Below are positions 1 to 64,000 of a DNA stretch of 64,000 bases, piece by piece. Within the stretch, counting starts at the first letter, position 1, and each line of letters starts with the position of its first letter. Under the pieces are notes generated by a model. The model saw nothing but the letters and a program-made list of their open reading frames with translations. It made no database searches and had not been told where the DNA came from. This DNA comes from Octopus vulgaris (lineage: Eukaryota), in the NCBI GenBank assembly GCA_951406725.2, contig OX597839.1, positions 6,820,001 to 6,884,000 of the forward strand, in the 5' to 3' direction. Made by a program: the position numbers and the translations under genes.

Positions 1-439
1 CACTCGTGCACTGACATACAACTTCTTGTCCTTCGGTGAATTGTAAAACTTTGTCATGTGATTGCAGGTGACAATGTTTGGTCCCGGGGTTATATTGATG
101 TGGTTTAAGGAGACCGGTGGGGGGGGGGCAGGCAGATAAAGTGAGGGAAGGGAATAAGGAAGAGAATGCAAGCATGATAAGAAGGAGGGTTCAGGCAGGG
201 TCCAGAGGAGAATTGGGAGGGGAATGTAAGATGAGGGAGGGAGGAAGGAGATTAGAAACGGAGAGAAGGAGAGAAAGGGGATGGGGAGAGGAGAAACAGA
301 GAGGGATGTGATTGGGAAACGCGTGCAGGAAGAGAGAAGGTGGCATGGAAAGAGAAAGCGATAGAGTAAGAGACAAAAGATGAAAGAAAGGAAGAAAGAA
401 AGAGGGACTAGGAGAGAAAGGTGAGAGGGAAAGAAAGAA

Positions 440-754
440 AGAGAGAGAGAAAGAGAGAGAATGAAAAGAAGGGGAGAGAGATAGCAAGAGAGAGAGAGAG
501 AGAGAGAGAAAGAGAAAGAGAAAGAAAGGAGAAACTAACCTGAGTAAGAAAGAAATATGCATTGTAAGAGAGGAGAGAGAGACAGAAGGAGTGATAGAGA
601 GAGAGAGAGAAAGGAGAAAGAGACAGAGACAGAACTGGAGAGATTTGGGAGAGAAAGGTGAGAAGGCTAGTGACAGAAAGAGGGAGGGAGAATGAGAAAG
701 AAGGAGCTAAAACTTTGAGTAAGAGAGAAAGAAAGATGCATTGTAAGAGATAGC

Positions 755-786
<32 letters not shown>

Positions 787-1110
787 GAGAAAGTGAAAGA
801 AAGGAGAAGCTAAAACTGAGTAAGAAAGAAATATGCATTGTAAGAGAGGAGAGAGAGAAAGAAGGAGTGAAAGAGAAAGAGAGAGTGACAGAAATGGCGA
901 AATTTGGGAGGGAAAGGTGAGAAGGCTAGTGACAGAAAGAGGGAAGAAGAGTGAGAAAGAAAGAGCTAAAACTTTGAGTAAGAGAGAAAGAAAGATGTAT
1001 TGTAAGAGAGAGGAGGAGAAAGTTTGAGAGAGGGAGAGACAGAAGGAGAGAGAGAAAGAGTGAAAGAGAGGAAGTGACGGAGAGAGAGAGAGGGAGAGAC
1101 AAAGGGACAG
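440..1110. repeat. GA-rich region with degenerate ~140-280 bp internal duplications
   Basis: Recurring blocks gagtaagaaagaaatatgcattgtaagaga (542, 818; variants at 717, 975) and gaaaggtgagaaggctagtgacagaaag (653, 912). Confidence 0.75.
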
Positions 1111-1691
1111 AGAAATGGAGAGCTGTGAAGACAAAATTACTTGCGGAAAAGAAAGTAAGGAAGAAAGAGGAACAGCAAAATAGAGAGAAAGGGAGAGGAA
1201 TGGCGGGAAATGGTAAATGAGTGGGAGGGAGCCCTGAGAGAGTGATAGAGGGAGGGAGAGAAAGAGAGAGGTGGGGAGGGATGAAGATAAAAGTGTATGA
1301 GGTGTGAGAAAGTGGTTAAGACAGTGTGAGAACGAGGGTTCAAGGTTTGGCCCCTAATCAGGGAGTTCACCTTAGTACATTCGCTCATCACACTCTCCTC
1401 CATCTTGGCTCACTCTCGCTTTCTTAAAAAAGTGTCTTCTTTTGTTCCTCGCCAGTCCACGTGACTGTTGTTCGAAGGACTGTTCTTCTTGTTGTTGTTG
1501 TATATCGCCGTCGTTGTATTGTTGTTGTTGTTGTTCTTGAGCTGGTTCAAATCGTTACCTTTCATTATTAATATTGTTACCAAATCTTGATGTCGTTTGT
1601 TATTGTTGTTGTTGTTGTTATTGCTGCTCAAGTCTGTTACACACCGCTCAGTTCTTGCTATTGTTGCTGTTATTGTTGCTGCCGCCACAAC

Positions 1692-1723
<32 letters not shown>

Positions 1724-1766
1724 CAGCAGCAGTAGTAGTAGTAACAGCAGCAGAAGTAGTAGTAGT

Positions 1767-1821
<55 letters not shown>

Positions 1822-2065
1822 ACAGCAGCAGCAGCAGGTGGTGGTGCTGGAGGTGGTGGAGATCTTTTCACTTTGACCGGCAGATTTTTTTAATAATTTC
1901 TAGGTAACTAAAAAATTTTTAACTTCATATACTGGTAGAACGTGTTTATAAAACATCTTTTTCTCTTGGCTTTATTGAGAAAATTCTGTAGTTTGTAACA
2001 TATTTTGCTGTTTAATTTCTTGCATTTCGACAATCTCAACCAATCCATGACATCTTTTGAGGTGA

Positions 2066-3440
2066 ATTCTTCTTCTTCTTCTTCTTCTTCTTCTTCTTCT
2101 TCTTCTTCTTCTTCAATTTCTTCTTCGTTCTTCTTCTTCTTCTTCTTCTTCTTCTTCTTCATTTCTTCTTCATTCTTCTTCTTCTTCTTGCCATCTTCTT
2201 CTTCTTCTTCTTCTTCTTCTTCTTCTTCTTCTTCTTCTTCTTCTTCTTCTTCTTCTTCTTCTTCTTCTTCTTCTTCTTCTTCTTCTTCTTCTTCTTCTTC
2301 ATTTCTTCTTCATTTCTTCTTCTTCTTCTTCGCCATCTTCATTTCTTCTTCTCCTTCTTCTTCATTTCTTCTTCTTCTTCTTCTTCGCCATCTTCATTTC
2401 TTCTTCTCCTTCTTCTTCATTTCTTCTTCTTCTTCTTCATTTCTTCTTCTTCTTCTTCTTCTTCTTCTTCTTCTTCTCCTTCTTCATTTCTTCTTCATTT
2501 CTTCTTCTTCTTCTTCTTCTTCTTCATTTCTTCTTCTTCTTCTTCTTCTTCTTTCTTCTTCTTCTTCTTCTTCTTCTTCTTCTTCTTCTTCTTCTTCTTC
2601 TTCTTCTTCTTCTTCTTCTTCATCTTCTTCTTCTTCTTCTTCTTCTTCTTCTTCTTCTTCTTCTTCTTCTTCATTTCTTCTTCTTTCTTCTTCTTCTTCT
2701 TCTTCTTCTTCATTTCTTCTTCTTTTCTTCTTCTTTCATTTCTTCTTCATTTCTTCTTCTTCTTCTTCTTCTTCTTCTTCTTCTTCTTCTTTCTTCTTCT
2801 TCTTCTTCTTCTTCTTCTTCTTCTTCTTCTTCTTCTTCTTCTTCTTCTTTTCTTCTTCTTTCTTCTTCTTCTTCTTCTTCTTCTTCTTCTTCTTCTTCTT
2901 CTTCTTCATTTCTTCTTCATTTCTTCTTCTTCTTCTTCGCCATCTTCATTTCTTCTTCTCCTTCTTCTTCATTTCTTCTTCTTCTTCATTTCTTCTTCTT
3001 CTTCTTCTTCTTCTTCTTCTTCTTCTTCTTCTTCTTCTTCTTCTTCTTCTTCTTCTTCTTCTTCTTCTTCTTCTCCATTTCTTCTTCATTTCTTCTTCTT
3101 TTTTCTTCTTCTTCTCCTTCTTCTTCTTCTTCTTCTTCTTCTTCATTTCTTCTTCATTTCTTCTTCTTCTTCTTCTTCTTCTTCTTCTTCTTCTTCTTCT
3201 TCTTCTTCTTCTTCTTCATTTCTTCTTCTTCTTCTTCTTCTTCTTCTTCTTCTTCTTCTTCTTCTTCTTTCTTCTTCTTCTTCTTCTTCTTCTTCTTCTT
3301 CTTCTTCTTCATTTCTTCTTCTTCTTCTTCTTCTTCTTCTTCTTCTTCTTCTTCTTCTTCTTCTTCTTCTTCTTCTTCTTCTTCTTCTTCTTCTTCTTCT
3401 TCTTCTTCTTCCTCTCCTTCCTCTTCTTCTTCTTCCTCTT
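2066..3440. repeat. ~1.37 kb (TTC)n microsatellite with cattt interruptions
   Basis: Directly visible; explains the poly-S/F/L and poly-K/E/R ORFs. Confidence 0.97.
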
Positions 3441-3974
3441 CTTCTTCTCCTCCTCCTCCTGGCAATTATGTGGAGAGGTCACATCACGAGGAAAGTGCTA
3501 CCCCCACAACAAATTTGTTTAAAAGTGCATGGAACTAGCAAGGATGGTTTGTATGACCGGATTTGTTCCGAGTATCTGCCGTTACATCGCCAAAGTCATC
3601 AAAAATACAGAGTTAAGTCCGGGGTTAACGAGCATAACGTACTCAGCCACAACCCAAAAACGTAATCATTTAGAATTCCACGCATAATGATAAACGAAAA
3701 TATACATTTCAGTGACAAATCTTGTCAAAATTGGCAAGGGATATAACTCTGCGATCCAAGTATATTAAAAGAAGCATGTAGTGAGCAGTTAGTGTGTCTG
3801 ATGTTTGGGAAGTGACAACACCACTGCCACTAGCACCACTACAATCATCAGTACTACTATACCAATGGCATCTTCATCACCATCGCTATTAAGACTACCA
3901 TCCCTTCGGTGGCTACCAACATTTTCTGCTACTTTTCCTACAACCATGGTTATAACCGCTTCATGACATCTCCT

Positions 3975-4425
<451 letters not shown>

Positions 4426-5162
4426 CGTCAAAGTACCAACGACTGAGCCTCTTTCTATCATAACTGTTCAAGCAAAACATTCCCGTTTTTCTCAAATTTT
4501 CTCAGAATGGAAGGGTGTACAAGATTAGTAGCTGTATTAGCAACGAAAAATATAAAGTTGAGATCGTCACGGTTGGAACGCTGTTGCTGTTCTAACCATG
4601 GATATGGATTGAACAACAGCAAGAAGATCAACAACAATAACACTACAGCTGACCCTAATCCCATAACAATTATCGCATACTCAATCCCTCACCCCCAGGG
4701 TATCGAGGAATGGACAATAAAGAAGGATGGAGATGAGTAGCAGAAGAAAGTTATTTGGTGAAGGCGGTCAAGAAAATAAAGGAATGGAAAAATGAGGAAC
4801 ACCAAAGCAGAGAAAGTGACGGGTAAATAAAGAAGATAAAGGAAATGGAGGAAAAGAGAAAAATAAAATGTTGTGGTAGTTGTGGTCAGGGGAGAATGCA
4901 GATGAAGAACGGCGGCGGGAGGGAGGGAGAGGTGGTTGTGCACTTAGTGTGTTACTGAAACATTGTGCTTTTGTTACAGAAGTTACGGAGTCAGTCCTTT
5001 GGGGATTTCGGGGTTCATATAACCGTGGTTGGTGCTCACCAAGTTCACTTCGTTTGATACTCAGATGCTCACAACCACTTATACGTACTCACCATTGTTC
5101 CAAACTTTTAATACCCTCATACATTTGCTCTCGCTCTCTCTTTCTCTCTCTTTCTCTCTCAT

Positions 5163-5216
<54 letters not shown>

Positions 5217-5242
5217 AAAAGCCAACACCATTATTGATTATT

Positions 5243-5891
5243 CTGGTGGTGGTAGTGGTGGTGGTGGTGGTGGTGGAGGCGATAGTGGTGGTGGTGGTGT
5301 AGGTGGTGGTGGCGGCGGCGGCGGTGGTAGAAGTGGATGTGGGGGTGGGGGGTGGCGGCGGTGGTAGAAGTGGTGGTGGTGGTGGTGGTGGTGGTGGTGG
5401 TAGAGGTGGTGGTAGAGGTGGTGGTGGAGGTGGCGATAGAGGTGGTGGTGGTGATGGTGGTGGTGGTGGTGATGGTGGTGGTGGTGGTAGTAGTGGTGGA
5501 GGTGGAGGCGATGGTGGTGGTGGTAGTGATGTAGGAATACTGATACTAGGTCTAATGGTGATAATTGTGTTGTTGGTAGCGCTGTCGCTGTTTGTTTCGG
5601 GGTGGTTCTTGTGATTGTCGTATAGCTCACAGTGGTGGTGACGGTGGTAGTGGTGGTGGTGGTAGTATTAGTGGTGCCAGTAATTATAAAAGAAGTAGTG
5701 CTGGTGGTAGTGGTTATTGAGATAGCAATAGTATTAGAGTGCCAGTGGTAGTTAGAGTAGTAGTGACAAATGTGATGGTCGTAATGGTAGTAGAGGTGGT
5801 GGTGGCTGTGGTAGCGGTGTGGGGATGACTGATGTGGTGATAGCAGTGACAAAGTTAGCCAACAGTTAGTAGAAGTGGTAGTAGTAGTAGA

Positions 5892-5925
<34 letters not shown>

Positions 5926-6048
5926 GTAGTAGTAGTGATAGCAGTAGGTGTAGTAGTAGTAGGGTAGTGGTGGTGCTGTTTTTGGCGATTACGTTGACAG
6001 TGGTGGTGGTGGTGGTGGTGGTGCTAGTGGTGGTGGTGGTGGTGATGG
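5243..6048. repeat. (GGT)n/(AGT)n degenerate trinucleotide region
   Basis: Directly visible. Confidence 0.9.
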
Positions 6049-6512
6049 TATAGTCCTTGTGTTCAGTACTGTCAACGTCTGGTTTCTAATTGATGTGTCA
6101 CCAGTTCGTGTTTAATCAGTTCCCAAGATCAATGGTGGGAAAATCCTGATTAATTTCGTCCCCTTTTGCTTCCTTTTGTTATCTTTTGTACTTTTGCCGG
6201 CGGTTTGCTTGCACTGCTTGTCAGGTCAACCATTGTCCCCTAAAACCTTTAGTCAACCCGATAACCGCATTGAGCACGCTTATTAGTTATATTTGATTTC
6301 TATTTACTTTATTTTTGTCATTTTATTCGTACTTAATGGGCAAACCAACAAACAGACACGCATATATATATATATGTGTATATATTTATATATATATGTA
6401 TATATATATACATACATATATATATATATATATGTATGTATATATGTATACATATGCACGTTATTAAATGTGCACCATATATATATATATATATTTACAT
6501 ACACATATATAT

Positions 6513-6550
<38 letters not shown>

Positions 6551-6604
6551 CATTTGTATATATAAATATATATATATTCTTTTATTGTTTGTATTTTTTA
6601 TATT

Positions 6605-6790
6605 TTTATTTGCTTCACTCATTTGACTGCCACCATGTTAGAGCACCATCTTAAAGGGTTTCCATCCAAAGAAATCGACCCCCAAGACTTTTTCTTTGTA
6701 AGACTAGTAGTTATTCTATCAGTAAGTAACGAAGACTTAAACACACCAGCAGCAGTTGTCAAGCGATAGTGAGGCTACAAACACAAACAT
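6605..6790 (-). mobile_element. SINE family B, degenerate 3' module
   Basis: catttgactgccaccatgttagagcacc...gttgtcaagcgat matches copies at 12246 and 16159. Confidence 0.75.
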
Positions 6791-6800
6791 ACACACATAA

Positions 6801-6843
<43 letters not shown>

Positions 6844-7036
6844 TATACATAATACCTATCTATACATACACACACACAAACACACACACACACACATGTA
6901 TTCATATGATTATGCAAACAAGAAAAATATGTGCTTACGCACAAAACTCTCGCAACTTGAATCACTCTTTTGCTTCTGCTAAATGTTAATACACACACAC
7001 ATTATGTACATACATATATACATACATACATATGTG

Positions 7037-7114
<78 letters not shown>

Positions 7115-7136
7115 TGTATGTATGTATGTATATATG

Positions 7137-7169
<33 letters not shown>

Positions 7170-7367
7170 TTATATATATATATACATATTAAAGAAATAG
7201 AGCATTATTTATATATGTTATGAATTAGAACGTCGGCTATTAATGGCAACAGACGCTACGAAAAACCGTTAAATAGGTTCAAAAAGGAAAAAGAAAAAGG
7301 AAACAATATAAAAACTATATAAGATATATATATCTTATGTAGTTTTTATATTGTTTCCTTTTTCTGT

Positions 7368-7635
7368 TTCCGCAAAATATCCCAAATTTTATTTAATTTG
7401 CTTTGCTGAAAGGATTGTTTCAACGAAGTCGCGTCTTGTCCTTACCTTCGAAAGTGGACTAAATGAAACAGTGACAACTGATGAAGGGGAATATTCTTTA
7501 TGCTGCATGTTTCATTTCTGTGATTGTTTTTTTTTCGTTGTTCGAAAAAGAGTTCGTTTCTACTTTTTTTGTTTTTATGTTTTCGTTTCTCATTGTGTTG
7601 AACGTTTTTTTATGTCCTGTACCCATATATGCATG
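7368..7635 (+). mobile_element. Interspersed repeat family X (unclassified)
   Basis: Colinear with 62639-62905 (+) and 12010-12200 (-): cgcaaa..cccaaatt..tcttgtcct..cgaaa..caactgatgaaggg..tgtcctgtac. Confidence 0.75.
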
Positions 7636-7732
7636 AGTATATATATATATATAGTGAGACTCATATATGCATGAAGACGGGTGTGTAAACAACAAACAGA
7701 TGTATTAGTTTAATGCTCGGGCAGTGAGAAAG

Positions 7733-7770
7733 TCTTTTATGTTTCGAACCTACGCTCTTCGGCAGAAAGG
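7733..7770 (-). ncRNA. Minimal hammerhead-like motif, CUGCCGA core, degenerate stem III (family Y)
   Basis: Reverse complement ccttt CTGCCGA a gagc gtag gttc GAAA cat a aaaga; homologous to 61305-61342. Confidence 0.55.
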
Positions 7771-7813
7771 AACAGAAATAAACAGGGAGAGAAAATAGAA
7801 AAAGGTTTAGTGG

Positions 7814-7860
<47 letters not shown>

Positions 7861-7861
7861 C

Positions 7862-7988
<127 letters not shown>

Positions 7989-8022
7989 CATACACACATA
8001 TACACATATATTTACATATATA

Positions 8023-8066
<44 letters not shown>

Positions 8067-8402
8067 AAATAAACAGATATGCATGTGTATATTTACATAT
8101 GCATACATATATGTACATATATAAATTTATTTATAAACATGTACACACATGTGTACATATACAAATGTATGTATGTGTATATATATTATATATATATATG
8201 TATATGTATATGTGTATGCAGCAGAAGACGAAACACAAATACCGTTGTTTGAATGTACATTCCTTGATAGATAAAGTGTCACCGGTTTTAGGAAAAGTTT
8301 ATTGAAAAGCTAGCTTTTATCGAGAGAAAGTTCGCGGACATTTATAGCCAAATAAGCGTACAACTGAACGGATGTGAGAAAAAGGACTACGCATGTGTGT
8401 GG

Positions 8403-8549
<147 letters not shown>

Positions 8550-10062
8550 GAAAAGTTCTTAGGAAAATATATATATGTATATATATATGTACATATATAT
8601 CTGTGTGTATATACGCGTGTCTATATAAATGCACATATATGTTTATGTGGATGCGTTTGTTTCCGAGTTCATGCCTGTATGACAGAAAAAGAAGGGTTTC
8701 TGATGGTTAAGGGCTGTAAAGAAAGGCGTTGCTGCCGGTTGATTCTTCATTCCATTTGCCATTTTGTTTTTTGTTTGGTAGTGTTTGCTGCTGTTGAAGC
8801 CGCTCTTCATGGTGTTGGTAGTGTTGGTAGTGGTGGTCGTGGTTGGGGTGGTGGTGGTAGTGGTGGTTGCTATTTTCGTCGTTATCGCTGTTATTTTTCG
8901 CGTAATTCTCGAAGAGATCGCGATATATGTAGACATGTATGTAAATACATACAAGCAGACTCACATGTATGTGAATGTGTGTGCGTGTGTCGGGGATGTC
9001 TGTGTGTGAGGGCCTGTGTTTATACATATATATGTGTATATATATATAGATATATGTGTATATATATAGATATAAACGCCCACATAAATAAATAAATATA
9101 TAAATGTGCGTGTGTGTGTGTGTGTTTGCGTGTGTGTCTGTGTCTGTATATATGTGTACATGTAAGTACATATATACCTATATATATGGACATTTACATA
9201 CATGCATGTATGTATATGCATAAATATATAGGGATGTATGAATGTATGTATGAATATATATATATATATAAATATATGTATGTATATATATATATATATA
9301 AATATATTTGTATGTTTGTGTGTATATATATGTGTATATACATATGTGTTTATAAATGGTAAAAGTGAGTTAAGTTTAAGGAATTAAGAGTAAAATGGAA
9401 TCAGATTTATTTTGGCAGGGAAGAGACAGCTTGGATGAAAAGTTCTTAGGAAAATCCTTGTAGGAGATTTTGGCAAACGGAAAGATAAAGAAACTGGAGA
9501 GAAAGAGAGAGAGAGAGGGGAGAGGGAGAAGAAGAAAGTGGGAGATGGTGGGGAATAGAGAGAAAGTGTGTATGGAGATATAATCGAAGATATTTGGAAG
9601 GATAAAGGGAAATATGTAGACCTGGAAAGAGAGGGAAAGTTAAAGAGTGATACAGAAAGACCGAGAGGGAGAGAGGGGAGAGAGAGGGGGGAGAGAGAGA
9701 ACCACAGATGTAAATTGACATACAGAAAGGGTCATATATTTATAGAATTTACACATACACCCATATATATATGCATATATATGTGTATATGTATATATAT
9801 ATGTATGTATATATATGTATGCATTATGTATATATAAAGGTATATATGTATATATGTGTATATATAATTATATATGTATGTATATATAAATATGTATGCA
9901 TTATGTATATATAAAGGTATATATGTATATATGTGTATATATGTGTATATATGTATATATGTATGTATATATACGTATATATTCACAGACATGTATATGT
10001 GCGTACGTGTACACATAAACAAAGAGGCATGTGTACATATGTATACATACAACCATACACAA

Positions 10063-10120
<58 letters not shown>

Positions 10121-10910
10121 GTTGGTGTGTGTGTGTGTGGGTGGGTGGATGTGTTTATTTATATATGTGTGTATGTGTTGATATACACAATAGGCGAGCT
10201 GTAGTGATGTACAAATGGACATACACAGAAAAATAAAGACAATAAGAATAATGAAAAAAAAAACAATAAAAGTAGTAGCAAACAAAAAATAAATAAATAA
10301 CAAAATACTAATAAAGTAGGAAATAAATAAATAAATAAATAAATAAAACTAGAAGAAAAAGAAAGTGGCAGGGGTGGGCAGGAGGGCAATTTTTTTCATG
10401 CAAAAAAATAAAAAGGCAAATAAATAAATAAAAAATAGATAAATAAATAAATAAATATATAAAAACATGAAATTTGCGGAATTTCCTCCCGTTTACTCTT
10501 GTGAAATGCAGATTATTACGTATTTCTGATTTTTTACTTCTACTTTACGAAGTAACGTAAGTGACGTGGTTCCTACCGGGATTCGAAACCATGTTCATAG
10601 ATTTAATACTTTGCTACAAAGCTTATCTCTAAGAATTAGTTCATAAAAACTTAAAGGATCTTCCTGAAGATATTATTTAGTTCCAGGTCGTTTCTGAGTA
10701 AACTGACCTATCACCAAGCATACTCTAGCCGTGCCCATCTCGTGGTATGTTTAATATTTATTTTGATATCGCGTATGAAAAAGTACGTTCTCCAACATAG
10801 CTTTCATTTTATAAGATTCTATGTAGGTTGTAATTTCATAAGATTTGACTGCTATTTCTGGCAGAGCGTGTAACCTACGTACACTTACCCATGTTGGTTC
10901 GAAATAACAA

Positions 10911-11138
10911 CGGCGAGCTGGCAGAAACGTTAGCACGCCGGGCGAAACGCGTATGCGTATTTCGTCTGTCGTTACGTTGTGAGTTCAAATTCCGCCGAGG
11001 TCGACTTTGCCTTTCATCCTTTCGGGGTCGATAAATTAAGTACCAGTTACGCACTGGGGACGATGTAATCGACTTAATCCGTTTGTCTGTCTTTGTCCTC
11101 TCTGTGTTTAGCCCCTTGTGGGTAATAAAGAAATAGGT
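10911..11138 (+). mobile_element. tRNA-derived SINE family A
   Basis: ggcgagctggcagaa A-box-like head, gagttcaaattcc B-box, body gcctttcatcctttcggggtcgataaa; near-identical copies at 18391, 36659, 59615. Confidence 0.9.
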
Positions 11139-11629
11139 AGAAGTTTATCTTGTTCTTTAATGTTTGAAATATCAGCAGATGACCTCATATACAGGGATAG
11201 GTATCGGTCAACCACATTAACCCCAGTACATGACTGGTCTATCGCCCATGAAGGGATGATACGCAAAGCTGACCTCAACGTTAATTGAACTCAGAACGTA
11301 AAGGTTTAGAAGAAATTACGTCAATTAGATCTGCGTCAAGTCCACGAACAAACACACTTATAATGAAAGACATTCATTTGTGATCATTCCCGGCTTTTTT
11401 TAGGCATAGTCTATGTTGGATTATATTGTCCAATGTGCTCTTCTTTAGACGGAGACGTTAGATGCACGATTTGGAGAGAGAGACTTCTCTGTTAATTCTA
11501 ACAGATCGGATATCCACATAAAGGTTCTTTTGTTGGTCCAAGGTGGTGGGAGAGGGTGACCTCTGTAGTGGTGGTAACGCTGCTAGTATTTGTGCTACTA
11601 CAAGACACACGCACACATATACACACACG

Positions 11630-11684
<55 letters not shown>

Positions 11685-12009
11685 TAAGAACAAACTTACT
11701 TAGAAATGGATGCGTGTGTTCCGTCATATAATAACAAATTAATAAATAAAACATATGCATATATACATACATATATGTACGTACCTACTTCTACATGTAT
11801 ATATACAATTTTATTTTGTTTTTTGTATTTCAGCTTAGTTTTTCATTGGGGCTGGCCGTGTCGGAGCAATATCAGGATTAATCAGCCGAAATTTGCTATG
11901 ATGATCCGGTTCCTGACTGAAGATTAAAGGTTTCGAATGACCCGTCCGTTGCATATGTCGTCTCTTTGTATATGTTATATATAATTCTTATACCTATAAT
12001 TTATATATA

Positions 12010-12200
12010 CATGCATATATGGGTACAGACACAAAAGAAAAAAAACGTCGAGCACAATGAGAAACGAAATCATAAACACAAAACCAAGGAAATGGACATT
12101 TTTTCTTAAACAACGAAAAAATAGAGTACAAGACATACAAAACAAGGAAAATTCCCCTTCTTCAGTCGCCTCTGTTTCATCTACTCCGCGTTTCGAAGGT
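12010..12200 (-). mobile_element. Interspersed repeat family X, partial
   Basis: Reverse complement aligns with 7445-7635. Confidence 0.7.
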
Positions 12201-12245
<45 letters not shown>

Positions 12246-12248
<3 letters not shown>

Positions 12249-12470
12249 TTCTCTTTTACTCGTTTCAGTCATTTGACTTTGCGGCCATGCTGGAGCACCG
12301 CCTTTAATCGAGCAACTCGACCCCGGGACTTATTCTTTGTAAGCCCAGTACTTATTCTATCGGTCTCTTTTTGCCGAACCGCTAAGTTACGGGGACGTAA
12401 ACACACCTGCATCGGTTGTCAAGCGATGTTGGGAGGACAAACACAGACACACAAACATACACACACATAC

Positions 12471-12503
<33 letters not shown>

Positions 12504-12624
12504 CACTCACAAGGCATTGGTCGGCCCGGGGCTATAGCAGAAGACACTTGCCCAAGATGCCACGCAGTGGGACTGAACCCGGAACCATGTGGTTGGTAAG
12601 CAAGCTACTTACCACACAGCCACT

Positions 12625-12628
<4 letters not shown>
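12246..12628 (-). mobile_element. tRNA-derived SINE family B with internal microsatellite
   Basis: Head ggagtggctgtgtggtaag..gggttcagtccc, CORE-like cttgggcaagtg, internal (TA/CA)n, tail ggcggtgctccagcatggccgca..actgaaac. Confidence 0.9.
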
Positions 12629-12676
<48 letters not shown>

Positions 12677-12681
12677 TTTTG

Positions 12682-12879
12682 AAGATGGGTGCTGAAAAGA
12701 TCCTGGTTTGAGTAAATGAAAAATACAGAAGCATCAGCTATTCACCTCTCAGATTCACACACTTATTCCAGTGGTCCTTTAGTTTTTCTAAGCCCTGTAA
12801 AAGAACTCAAAAGGTTAGGCCACCAACCAGGCCCTTCGTGATACCCTTAAAGCCATGAAATTTTCACCATTCCTTCGTA
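12682..12879 (-). mobile_element. Internally deleted mariner (Tc1/mariner) element
   Basis: Imperfect TIRs (gggtgctgaaaagatcctggttt / aaagccatgaaattttcaccattccttcgta, ending in TA). The minus strand encodes LQGLEKLKDHWNKCVNLRGE, matching the mariner transposase C-terminal KLxxRWxKCxxxxGxY pattern. Confidence 0.75.
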
Positions 12880-13207
12880 TAAGATCTTTTACTTGTTTCA
12901 GTCAATAGACAATGGCCGAGCTGGGGCCCCGCCTTGAAGAATTTTTATGTATGTATGTAGTATGCATGATAACCACCATCAACATTATCGACAAAACAGC
13001 CACCATCACTGCTATTACTAATCATATTATCTTTCGCCATTAGCACCACCAACACCACATCAACCAAGAGAGCCGTTATCACCATTAAATCATATAACAC
13101 CGCTTCTTCATAGCACAACTGTTAGCACATGTCACGTCACAACCACTACCTCAATTACTAACATCACTACATATATATAAAGATATATATGTATCTATTT
13201 ATCTATC

Positions 13208-13277
<70 letters not shown>

Positions 13278-13333
13278 TGTATATGTGTATATGTATGTGT
13301 ATATGTATGTGTATATGTAGGTATATATGTATT

Positions 13334-13387
<54 letters not shown>

Positions 13388-13389
13388 TA

Positions 13390-13435
<46 letters not shown>

Positions 13436-14187
13436 ATGTGTATATGTATTTGTATATATATGTATATATGTAGGTATATATGTATTTGTGTGTGTATATA
13501 TATATGTATGTATGTATATACATATATGTATATATATATGTATGTATGTATGTGTATGTATATATGTAGGTATGTATGTATTTGTATATATATGTATATA
13601 TACTATCACCATCGCCAACGCCAACTTCATAAACCACCGTAAAACCATAAAGCCATACCAGCTATAACTACCATTAACATCCAACAGCCAAAACAACCGC
13701 CATTACTCTACATGCCACCACCATGACCAAATACCAACATCAACACAACAACTACAACAACAACTACAGACTGTCATTACTATATATACTACCACCACCA
13801 CCACCACCACCACCAACACCATCATCTCCACCGACACCTAAATATTAGAAAGCAGTAAATTTCACCATAACATTATGGAAGAGATATACTGAGATAATAT
13901 TGTTAAGCTGTTGATTGAAAGCTTTTATCAAAGGCTTAGGTGTACGTACAGTAGATTTATAGTAGACTTACGATGAAGGGAACATGTCTAGATTAGGCCT
14001 ACAGACATGTGTGATTTGCGTGTATATATATATATATATATATACATATATATATACATATACAGTATATACATATATGCATATATGAACATATATATAT
14101 ATATAAGTATGTATATATATATATACATATATGCATATATGTATATATGTATACATACTTATATATATATATATGTTCATATATGCA

Positions 14188-14232
<45 letters not shown>

Positions 14233-14501
14233 TCATGTATATATATGCATACATAGAGAGAAAGGGAAATATTATTGACATTTTACGCACATACACACAG
14301 TGATATACGCAGCTTTATCTCTCACAACTAAATAATAGTGTATGCATAAGAGTGTGTCCATTTGTATATACATATATATATATATATTATCATAAAAGAT
14401 ATATATATATATATGTATATATATATATGTATGTATATATATATATGTATGTATATATATATGTATGTATATATATATGTATGTATGTAGATATATATAT
14501 T

Positions 14502-14539
<38 letters not shown>

Positions 14540-14572
14540 TATCTGTGCGTATATATGTGTGTGTGCGAGTGT

Positions 14573-14633
<61 letters not shown>

Positions 14634-14854
14634 GTTTGTAGCTTGGTGATAGTAATAGTGCGGTAGTGATAATAGTGTTGGTATTAGTAGTAATCGTGTT
14701 TGAAAATTAGTATTCCAAATGCTTGTCCACAAGTGAAAACTCTACCGTGACGGAAGCGTTGAATGCGTCAGAAAAATGCGGTGGTCCTCTGCAGTCATTA
14801 TCAAGGTGGAATGTATGTTATACCAAAATTGATTAAAATATAAATTAGAATGTG

Positions 14855-14895
<41 letters not shown>

Positions 14896-15121
14896 TAGAT
14901 AATAAAACGAATGGTTTAAACCTGGTAGATCGTAAAGCACGATCATTGCACAGTGTTCGTTGTGTATTTGGTTAATAATAGTAAAATGAAACAATAGTTT
15001 AATAACCCACCTACTGGAATCAGCAAGCGTATAGATACCGCCACATCGTGATAGTAACAATGATTGTGATATAGCTAACACGGTAACAACCTCGACCGTA
15101 TATACAAAGAAATATAATTAA

Positions 15122-15382
15122 TGTTCATGTAGAGAAAAATAAAAATGCCCATTGATTAACCTGTGTATGAATTCAAATCTTGTATATAAATGTACTGTGT
15201 ACCCAAGGAGAGGGCCGTATGTTTACATTGGGGCAACGCCTGATTCATTCAAGTATCGTTATCACAGCCATGTCGCCAGTTTCAAGAATATCAACAAGAG
15301 ACATTCTACATCTTTGGCCGACTTTGTGTGGTGACTTAAGGAAGAGATAATTAAGTATAACATAACTTGTCCAGTATTGATA
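15122..15382 (+). pseudogene. Penelope-like element GIY-YIG endonuclease fragment
   Basis: CSCREK*KCPLINLCMNSNLVYKCTVYPRRGPYVYIGATPDSFKYRYHSHVASFKNINKRHSTSLADFVW*LKEEIIKYNI: Cys-rich linker, VY..YIG, conserved R and H; two in-frame stops. Confidence 0.85.
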
Positions 15383-15552
15383 CTGGCAGGTAATATTTAT
15401 CTCCACTTAAACGTGGATGTTCTGTTGGAACAAACCATACTGCAGTAGATACCATGAAAGGAACTCTCATATTTACTTATGGTGCAAAATGCACGCGTGG
15501 TTATATCACTAGCGGCGGGATAAATCATTTCCGTCAGCTCAAGGGCCGAGAT

Positions 15553-15597
15553 CACCAGATCACAGGATTTTGACCTTCTTTGCTCCCATCAATGATG
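15553..15597 (-). ncRNA. Decayed hammerhead motif
   Basis: Reverse complement catca TTGATGG gagcaaagaaggtc AAAA tc ctgt ga tc tggtg; stems I and III kept, core mutated; paralogue of 15905-15949. Confidence 0.5.
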
Positions 15598-15904
15598 GAC
15601 ATTCGACCGCTAGAAATAGCAGCGACTCAACTCTCCGCTAGGGATATATAGGAAATCAGTGCTAGAATAGACACTGGTGTTGTGATTAGCCCTTGAGCTT
15701 GTTACAAAATGTATATTAGCGACAGAGATAGATATATACTGAGAGGTAATACTTAATCTCAATTAAACGTCGATGTTCTGTAAGAGAAAACCTTGACTGC
15801 AGTAGATAATATGTGAGTATCTCTCAAATAAGCTTTTGGTGCAAAATTCACTCGTTTGTATTGCTAACCGAGAGAGAAATCCCAGCCATTTTCATTGCCA
15901 AGAC

Positions 15905-15949
15905 CACCAGATCCCGTGATTTCGGCTTTCCTTGATCTCGTCAGTGATG
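15905..15949 (-). ncRNA. Type I hammerhead ribozyme motif, canonical core
   Basis: Reverse complement catca CTGACGA gatcaaggaaagcc GAAA tc acgg ga TC tggtg; stem I catca/tggtg, stem III atc/gat, AUC triplet; weak stem II. Confidence 0.7.
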
Positions 15950-16158
15950 AATGCTCGACCGCTGTGCTGGACGTAGCAGGGATTTATCTCCCCGTTAGCG
16001 ATATAAACAAGAGTGCATTTTGCACCAACTTAGTAAACGGATGAAGTAAACGAATGAAGTGATAAAGCAAAGTAGTGAAATGTTGATATAATCGACTGAA
16101 AAAACCTCGCAGGCTCTACTCTGACACACTCGTTGTCCAATGACTCGTTTCTCTTTTT

Positions 16159-16357
16159 CTCTTTTTACTTGTTTCAGTCATTTGACTGCGGTCATGCTGG
16201 AGCACCGCCTTTAGTCGAGCAAATCTACCAGAGGACTTATTCTTTGTAAGCCTGGTACTTATTCTATCGGTCTCTTTTGCCGAACCGCTAAGTCACGGGG
16301 ACGTACACACACACCAGCATCGGTTGTCAAGCGATGTTGGGGAGACAAACACAGAGA

Positions 16358-16442
<85 letters not shown>

Positions 16443-16598
16443 GCATATGCATATATACGACAGGCTTCTTTCAGTTTCCGCCTACCAAATCCACTCACAA
16501 GGCTTTTGTCGGCCCGAGGCTATAGTAGAAGACACTTGCCCAAGATGCCACGCAGTAGGACTGAACCCGGAACCATGTGGTCGGTAAGCAAGCTACTT
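16159..16598 (-). mobile_element. SINE family B, near full length
   Basis: Both modules plus the internal (CA)n(TA)n tract. Confidence 0.9.
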
Positions 16599-17919
16599 TA
16601 TTTCATAACATTTGCCATAAAGGCAGTACATAGAGTAAGTTAGCTTTGCGGGCTGGACGAGGACATTAATGAAATGAATGATAATGAAAGAAAGATGATG
16701 GGGATGGGAGAAGACAAAAAGCGCCCGCCGACTTCTGCTTCTCTAAAACATTGTTTTTTTAAAAAACAAACACAAAACGAGGTATTAAACCACACAGCCG
16801 CTCCTGCGCCTATAATGACTAATAAAATAATTTATAAAAATCACTAATTATAACTGTAAAAGTGAAGTATCACTTGTGATGTCGGTTGTGGCGATGAGAC
16901 AAGCGGGAAAAGCAGGAGGTTACTTATTGTTTATTTATTTGTTTTACGGGAAATGATTTGGAAACCTCGTATCAAGTAGTGCTTATCTTTTCTTATTTGT
17001 ACTTCCGTTCAGATAGACCTGGTCCCCCCCCTCTCTCTCTCTCTCTCGTAATAATTACATACATACATTTAAGCACACATCCACTTATAAACACACACTC
17101 ACACACACACCTACATACAATTTTTATGATGTTCAATTACAAAAGTAACTGTATATCTATGCCAAATATCCTACAGACGGACATTGGGCACAGACACAAC
17201 GGAATCGAACCAAGATTCTGCGGTAGACCGTCGGCTACGGTGCTCAATGACTTTATCTTTTTGTTAAATAAAGAAGAAAGAAAATTCATTCCTTTATCGC
17301 TTGTAATTTTCAAAATCTCTAATTGCACGTTTATAAGCTGGCAACTCTCCCTAGTGATACGTACTACGTTATATCCCTGCGGTCCTTTCAACAGCTGAGG
17401 AGGTGTAGTTCGGTTTCTTCTGGGTCATTTTGCCCCGGTTTATTCCGTCGTGGAGTTATTATTTATAGCAACTTGGAAATTGAGACAAAGGTTACCTTAT
17501 TTCGCTGCTTTAAAATTCCATCTAAAAACAAACCAGCACATATAAAACTGACTGTGTTTATATATAGTAATATACAAAATGTGAAATATTAAAGGTACTT
17601 AAAAATATAATTATGTACGTTATGGCATCTAATGTCGTATCTGCGAAATTTCGCCTTAACTTTTGTCAAATGCAATGAACTTAATATCTATAAGAAATAT
17701 TGAATTTCTAAATCTCTCGTGGAGACCTGTACGGTGGTGGGGCGATAGAATGGTTGTATACTGTCAATCTAACAAGAACGTGACAGTAGGGGGTACACCA
17801 CCGTTGTATAGCCCTAGGAGGCATCGAACACCTCCTGACAGCTTCGACACATTTTTTCCCTGTATCCTTAAATACATATACGAAGGGGAGACAAACACCT
17901 CCAACCGCCAGAACTGCAT

Positions 17920-17963
17920 CTAGGGACACCGTGTTTCAGGATCATTGTCTTTCATCGGCCTAG
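17920..17963 (-). ncRNA. Minimal type I hammerhead motif, CCGAUGA core
   Basis: Reverse complement ctagg CCGATGA aagacaatgatcct GAAA cac g gtg TC cctag; perfect 5-bp stem I, stem III acac/gtgt with 1-nt loop, GUC triplet. Confidence 0.75.
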
Positions 17964-18077
17964 CGTGCGTGTGTGCGTGTGCGTGTGTGTGCACGAATAT
18001 ATGTAAATATTCATACATTCACACGCATACATACATACATACATACATACATACTTACATACATATATATATAAGCA

Positions 18078-18220
18078 TGACGGGCTTCTTTCAGTTTCTG
18101 TCAACCGAATACCCTTGTAAGGCTTTGGTGGGCTAGTAACTATAGTAGAAGGCACCACACGGTGGAACTGGATCCGGAACCAAATGGCTGGGAAGCAAAC
18201 TTCTCACCACACAGCCACCC
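18078..18220 (-). mobile_element. SINE family B, 5' module
   Basis: gacgggcttctttcagtttc..aagcaaacttctcaccacacagcc. Confidence 0.8.
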
Positions 18221-18221
18221 C

Positions 18222-18259
<38 letters not shown>

Positions 18260-18262
18260 ACA

Positions 18263-18320
<58 letters not shown>

Positions 18321-18386
18321 ATTCAAATTTATAGAATGCAAAAGACGAAGACAGGTGAGGGAACAGCAAGCAGGTATATTAGTTTG

Positions 18387-18801
18387 AGCTGGCGAGCTGG
18401 AAGACACGTTAGCGCACCGGGCGAAATGCTTGGCGGTATTTCGTCTGCCGCTACAATCTGAGTTCAAATTCCGCCGAGGTCGACTTTGCCTTTCATCCTT
18501 TCGGGGTCGATTAAATAAGTACCAGTTACGCACTGGGGTCGATGTAATCGACTTAATACCTATGTCTGTCCTTGTTTGTCCCCTCTAAGTTTAGCCCCTT
18601 GTGGGTAATAAAGAAATAGGTATTTCGTCTGCCGTTACGTTCTGAGTTCAAATTCCGCCGAGGTCGACTTTGCCTTTCATCCTTTCGGGGTCGATTAAAT
18701 AAGTACCAGTTACGCACTGGGGTCGATGTAATCGACTTAATACCTATGTCTGTCCTTGTTTGTCCCCTCTGTGTTTAGCCCCTTGTGGATAATAAAGAAA
18801 T
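18387..18801 (+). mobile_element. SINE family A with a 184-bp internal tandem repetition and 15-bp TSD
   Basis: TSD aggtatattagtttg at 18372-18386 and 18802-18816; body repeated from ggtatttcgtctgccg at 18435 and 18619. Confidence 0.92.
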
Positions 18802-18838
18802 AGGTATATTAGTTTGTGGCTCGAGAAGAATGGAAAAG

Positions 18839-18876
18839 TCTTTGACGTTACGGGTATAAGTTCTTCGACAGAAAGG
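18839..18876 (-). ncRNA. Decayed hammerhead-like motif, CUGUCGA core (family Y)
   Basis: Reverse complement ccttt CTGTCGA a gaacttataccc GTAA cgt c aaaga; the host repeat (aaaagacgaag.caggtg..ttagt) matches 61232-61342. Confidence 0.5.
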
Positions 18877-18966
18877 GATGAGAGGAAGAAATGGAGAGAC
18901 AACGAATTAAAAAAAACGGAGAGGGAAAGGTATACAGGGATTAACAGTCCAACATGATATATATGT

Positions 18967-19009
<43 letters not shown>

Positions 19010-19214
19010 TGTGTTTGTATGACTGTCTGTGTTGATACTTGCTTAGGTGTACCCTCGCACAAATCTCCCCTTCACTAACATACCAATAAAATTTTGAACA
19101 CGAAAGTTTCGTTAGAGGTCCCTCGTAATCTATCATCATCGCTTTTTACCTGATTCATGACACAAATCTGCGACTATGGGGTAGGCAAAATATGGAGGCA
19201 GATAAAGTTGCTGT

Positions 19215-19425
19215 CTTCTTGTTTGTCGATGCGGATCCGTGGAACAAGCTGCCAGATGAGATGGTGAAGATGCCGACGACCGCTTTGTTCAAAGTCTCCC
19301 TTGACCTCAAGTGGCCTGAACTCTTTACATGAACACCACCATGTACATAACTCCATGTCCCCCTACATGGCCTTGCTTTTTGCTTTTTGAGCCAAAAAAT
19401 TAACTAACTAACTAACTAAGTAACA
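19215..19425 (+). mobile_element. CR1-like LINE 3' fragment
   Basis: DPWNKLPDEMVKMPTTALFKVSLDLKWPELFT* fits the CR1 ORF2 end WNxLPxxxVxxxxxxxFKxxLD; (CTAA)n tail at about 19400. Confidence 0.75.
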
Positions 19426-20087
19426 ACAGCGAGTTCAACGCCATTGAAATGCCTTTATTTTGTTGCAGTTGTTGATTAATCTAGATGTAAGCTAACTAAA
19501 CAGGTCTCGGTCGAAGATATCCCAACCTGAAAAGCGTAGCTTTTTATAAAGTGCAGGATTGAGATGAACAGACTATCCAACGTGCGTATCGTTATGATGG
19601 TGTAACGGCATCTTGTCAGCTGTTTCCAGCAGTCAAATCAACAGTAGATCCTAAACGCCATAGTTCATTTATATTTCAAGAAAATGAACTCTTTATCAAA
19701 AGAGGAATAGAGACTATAAGAAAAGAATTTGATGCATATCACACTTCTCAATTCGGAGCATTTGTAAAGCAAACGAAGCGCTTTCGAATGGGATCGAAAC
19801 CGACACATACAATCTCAGATCTAGAATAATCCAATTTTTAAATTTTATTTTGCCCTGCACTAAAAATGCCAGTATTCTCTTTCCGTTGTATGTTTTCATT
19901 ACATTTTATTACAGGCATGCAAATTTTTGAAATATTACTTTAAAAAAAACATCATATTTCAGTCTTGTTTTCCCATACATCATATTGCCCCGTTCCATAT
20001 CTGCCTGAGATTGTGAGTGTAATGAAGGAAAGGCTTTATTACGAATCCATACTTGATACTCTTCCACTATTAGCATATAATGAGAAA

Positions 20088-20134
<47 letters not shown>

Positions 20135-20595
20135 CGTACACATGATAGATATATAAAATGCTATATATATTAAATATATAATCATACACACACACGCACA
20201 CACACACACACATATATATATATATACCTTTACATATATATACATATATTTTTATATTAAATGCGTGTCTATATATGTGCTAAAATACGTTATATATACA
20301 TGTATATATATGCGTGTGTGTGTGCGTGTTAAAATATGATAAAGTATGTTATATATACATGCATACATACATACATACATACATACATACATACATACAT
20401 ACATACATACATACATACATACATACATACACACATACATACATATATATATATATAGCCTTGAATATATATCTTCACATTCAATGCATATATATATATA
20501 TGTTAAAATATGATATATATATGTATATATATATATACCTTTAAATATATATTTTCATATTAAATGTATATATATATATGTTAAATATGTTTTAT

Positions 20596-20628
<33 letters not shown>

Positions 20629-21198
20629 CACATATATATACATATATGTACATACTTTTATATATATGTATGTGTGCGTGCGTTTGTGTGTGTGTATGTG
20701 TGTGTGTTGTGTGTGTGTGTGTGTGTGTGTGTAGTAACGTGTGAATGACTTTATATGAATGTGTTCGCTTGGGTGTATCAATCGGCCTGGTTGTGTAGCA
20801 GGTGGAAAGATGGCGAAGCTTCTGGATTTCAAGGATTTTATACACTTTTTTATAGAAGGAAAAAAAGTGGAAACAAAAAAAAAACGTTAAAATATTTAAG
20901 TAAAAAATTACATCAACATTTTTGTTCCTTTATTATTTTTTTTTCTTGGATTAGAATATATTTTTTTGTTTTCTTAAAAATATTCTCAGCGAAATTGAAA
21001 TATTGTGAATTAAAATTAAATAATGAAACAAAGTAAAAAAAAAAAACAAAACCCCAAAAGACGAATATAAAATGAAATAAATAGTCTCAAAATATTTAAA
21101 AAATGCAAACAATATATATACATATATACAAAAATATCGAAATGCAACAGAAACTGAAACACGAAGACCCACCCCATTACCAGGAAAAAATAAAGGAC

Positions 21199-21201
<3 letters not shown>

Positions 21202-21259
<58 letters not shown>

Positions 21260-21280
21260 TAAAATTACAATAATCATTAC

Positions 21281-21321
<41 letters not shown>

Positions 21322-21341
21322 TAATAGTAATAATAATAATA

Positions 21342-21407
<66 letters not shown>

Positions 21408-21491
21408 ATGATTATAATGATAATAATTATAATAATAATAAAATAATAATCATTACAATGATAATAATGATAATAATAATATGACGACGAC

Positions 21492-21523
<32 letters not shown>

Positions 21524-21657
21524 TGATGATGAGGATGATGATGATGATGATGATGATGATTATGATGATGGTGATGATGATGATGATGATGATGATGATA
21601 ATTATGATGATGGTGTTGATGATGATGATTATGATGATGGTGATGATGATGATGATG

Positions 21658-21698
<41 letters not shown>

Positions 21699-21820
21699 AA
21701 TTATGATGATGGTGTTGATGATGATGAAGATGATGATGAGGATGATGATGATGAGGAGGATGATGACGACGATGATGACGACGACGACGACGACGATGAC
21801 AATGATGACGATGATGATGA
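21202..21820. repeat. (AAT)n/(TTA)n then (GAT)n microsatellites
   Basis: Directly visible. Confidence 0.95.
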
Positions 21821-22117
21821 TACAGAAAATAAAATGAAATAATATTTATAATGAAATAATCTCTCTTATACCAAGGGAATTGAAATTTCTGGTTCTATAA
21901 ATTTTAAAGGGACGATATTCTGATTCCTTTTATTGAAGGGATTTCATTTTATGCATTTAACTATTCCCATTTATTTTTGTTGGTATTTTTTTTCTTTTGT
22001 TTTGCTTTTCAGTTTTTAATATTGAGCTCGTTTTTATGTTAAGGTTTTTTTTATGTTTTCAGAAGATGTTTCGTTGAATATTAAGGGTTTGTTCAAATTG
22101 CAGTTGTTGTTGATGAT

Positions 22118-22165
<48 letters not shown>

Positions 22166-22329
22166 GGTTGTGCGTTGTTTTATTTTTCATACTACGGATG
22201 TAATAGAGAAAGACACAGGTTGGAATAAAATGATAAATAGGAAGAGGAAGAGAGAGAGAGAGAGAGTGAAAGAGAGAGAGAGAAAAGAGAAATGAAAAAT
22301 TATAGGTAATCAGATTGATTAATTGATTG

Positions 22330-22672
<343 letters not shown>

Positions 22673-22947
22673 GAAACACTGACAGGCAGAGAGGCCGGCC
22701 GGCCGGCCGATAGATAGTTAGATAGATAGTGAGAGAGAGAGGGGGAGAGAGAGGGAGAGAGAGAGAGAAATATGTGCGGTAAAGAGGGAGGCATACCTGG
22801 AAATCGGATGAATAGGGAAATAGGGAGGAATAGGGAAAAAGCGAGTGTGTATGGGCATGTGTGAGAGACAGTGTGCGTGCGTTTGTGTGCGTACGTGTGT
22901 GTGTGTGTGTGTGTGCGAGAAAGATATATATATATATATATTTACAT

Positions 22948-23018
<71 letters not shown>

Positions 23019-23353
23019 TGTATATACACATACATGTGTATATATGTATATATAGATGGTTGGATGGATGGAAGGAAGAAAGAGAGGCAGAAGGATAGAA
23101 AGAGCGGAGAGGGTGGAGGGTCACGGTGGGTTTCATCAAAATCGGTTGAAATTATTTATTTATTTATTTTATTTTTTGTTTAGTATTTCTGGTTAGACAA
23201 GACAGTTGTTAAAAAGAGTGAGCATAAAGTGAGCGGAAGTTGAGAAGTGAGTAAACGGAAGTTGCTGGAGTAGCAGCGGAAATAGCGGAAATCAGTGGAA
23301 GTATAACAATAATAACAATAACAACAACCACAACAACAGCAACAATAATAACG

Positions 23354-23404
<51 letters not shown>

Positions 23405-23732
23405 GTGAAAATAATAGCAACAATACTGTTGAAAATACTATTCAATAATGATAATTAAAATGGTAATGGTGATGGTGATGATGATGGTAGTGACTATAGA
23501 AAGCTTAACAACAACAACAACAACAACAGCAGCAACAACGACAACAAGTACAACATCAATAATATATCGCCGCTAACAACGTTTACCGTTATTGCTTTCA
23601 CGATGGATAAAATGCATTGGAGCGTCTGAGAAATTGCACGTTGATCATTTCGCATAGCAATTCTTCATGCAACGATTCTTCAACCATATTTATGTGCACA
23701 CTTGTGAACCATACGTATACATATACATATAC

Positions 23733-23794
<62 letters not shown>

Positions 23795-23858
23795 GCAGGC
23801 ATACATACATATCTATATCTATACACATTTATACATACATATATATATATATTTGTGT

Positions 23859-23892
<34 letters not shown>

Positions 23893-23940
23893 CATTCATA
23901 TATTTATGCATATATATATACATATACATACATACATATA

Positions 23941-23971
<31 letters not shown>

Positions 23972-24784
23972 CATATATATATATATATATATATATGTGT
24001 ATAGATAAATAGGTAGATAGTATATGCGTGTATGCGTGTATGGATATTTGCATGTATGTGTATATATATATGTATATATCTCTCTCTCTCTCTTTCTCTC
24101 TGTCCCCCTCTCTCTCTCTCTGTCTATCTGTCTATCTCTCTCTCTCTCTCTCTCTTTCTCTCTGTATATATATATATATATGAAATGGTTCTATGCACTT
24201 GTGTAAGCTTGTATAGATTTTTAAATATAAGTAGATACCCATCTATATACACATGCACATAATTGTATATGTATAACAACGTAATCATATATACACTTAT
24301 GTCTATATGAAACGCATATGTGTGTGTGGAAATGTACACTGGAAGACAAAAGAGGCTCGTATTTCACACATATACTGGTATATGTCTACCTTAGTGTACC
24401 TAATATAGTTGTGCATATATTGACTCTTATGTACCAAGTTGACGAATGAGCATCCAGAAATAACAGCTAAATTATTCTCGGTTGATACCGAATAGATTCA
24501 AACAGGTAAAAATCCAATAATTTGGACTCAGCACATACCAGGAAATTTAACAGATAGATCTGATCATATCACCATAAAACTGTAAAAAAAAGACCTGGTA
24601 AGTAAGTTATATGATTGTTGTTTTTCTTATGGCAGTTTCTTCGTGTCCGAATATCACGAAGAAATACAGCATACCTTTAATGTTTACCGATCCCTGACGC
24701 TGGTGCGCTTAGCGATTTTAAAATCAGAATCGGTCCATCTAATCTCAGTCCTTAAACTTGGAGATCTGACCACAGCGGCTCCAG

Positions 24785-24889
24785 TTTTTTAAGATCCACC
24801 TCTAAAAACGAAAGTGAGGATGGAGAAGGAATCTCCCAATAAATTCGTCGAAAGGTGAGTGAATGTGGCAAGAATGGTTCGAGTGAACG
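24785..24889 (+). mobile_element. Old fragment of the Tx1/L1-like LINE ORF end
   Basis: RKVRMEKE..FVER*VNVARMVRVN resembles RKVRVERQ..FKKRWVNVARMARMN at 47338-47423. Confidence 0.55.
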
Positions 24890-25030
24890 GGTTTCTTTCA
24901 GTTTCCGTCGACCAAAACCACTCTCACAAGGCTTTGGTCAGCCCAAGACACTTGCCCAAGGTGCCATGCAGTGAGACTGGACCCGGTACCTTGTGGTTGG
25001 GAAGCAAGCTTCGTTCCACACAGCTACGCC
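24887..25030 (-). mobile_element. SINE family B, 5' module
   Basis: ttctttcagtttccgtc..cacttgcccaaggtgcca..ccacacagc. Confidence 0.8.
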
Positions 25031-25086
25031 CTTGTGTATATATACATCCGTAGTTTTGTATATGTATGTATGTATGTATGTATGTA

Positions 25087-25201
25087 CAGTAATCCCACAT
25101 CGCCACTTCGCGGTTCGCCTATCGAGGTCTATTGTTTAAGTTTACGTCGATTCCTCCGTAGTGCTGTTTTGCATTTATAATAAAATAAATATATACAAAT
25201 T

Positions 25202-25245
<44 letters not shown>

Positions 25246-25247
25246 TT

Positions 25248-25280
<33 letters not shown>

Positions 25281-25366
25281 CATAGAGTACTGTATCTACC
25301 TCGCGGATTTTCACCTTTCGTTAGGGTTTTTGGAACATAGGACCCGCAATAGTCGAGGGATTACTA
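25087..25366. mobile_element. Tigger/pogo-like MITE
   Basis: TA-cagtaatccc..tcgcgg left end and cgcaatagtcgagggattacta-TA right end are imperfect TIRs; internal (AAT)n. Confidence 0.6.
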
Positions 25367-25554
25367 TATGTACGTATACGCAAACTTCATATATATGTAT
25401 TATGCACTTCTTGGAAAAGCTGTCTTTGCAGAAATATCGCACCTACCTATTTTGTATATATTTACTACGGGACATAAATCAGAATACATCTATGGAAATA
25501 ACATTTTATATAATGAGGAGAGTATATAACATAAATGTGCAGGCTTGTGGTGTA

Positions 25555-25805
25555 GGGATCGCGGGTTCGAATCTCTGACCGAGTGATGTGTGTGTTTATG
25601 AGCGAATCACCTAAGCTCCTCGCGGTTCCGACAGAAGGTAATGACGAAACTTCTGCTGACTCTTTCGCCACAACTTTCTCTCACTCTTTCCTCCTGCATT
25701 TTGCAGCTCACTTGCGACGGACCGGCATCCCGTCCAGGTGGGGTACCTATACGCCAAGAAACCGGGAAACCGGCCCTTATGAGCCAGGCATAGCTTGAGA
25801 AGGAC
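25555..25805 (+). mobile_element. tRNA-derived SINE family C, 5'-truncated
   Basis: gggttcgaatctc B-box; body matches 56896 and 40741 copies. Confidence 0.88.
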
Positions 25806-26784
25806 CCCCCCACCAAAGAAAATATAACATAAATACGTAGTGCCACAGCAATCGCTTATATGTCAAAATAAATAACTAAATCAAAAGATACAGCAATAAT
25901 TAAAATAAAAGAAAGAAAATGCGCAACACATATTGATGGATGCAAGATCAAAATGCAATATGAATAGCAAGCACTATTCTCGTACAGCCGAAAATATTAA
26001 TAATGAAATACATATAGAGGTTCATGCAGAGAATCACACACTGTCAAGCAGTATACATGCAAGCGCATACATGCAATGATAGGCGCACATACACACAGGC
26101 GTATAAACGCATAAGATATACATATAGACACGCTCGATGGATGTAATGGCGCGATGACAGTCGAGTCGGCTGCCGCACCACGCAACACCTCACTCGAAAA
26201 GAGAGACAAAAACTATGGCATTCATGGACTCTGCTCAGATGTAATGAAATAAAATAGATAAATAAATAAATGAATGAATGAAATAATGAAAATGAAAAGA
26301 ATAAGCATGAAAATATAGAAATAAAATATAATTAAAAAATGTCTGCCGGTTTGCTATTTTGCTCTCGATGAATGAAATGAACGCATGCGCATCTCCTCTC
26401 GTCCAACCGCGCGCTCACTGTCGCATATGCAACAAAATTATACTCAACAAAAAATATATTTAAAGTAATTGCAATCCCTTGTACGACGATCTCAATAACA
26501 CGGTGACACTGGATGTGCCACGTGGCTCCGCATATATTGTTGTAGTGTCAAACACCAATGATGTTTATTATGTTTTTTTTTATTAAAAATTGCTTCGAAA
26601 AAGGAAAAAAAACTATGTTCCACATTTCAATAAAAAATATGAATATAAATTATTTTACCATTTATTTTCTTCTTTAGTAATTTTAATGTTTTTTAGCTAT
26701 TACACACACACACACGCACACACACACGCACACACACACACACGCACACACACACACACGCACACACACACACACACGCACACA

Positions 26785-27138
26785 CATATGAATGCATATA
26801 TTCCCATACACCCACATATGTATGCATACACAGACATATACATATATATATATATTGCATACATACATATATATATGTGTGTGTGTATGTGCGTATATAT
26901 ATATATATATATATGTATGTGAGTGTGTATGTGTGTGTGCATAAATATGTATGCATATATTCACATACACCCACATATATATGCATACACAGACATATAT
27001 ATATATATATTGCATACATATATGTATGTGTGTGTATGTGCGTATATATATATATATGTATGTGTGTGCGTATGTGTGCGTGTAGGCATAAATATGTATG
27101 CATATATTCACATACGCCCACATATATATGCATACACA

Positions 27139-27183
<45 letters not shown>

Positions 27184-27227
27184 CATACATATATATGTAT
27201 GTGTGTGTGTGTGTATGTGCGTGTATA

Positions 27228-27300
<73 letters not shown>

Positions 27301-27322
27301 ATAAATATGTATGCATATATAT
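26785..27322. repeat. ~150-200 bp higher-order repeat of mixed TA/TG microsatellite
   Basis: atgcatatatt..cata..cccacatat..atgcatacacagacatat recurs at about 26792, 26951, 27098. Confidence 0.75.
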
Positions 27323-27686
27323 GTCTCTTTCTCCCTATGTGTGTGTATAGATATATTATACACACAGAAAGTTACTGAATGTAAAATGGACGATATTAAT
27401 GTGAAGTGAATTTCCCAATAACCCGCTATGAGTCACGTACCTTGGAGGACTCTCCGTGTATTTGCACGATCTGCTAGATACAACAGCAGAAATTCCCTCA
27501 AATTACATTCTGCTATCATAGGGAAAGAAGAACACATTTGATGATGTAGTCCAAGATGCACTACATGAAATCAACGTCAAAGATCAGTGCGATCAGGAAA
27601 TATCTGAAGCTAATCAACAACAATAATTATAATAAATCTTTCTGTAGGTTTAAGACCCACAGTTTGAAATCTGTACGTGTGCGCGC

Positions 27687-27754
<68 letters not shown>

Positions 27755-28444
27755 TAGAGAAAGTAGATTATTGCGACCTTAGTACTTGACTGTTACTTAT
27801 TCGGTCGAGCGCTAAAGTCTAATCTCACGCGGGAGAAATGCCGTTAAGCATTTCGTAAGGCGCTCTAAAGTTTCTGACCATTCGCCGCTTTAAACAATAA
27901 CAATGGCTTCAAACTTTGGTACAGGGCCACACACAGACACACAAACACATACACACACATACACACACACATACACACACACACACACATAATGATGAGG
28001 GAGATGATGATGATGATGGTGCCTTTCGTCGTTTTCGAGGTATGCAGATCCAGCACATCAAAAGGATGTGTTATAACACTATTCCACATATACAAAATCA
28101 GTCAAACCATCATCAGCTGCCTCACGGATATCATTATGGTTTTGACCCCTGGACAGTACCATTCAATCCGGTGGTGTCAACAGCACTATAATAAGTGTTG
28201 CTTGGGAACAAACAAACCAAAGAAACCACAACTTCCAAACATATTTACCCAATGTACAAGTGTATCGGTAAATAATTTCAAGTAAATTACAACCAGCTCC
28301 TAAATATGTAACTAAACAGCGACCAATTCATTAATCCATACAAAATTTATAATCCCTACTGTCTTCCGTATTTTAATATAAAAGTGAAAGCTTGATAATC
28401 AATTTCATTCAATTAATCAATTTATAGGTATGTGTGTGTGTGGG

Positions 28445-28495
<51 letters not shown>

Positions 28496-28722
28496 GAAAA
28501 TAGTAATTTACGAGAGTATTGCTTTCCAAAGAATTTGTGAGGTTTAAAAAAGCAATAAAAAAAACAAACCGTTTCCTGGACACGATAGCACGTGATCTCT
28601 AGCTTCACTAGGCATGTAGCTAGTAAAGATGTGTTGTCTCTGACGTGAATTTGTCTTACCCAGGTATGAACCGAATTATCCATAATAACGGATAATTCAT
28701 TCAACTACTATATATATATATG

Positions 28723-28791
<69 letters not shown>

Positions 28792-28865
28792 GCCACATCT
28801 ATACCAGTGTGTATGTATTTGTATGTATGTATGTATGTATGTATGTATGTATGTATGTATGTATA

Positions 28866-29034
28866 CGACGGGCTTCTTTTAGTTCCCGTCTGCAAAATCC
28901 CTTCACAAATCTTTGGTAGGCCCGAGGGTATAATAGAAGATAAGACACTTACGGAATGTGCCACGCAGTTGGATTGAACCTGGAACCAGGTGGGTGGGAA
29001 GCAAGCTTCTTACCACACAGCTATGCCTGCGCCT
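28866..29034 (-). mobile_element. SINE family B, 5' module
   Basis: cgacgggcttc..ttaccacacagctatgcctgcgcc. Confidence 0.8.
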
Positions 29035-29138
29035 ATATGTATGTTTGTATACACACACACACACACACACGTACACACACATATATATGTATGTATGTAC
29101 GTACGTATGCCTTTATGTATGTAGATATCTATGTGTGT

Positions 29139-29330
29139 GTGTCTGTCTGTTTGTCCTCCATCACCACTCGACAAGCAGTGCTGGTGCGTTTTTGCAGCCC
29201 CGTAACCTAGCAGTTCGGCAAAAGAGCCCGATAGAATAAGTACCAGGACTAAAATATAAGTACTGGGGTCGATTCGTTCGACTGAAAATTCAAGGCGGTG
29301 CCTCAGCATGGCCGCAGTCTAATGATGGGA
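29139..29330 (+). mobile_element. SINE family B, 3' module
   Basis: gttcggcaaaagag..ctggggtcgat..ggcggtgcctcagcatggccgcagtc. Confidence 0.8.
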
Positions 29331-29480
29331 AAACGCAAAAACATAAACAAACAGTACATTTCTGATGTGCTTGTGTTGTACAATTCTGTAAATCAGTGAT
29401 TTCTTTTACATGTTAATCGATAAATATCGAATCCATCAGAGTATCATACAGCTAGCATATCTTACGTAGGTTCTTATGTT

Positions 29481-29531
<51 letters not shown>

Positions 29532-29664
29532 GAGGAATATATATGTAAGTATGTATGTATATGCAAATGCATTTACATACGACCCCATAAGAGCATAGAA
29601 ATCGAATAATAATAATAATAATAATAACAACAACAACAACAACAACAACAACCACAACAACACC

Positions 29665-30430
<766 letters not shown>

Positions 30431-30477
30431 ATAATAATAATAATAATAATAATGATAATAATAATAATAATAATATA

Positions 30478-30511
<34 letters not shown>

Positions 30512-30729
30512 TAGTATTGATATAAAATCAATTGCTATATGGCATAACCATGTTCATTAAGTCCTTTGCTCAGATAAGTATTGGTGTATTTTTGATACTT
30601 CGGTATGAGAAGGCTAAAGCAATACTTGTTTCCAGTGGGATACCCAAAATATATGAAGGTGTTTTTATCTTATAAGAATTTTCGGTTTCCTCCAGGGCGT
30701 AAAAAACGAACACTCTACTAGAGATTAAA

Positions 30730-30785
30730 GGCCTGATGAACGCGGTTATGTGTTACAGTATAATTACGTGAAACGATTTGGAGCT
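30730..30785 (+). ncRNA. Decayed hammerhead-like motif with long stem II
   Basis: ggc CTGATGA acgcggttat..ataattacgt GAAA cga t ttg Ga gct; U16.1 replaced by G; only 3-bp stem I. Confidence 0.4.
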
Positions 30786-30953
30786 AGCGCTGTTCTGATA
30801 TGTTAGCAATTGACTGTGTCACATTTGAACTCCATCAAACACACATCTTGTGGTTTCTTATGTATTAATTAACTTAGTTCAGTTAGACACACGCCCGTGC
30901 ACGAAGATACCCCTGCTACACACATACATATAGAAAAACAAGAATGTACTCAT

Positions 30954-30985
<32 letters not shown>

Positions 30986-31262
30986 GGAGAGGTACAGACA
31001 TCAGGTCGACAGACACACGACCAGATACATTGAGGTTGAGAGAGAAGGTAAAGCAGAAAAAAACCCCAGAATAGTGATGAGAGAAGGCAGGATGATTTAA
31101 TGATGAAAACTATTAGTTTGACAGAATAGACAATGACGTTTCGGACTTAGTCATTCTTTAACATATAGTGTAGAATTGAAAGCGAACGGGGAAACAACAT
31201 AAAAAATGTTAATAAATACTAAAATAAATAAAAGGGGACTCAAGTAAAGTTATTGACTAATG

Positions 31263-31305
<43 letters not shown>

Positions 31306-31356
31306 ACACACATACACACACTCATACACACAATTAAGAGTGTATATAAGTGTGTA

Positions 31357-31770
31357 TGGCTGTGCGATTAAGTTCATGTCTCAATCACATGGTTCTAGGT
31401 TCAGTCCCACTGCTCAGCATCTTGGGCAAGTATTTTCTACTGAAGCCTCGTTGCCAACTTGTTTCTTGTGAATAGGTTTGATACAGAGAAACTGAAAGAA
31501 GCCCGGCATGCATGTGTGTGTGTGTGTGCGTGTGCGTGTATCTATGCATTTGTGTGCATGTGGCTTTTGTGTATATGTGTGTGTTCCTTAGCGTTTGTTT
31601 GAGCGTCTTTGTTCTGCGTCTGTTTCCTACCACCGCACGACAACCGCTGTTGGTTTATTTATGACCTCATAACTTAGCAATTCGGCATAAATGATCAATG
31701 GAATAAGTACAAGCTTATCACAATAAATACCAGATTCGATATGTTCAACTAAAACTCCTTCAAGGCAAAC
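31357..31770 (+). mobile_element. SINE family B, diverged full copy
   Basis: tggctgtg..ggttcagtcccactg..cttgggcaagt..gaaactgaaagaagcc..taacttagc. Confidence 0.75.
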
Positions 31771-31814
31771 GATAAAAGATAAAAGAATTCTCGGCATATA
31801 TGTATTCGAAGTGA

Positions 31815-32140
31815 AGAGGCGTGGCTTAGTGGTTAGGGTATACGGCTCACGATCGTAAGATCGAGGGTTCGACTCCCGGCGGCGCGTGGTGCCATTAAAC
31901 TTTATTTTAGCTTTATTTTAGCTTGCTCTAGTCCACTCAGCTTTTTACAAATGAGCTGTACCTGTAATTCAAAAGGGTCTAGCCTTGAACCATTCTGTGT
32001 CACGCTGGATTTTCCTGAGATTTACGTTAAGGTTACACGTGCCTGCGGAGTATTCAGCCACTTGGTCGTTAATTTCACGAGCAGGCTCTTCCGTTGGTCG
32101 TGTCAACTGGAACACTAGTCGTTATAACCGGAGTGCCAGC
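31815..32140 (+). mobile_element. tRNA-derived SINE family D
   Basis: A-box tggcttagtgg, B-box gggttcgactccc, followed by a non-tRNA body; single copy in the window. Confidence 0.65.
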
Positions 32141-32689
32141 TTTGTGTATATATGTATGTGTATGTATGTATGGGTAGATACACACACACATATATAGATA
32201 TATAACATATATTTATATATATGTATGTATATATAGTACTATGAGCAGTCGCATGGCATATAGCTTTCAAAGAACATCTTGTATAGCCATGTCTAAAAGC
32301 TAAACTGACTAATATCTGATGTATAGATCTCGTATATATGTGACATAAATCCACTATCCGCTATCACTTTGTAACCAACCATAAGAGGTAAGCGGCGTAC
32401 TAAATTAAAATGGCTGCCGTCAAACACTGACATGGCGAAGTAGTCTTCGCTCACATATTCAAACGCCACATCAAGCATGTGCAGTTCTCTGATGTCTACA
32501 CGTCGTTCGCTTTTGAAAATAAAATCAATCACATCAGCCATTGCTCTTAGATAGACATCGATCGAACTCTAATCTAGTTTCCATTCTCAATGCTATATGC
32601 TGTCCAATGTCGTCGTTGTCGTCGTCGTCGTTGTCGTCCTTGATGTTGTTGTTGTTGTTGTTGTTATTGCTGCTGTTGCCTTTTACTAT

Positions 32690-32750
32690 TTTGATTATTA
32701 TTATTATTATTATTATTATTATTGTTATCACTATTATTATTATTATTATT

Positions 32751-32809
<59 letters not shown>

Positions 32810-32840
32810 TATTATTATCATTATTATTATTATTATTATT

Positions 32841-32876
<36 letters not shown>

Positions 32877-32877
32877 G

Positions 32878-32920
<43 letters not shown>

Positions 32921-32985
32921 TATTATTATTATTATTATTATCATCATCATCATCATCATCTATTATTATTATTATTATTATTATT

Positions 32986-33017
<32 letters not shown>

Positions 33018-33084
33018 TATTATTATTATTATTATTATTATCATCATCATCATCATCATCATCATTATTATTATTATTATTATT

Positions 33085-33131
<47 letters not shown>

Positions 33132-33195
33132 TATTATTATCATTATTATTATCATCATCATCATCATCATCACTATTATTATTATTATTATTATT

Positions 33196-33227
<32 letters not shown>

Positions 33228-33255
33228 TATTATTATTATTATTATTATCATTATT

Positions 33256-33293
<38 letters not shown>

Positions 33294-33303
33294 TATTATT
33301 ATC
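32690..33303. repeat. Alternating (ATT)n/(ATC)n microsatellite
   Basis: Directly visible. Confidence 0.95.
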
Positions 33304-33642
33304 ATTCGATTTCTATGCTCTTATAGGGTCGTAGGTAAAAATGACAATGATTGAAAGAAGAGCGAGAAAGACAGAAAAAAGGGGCAGGTGGGAGGAGGCA
33401 AAGAAAGAAGAACACACAGAAAACAAACAAACTGCCAAACAAACAAACAAACAAACAAAAAGCAAACCTTGATTTGTAGTTAAGAAATTCGTTTTGAAGT
33501 AATTGGGTTTAGTGTTCGATTTCACCGCATTGCACTTTGGGAAAATGTCTTCAATAAACTATATACACTAATGTACTCGGAATTAATTTTGGTAGATGGA
33601 AAGTATATACGGATATAAGGAGGCCAATCGTTTCTCTATCGG

Positions 33643-33735
<93 letters not shown>

Positions 33736-33897
33736 GCGTCTGTCCGTCTATCTATCTTTCTATCTTTATATAACTGATGAAAGGTCCTTTCTCTGAGCTT
33801 GCTTGTCCTGTTATCAATTTCCCCCCGTTGTTTACATGTGTAACTCGTTCGTTTGCATGTTTCATGTTACCTGCACTATTGGTGACATCCTGTACCC

Positions 33898-33994
<97 letters not shown>

Positions 33995-34021
33995 CACATA
34001 TATATATACACACATATATAT

Positions 34022-34145
<124 letters not shown>

Positions 34146-34240
34146 ATTATTTGAAGGAAAATTATTCCTAACTTACAGGGAAAAATTCGATTTAGAAAAA
34201 CTAAATCAAATTTTACAAAATATGATATATATATATATAA

Positions 34241-34354
34241 ATTAGGAAAAAATACCTTTTATAAATTCAAAATGAACAATTAAATTTCTAATATATGTGA
34301 TTTTCTAGACGTTGTAATTTAATTGTTCATTTTGAATTGATAAAAGGTGTTTTT

Positions 34355-34363
<9 letters not shown>
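34241..34363. repeat. Inverted repeat (~46-bp arms) between (TA)n tracts
   Basis: accttttataaattcaaaatgaacaattaaatt / aatttaattgttcattttgaattgataaaaggt. Confidence 0.85.
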
Positions 34364-34411
<48 letters not shown>

Positions 34412-34550
34412 TTAGAGACAAAACCACTATTTTGCAAAACAAACAAGGAAAGACTTAATCAATACATAAGATTTTAATAAAAAGTCAAAAAAACCGCCAC
34501 TACATATATATATATATGATATCATATTATATTAGAGGAAAACCCCTCAT

Positions 34551-34592
<42 letters not shown>

Positions 34593-35240
34593 TTTATGAG
34601 AGAGAGAGAGAACGATTAAAGTGCAGTGCAATTTAAAGGGAAACTAAGTTCTTTTGTCGGTTCCCACTGATGGTTTTGTTGTTGATGTTACTTACGTAGC
34701 AAGGGCGGGCAAACTATCTCCATATGTTTGAAATTCCAGCACAGATATGATGGTCAGATTTTCTACAAAGATAAAAGTGAGACAGTGAAGAGAGTTTATG
34801 GTGGAAAATAATAGCGATGTCAAAAGAGAGAGAAAAGGAGAGACAAGACAAAGAGATAGGATTATGGGAAATGCCATAACAAACGAAACTGAAAGCAACG
34901 ATTTGGAGGTTGATGTAAAGCGGAAGAAGATTACAGAGAATGCGTATGTATGTGTGTGTGTGCGCGCGCGCTTTTGCTTGTGCGTGGATGTAAGCATTGT
35001 GTAATGCTAAATATCACGAAGTCCAGCAATCCTTGCTTGACCGTGTCAAAGACAAAATGGTGCCAACGGATAATTACACACACATTCACACACACACACA
35101 CACACACTCACGCGCACACACACACACACACACACACACATACTCTCTCTCTCTCTCTTACTCACACACACAATTATATACATAGATATATTTGCACACT
35201 TATGAATATACACTCATTAGTCAAGACGCGTATGCATACT

Positions 35241-35563
35241 CTTTTACTCTTTTACTTGTTTCAGTCATATGACTGCGGCCATGCTGGAGCACCGCCTTTA
35301 ATCGAGCAACTCGACCCCGAGACTTATTCTTTGTATGCCCAGTACTTATTCTATCGGTCTCTTTTGCCGAACCGCTAAGTGACGGGGACATAAACACTCC
35401 AGCATCGGTTGTCAAGCGATGTTGGGGGGACAAACACAGACACACAAAGACTCACACATACATATATATATATACATATATACGACGGGCTTCTTTCAGT
35501 TTCTGTCTACAAAATCCACTCACAAGGCTTTGGTCGGCCCGAAGCTATAGTAGAAGACACTTG
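35241..35563 (-). mobile_element. SINE family B, head truncated
   Basis: High similarity to the 16159 copy. Confidence 0.88.
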
Positions 35564-36017
35564 CATGTATGATTACACATACAAGCTCACTCTTAAACAT
35601 AGACATATGAAACTTCTCTGCCATTCTTATCTTTGCACTTAAATATACTATGAGAAGCGGAAAATAAAATAAATATAAACGAGCAAAACGCCCCCGTCCA
35701 GTGGACGGTGCTGAGTTGTCAAACATTTAAACCAAATTTTTCTCAAACACCTTGTCCGACCGTCCCATAGGCCTCCTATTTGAGAAACACTGATTTAACC
35801 TGAATTTGAGTATTTTTTTCTATTCCAAAGAAAAACGATTTTATTCACTTTATCGATCGCATTCTCACCTGGAATCGATTTTTGTAATTTTTTCAAGACT
35901 TATACACGCCGTGATACTGTCGGTATCTACATATCAAAGTTGAGCGCAATCGGATGAAGGATGCCCGAGATCCTAGAAGACACACACAGAACGAATTATA
36001 TATATATATACATATAT

Positions 36018-36178
36018 ACGACGGACGTCTTTCAGTTTCTGTCTCCCAAATCCCCTCAGAAAGCTTTGGTCGGCCCGAGGCTATAGTGGAAGACACTTGA
36101 CCAAGGTGCCACACAGTGGGACTGAACCCGGAACCATATGCTTCGGAAGCAAGCTTCGTACCACATTGCCTCTCCTAC
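36018..36178 (-). mobile_element. SINE family B, 5' module
   Basis: gctttggtcggcccgaggctatag..gactgaacccggaacca. Confidence 0.82.
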
Positions 36179-36291
36179 GTATTGTGCAATCATTCCGCTA
36201 AATGTAAAATAGTTTTTATATAAAGGTTTTAAAAGAAACACTGACAGACGCACATGCATACGTGTGTGTATGTGTGTAAGAGCGTACGTGA

Positions 36292-36352
<61 letters not shown>

Positions 36353-36658
36353 TGTGTACGTGTAATGTTTCGTAGCATCGAATCCCTCGTGGATATTTGC
36401 ATTGCAGCCTTCGGCAAGGCTCTCATATATTCCGGCTACTAGGACAAGTTTTGGCCTGATACATGTATACATATGCATACAAGTATATGTGTGTGTGTTT
36501 GTACTGCGTTGTGTGTGTGTGTGCGTGTGTGTGTGTGTGTGTGCTGTGTTGTGTGTTTGCGTTTGTGTGTGCGAATGTCTGCGCGCGTGCAGAGTTTCGT
36601 GCATGTGTGTATATTTGCGTGTGTATGTATGTGTGTTTGTGTGTATATGTGTGTGTAA

Positions 36659-36891
36659 GGCGGCGAGCTGGCAGAACCGTTAGCACGCAGGGTGAAATGC
36701 GTAGCCGTATTTCGTCTACCATTACGTTCTGAGTTCAAATTCCGCCGAGGTCGACTTTGCCTTTCATCCATTCGGGGTCGATAAATGAAGTACCAGTTAC
36801 GCACTGGGGTCGATGTAATCGACTTAATTTGTTTGTCTGTCCTTGTTTGTCCTCCTCTTTGCGTTTAGCCCCTTGTGGGTAGTAAAGAAAT
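36659..36891 (+). mobile_element. SINE family A
   Basis: Near-identical to the 10911 copy. Confidence 0.9.
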
Positions 36892-37029
36892 ATGTATATG
36901 TGTGTGTGTGTGTGGTGTGTGTGTAATTTTAGTCGATTACACGCATCAGAACTCGGGATAAGCTCCGGCCTATCAAATTCTTTTGGCCTCAGACAGACTG
37001 TAACATTATATATAAATACACACACACAC

Positions 37030-37094
<65 letters not shown>

Positions 37095-37323
37095 CACTCA
37101 CAAAAAGAGGTACGACATTTTATTTACGAATTTCCAGCGTATGAAATTTCATTAAATCCAGAAATGAGCTTTTTTATGTGATGTTATAGTGAATATGTAA
37201 TTCGGAAGAATGATTTCGTCACTAAAACACTTTCAGATACAGAAAAATTTTTGATGTAAAATGAGAGCAGCAGAATTAAACTGCGACCACGCTGGAGCAT
37301 TGTCTCGAAGAATTTTTAGTCGA

Positions 37324-37490
37324 AGGCGTAGGAGTGGCTGTGTGGTAAGTAGCTTGCTTACCAACCACATGGTCCCGGGTTCAGTCCCACTGCGTGGCAC
37401 CTTGGGCAAGTGTCTTCTACTATAGCCTCGGGCCGACCAAAGCCTTGTGAGTGGATTTGGTAGACGGAAACTAAAAGAAGCCCGTCGTAT
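37324..37490 (+). mobile_element. SINE family B, 5' module
   Basis: aggcgtaggagtggctgtgtggtaag..aagaagcccgtcgtat. Confidence 0.88.
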
Positions 37491-37495
37491 ATATG

Positions 37496-37528
<33 letters not shown>

Positions 37529-37529
37529 T

Positions 37530-37562
<33 letters not shown>

Positions 37563-37840
37563 TGACAAAGGGAGTGAGTGAGTGAGAGAGAGAGAGAGAG
37601 GAAAATATGAGTAGTTTATGCCAGAATGACACAAACAAAATCTATGTGTTCTGAGAGATGAAATGGGTGTGCCACTTTAAGTTGCGGTTGTGAGATTTTC
37701 CTGTGGAAACAACGGCTAATGGTGGCTCCCTTTGAGTCAATAGGTATAAGTTAAAGATTAAAGTTTAACCTATACATACACACGTCCATCCATACATACA
37801 TACACACATACATACATACATACATACATACATACATACA

Positions 37841-37933
<93 letters not shown>

Positions 37934-38499
37934 ACACACACACGATTATACGTCCGGCTTACATACAGTTTCTGTCAACTAAATTCAGATGCAGACAATT
38001 GATCGAGGCACAATTACGTTCATATGTATTAAATATAAAAGAACACAGGAAAATATATCAGACTTAAAGCGTCAAAATGCGATACACACATTTACCCTGT
38101 GAATGTCTGTGCCTATGTCTTTGTATGAGTGAGCGTATATATATATGTAAGTATATATATATATATGCATGTATTTATATAAGTATATATGTAGGCAGAT
38201 GCACATACAAACACGCAAGAACTCACAAAGATGGGAGAAGAGTGTATCGTAATCATTGGCGCTTATTCCTTATCGTCGCCGCCATCTTCTAGACGTCTAT
38301 CACTTACCGTTCTCTAGATTAGAAACATGTGTTCCCAAGAGGCAGTCATATTGATTACCAAAGAGTCATCTATAACACAGCACCCATATCATTTACTCGA
38401 ATGATATATTGTTTTGAATACATCTGTAGAAGTATAGAGGCATAAACTCAAAGACACAAACGTACATACGCAATCGGACAAGTATAAAACATTTGAGAG

Positions 38500-38582
<83 letters not shown>

Positions 38583-38728
38583 CAGATATATGTATGTATA
38601 TATACGTGCATATACATCCATACAGATATAGCACTACGAGCACACACACTCACAGAAACATACACACACATGCGCACACACATATGCATACATAAACACC
38701 TGCAAATACATAAATACATACATATATT

Positions 38729-38760
<32 letters not shown>

Positions 38761-39237
38761 CGTATATAAATACACAATCAGACACGAACACACGCACACA
38801 CATACACACAGATATATATATATATATGTATATATACGTGTGTGTGTGTGTGTGTGTGTATTGTTTAGTTTTTTCGGTCATTGAACTTCGGCGATGCTGG
38901 GCCCCCTCCTTCTAGGGGTTAGTCGACTCCAGTACTCGTTATTTTCAAAGTCTAGCACTTATTTCATCGGCTCCTTCTGCTGAACGGCTAAGTTACGTGG
39001 ACGTAAGCACATCAACACCGGTTGTGATGCAGTAGTGGTCATGCAGAGGGACTGATCTCTGGCCCATTTCGTTGGAAATCAGACCTTCTTACCACAAAAC
39101 CACGCCTGCACCTATGTGTGTGTGTGTATGTGTGTGTGTCTGTGTGTGTGTGTGTCTGTATGTGTATGCGCGTTTGTATATAAGTGTTTGTGTATGTGTC
39201 TTTCCCTATTTCTCTCTCTCTCTCTTTCGATATTTAC

Positions 39238-39280
<43 letters not shown>

Positions 39281-39681
39281 TGTGTGTGCGTCTATATCTG
39301 TATGCAAGTAAGTGTGAATATATTTATGTGTTTCTGTGAGATAAATTATCTTTAAACAGGCACAAATACTTCTTTCCCAACCACTGGTGTACACAGACGT
39401 CTACACTTTTATTTAATAAATTATGCACACACACACACATACACACACACACACACACACCTACATGCACGCACACAGACGCACACACGCGCACACAGTC
39501 AGTGCATTTGCGAATTGTTCTGTACTCTGTCATCCATCTTATCAAGTAGTTGGCTTATGTAGTTGGTGAAAATTTTATTTATATTCGCTTTTGTCGTATT
39601 TGTAACGCCTTCTGCTTCACAATTCTCTTATTACCTCATACCTACGTTATACGCGTCGACCTCAAAAACAAACCAACACCA

Positions 39682-39970
39682 GGAGGCGCAATGGCCCAGT
39701 GGTTAGGGCAGCGGACTCGCGGTCAGAGGATCGCGGTTTCGATTCCTAGACCGGGCGTGTGTGTGTTTATTGAGCAAAAAGACCTAAAACTCCACGAGGC
39801 TCCGGCAAGGGGTGGTGGCGACGCCTGTTGTACTCTTTCGCTCCAACTTTCTCTCATTCTTTCTTCCTGTTTCTTGTCCCCGACTTCCTACGCAACCGCT
39901 GAGCCTGGATCCGCATTCATCAATCCGTCGATGCTCTCGGTTTCGGGGGTTGACCTGCTTTCTCTTCTAT
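39682..39970 (+). mobile_element. SINE family C variant (same head, different tail)
   Basis: tggcccagtggttagggcagcggactcgcggtc..caactttctctca shared with 56896; diverges after about 39870. Confidence 0.75.
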
Positions 39971-39990
39971 GTTTATATATATATATGTGT

Positions 39991-40054
<64 letters not shown>

Positions 40055-40099
40055 ATAAATATGTATGTATATATGTATATGTGTATGGATTTATACAGC

Positions 40100-40678
40100 G
40101 TCTGTGTGTCTTTGTGTCAGTGTACATCTCCCAGCTGACAACACGTGTTGGTGTGTTTACGTCTCCTCAGAATAGGGATTCGGCAAAAAGATCGATAAAA
40201 TAAGTACCGGGTTTTAAGTGAATGTCCTGGGTTTGGTTCATTCGACTAAAAGTTTTTTAAAGTGGTAGCCCAGCATTGACGCAGTCTAATGAATGACAAA
40301 AAGCAAATATGTGTGTATATGTTTGTGCGTCTGTGTTTGTGCCCCCAATATCGCTTGACAACCGATGGGCTTACGTCCCCGTAACTTAGCGGCTCAGCAA
40401 AAGAGACCGATAGAAAAAGTACTAGGCTTACAACGAATAAGTCCTGGGATCGATTTGCTCGACTAAAGGTGATGCCCCAGCATGGCCACAGTCAATGTCA
40501 AAAAGCAAATAACGACGAGCTTTTCTTCAGTTTTCCATTTGACCAAATTCACTCACAAGCTTTGGATCGACCCAGGGCTAAAACAAGTTGACACTTTCCC
40601 AAGCTGGTACGCAGTAGGCCCGAACTCAGCACCGTGCGGTTGGAAATCACACATCAAACCACATGGCCACAACTGTGC
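40100..40678. mobile_element. SINE family B cluster: two 3' modules (+) then one 5' module (-)
   Basis: 3' modules at about 40100-40295 and 40320-40497; inverted 5' module at about 40513-40678. Confidence 0.75.
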
Positions 40679-40730
40679 ATATTAAGCGATAAGAAAACAT
40701 ATCTGTTGTAATATGTCTGCTGGTTCGGGT

Positions 40731-41044
40731 TTTTTTTTTTTGCTTGTTCCTTCTCTTGCCATGCCTGGCTTATAAGGGCCGATTTCCCGGTTTCTTGGCG
40801 TATGGGTTCCCCACCTGGACGGGACGCCGGTCCGTCGCAGGTGAGCTGCAAAATGCAGGAGGAAAGAGTGAGAGAAAATTGTGGCGAAAGAGTCAGCAGA
40901 ACTTTCGCCATTACCTTCTGCCGGAGCCGCGTGGAGCTTAGGTGTTTTCGCTCATAAACACACACATCGCCCGGTCTGAGATTCGAACCCGCGATCCCTC
41001 GACCGAGAGTCCGCTACTCTAACCACTAGGCCATGTGCCGTCAC
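40731..41044 (-). mobile_element. SINE family C, full length with poly(A) and 12-bp TSD
   Basis: TSD gctggttcgggt at 40719-40730 and 41045-41056. Confidence 0.93.
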
Positions 41045-41213
41045 GCTGGTTCGGGTGTAGAGGTGTAGATTCAACTGTCTTTAATAAAGCAGGATGCAAG
41101 TTAAACAATCTCACACAAGTACACAAGATATAATTGCATACAAGGCATAAAAAAAGAAATATATAAACAATTTAATAAATTAATAAATAAGTAAATAGAG
41201 GAATAGAATTATA

Positions 41214-41501
41214 ACGAAGAAGAAGAAGAAGAAGAAGAAGAAGAAGAAGAAGAAGAAGAAGAAGAAGAAGAAGAAGAAGAAGAAGAAGAAGAAGAAGAAG
41301 AAGAAGAAGAAGAAGAAGAAGAAGAAGAAGAAGAAGAAGAAGAAGACGAAGAAGAAGAAGAAGAAGAAGAAGACGAAGAAGAAGAAGGAGAAGAAGAAGG
41401 AGAAGAAGAAGAAGAAGAAGACGAAGAAGAAGAAGAAGAAGAAGAAGAAGAAGAAGAAGAAGAAGAAGAAGAAGAAGAAGAAGAAGAAGAAGAAGAAGAA
41501 G
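41214..41501. repeat. (GAA)n microsatellite
   Basis: Directly visible. Confidence 0.97.
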
Positions 41502-41650
41502 ACGTGAGCAAGAACGAAAAAATGTCAATTGCACACGTTTCGCTAATGTAGTGTCAGCCATTGTTTTAGACTCATTTAACTCACTAACAAAACAAATGAG
41601 GCTGATACAGACCTTGTTCTATGTGTGTGAATGTGTGTGTGTGTGTGTGT

Positions 41651-41713
<63 letters not shown>

Positions 41714-41948
41714 ACTGTGTTCAGTTATTTAAAAGTGCCTGCTAGTGAAATTAATTGTGTGGTGTATAAACGTGCCCGAGTTGTTTTTTCTGTGCGTTTC
41801 TGGATTAATATGTATGTGCTTGAGTGTATATATGCGAACATATCTACATGTATGTATACACATATAAACCAATCTGTCTCTCTGTCAGTTCTTCTGCTTC
41901 TCTGTCTCTCTCTCTCTTTCTCTCTCTCAAGCACACTCTCTCTATAAA

Positions 41949-41980
<32 letters not shown>

Positions 41981-42144
41981 GTGTCTGCATATGTACATAT
42001 CTATATATGAACATACAAGTATACAGACACATCCATACACACACATACACCCATTAATACATACATGCATACATAGACACACACATATATATATCTATGC
42101 ATGAATACACGTATCAATCTATATAAATGTGTGCGTGTATATAC

Positions 42145-42188
<44 letters not shown>

Positions 42189-42683
42189 ATGCATACATAA
42201 ATATATATATGAATATAAATGTATAATATAAATATGTGTGTGTATGTGTGTCCATATATAAGTAGTATATATATGTGTGTATATATATATGTGCGAATAT
42301 GTTTGTGTCCATGTGTTCATAAAAATACACACACACCCGCACGCACCCATGCACACACACATGCACATACACACACACAGACGTACACACACACACACAT
42401 ACATATTATCTGTCCATCACATGCTAAGTATGTTGTTCCTGTCTCATTATTTATATTTTTATCTAAAGTCCATCTTTTTCTTTTTTCTCTTCATTTTTTT
42501 TCCGGTGTAAGAGCCATGTTTATAGATAATAGCATATTACATAATGAAATATACGTAAGACACTGGAATATAATAATTGGAACATGGTCAAACACAAAGA
42601 GAAGTACATATGCACCCGGGCGCACACGAAGATACACAGACATAGATATTAAGCTGCTGGAAACAATATATATATATATATAT

Positions 42684-42900
42684 ATCGTGACGCATATTTA
42701 CCATTTGAATAAGGCTAACCCATAAGGGTGGATGCTACTGTAGTTTGTAACCCCAGGAAGATATCTCCTCCAGCTGGCTATAGACACACTATCTGTGTCC
42801 TCTCAGCCAGCTGGAGGAGATATCTTCCTGGGGCTACAAACTACAGTAGCATCCACCCTTATGGGTTAGCCATATTCAAATGGCAAATATGCGTCACGAT
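42684..42900. repeat. Near-perfect inverted repeat, ~105-bp arms, short spacer
   Basis: atcgtgacgcatattt..ccagctggct / agccagctgg..aaatatgcgtcacgat. Confidence 0.95.
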
Positions 42901-43040
42901 GTGTTACCGCTACTGTTTATAACTCGCTCTGAGATTTATCATTGTTATATATATATATATGTATATATACGCGTGTGTGTATGTATGTATATATATATAT
43001 ATATATACTTTATTTAAAAGCAGCAGAAATTTAGGAGAGT

Positions 43041-43078
43041 TTGTCCGACGAACGGGAACGTGAAACTCCGAGTAACAG
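43041..43078 (+). ncRNA. Minimal type I hammerhead motif, CCGACGA core
   Basis: ttgt CCGACGA acg ggaa cgt GAAA ctc c gag TA acag; all three stems pair; GUA triplet; lies inside the inverted repeat 43009-43033 / 43086-43110. Confidence 0.8.
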
Positions 43079-43183
43079 CTTTTGTTAAATTTCTGCTGCT
43101 TTTAAATAAAAACATATTACTCTACCTCTGGTATTTGAGTACTCTTTTTACCACTTTCTTTCACATTTATGTGTTTACTCTGG

Positions 43184-43250
<67 letters not shown>

Positions 43251-43910
43251 TAGTTATCGCCATACTAATATGGCATTCTTATAAAAATAAGAATAAAGCT
43301 GACCGCTTATTAGCTCCATGAGGCCATCGCCTTAAGTTAGCTATTTGATACACAAACTGATGATATAACCTTTGAACAAGGAGTCAGTCGCTCCACACTA
43401 CTTGGCCGGCAGCTACAGACGCGTTTCGGGGTATTGCCCTTTCAATGCAGCGTAGCCAAACCAGTAGGTGTCGCTTCTGACAATCTCTGTTCAAAGGTTT
43501 TATTTACCTAGCTTCGGTGGAATACATCCACTTGTTTTCAATAATAGAAATATTAAAATTACAGTGCTGAGAACAACGCGTTCCTGCGCATACTAATATG
43601 GCATTCTTATAAAATAAGAATAAGCTGACCAGTATAGCATCGCTTAGTTAGCTATTTGATACACAAACTGTATCCATATAACCTTTGAACAAGTAGTGTG
43701 GAGCGACTGACCTCCCTTGTTCAAAGGTTATATGGATACAGTTTGTGTATCAAATAGCTAACTTAAGGCGATGGCCTCATGGAGCTAATAAGCGGTCAGC
43801 TTTATCCTTATTTTTATAAGAATGCCATATTAGTATGGCGATAACTAATATTTTCCAGGAACGCTGCCGTTGTTCTCTTTTAGAGAGACTTAGTAATTTT
43901 AATATTTCTA

Positions 43911-43914
<4 letters not shown>
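43251..43914. mobile_element. Penelope-like pLTR arrangement: direct repeat plus inverted copy
   Basis: 43251-43401 is repeated directly (with deletions) at about 43588-43693 and inverted at 43693-43847; contains a hammerhead remnant; flanked by (TA)n. Confidence 0.7.
43412..43451 (-). ncRNA. Decayed minimal hammerhead motif
   Basis: Reverse complement gctgca TTGAAA gggcaatacccc GAAA cgcg TC tgtagc; 6-bp stem I, palindromic acgcgt stem III; 5' core damaged. Confidence 0.6.
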
Positions 43915-43967
<53 letters not shown>

Positions 43968-43994
43968 ATATATATATACGTATAAGTATATATA

Positions 43995-44331
43995 TTTGTT
44001 TTTGTAGTTTCAGGTCAGAGCTGTGGCCACCCTGGAGCACCGCCGTTTTGCTACACTGGTATTACTGACATTCTCATCTAATATGTGGTACTTGGTGTAG
44101 AATGGAATTTGATGTAGCTATCCTCATTTGCTCCTCTTGCCGTGAGGGAGGTTCGTCTGGGATTCTCGACAGGAAGAGGTCCAGCCTTGATTTAAAAACG
44201 CCTGCATCTACTTTATGCAGGTTCCTTAGGCTCTTTGGGAGAATATTAAAAAGTTATGAGTCCCTGAAACCCAGGCTGTTGCAGTAACTGGTCCTGAAGC
44301 GCGATGGCATTGCTGGGATCTTTGGCGCTGT
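43995..44331 (-). mobile_element. CR1-like LINE 3' fragment
   Basis: [57 protein letters not shown], then a short 3' UTR. Confidence 0.85.
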
Positions 44332-44335
44332 ATAT

Positions 44336-44434
<99 letters not shown>

Positions 44435-44606
44435 TGTATATATGTATATATATATCTATATTCACATGTCTGTGTGTATGTATCTATATATATATATATA
44501 TAGCTATAGTATCCCTACATATCTCACATCTATTTTCTTTCCTCCACCTCACTCTCTATTTTGTATCTTATCTAAATTAAGTATTAATTAACCATCCTCT
44601 CACATC

Positions 44607-44658
44607 GTCTCCGATGAAGGGATATAATTAATAAATATCCTGGAAGCAGCTGTAAGAC
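44607..44658 (+). ncRNA. Minimal hammerhead motif, CCGAUGA core, GAAG variant
   Basis: gtct CCGATGA ag ggatat..atatcc tg GAAG cagctg TA agac; stem I gtct/agac, palindromic stem III. Confidence 0.65.
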
Positions 44659-44735
44659 CTTCTATCAATAAATGTTCTAATATCTACACAGCCTTGGTTT
44701 TTTTTTATCTCATTACGCAAAAAATTCTTATATGC

Positions 44736-44790
<55 letters not shown>

Positions 44791-44864
44791 GGTCCCGGGT
44801 TGATTCGGGGTTAACCACAGTAAGTAAGGTACTCAATACATAGCAGAGTAAAATTAATTTATTA

Positions 44865-44958
44865 TATAGAAGGAGCTTCTACAGGACTAGTACTGTTTCA
44901 TTCAAGAGAAATTTCTCTTGAATGAAACAGTACTAGTCCTGTAGAAGCTCCTTCTATA
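44865..44958. repeat. Perfect 94-bp spacerless palindrome
   Basis: Centre ttcaagagaaa|tttctcttgaa at 44911/44912. Confidence 0.95.
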
Positions 44959-44962
44959 ATAA

Positions 44963-45014
<52 letters not shown>

Positions 45015-45018
<4 letters not shown>

Positions 45019-45420
45019 TTTATTTTTTCAGTCATTTGACAGCAGCCATGCTGGAGCACAGCCTTTAGTAGAATAAATCGACCCAAGGACTTGTGTGGTA
45101 ACCACATGGTTCAGGGTTCATCCCCACTGTGTGGCACTGTAGGCAAGTGTCTTCCAATATAGCCTCGGGCTGACCAAAGCCTTTTGAGTAGATTTGGTAG
45201 ACGGAATCTGAAAGAAGCCCGTCATGTGTGTGTATGTGTGTGTGTGTGTTTGTGTGTATATCTGTGTGTGTGTGTATTCCCTACCACTGCTTGATAACTG
45301 GTGCTGGTGTGTTTGATTCCCGTAACTTAGTGGTCCAGCAATTACTGGGGTTGATTTATTCGACTAAAAACTAAAGGCGGAGCCCCAGGAAGGCAGCTGA
45401 CTAATGACTGAAAGAAGTAA
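45015..45420. mobile_element. SINE family B: inverted 3' end (45015-45090, -) fused to a + copy (45092-45420)
   Basis: ttcagtcatttgacagcagccatgctggagcac then accacatggttcagggttca..gactgaaag. Confidence 0.8.
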
Positions 45421-45449
45421 AAAAAAAGACAATAAAAAACATAAAAAGG

Positions 45450-45535
<86 letters not shown>

Positions 45536-45808
45536 CATAGAAAGTTATATAGATCGATAGATAGATAGACATATAGAGTGATAGAGATGAACACAGATTG
45601 AGATGTACATAGATAGAAAGATAGGTAGATAGATAAATAGATAAATAGAAAGATAGAGAATGAAATAGAGAGATATACAGACGGAGAGATAGATAGATAG
45701 AAAGATAGATATGAGGATGAATTTATTACGGACTTTAAAATACTATACCTTTTTTGGGAATCTGTAATAACACCAAAGCAAAACTGCACGTATTTTCTTC
45801 ATAAAGTG

Positions 45809-47971
<2,163 letters not shown>

Positions 47972-48438
47972 TCTCGTCAAACAATTTCAGCCATTTTAGC
48001 TCACGTTACTAGTTGTACATCACTGCAACTCACCGTATCTCAACTCGACCATTTCTTTCTCTCTTTTTCTTTCCATATTCCTTCTTCTCGCCCCTTTTAT
48101 TCCATCTTACGCAATCTCTCTCTTTACCTTTCATACACGCCGCACTTCTTACACAACTACTCCTCTTCCCCTCTCCTTCTCTCTTTCTCTCTGTCCTTTC
48201 CTCTTCATCTTCCTCTCTTCTCTCGGCATCTATAACGCCATTTCTACGTTTAAACAATCCTAGAACTGACCGATCTCTTACCCAAGGACCCAAAGCCTAC
48301 GTTTGATGGCGTAAGAGTCGCTGGCCTTAAAAGCCATGTATATATATAAACAGTTCCTTTTAATATGTCAAAATATTTTTGTGCAGTGACCATTTGACGC
48401 TCAGCTTATGGAGTGCTTCGCTGCTATTATTGTTACAC

Positions 48439-48440
<2 letters not shown>

Positions 48441-48486
<46 letters not shown>

Positions 48487-48834
48487 CAGTGGTTGTAGTG
48501 GTGGTGGTAGTGGTAGTAGTAGTTATTCTTCTCCTCATTCTTCTTCGTCTTCTTCTTCTTCTTCTCCTTCTTTTTCTTCTTCTTTTTCTTCTTCTTCTTC
48601 TTCTTCTTCTTCTTCTTCTCCTTCTCTTCTTCTCTTCTTCTTCTTCTTCTTCTTCTTCTTCTTCTTCTGTTTCTTCTTCTTCTTCTTCTTCTTCTTCTTC
48701 TTCTTCTTCATCTCCTTTTCCTTCTCCTTCTCCTTCTTTTTCTTCTCCTTCTCACTCTTCTTCTTCTTCGTCTTCTTCTTCTCCTCATTCTTCTTCTTCT
48801 TCTTCTTCTTCTTCTTCTTCTTCTTCTTCTTCTT

Positions 48835-48870
<36 letters not shown>

Positions 48871-48968
48871 TTACTTATTTTTGCTTTTCGACTTCTGCTT
48901 TTTCTTGTCTAATATTCTAATTCTTTCATCATCATCATCATCATCAACATCATCATCATCATCATCAA

Positions 48969-49009
<41 letters not shown>

Positions 49010-49030
49010 CCACCAGCAGCAGCGGCAGCA
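48441..49030. repeat. Compound (GTA)n/(TTC)n/(CTA)n/(ATC)n microsatellite
   Basis: Directly visible. Confidence 0.93.
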
Positions 49031-49618
49031 GCAGTAGCAACCACAACATAATGGTGGTCATGATGATGATAGTAGTGGTCAATATTTCTGCATCATGATG
49101 GTATCGTTGCTGTTGCTGATTTATGATTGACAGTACTTGACTGATGAGTGACGGTGGTGGTGGCTGTGATGGTGATTGTATGAGTTGTAGTATTTGTAGT
49201 GGTTGTGGTAGAGAGGGTGGTGGTGATGGTGTTTGTGGTGGCGTCGTCGGCTGTGGTGGTGGTGACGAAGGTGGTGTTGGTGATGGTGGTGATGATGGTG
49301 GTGGTATTGGTGGTGGTGGTTGTAGTGGTGGCGGTTGTGGTGGTGGTATTGATGGTCGTCGTATTGGTGGTGGTGGTTGTGGTGCTGGTGGTGGTAATGA
49401 TGGTGGTGACGATGGCGATGGTGATGGTGGTGATGATGGTGTTGGTGGTGGTGGTGGTGGTGGTGGTGTTGGTGCTGGCTGCGGCTATGGCAGTGGTGGC
49501 TGTGGTAGTGGTGATGGTGGTGTCGGTGGTGGCTGTGGTAGTGGTGGTGGACGTGGTGGTAGGTAGATAGATATACAGCCATATAGATGATAGTAGCAGC
49601 AGCGGTAGTAGCAGTAGT

Positions 49619-49649
<31 letters not shown>

Positions 49650-49788
49650 ATAGTAGTAGTAGTAGTAGTAGTAGTAGTAGCAGCAGCAGTAGTAGCAGCA
49701 GCAGTAGTAGTAACGTATACGAGTTTCTACTGCTTCACATGCGTCCCCTTCATGTGCATGATGGCGTTTGGAAAGTAGATTAGATGAC

Positions 49789-50378
<590 letters not shown>

Positions 50379-50570
50379 AACACTTCATTCTTGCTTTGTT
50401 GTGAAGCCTGTTTCGTTGTTTCTTGCGATATTTTAGTGTCATGTCCGCTGTTTATTGAGTAGAGATATTGTACTCTAAGCTATGTTATTTTCTATGCTTT
50501 GTTAAGCGCCTCAATTTGTAGTTATGTGTTTATAATATCGGACATTGAAGGTGGAGAATATGAGTAAAAA

Positions 50571-50735
50571 GGCGTTGGAGTGGCTGTGTGGTAAGTAGTT
50601 TGCTTACCAACCACATGGTTCCGGGTTCAGTCCCACTACGTGGCACCTTGGGCAAGTGTATTCTACTATAGCCTCGGGCCGACCAAAGCCTTGTGAGTGG
50701 ATTTGGTAGACGGAAACTGAAAGAAGCTCATCGTA

Positions 50736-50822
<87 letters not shown>

Positions 50823-50972
50823 TTGTGTGTCTGTGTTTGTAACATCGCTTGACAACCGATGCTGGTGTGTTTACGTCCCCGTAACATAGCGGTTCGGCAA
50901 AAGAGACCGATAGAATAATTACTAGGCTTACAAATAATAAGTCCTGGGGCCGATTTGATCAACTAAAAGGTG
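50571..50972 (+). mobile_element. SINE family B, near full length
   Basis: Both modules with an internal (TA)n(TG)n tract. Confidence 0.9.
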
Positions 50973-50974
50973 GA

Positions 50975-51385
50975 CCCCCACCTTAGCGGGGTGTGGGATT
51001 TGAACTGTTATCTTCATTAAGAGGGAAAAAAATATAGGTTTCCCGTTTTTGGGGATAAGCAATTTATTATTGCGTGAAAAATTAAATTTTAGCCGCTGTA
51101 GGTTCTATTGTGGCATCCGCCCCTAGCGTGGGCGAGATTTGAACTGTTGTCCTCGTTGTGTAAAAACAAAATATTATAGGTTTCCCGTTTTTGGGGATTC
51201 TGTATTTTTATTATTGTGTGGGGAAAAAAAATTAATTTCGAACGTTGTAGGCTTTTTTCTTACGTCTCCCCCCCCCCAGCGGGGTTAGGATTTGAACTGT
51301 TGTCCTCGTTGAGAGAAAAAAAAAAGTAAAAAATCATAGGTTTCCCTTTTTCTGGGATTAAATTGTGTATAAATTTATTTCGAAC
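50975..51385. repeat. Three diverged ~140-150 bp tandem units
   Basis: gatttgaactgtt at 50997, 51136, 51289, each followed by ataggtttccc..gggat. Confidence 0.85.
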
Positions 51386-52375
51386 GAAATGTGTCGGTCG
51401 AAATAATTCAAGAAACTAACCAGCTGCATGAGCCAGCAAAAAGTTCGCGGCAGTAGCCGCTGTATCGTGTAAGTATGTAGTAATAGAAATGGAGAAGCTC
51501 TCCGAGCTTTTTGAGAGAATGAAAGAGGAGGGTGGGGACATAAAGATCTCACACTCATAAAGATCTCCCCTAGTGTTGAAAATCTGAAGAGAAGTACAGT
51601 CGTTTACAAAACGTACTGTCCTTCATCGAAAAAATTCAAGCAAGCACTTCGAAAAGTGCGAAATAGAAAAATGCCTGGTCCCTGTATGGAAAGATATAAA
51701 ATACATAGCGAGGGGCCGAGCATATGGGTCAATAGAGGCCAGATTTGAGACGGCCAAAAAAGCCAAAGAGCACTCAGTGAGTCCCCTGAAAATGAAGGAG
51801 GTGGTGCTGCTCCCAACATACATGGGAAGGAGAAATATATATATATATATATTTGCAACTTATCGGTTTCTTTTGACGTACCGCTAAGTTATGGGGTTGC
51901 AAACACACCAATTCTAGTTATATATATGTAATGCGCGAGTGTTTTTGCATCTGTGTTTCATATCACCACTTACAACCGATGTTCGTGTGGTTACGTCACC
52001 GTACCCTAGCGGTTCGACAAAAGAGTCCGATAGAACAAGTACTAGGCTTAAAAAGTAATCGTGGGCTCTGATTTGCTTGACTAAAATCATCCTCGGCTGT
52101 ACTCCAGCAACCACCAGTCGAACCATTCAACCCACATTAGCATGGAAAACGGACAATGACGACGACGATGATGATGATGATGATGATGATGATGAGGAGG
52201 AGGAGGAGGAGGATGGTGATGATGATGATGGATCCCTATTTTCCTTCATCATATATAGACACATATATGTGTGTATTTATGCTTTAATGTTTCGCTTTAG
52301 CATAGCGATACGAAAAGCCTGATGTTTATACACACACACGCGCACACACAAACACACACGTATACATATACACAC

Positions 52376-52407
<32 letters not shown>

Positions 52408-52443
52408 TACACACATGTTTAAATAGATGTATATATGTGTATA

Positions 52444-52483
<40 letters not shown>

Positions 52484-52767
52484 TACATTTCTCTCTATAT
52501 ATAATTATAGATAAGTATGTGTATCCAGGATTCCAAAAGGTTTGTTGGAATGCATTCGTCATTATGAAAGCTCGTTTGCTTTACCAAAATGACACTATAA
52601 TATATATTTAATGGGTCTATCCCCGGATTTCCGCCATTCCACTGCACTAAATAAATAAATTAATACACTACAAAGACAAAGAACTAGATATCAGCCATTA
52701 GAGAATACCCGAACATTGTTGCTAACGCTGATCCACCCTGGCCGTGTATTTCTGAAGAACGTATACG

Positions 52768-52930
52768 TAGGCGCAGGCGTGGCTGCCTGCTAAGAAGTTC
52801 GCTTTCCAACTGCATGGTTCTGGATTCAATCCCACTGCGTGGCACCTTTGGCAAGTGTCTTCTACTATAGCGTCGGGCAGACAAAAGCCTTGCGAGTTGA
52901 TTTGGTAGACGGAAACTGAAAGAACCCTGT
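52768..52930 (+). mobile_element. SINE family B, 5' module
   Basis: taggcgcaggcgtggctg..ggaaactgaaagaa. Confidence 0.82.
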
Positions 52931-52935
52931 TATAT

Positions 52936-53040
<105 letters not shown>

Positions 53041-53044
53041 GATA

Positions 53045-53622
53045 AGTTTCTTTATTGGCCACACAGGGCTGCACACAGATGGGACAAGTTACAAGGTAGA
53101 GCTTTTCTTTTGGGGGATGAAGAAAACAAAAAACAAAAGAAAAAAAAAGGGGTGGCGTAGGTTTTCGATCAAGAGGGATCGTAAAAGGGAAGAAAAGAAC
53201 AAAAAATAAATAAATAAATAAAATAAAAAATAAAAAGAATAAAAAGAAAAAAAAAGAAAAGGAAAAGGAACAAAAGGAAAGAGAAATGAAAAAAGAAGAA
53301 AAAAGGGGGAAAAAAGGGGAAGAGGAAAAAAAGAACGATCAATAGGGATATGTGTATCACAGTCTTATGATATATGGTGTAAAGGGGAAAGCAAGTAAGG
53401 TTTATCCGTGGGAAGAAAAGCCTACGAAAAAGACCACGGTAACCTTGGTCAATATTGTTATATGTTACCACATTTGTTTGCAATTGGGTAACCCTCTGTT
53501 TTCAATTTCTGGGTTCATAGGATTATGCTCAATGTGGCTTCGACATTCATACGTGCCATCCTTGTTACATTCACCCATCTTTTTTTTTAAACAGATGGGT
53601 GAATGTAGCAAGGATGGCACGT

Positions 53623-53624
<2 letters not shown>
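53045..53624 (-). mobile_element. Tx1/L1-clade LINE 3' end with 5' foldback
   Basis: Reverse complement aligns with 47385-47843; (AGAT)n on both flanks. Confidence 0.85.
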
Positions 53625-53696
<72 letters not shown>

Positions 53697-54264
53697 TTAG
53701 ATGAATATGGTACTTAAGTTCCGTCTACCAAACTCACTCACATGGCTTTGGTTGGCCCGAGGCTTGAGTAGAAGATACTTGACCAAGGAGCCACGCAGAG
53801 GGACTGAACCTGGAACACGCCCGCGCCATTTTTGTTTTGTTCTTTTCTTTGTCTAAGCTGACGAAGGAGCCCAGGAGCAATCGTTCTGGGGATAAAAATG
53901 GCTGTTTTAAAACTCCTGGACTTTCACTTTGGGGGATTTCCATGGAGGCTTTACACGAAGTTGCTGGAGCATTACAACGAGTGCTTGATGTGAAAGGATC
54001 CTTCTTTGAAGGAGATTAGGGTTTTTTATTTATTTGAAATAAACAAATGTCTCTCCTGGAAAGTCTGTAAATGCCAGGAATGTACCTTGTCTATAGGAAT
54101 CGTCTGGAATATTTCACTCACATACACGACAAACATGCATGAGACCAAACAAGTATGTATATGAAGTTGCGCATGTTCATTACGAGAACCACGCACACAC
54201 ATGTAAAGTTATACGCTTAGATACGTTTTCTGTACACTCATATACGTATACAAACAAATAAAAT

Positions 54265-54303
54265 CACACACACACACTACACACACTACACAAGCACGCA
54301 CAC

Positions 54304-54359
<56 letters not shown>

Positions 54360-54517
54360 ACACATATATATATATATATATAACATATATACGTATATAC
54401 AGATGATATATATATCGAAATATACGTGTGTGTATACATGAGTGTATGTGTGTGTATACATGAATGTATGTGTGTGTGCCAAGAAAGTACACACACACTA
54501 CACACTACACACGCACG

Positions 54518-54548
<31 letters not shown>

Positions 54549-54657
54549 GCATATATATATATACACACACACATATACGTATATACATATGATATATATA
54601 TCGAAATATACGTGTGTGTATGTTTGTATACATGAGTGTATGTGTGTGTATACATGA

Positions 54658-54693
<36 letters not shown>

Positions 54694-54703
54694 CAAGAAA
54701 GTA
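54265..54703. repeat. Two-copy ~210 bp tandem duplication of microsatellite-rich sequence
   Basis: cactacacactaca..tatatcgaaatatacgtg..gtgccaagaaagta occurs twice. Confidence 0.8.
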
Positions 54704-55249
54704 AAAGCATCAATTTGCCAATTTACATTCCTCTTCAATCCATTACTTCATAAACACATTATCTCAGAGTTACCCGGGTCAGTCTGTAATTTTTTATATA
54801 TTTCTCTTCGTCAATGTTACAGTACCCGACATTGTCATCGAGTACTTTTTCTTTATATTGCATAGTTTTACTTCATATATTAGGGTTTTTTTTTGTTTGT
54901 TTTTCATTTGTTTTCTTATATATTTTGTGTTCCTTGCTTTTTTTACACTTGCTAACTTCGCGTTAATGTTATGAAACGGCTGACTACAACAGTTATCGGT
55001 CACTTAGCGCAGTCATATATACACCCTCCAACGTATATATATATATAAATGTATGTATAAATAACATCGTGTATATGTCATACACACACACACACAAACA
55101 CAAACAAACATACACGCACACATACAGATATACATGCTTGCGTTCATATATATGTATATATATACATATATACATGTATTAGTGCGAGAGAGAATGATTC
55201 GTACATATATGCATACATGTAGGTGCACATTTCTCTTTGTCTATCTTTG

Positions 55250-55314
<65 letters not shown>

Positions 55315-55352
55315 GTGTGTGTATATAAATATATATAAATAGGTATGTATGG

Positions 55353-55452
<100 letters not shown>

Positions 55453-55873
55453 ACACAGCTTTTAGCGATGGCAAGCAGGAAAAACAAAACTCGAAACATA
55501 TGCACATGTTGTATTGTTTGTGTATGTGTGTGTGTGAGAGAGAAAGAGAGAGTGTCTGGTGGCGGCCTTGCATGTGCGCCCGTACGTACTTATGCGCGTG
55601 ACGGTGAATACGAATTTGTCTGACACTGTCTCAAATCAGATGTCTACACACACACACACACGCACACGCAGCACCACATGAAGGTGCTCATACGCACACG
55701 CACGAGCACAGTTTGCCGAAGCAGGTTCTTCGAACAACTGTCAGGACGTGTAAGATATACACTATGTGATGATAATGAGTTTGTTTTGTTTTTTAAAGCA
55801 CCGAATTCCTCTTTTCAATAGACAGATGTTCCATATTTGGCTCCACGGCGCAAAGTCATATATAACCGAGCAC

Positions 55874-55916
<43 letters not shown>

Positions 55917-56509
55917 GACATACATACGTACATAACTTACATACATAACATACATGCATACATAAACATACATGACATACATACATAAATAACATAACAT
56001 ACATACATGCATACATACATACAAACATAACATGCATACATACATAGAGAGCATGGCATACATACGTAGATAACATCATATACGTACATATCATAACATA
56101 CATACATGCATACATACATACAAACATACAGACATACATAACATACATACATTCATACATACATATATACATACATACATACATACATATATATAGATAC
56201 ATGAATACATACATACATACATACATATGCATTCATACATACATAAATACATACATACGTGCATGCATACATACATACATAAATACATACATACATACAT
56301 GCATGTATGCATACATACATACATGCCTACATACATGGCTCCAGCATGGCTCCAGTAAAGTGCTCCAGCATGGCTTCAGTAAAGCGCTAAAAGGTAAAAT
56401 AATTAAAAGATAAACGATTGACGATAATGCTTACCACTGACCACACGCATCCAACATATTCTCAGAAATTAGCAGCCGATACTGTTTAGAAAAATGACCC
56501 CCATAGTGT

Positions 56510-56776
56510 CAGTCTTCAAGGAAATCTCTTGTGAAAGGTAGAAGAGTCCAGTTTGCTGGACATTGTTGTAGAGCAGAAAACGAGGTAATTTCTACTCTTC
56601 TCCTCTGGAAGCCATTTGCTCGCGATACTAGAGAGCACACACTCTCCTACCCTGATGTAATCTCCAGGTATACTGGCATCCAGCAACAGGACCTCGGTAA
56701 TGCTATGATGGACCGTGAGGTCTGGCGTAACATAGTAAATTCCATTGTCTCGACCACGGTCGAACAATGATGATGA
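56510..56776 (+). mobile_element. RTE-like LINE 3' fragment
   Basis: RRVQFAGHCCR..LLWKP..MMDREVWRNIV fits the RTE-type ORF end (RRLRxxGHxxR..DRxxWR); short (TGA)n tail right after the stop. Confidence 0.78.
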
Positions 56777-56889
56777 CAATGGCAACCATTTCCAGCTCGT
56801 GTGCTGTAGAAACATGTTCTTCAGACACATCTGAGAACTATAATGGCTGAAAGCGACATATGCTATCAGGTCGTACAAAATACTGGGTT

Positions 56890-57202
56890 GTGGATGCACA
56901 TGGCCTAGTGGTTAGAGCAGCAGACTCGCAGTCGAGGGATCGCAGGTTCGAATCTCAGACCGGGCGATGTGTGTGTTTGTGAGCGAAAAATACCTAAGCT
57001 CCACGCGGCTGCGGCAGAAGGTAATGGCGAAACTTCTGCTGACTCTTTCGCCACAACTTTCTCTCACTCTTTCCTCCTGCATATTGCAGCTCACCTGCGA
57101 CGGACCGGCGTCCCGTCCAGGTGGGGAACCTATACGCCAAGAAACCGGGAAACCGGCCCTTATGAGCCAGGCATGGTTCGAGAAGGAACAATAAAAAAAA
57201 AA
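56890..57202 (+). mobile_element. SINE family C, full length with poly(A) and 13-bp TSD
   Basis: TSD aaaatactgggtt at 56877-56889 and 57203-57215; A-box tggcctagtgg, B-box ggttcgaatct. Confidence 0.93.
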
Positions 57203-57476
57203 AAAATACTGGGTTAAATCGTGTCAATATGTCTGTTGGCAAAAATGTGAGCCATCAAACGACTAATAGGGAACTTTGCTGCTAAAAAAGGGGACAAATG
57301 TTATTTCTTCTTAGTTTCATAATGAATGGGATTTCTGTAAATTGTGCATTAATGAATGATGACAAAAAGATAATAAAATCAGATATCCTCATCATCGCAT
57401 GACTTTTCTCTTTCTTTTCTTCCTCCTCCTCTCACCCTATTCGTCATCGTCACCATTATCGTTGAGATAATTGTCA

Positions 57477-57860
57477 CATCATCATCATCATCATTATCAT
57501 CATCGTCGTCATCATCATCGTCGTCATCATCATCATCATCATCATCCTCAACATCATCAACATCACCGTCATCATCACCATCATCATCATCATCGTCATC
57601 ATCATCGTCATCATCATCATCAACATCATCGTCATCATGAACATCGTCATTATCATCATCAACATCATCGTCATCATCATCATCAACATCATCGTCATCA
57701 TCATCACCACCACCACCACCACCACCACCATCACGAACCTTCTCTTCATCATTATCATTCTTCTAATCATCATCATCATCACTACCACCCTTACTCCTCC
57801 TTCTCCCCTCCTCCTCCTCCACCTCATCATCATCATCATAATCATCAATATCAACATCAT
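57477..57860. repeat. Degenerate (CAT)n microsatellite
   Basis: Directly visible. Confidence 0.9.
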
Positions 57861-58658
57861 TACTTTCGATATCATCTCCATATAAGGCTACAGTAAACTA
57901 CCTCCTCCACCTGGCCCACCTCACAAACCCTAATTCAATTCATCAGGCCTTTCTCTGCCTTTCTTCAGACCCCTCCCCCCACCTAACCCTTTCACTCTAC
58001 ACCTAACCCCCCCCTACACCTTCGCCCAAACCCCTCTTTCTTCCTGCCCCTTAAACAAGCAAAGATTTTCAATTAAGTCTCTCATCCTTGCGCAACATAT
58101 GGATGTGCAGATTCTTCCAAGACATGGCGAGAGTTCATAAGAAATTCGACGTTTTGGTGCATGTTATACACCCGTACACAACTACATACGAACATACATA
58201 TATGCATACATACATACATACATATATGTGTGTATATGCATATATCAGTGTATCTATTTACATATATGTATATATGTGTGTGTGTGTTTGCCTGTGTGTG
58301 TGCATACATATATATGTAAGTATATATATATATATATATATATACATGCATGTATGTATTATATATATACATATATACATATATACATACAGTTGTGCAA
58401 ACATTCGTACCTACACACTCAAAATATACACTCTCTCTCTCACACACGCACGCACATACACACACACACACAGACACACACGTATTTGCACGCATACATT
58501 TATATACACGCAAATTACCCCACGCATATAAACATGTGTATATTACTAATATTTACTTTATATACAGAAGAATACATATAAGTTCTAAGCACAGACAATG
58601 TAAATATTTACATAAAGTACACCTATTCATGTACATATATACACAAACACATATATAC

Positions 58659-58697
<39 letters not shown>

Positions 58698-58719
58698 TTA
58701 TATTCACATAAACACACTC

Positions 58720-58782
<63 letters not shown>

Positions 58783-58850
58783 ATATGTATATATATGTTT
58801 GTGAAATAAGAAATATTCATGTACATATATACACAAATGCATATATATAC

Positions 58851-58948
<98 letters not shown>

Positions 58949-59087
58949 TTATATTCACATAAACACACTCAAAACATATATATATATTTATGTATATATA
59001 TGTTTATGAAATAAGAAATATTCATGTACATATATACACAAACGCATATATATATACATATATATATATATATAGCATATATGTAGC

Positions 59088-59121
<34 letters not shown>

Positions 59122-59126
59122 GTATG

Positions 59127-59160
<34 letters not shown>

Positions 59161-59530
59161 TGTATATGTATATATATGTTTGTGAAATAAGAAATTCTGG
59201 ATAGATAAAAAGCAGACAAATAGTAAAGAAATAGCAAAGGCCTATATAGAAATAGCAAGCGATACAGTGTTCTTGGCAGTTAATCTTTCCCTTTGGTCCT
59301 TGTTTAGTTTAAATTTATTTTTGCCAAAAATTGCACCCAATTTAAATTATATTTCTCTTCCATTCACTCCGACCAGTTTCTTTGTACCATTGTTTATTTA
59401 TCCGCTCCAATATTTGAAAAAGAGAGAGAGAGAAAGAGAAAAAAAGAGGAAAAGAAGAAAAATTAAACAGGTTTTTTTTTTGTGCATGCAACATTTTTTC
59501 TTCTGTATTTTTCTATATTTAAATATTTGC

Positions 59531-59574
<44 letters not shown>

Positions 59575-59614
59575 GGTGGCGTTTTCATTACGGCGCCGAT
59601 ATAACCAAATGAAA

Positions 59615-59929
59615 GGCGGCGAGCTGGCAGAAGCGTTAGCACGCCGGGCGAAATGCTTAGCCGTATTTCGTCTGCCGCTATGTTCTGAGTTCAAATTCCG
59701 CCGAGGTCTACTTTGCCTTTCATCCTTTCGGGGTCGATAAATTAAGTACCAGTTACGCACTGGGGTCGATGTAATCGACTTAATCCGTTTGTCTCTCCTT
59801 GTTTGTCCCCTCTATGTTTAGCCCCTTGTGGGTAGTAAAGAAATAAGAAACGTTAGCACGCCGGACGAAATGCTTAGTGGTATTTCGTCTCCCGTTACAT
59901 TCTGAGTTCAAATTCCGCCGAGGTCGACT
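59615..59929 (+). mobile_element. SINE family A plus a partial tandem second unit
   Basis: Full unit 59615-59845, restart agaaacgttagcacgccgg at 59846, truncated at 59929. Confidence 0.9.
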
Positions 59930-60725
59930 ATAAGGGTAAAAAATTGAATATTAATTTGATTAATATCAATTTAAAACCAGTGTCCTAGCATACTGAAAAA
60001 TCTGAAGATACGGAAAAAATTAAATTATATACATATAAGATGGATGACCACTAAGTGGACATCCATTATGCTAGAAGTAGACCCCATATGGTCTGACCAC
60101 TAAGAAAATATCGTTTTCAAGAAAATTCAGCAAACGCCAGAACGTAAGCGAGCAAGACAAATGAAAAGATACAAAATATAAAGATTAATCACAAACCCGA
60201 TTTCATTGTTACCATTTACATAATACTTACGTAAATGTCCGCAATTCATCAGTGTGACCGTCATAGCAAAATATAATTTGCAGAACTATACACGAGACGT
60301 CCGCATGAGATTGGACATGCATATAGTTCTACCAATTCCATTTGGGGTTATATTTCAAAAGTTTCGTTTTGGCGCGCCAAAATACCGGAAATAATTCTGC
60401 AGAAAATAATTCTCTACAATGAATTTTGCCTGTTAGAGAACATGGTTATTTAAATTTTAATAATAAGGGTGAAAAAATTGAATATTAATTTGATTAAAAT
60501 CGATTTAAAACCAGTGGCTTAGCATATTGAAAAATCTGAAGATTCAGAAAAAATTATATTACGTACATATAAGAGGGATGACCCCTAAGTAGACATCCAA
60601 TATGCTAGAGGTAGAGAAACATATGGTCTGACCACTAGCGTTTTGGTGTTTGCAGAATTTTCGTGAGAACAATCTTTTCTTAGTGGTCAGACCATATGGG
60701 GTCTAGCATAACGGATGTCCACTTA
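59930..60725. mobile_element. Penelope-like pLTR arrangement: ~533-bp period direct repeat plus inverted stub
   Basis: 59930-60102 repeated at 60463-60637; 60675-60725 is an inverted copy of about 60050-60107; hammerhead inside. Confidence 0.75.
60188..60258 (-). ncRNA. Type I hammerhead ribozyme motif, intact canonical core, long stem II
   Basis: Reverse complement gtcaca CTGATGA attg..catttacgtaa gta ttatgtaaatg..caat GAAA tc g gg TT tgtgat; 6-bp stem I, GUU triplet. Confidence 0.8.
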
Positions 60726-60726
60726 A

Positions 60727-60791
<65 letters not shown>

Positions 60792-61304
60792 CAGCAAAAG
60801 TTTTAACGAAAGCGTATATTGTTGTTAAATGCTCGAAATACGAGACTAGAAAAAAACACCCAACAACTAATGGAGGGTCGCTCCTTATTTTGTTTGCTTT
60901 TTTTCTTTTTGTGTATTTCATTGTTCCATGTATACGTACTTCGTACTTTGTTGTATACGTTTGATGACGTCCTATGCCAACATATGCATATATATACATA
61001 TACATATATACGTATAGATGTAAGTATGTATATATACGTATGTATATATGCATATATATATTATTTATATTATCATATGATTGAACACTACGCATCCTTT
61101 TCCGAGTAAGGTTTATATATATATATATATGTATATACATATGTGTGCGTGTATATATGTATGTATATATGTATGTATGTATGTAATTATATATATATAT
61201 ATATATAACGGGAAGCTTTATGAAAATGAACAAAAGACGAAGGCAGGTGGAATACAAACAAACAATTGTTTTAGTATGGCGCTCAGGAATATAAATAAAA
61301 CAAG

Positions 61305-61342
61305 TCTTTTACGTTTCGAGCCTACGCTCTTCAACAGAAAGA
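61305..61342 (-). ncRNA. Minimal type I hammerhead motif, CUGUUGA core (family Y)
   Basis: Reverse complement tcttt CTGTTGA a gagc gtag gctc GAAA cg TA aaaga; perfect stems I and II, acgt palindrome, GUA triplet. Confidence 0.75.
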
Positions 61343-62114
61343 TACATAGAAGAGAAACACGGAGAGAAACAAGGAGAGAAAAAAATGCGTGCAGAAGCTA
61401 GCGAATCAACATGATATATATATATATATATATATATATGTGTAATTATATATATATATATATATATAAATACATACATACACACATAAACACACGCATA
61501 CATACACACATATCCATACATATCCGTATCCATCCATCCATACATACATACAGACATTTACATTCACACACCTATATATTATTATACATTGTATCAAGCT
61601 GAAATTGTCATCGTCACTTTCATTTCACTTTCATTGCCGCCTCTGTTATTTCCTTTATTATCGTTTCCCTTTCGCCGCTATATCTCCCCACCCCCACCAC
61701 CACCACCTTATCTAACCATTCCTCCACCCCTACCCTCCCCCACTAACTATATTCTTCCCAATTTCCGAATTCTCTCCCCCACCCCCACCTCTCTGCGTGT
61801 CCCCGACCCCCCAAATTTCCGCTCCAAGAATTTTCAATTTTAACAGAATCAACTTTTATTATAAACATTACATTTTATAGTTGCTGTTTATTGTTTGCTT
61901 TGACGTTTATAGTATTGTGTTGTTTGTGCTGTAGTTTTTATGGTGGAGGTTGTTGATGTTATTGTTGTTGTGGTGGTGGCGATGGCGGCGTTGGTGGTGG
62001 TGGTGGTGATGGTGGTGGTGCTGATATCGATATAAGCATTTTCGGTTTTTGGTGTTTAGTACACTAATTTACCGCCTTCTGTGCTACTGCTGCTGCTGCC
62101 GTTGCTACTGCCCT

Positions 62115-62508
<394 letters not shown>

Positions 62509-62638
62509 AGTTGTTGTTGATGATGATGCTCCTGCTGCGGCTGCTACCGTTTGCTTTACGTTCGTATCATCATCGTTATGGCTTAACATCCCTTACCGTT
62601 TGCTTTCACTGTCCTGCGTTCGTTACCAACCTTGATCC

Positions 62639-62905
62639 TCCGCAAATCCCAAATTATATTTAATTTGCCTCGCGGGACCAACTGTTTACCAGAAGACGCA
62701 TCTTGTCCTAGTGCTCGGAAATCCGGAGTAGATAAAACAGTGGGCAACTGATGAAGGGAGTGTTCTTTTATGTTGCCTGCCTCGTTTTTCTATTTGGCTC
62801 TTTCGTTGATCTCAAAAAAGTTCGTTTTCCATGTCGTCGTAATTCATGTTCTCGCTTTTCATGTCGTTTTAGTTTAGTGATGTCCTGTACACATATCTAC
62901 ATGTG
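62639..62905 (+). mobile_element. Interspersed repeat family X
   Basis: Colinear with 7368-7635. Confidence 0.72.
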
Positions 62906-62956
62906 TATATTCATATATAAGTATGTACATGTATGTATGTATATATACATATATAA

Positions 62957-63980
62957 CTTAACTTAGATAACTTAGATATGTTTCGACCAAAGATTGGTCC
63001 AGGCCATGTCTAACTTAATAGCACCACCTGATAGGATTATTCGAATCCTGTTTAAGTCAAGTTTTGTTCAAGTAGTGAGTTCTTGTTGGGTGAGTTGTAT
63101 CAAGTTTTGTTCCAAGTAGTGAGTTCTTGTTGGGTGAGTTGTATCAAGTTTTGTTCAAGTAGTGAGTTCTTGTTGGGTGAGTTGTATCAAGTTTTGTTCA
63201 AGTAGTGAGTTCTTGTTGGGTGAGTTGTATCAAGTTTTGTTCCAAGTAGTGAGTTCTTGTTGGGTGAGTTGTATCAAGTTTTGTTCCAAGTAGTGAGTTC
63301 TTGTTGGGTGAGTTGTATCAAGTTTTGTTCAAGTAGTGAGTTCTTGTTGGGTGAGTTGTATTAAGTTTTGTTCAAGTAGTGAGTTCTTGTTGGGTGAGTT
63401 GTATCAAGTTTTGTTCAAGTAGTGAGTTCTTGTTGGGTGAGTTGTATCAAGTTTTGTTCCAAGTAGTGAGTTCTTGTTGGGTGAGTTGTATCAAGTTTTG
63501 TTCCAAGTAGTGAGTTCTTGTTGGGTGAATTGTATCAAGTTTTGTTCAAGTAGTGAGTTCTTGTTGGGTGAGTTGTATCAAGTTTTGTTCAAGTAGTGAG
63601 TTCTTGTTGGGTGAGTTGTATCAAATTTTGTTCCAAGTAGTGAGTTCTTGTTGGGTGAGTTGTATCAAGTTTTGTTCCAAGTAGTGAGTTCTTGTTGGGT
63701 GAGTTGTATCAAGTTTTGTTCCAAGTAGTGAGTTCTTGTTGGGTGAGTTGTATCAAGTTTTGTTCAAGTAGTGAGTTCTTGTTGGGTGAGTTGTATCCAA
63801 TTATGGGTGGCTTATCTGGTATTCTTTGAAGAAATCTATCCAGACTCCGTTTAAAGTTGATGGGATCCTTTTCCTCTTTGATCTCCCTCGGGACAATGTT
63901 AAATAGGGCAGGGCCTGTTGAGGAAAAGAAATTATGTAGCAGTGTACATGTATGTTGTGATCTTGAATTGGGCAGGGGAC
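62957..63980 (-). mobile_element. CR1-like LINE 3' fragment containing a minisatellite
   Basis: HNFFSSTGPALFNIVPREIKEEKDPINFKRSLDRFLQRIPDKPPIIGYNSPNKNSLLE; 3' UTR with gacca/tggtc stem-loop and a tatctaag repeat tail. Confidence 0.85.
63058..63797. repeat. Minisatellite, 17 copies of a 43/44-bp unit
   Basis: caagttttgtt(c)caagtagtgagttcttgttgggtgagttgtat; no spacers. Confidence 0.97.
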
Positions 63981-64000
63981 TATATATATATATATATATA

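Follow-up and report, generated by a model that had tools for sequence, protein, structure and literature searches.

Penelope-like elements (PLEs) leave a recognisable layout where they insert. According to the excerpted text of PMC8557442, their insertions are marked by 5' truncation, partial tandems, and, at the 5' end, a 5'-truncated copy in inverted orientation; they are biased toward (TA)n, and their target duplications are difficult to discern. The minimal hammerhead consensus for metazoan PLEs in the available part of PMC4209133 comprises CUGANGA-H followed by a G10.1-C11.1 pair, a helix I of 4-5 bp, and a helix II of 7-8 bp. The same part of that source presents single hammerheads in truncated PLEs as the common case in animals and describes them as inactive or weak as monomers. 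The Poseidon hammerhead is reported to cleave only with protein, and reverse transcription starts inside a stem-loop (PMC11167929, excerpt). In the Octopus vulgaris assembly, PLEs are given as 6.83%, in 190 families (PMC13282606, part of the supplement), with 336 recent insertions in 31 families (PMC13282606, excerpt). These figures bear on the present locus only if its host is an octopus; the SINE and microsatellite landscape looks octopus-like.

Retrozymes are another close system. They are described in an excerpt of PMC7229834 as tandem units with a hammerhead in each, which are cut into monomers and circularised. In the portion available of Li et al. 2026 (10.64898/2026.07.22.740005), an active retrozyme locus requires two consecutive hammerhead-bearing units. 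The units reported there range from 51 to 972 bp, solo monomers are frequent, an origin from PLE pLTRs is proposed, and cleavage was obtained in only one of nine tested dimers.

Within the window (the whole 64-kb stretch of DNA analysed), we found three related repeat pieces beside a microsatellite. Unit A (59930-60462, minus strand) is a 533-nt non-coding unit of 32% GC; its sense strand is the minus strand and its 3' end lies at 59930. Copy B (60463-60637, minus strand) is a 5'-truncated partial copy that matches the final 173 nt of unit A, which creates a pLTR-like partial tandem. Self-BLAST against the window aligned 59930-60102 with 60463-60637 at 155 of 175 identical positions (89%) and a period of 533, bearing out the original prediction of a ~533-bp unit followed by a ~175-bp direct repeat. 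Piece C (60639-60725, plus strand) is inverted, begins one base past copy B in a 5'-to-5' joint, and matches unit A between 60144 and 60052, with 79 of 93 columns identical (85%) by self-BLAST. The inverted stub that had been predicted is therefore present, and its length is 87 bp rather than ~50 bp. On the other side of piece C, AATATG leads into a (TA)n microsatellite (60732-60787), recognised by direct reading of the sequence, which is the likely insertion target. Along the minus (sense) strand, the order is (TA)n, inverted piece C, truncated copy B, full unit A, and SINE. The K2P distances from unit A were 0.112 for copy B and 0.099 for piece C, and self-BLAST detected no further copy of 59930-60725 elsewhere in the 64-kb window.

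Several traits of PLE insertions recur in this layout: a 5'-truncated copy ahead of a longer one, a 5'-truncated copy that stands inverted at the 5' end, and an AT-rich or (TA)n target without a clear target-site duplication. Mobilisation by PLE machinery is supported because the partial tandem, the inverted 5' copy, and the (TA)n flank occur together with a hammerhead in the matching sense. The earlier suggestion that a partial tandem plus an inverted pLTR is the Penelope insertion signature agrees both with the excerpted description in PMC8557442 and with the arrangement seen here. We give an even chance to the reading that the locus is a PLE 3' end (pseudo-LTR / 3' UTR), inserted by that element's own enzymes. 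The locus is likely incapable of moving or circularising alone. As the original prediction had stated, it holds no substantial ORF: the longest ATG-started frame among the six frames of 59930-60740 encodes 45 aa, and no RT or GIY-YIG ORF lies within the locus. The missing RT / GIY-YIG sequence counts against a truncated PLE, as does the failure to find an autonomous partner. The helix geometry also departs from the PLE consensus, and both sides of the hammerhead are strongly folded, as in retrozyme RNAs. Some PLEs do have 3' ends that lack an ORF for more than 533 nt; in octopus Naiad PLEs such ends extend to ~900 nt by line count (PMC8557442 supplement).

By analogy with the PLE literature, a GIY-YIG endonuclease would nick AT-rich DNA, and a telomerase-like RT would then start copying the element's RNA at the 3' end, which lies at 59930. 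Copying would have halted at 533 nt, ahead of any ORF. Template switches could account for the 175-nt copy B and 87-nt piece C, or both could stem from a previous insertion at that site. For the RNA to cleave, a partner hammerhead (in a dimer) or a bound protein would be necessary, as reported for PLE hammerheads. Measured downstream of the predicted cut in the sense direction, copy B starts at 92 nt and piece C spans 50-142 nt. Alignment combined with the predicted fold places the end of piece C in the loop of a hairpin of unit A, which offers a loose parallel only to the start of Poseidon reverse transcription in a stem-loop.

The flanks are asymmetric, with (TA)n on the 5' side only and a SINE on the 3' side in the sense direction. 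The 3' end of unit A cuts into the 3' side of a host SINE-like partial unit (59846-59929, plus strand). This partial unit is 89% identical to 59629-59712 and breaks off where the intact unit continues with TTGCC, in agreement with the SINE truncation predicted on the left side. The remainder of the interrupted SINE was not found beyond the insertion, and the tested flanks had no 6-mer in common and showed no target-site duplication. The missing duplication and the missing 3' part of the SINE, which suggests a deletion, are consistent with a different account, in which a hammerhead-bearing repeat was moved by a LINE or was static and was later rearranged locally beside the unstable (TA)n. A further point in its favour is that piece C ends 122 nt before the 3' end of unit A, beyond the usual 30-40-bp PLE tail. 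We nevertheless consider this account improbable, as the exact order of the pieces, keyed to the sense of the hammerhead, is the PLE pattern, and the 3' end of unit A has no poly(A) or simple-repeat tail.

A descriptor scan, folding, and a shuffle test together identified a type I hammerhead motif at 60187-60259. This result upholds the predicted presence of a hammerhead and places it on the minus strand, the strand having been absent from the original prediction. Stem I pairs 60259-60253 with 60193-60187 over 7 bp (GGUCACA/UGUGAUU, with three G-U pairs, minus strand). The descriptor scan located the core elements CUGAUGA at 60252-60246 and GAAA at 60204-60201 on the same strand, and cleavage is predicted at a GUU site between 60194 and 60193. 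The type I features found are the CUGANGA core, GAA, A15.1-U16.1, H17, three helices, and an open stem I. The stem II region measures 41 nt, somewhat less than the ~45 nt anticipated, and is predicted to fold into 4 bp followed by an internal loop (4x4) and a hairpin of 11 bp. The helix III strand, A-U-C-G-G-G-U followed by U, is weak and near-palindromic and forms at most 2-3 bp. Thus, the description of the ribozyme as canonical holds for the core bases and fails for the A-U pair at 10.1-11.1, the U-G pair at 15.2-16.2, and the short helix III.

This motif was the sole match of the strict descriptor on both strands of the 64 kb. In dinucleotide shuffles of the 796-bp stretch, none of 2000 sequences contained the motif under either the loose or the strict descriptor. 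Every core base is present, stem I runs for 7 bp, the basal part of stem II is a perfect 4 bp, and these elements follow the correct order; the 96-nt stretch around the motif folds at z -2.61. Rfam returned no match at the gathering score, and none of its 22 matches at E<=10 belonged to a hammerhead family. The Rfam result would fit a chance motif in AT-rich repeat DNA, an explanation that the shuffles and the completeness of the motif make extremely improbable; the long stem II is perhaps the reason for the miss. From the predicted cut to the 3' end of unit A is a distance of 264 nt. The hammerhead is outside the repeated part, so the locus contains only one, and copies B and C are both without it. 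Unit A is 45% U on the 3' side of the hammerhead, a point in favour of a PLE 3' end. A Poseidon-type ORF start within the hammerhead was also considered; the overlapping 45-aa frame soon stops and was judged to be a chance occurrence.

We then compared the motif with hammerheads in the pseudo-LTRs of EN+ PLEs, as covered by excerpts of PMC4209133 and PMC8557442. The shared features are type I topology, a GUU site, a weak, near-palindromic helix III, placement near the 3' end in the sense orientation, a partial tandem with an inverted 5' copy, and (TA)n. In contrast to those hammerheads, the one found here has no attached ORF, no G10.1-C11.1 pair, and a 3' end 264 nt past the cut; helix I is 7 bp long, and the 41-nt stem II region contains an internal loop. 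It departs from the metazoan PLE minimal consensus in the A-U pair at 10.1-11.1, the 7 bp of helix I, and the 4 bp of basal helix II. Many Hydra-clade PLE hammerheads in File S2 of PMC8557442 have a short near-palindromic helix III and a GUU site, and most of them lack G10.1-C11.1. The same file contains PLE-X1_sMoe and PLE-X1_sTam, whose long stem II of ~50 nt was marked by its authors as deviating from canonical. Both share with our locus a PLE-linked type I hammerhead with a long stem II region; they are endonuclease-less, rDNA-targeting elements of a plant (Selaginella), and the likeness noted is structural. Given these File S2 examples, the GUU site and a long stem II both have precedents among PLEs.

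Known octopus elements did not appear to include a member of this family. The hammerhead of Hydra-1_Obim differs in sequence from the one described here. The Naiad 'HHR_half_core' lead was dropped, as the 3' ends of Naiad_Ovul and Naiad_Obim looked unlike the unit by eye and motif searches gave zero hits. Judged by eye or by motif search, Hydra-1_Obim, Naiad_Obim, and Naiad_Ovul probably belong to other families. Seven short motifs (six from the element and one from a neighbouring family) likewise gave zero hits in the supplement of PMC8557442, in which line breaks can hide matches. The hammerhead pattern used on metagenomes was too loose: among the 120 loci listed, of an estimated ~350, there was no homologue, and the best BLAST hit (E 4e-4) was to an AT-rich 42-mer. 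Inspected by eye, nine loose stem-I matches among those listed showed neither a helix III resembling that of a hammerhead nor an extended stem II. Five loci in prokaryote genomes, each a mere 18-20-nt match, were rejected as chance, and two patterns found nothing in viral contigs.

The features shared with metazoan non-LTR retrozymes, as presented in excerpts of PMC7229834 and 10.64898/2026.07.22.740005, are a non-coding, AT-rich, folded unit and a type I hammerhead. The differences are that our locus has 1.33 units, one hammerhead, 11% divergence between copies, a predicted locked core, and an inverted 5' piece. It is a distinct possibility, falling short of an even chance, that the unit represents a retrozyme family that is non-autonomous, mobilised by PLEs, and built on 533 nt; this locus would then be a 1.33-unit insertion. 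Arrays elsewhere would be transcribed, cut from hammerhead to hammerhead, circularised, and reverse-transcribed by a PLE RT. Like retrozymes, the unit is non-coding, below 50% GC, and self-paired. With 7 bp in helix I and 4 bp in basal helix II, the hammerhead comes nearer to the canonical retrozyme type, and PLE pLTR derivatives, often solo monomers, have a precedent in the excerpt of 10.64898/2026.07.22.740005. The length of 533 nt lies inside the 51-972 bp reported there but is above the ~170-400 nt that the available part of PMC7229834 gives for retrozymes of invertebrates. The locus carries a single hammerhead in place of the at least two tandem hammerhead units of retrozymes. Furthermore, one recent pass round one circle should yield identical copies, whereas the copies here are 11% apart.

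As one hammerhead is present where two are required, no release of an RNA circle is predicted from this locus alone, and its designation as an 'active' unit is unsupported as stated. The same applies to the proposed '~530-nt monomer'. The 533-bp period is no proof of a monomer, because the downstream copy of a PLE may itself be 5'-truncated, and ORF-less ends of ~900 nt exist. Both main readings have in common mobilisation by PLEs and a locus that is unable to release a monomer alone.

Structure prediction provided further evidence on the state of the ribozyme. The core bases CUGAU are predicted to pair with AUCGG of the helix III strand, forming a lock. The predicted energies were -22.9 kcal/mol for the locked form, -15.5 kcal/mol with an open core, and -11.3 kcal/mol with helix III formed, so that forming helix III costs +4.2 kcal/mol. 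In the fold of the 533 nt, the five core bases CUGAU were paired at a probability of 0.98-1.0, and stems I and II at 0.69-0.99. A self-duplex of the hammerhead through the near-palindrome of helix III was predicted at only -2.1 kcal/mol. The monomer would thus be off, according to these predictions, through its weak helix III and locked core. The locked core argues against a retrozyme, since the hammerhead is predicted to be free in most metazoan retrozyme circles according to the excerpt of PMC7229834.

The unit as a whole was strongly folded in the models. Linear unit A reached -137.1 kcal/mol (z -4.92) and circular unit A -132.5 kcal/mol (z -5.5), and none of 100 shuffles was as low in either case. 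The strong folding of the non-coding unit as a circle favours a retrozyme, but the fold is branched (66% paired, compared with 60% in shuffles), and circular unit A folds no better than the linear form. The plus strand of unit A also folded well (z -4.26). In 100-nt windows, z fell to -2.7 upstream and -4.4 downstream of the hammerhead. A rotation test ranked the natural junction 23rd of 60, which gave no discrimination. Counts of pair-breaking differences (10 broken and 2 kept in the fold of unit A; 7 and 1 in that of copy B) were not decisive, nor was a two-sequence consensus fold.

The three pieces differ in preservation. The last 173 nt of unit A folded at z -4.28, compared with z -1.84 for copy B. 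In the 52 columns common to all three pieces, unit A had no private change, whereas copy B and piece C had some; with about five polarisable events, this comparison is too small for significance. Among the three, unit A is preserved best and for that reason may be close to a working family sequence, which lends the original prediction some credit. Its lack of private changes favours a retrozyme family. B and C are each 10-11% different from full unit A, which, on sequence grounds, argues that the three were not recently copied from one template. Their divergence could reflect an aged insertion, template switching among different RNAs, or the arrival of unit A beside an older copy.

Related sequence was present in 14 DNA-type or unlabelled public runs from 8 studies with 4 organism labels, which is also in line with a retrozyme family. 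These runs contained 0.24-0.33 of 76 words taken from the sequence, corresponding to ~3.5-4.5% uniform divergence, or to 2.2-3.2% if only unit A matches. Such word shares could fit a dispersed family and an orthologous locus alike. No RNA run was listed with the sequence, and six runs guessed to be RNA had small word shares, which are evidence neither way.

PLE-terminal hammerheads have already been described, and so have retrozymes derived from PLEs. The locus is an ordinary example, and a single fragment adds little, since both kinds are known. We found no cephalopod retrozyme in print, although paper supplements may list some. Our search for cephalopod or mollusc hammerheads and retrozymes retrieved only the PLE and retrozyme papers cited here, and a search for 'long stem II' with retrotransposon returned nothing. 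The locus would matter more if it derived from a circle-forming retrozyme of 533 nt. In the part of Li et al. 2026 (10.64898/2026.07.22.740005) available, the link between PLEs and retrozymes has so far consisted of co-occurrence and pLTR homology, and the inverted 5' copy would then be a direct structural sign of PLE enzymes moving retrozymes. A 533-nt retrozyme family, probably of cephalopods, with a long hairpin in place of loop 2, a self-locked core, and the inverted-copy mark of PLEs seems unlikely to us. It is equally doubtful that, in such a family, the core lock would act as an off-switch as in viroids and plant retrozymes, unlike in other animal retrozymes. Hammerheads with a long stem II are probably under-counted, because they escape both Rfam and the descriptor in the excerpt of PMC8557442, which allows a spacer of 7-17 nt.

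Another family of PLE-type minimal hammerhead-like motifs, unrelated to the one above, occurs in the window in three copies 80-84% alike, which start at 61340, 18874, and 7768 on the minus strand. In the copy at 61340, stem I has 5 bp, A9 is followed by an extra base, a G10.1-C11.1 pair is present, stem II has 4 bp, and there is an ACGU palindrome with a GUA site; this copy sits inside a ~200-bp stretch with (TA)n on both sides. All three read CUG-Y-Y-GA; because of the pyrimidine at core position 6, they may represent a variant or dead core. The fold of this motif was weak alone (z -1.37).

SINE-like copies at 59614-59929, 10911-11135, 18391-18802, and 36658-36892 are 83-93% alike and twice form partial tandems; no tRNA gene was called in these repeats and they had no Rfam match. 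Within 18328-18880, one tandem SINE (period 184) is nested in a copy of the second PLE-like family and has an apparent ~15-bp target-site duplication at its flanks. Broken LINE-like protein fragments occur at 29926-30340 and 47077-47400. The former presumably resembles the restriction-like endonuclease at the C-terminal end of a non-LTR element, with a broken frame, and a 43-aa piece of it had no match in Pfam. The fragment at 47077-47400 has two ENA homologues at 73-75% identity, one of which carries PF13966 (zf-RVT).

Follow-up and report, generated by a model that had tools for sequence, protein, structure and literature searches.

The A at position 6 is treated as a fixed base of the hammerhead core, and genome searches for hammerhead ribozymes require it. 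Among the described systems closest to the repeat analysed here are the minimal hammerheads of metazoan Penelope elements, which lie in terminal repeats, are mostly solitary, and are inactive as monomers and weak as dimers (Cervera and De la Peña 2014, PMC4209133; this paper and PMC3088659, PMC7151607, PMC7229834, PMC6765202, PMC9901934 and bioRxiv 10.64898/2026.07.22.740005 are cited from excerpts). Small Penelope hammerhead variants that have a short palindromic stem III and cleave as dimers were reported by Lünse et al. (RNA Biol 14:1499, as cited in PMC6765202), and a short palindromic stem III is common to those variants and the motif described below (PMC6765202). Core position 6 is naturally a pyrimidine in the Bcep176 hammerhead as well, an A6C variant that cleaves with low activity and prefers manganese (PMC3088659, PMC7151607). 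However, Bcep176 is a single phage sequence with C6, whereas the present case is U6, family-wide, and belongs to a very abundant animal repeat (PMC3088659). A Penelope core variant that is likewise family-wide and missed by the standard descriptor is the U3-A8 minimal hammerhead of Schistosoma Cercyon elements; there the variant is a compensated base pair, whereas no compensating change was seen for A6U here (PMC4209133). Non-LTR retrozymes, which have been proposed to derive from Penelope-like elements, resemble the present repeat in being non-coding, a few hundred bases long and equipped with a type I hammerhead (PMC7229834; bioRxiv 10.64898/2026.07.22.740005). Retrozymes, in the excerpts of these two papers, form tandem units and circular RNAs and carry canonical or minimal motifs, whereas the copies found here are solitary and yielded no circle junction at the listing threshold.

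Recently active Penelope families have been reported in Octopus vulgaris in a study that does not mention ribozymes (PMC13282606), hammerheads are not mentioned in two cephalopod repeat papers that were checked, and A6U, A6C and A6G are not mentioned in PMC11014351. Literature searches turned up no natural A6U hammerhead family; the largest motif survey (Lünse et al.) and Perreault's figure of inactive variants may already include one. The alignment of Lünse and colleagues reportedly comprises about 150,000 sequences.

The window, that is, the whole 64 kb stretch of DNA that was analysed, is microsatellite-rich animal DNA with no recognisable gene in its long reading frames; its abundant SINE-like repeats are, we presume, of octopus type. 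It holds three diverged copies of one repeat, designated Y1, Y2 and Y3 (Table 1), with blastn homology at E 4e-14 between Y1 and Y2 and E 7e-5 between Y1 and Y3. Three near-full copies within 64 kb suggest that the family is very large. The copies are solitary and lie 11-42 kb from each other, with no tandem copy in the window. A TA run occurs no more than 15 bases away at four of the six element ends checked (such zones make up 14% of the window), and a TA, CA or TATC run occurs near all six (24% of the window), in agreement with the description in the earlier note of a short, non-autonomous element (~200 bp) beside microsatellites. No Penelope ORF was recognised among the 146 frames of at least 110 aa in the window, and Pfam named none of three frames tested, one of which is on the metagenome contig L129. 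A short frame at 47065-47397 (+), downstream of a TATC tract, gave no Pfam match; we take it to resemble a LINE ORF C-terminus. A different abundant repeat abuts Y3 on its 3′ side. Two head-to-tail copies of it adjoin Y3 at 18500-18805, and another abuts the 3′-only family fragment at 18390. Short matches to the downstream ACTAA box of the family at 43243-43271 (+), 43827-43862 (-) and 62866-62890 (-) are non-significant (E 2-3) and are possibly tiny fragments.

Table 1. Copies of the repeat and parts of the hammerhead-like motif, in window coordinates.
Feature	Positions	Strand	Remarks
Y1 repeat copy	61208..61412	minus	about 205 bp, flanked by two (TA)n tracts; family reads of runs X1 and X8 together cover all of it
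Y1 minimal type I hammerhead motif	61305..61342	minus	sequence, descriptor scan, depth peak on 61302-61341
Y1 stem I	5′ arm 61342-61338; 3′ arm 61309-61305	minus	
Y1 core heptamer; extra A	61337-61331; 61330	minus	
Y1 stem II; loop II	61329-61326 with 61321-61318; 61325-61322	minus	
Y1 GAAA; CG; U16.1; A17	61317-61314; 61313-61312; 61311; 61310	minus	
Y1 position 6	61334	minus	U where the canonical hammerhead has A
Y1 position 7	61333	minus	free position
Y1 predicted cleavage site	61309..61310	minus	3′ of GUA, inferred from hammerhead numbering
Y2 repeat copy	7650..7815	minus	motif 7770-7733 with C6, C7, G16.2 to A
Y3 repeat copy	18800..18955	minus	motif 18876-18839 with U6, C7, decayed stem II, A13U
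3′-only family fragment, without hammerhead	18339-18390	minus	nhmmer E 1.3e-6
Possible decayed distant relative	31110..31172, motif 31131-31168	minus	nhmmer E 0.033; covariance model E 0.063

In each copy the motif is laid out as core heptamer, extra A, stem II, GAAA, palindromic two-base stem III and stem I. The heptamers read CTGTTGA in Y1, CTGCCGA in Y2 (7765-7759) and CTGTCGA in Y3 (18871-18865), and A6 is absent from all three, with U at that position in Y1 and Y3 and C in Y2 (7762). The stems of Y1 are perfect: TCTTT pairs with AAAGA in stem I (5 bp), GAGC with GCTC in stem II (4 bp), and stem III is the palindrome ACGT. All the remaining core features (C3, U4, G5, N7, G8, A9, G12, A13, A14, A15.1, U16.1 and H17) are present in Y1. 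The unpaired extra base after A9 and the G10.1-C11.1 pair occur in three of three copies, and the palindromic 15.2-16.2 stem without loop 3 is ACGT in Y1 and Y3 and decayed in Y2. Decay otherwise takes different forms: in Y2 stem I has 4 bp, stem II includes a G-U pair and CAT replaces CGT; in Y3 stem II is broken and GTAA replaces GAAA. The earlier note had described three diverged copies, each with an extra A after the heptamer, none with canonical A6, perfect stems in Y1, and a short stem II followed by GAAA-cgt-H or a decayed version of it; direct sequence comparison and blastn agree on all of these points. Of the positions it gave for the copies (61305, 7733 and 18839), each is the low end of a motif and not the position of the heptamer.

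Y1 has the structural features of the Penelope minimal hammerheads as excerpted from PMC4209133: type I topology, a helix I of 4-5 bp, an extra base between 9 and 10.1, the G10.1-C11.1 pair, a palindromic 15.2-16.2 without loop 3, a U-rich 5′ flank, and mostly solitary, dispersed copies. Even A17 of Y1 recurs in one listed Xenopus minimal hammerhead family (PMC4209133). It differs from them at position 6, which is U here and A in 56 of 56 examples in Fig. S3 of that paper, whose search descriptor fixed the catalytic boxes. The minimal hammerheads excerpted from PMC4209133 sit in Penelope elements, whereas the present repeat is known without a linked ORF and its cleavage is only predicted.

Variation across the family was assessed in 4 of 24 listed public sequencing runs, with 61208-61412 as the reference, reads or contigs at least 80% like Y1, and differences listed from 5%; under this filter, a sister family that had A6 and different stems would escape notice. 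X1 (organism A; 13,670 records placed on Y1), X8 (organism D; 9,318) and X9 (organism E; 5,974) are DNA or unlabelled contig runs, and X22 (organism E; 1,598) consists of raw RNA reads amounting to about 6% of the run. Summed depths across Y1 do not equal copy numbers, and the read tables give single-column shares, without haplotypes or stem covariation. Within 61302-61341, just three variable places are found among the 40 of 60 variant rows listed. These are position 7 (61333), where U makes up 53-58% and the rest is C, A and G (about 45% non-U); the first loop II base (61325), which varies at 5-29%; and C15.2 (61313), which changes to U in 4-20% with a wobble pair retained. Two of the three are CpG sites. 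Neither position 6 (61334) nor the other core positions of Y1 (3-5, 8-9, 12-15.1, 16.1 and 17) are among the 40 of 60 rows listed.

The share of A6 was deduced by matching tallies of change types to the listed rows and not counted directly; it is below 5% in X1 and X8, because the tallies there leave no A>T place unaccounted for. By the same deduction C6 and G6 are also below 5% in X8, where no change from A is left over. One A>T place is unassigned in each of X9 and X22. If the rows were selected by share, A6 probably stays under about 19% in organism E, the level of the least variable row listed. Reads clipped at A6 can be few at most, because 98% of the X22 depth runs on past position 7. 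Since about 45% of the family is non-U at position 7 and every other letter at position 6 stays below 5% (X8), most position-7 variants carry U6, and the family core is therefore CUGUNGA, an A6U core in which position 7 is free and the C6 of Y2 is a minor state. The core CUGYYGA given in the earlier note does not hold for the family, as position 7 takes all four letters, and of the ancestral A6U/A6C core proposed there, U6 is indeed dominant but A6C is not borne out, C6 being minor (below 5% in X8).

The 36-base motif is better conserved than its flanks. A core-versus-flank comparison had been set beforehand by the earlier note, and the motif exceeds the flanks in it: identity between Y1 and Y2 is 32/36 in the motif and 75/125 in the flanks (Fisher p 0.001), between Y1 and Y3 28/36 and 52/100 (p 0.01), and between Y2 and Y3 26/36 and 52/89 (p 0.16, not significant), the flank alignments being gappy and T-rich. 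The read data point the same way. Depth in X22 falls from about 1,500 over the motif to about 4 at 61229-61298 and to about 100 at 61355-61382, so that nearly all placed reads of this RNA run from organism E fall on the motif, and in X9 the ratios of motif depth to these two flanks are about 5,000 and 13. The contrast of motif with 3′ flank is just 1.6 in X1 and 1.9 in X8, as Y1-like flanks are common there. The RNA reads of X22 are equal on both strands and none spans the whole element, a pattern compatible with copies of the repeat being part of other transcripts or with a library that is not stranded. This sample of about 6% of one cDNA run contained no pile-up of RNA ends anywhere, which says little on cutting, and no circle junction at the listing threshold.

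Given that Y1 has each structural feature of the minimal hammerheads in PMC4209133, the repeat is taken as the 3′ end of a Penelope element. Y1 is likely a pseudo-LTR piece from the 3′ end of a Penelope-like element; the link to Penelope rests on architecture, as no Penelope ORF was recognised in the window and no tandem copy lies in it. The motif is likely a new natural A6U variant of the weak Penelope-type self-cutting RNAs, with predicted activity. To the fuller reading, in which the CUGUNGA repeat would be a Penelope-like 3′ tail copied into TA microsatellites and its motif a slow, dimer-only putative ribozyme, we give as much credence as doubt. The proposed sequence of events would start from the minimal type I layout itself (the extra base after A9, G10.1-C11.1 and the palindromic ACGU stem III) and from a U6 that stays dominant while position 7, loop II and 15.2 vary in a motif better conserved than its flanks. 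Since U6 must accompany almost every position-7 variant, the fold would have stayed under selection after the loss of A6, with master copies as its target while the family amplified. In a transcript that holds two motifs in tandem or partial tandem, these would then pair via ACGU and cut after GUA, and the resulting RNA end would be copied into (TA)n by Penelope reverse transcriptase and GIY-YIG endonuclease; Naiad elements are described as targeting (TA)n, and Neptune elements are hypothesised to do so (PMC8557442). U6 is predicted to slow the rate and to permit an inactive rod fold in a single motif, so that most genomic copies would be inert.

Catalysis by such a core is favoured by the variable motif places, which are those that a hammerhead tolerates (among the 40 of 60 rows listed), and by the phage Bcep176 hammerhead, whose natural A6C retains activity (PMC3088659, PMC7151607). 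However, the best fold of the Y1 monomer is a rod (-10.2 vs -7.8 kcal/mol, pair probability 0.98) that pairs G5 and U6 with C15.2 and A15.1, burying G5, U6 and A15.1, and the best two-strand fold of Y1 (-26.8) differs from the double hammerhead (-14.7); the energy models behind these values ignore tertiary contacts. Published mutants, as excerpted, also argue against it: a scan of a type III hammerhead found low activity for single changes within the CUGA region (PMC9901934), and A6C strongly slowed a mouse-gut hammerhead in magnesium (PMC7151607).

Two ways in which the hammerhead itself could be illusory are nearly excluded. That the resemblance arose by chance in a repeat of other origin seems very improbable. 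Rfam hammerhead families gave no window match at the gathering score and none on the motif up to E 10, the fold z-score of the motif is an unremarkable -1.1, and no autonomous partner was found in the window, all of which such a coincidence would explain; yet a descriptor of Y1 stringency matched in none of 100 block-wise dinucleotide shuffles, four of four checkable extra hallmarks of Penelope minimal hammerheads are present, and the pattern of variation fits the model. A relaxed descriptor with positions 6 and 7 free matched Y1 and Y2 only in the window, whereas the same number of shuffles averaged 0.05 matches. Still harder to credit is a true core that begins two bases later (YYGAAGA), restoring canonical A6. 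The three copies do contain TTGAAGA, CCGAAGA and TCGAAGA, but in that register stem I fails to close on the core and stem II loses pairs, whereas the first register has perfect stems, and 61333, which takes four letters, would become the invariant U4; this family variation contradicts the shifted register.

The serious rivals accept the Penelope origin or the hammerhead ancestry and doubt the catalysis. The Penelope-derived motif may no longer cut and may be kept as a structural signal, such as a U6-stabilised rod, for a partner reverse transcriptase at the RNA 3′ end, an alternative that we regard as possible though rather doubtful. Conservation would be accounted for equally well, U6 makes the helix U4-G16.2, G5-C15.2 and U6-A15.1 that dominates the Y1 monomer ensemble, core mutations usually reduce activity sharply (PMC7151607, PMC3088659, PMC9901934, as excerpted), and PMC4209133, in the part cited, leaves non-cleavage functions open. 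However, a U7-A14 pair belongs to the rod as well, while any of the four letters occurs at position 7; variation falls at places that the hammerhead tertiary fold tolerates; and Y2 forms no rod. It is improbable, in turn, that A6U inactivated the motif in a single master copy that then succeeded, and was carried neutrally, with the motif a dead relic. Naiad elements spread without canonical hammerheads (PMC8557442), sporadic A6U does exist (in the metagenome contig L129 one Penelope-like end has U6 and its inverted sibling A6), and CpG sites make up two of the three variable places, all consistent with such a relic. A relic should nonetheless drift like its flanks, whereas the motif is a conserved island across subfamilies and organisms, and position 7 has changed repeatedly while positions 4, 5, 6 and 8 have not. 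A slow, U6-tolerant ribozyme is preferred over both because selection would have gone on after the loss of A6, sparing just the position free of a role in catalysis.

A bolder claim, which we advance tentatively and would not presume to be correct, is that CUGUNGA defines a class of hammerheads that do cleave, is fixed in a family of retroelements and recurs in the Penelope elements of other animals. If true, the class would probably comprise at least tens of thousands of copies in several related animal species and would have been missed by every CUGANGA descriptor, and U6 might be a built-in switch, locking the monomer in the rod or altering metal preference as A6C does. A U6 family under apparent fold selection tests whether Penelope hammerheads must cut or serve as recognition structures. 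Should the U6 dimer cut, the core would be more tolerant than mutagenesis suggests and published counts would miss a class; should it not, conservation without catalysis would point to a non-catalytic role.

A more distant relative of the family possibly lies at 31131-31168. It is the best match of both the profile and the covariance model outside the training copies, yet borderline in score. U4, G5, U6 and U7 are retained, A stands at positions 3 and 8, and the surrounding segment (31110..31172) has GAAA-CGT-C with other stems and shares a downstream CAAACTAATA box with the family; the covariance model indicates one possible compensatory stem pair in this borderline copy. The earlier note had suggested a very distant relative at 31131-31170, and its standing as the best independent match with U6 kept speaks for that suggestion, but with C3 and G8 lost it is graded as possible only, even though U6 and the downstream box are kept. 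Two stretches of a very abundant SINE-like repeat, 12329-12400 (+) and 35323-35378 (+), are faintly motif-like, reading TTTTGCCGAA, a CCG/CGG hairpin and then GGACGTA (nhmmer E 0.067 and 2.5, respectively); they could be a hammerhead remnant or chance.

Other sequence collections contained no exact match to the family pattern in metagenome, prokaryote-genome or viral contigs. With a generic U6 pattern, both stems had at least 3 bp in 9 of 115 metagenome matches (116 loci), in 1 of 29 matches in prokaryote genomes and in 0 of 84 viral matches. An A6 control pattern gave 0 of 43 in prokaryote genomes, too few for a U6/A6 ratio. Six of the nine metagenome matches belong to one family with a weak stem II, of which one locus, L101, lies inside a long reading frame; this family was set aside as chance. 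Single-copy U6 motifs elsewhere may reflect decay or a tolerated state. The inverted element ends on metagenome contig L129 lie at 1059 (+) and 488 (-), one with U6 and the other with A6 and a changed position 4. The frame beside these ends presumably resembles a Penelope GIY-YIG domain, and Pfam did not name it. Motifs of U6 minimal-hammerhead type were also seen in L216 at 1526 (-) and, as a near miss, in L117 at 2531 (-); these two contigs, like L150, contain eukaryote-like sequence. L216 is a contig from a prokaryote genome bin that includes eukaryote-like sequence with simple repeats, and it may be chimeric or contaminated; its other part resembles, we assume, a C-terminal stretch of elongation factor Tu. 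The U6 motif at 1534 (+) of L150 is close to the Neptune motif of Acropora digitifera (PMC4209133, Fig. S3, as excerpted).
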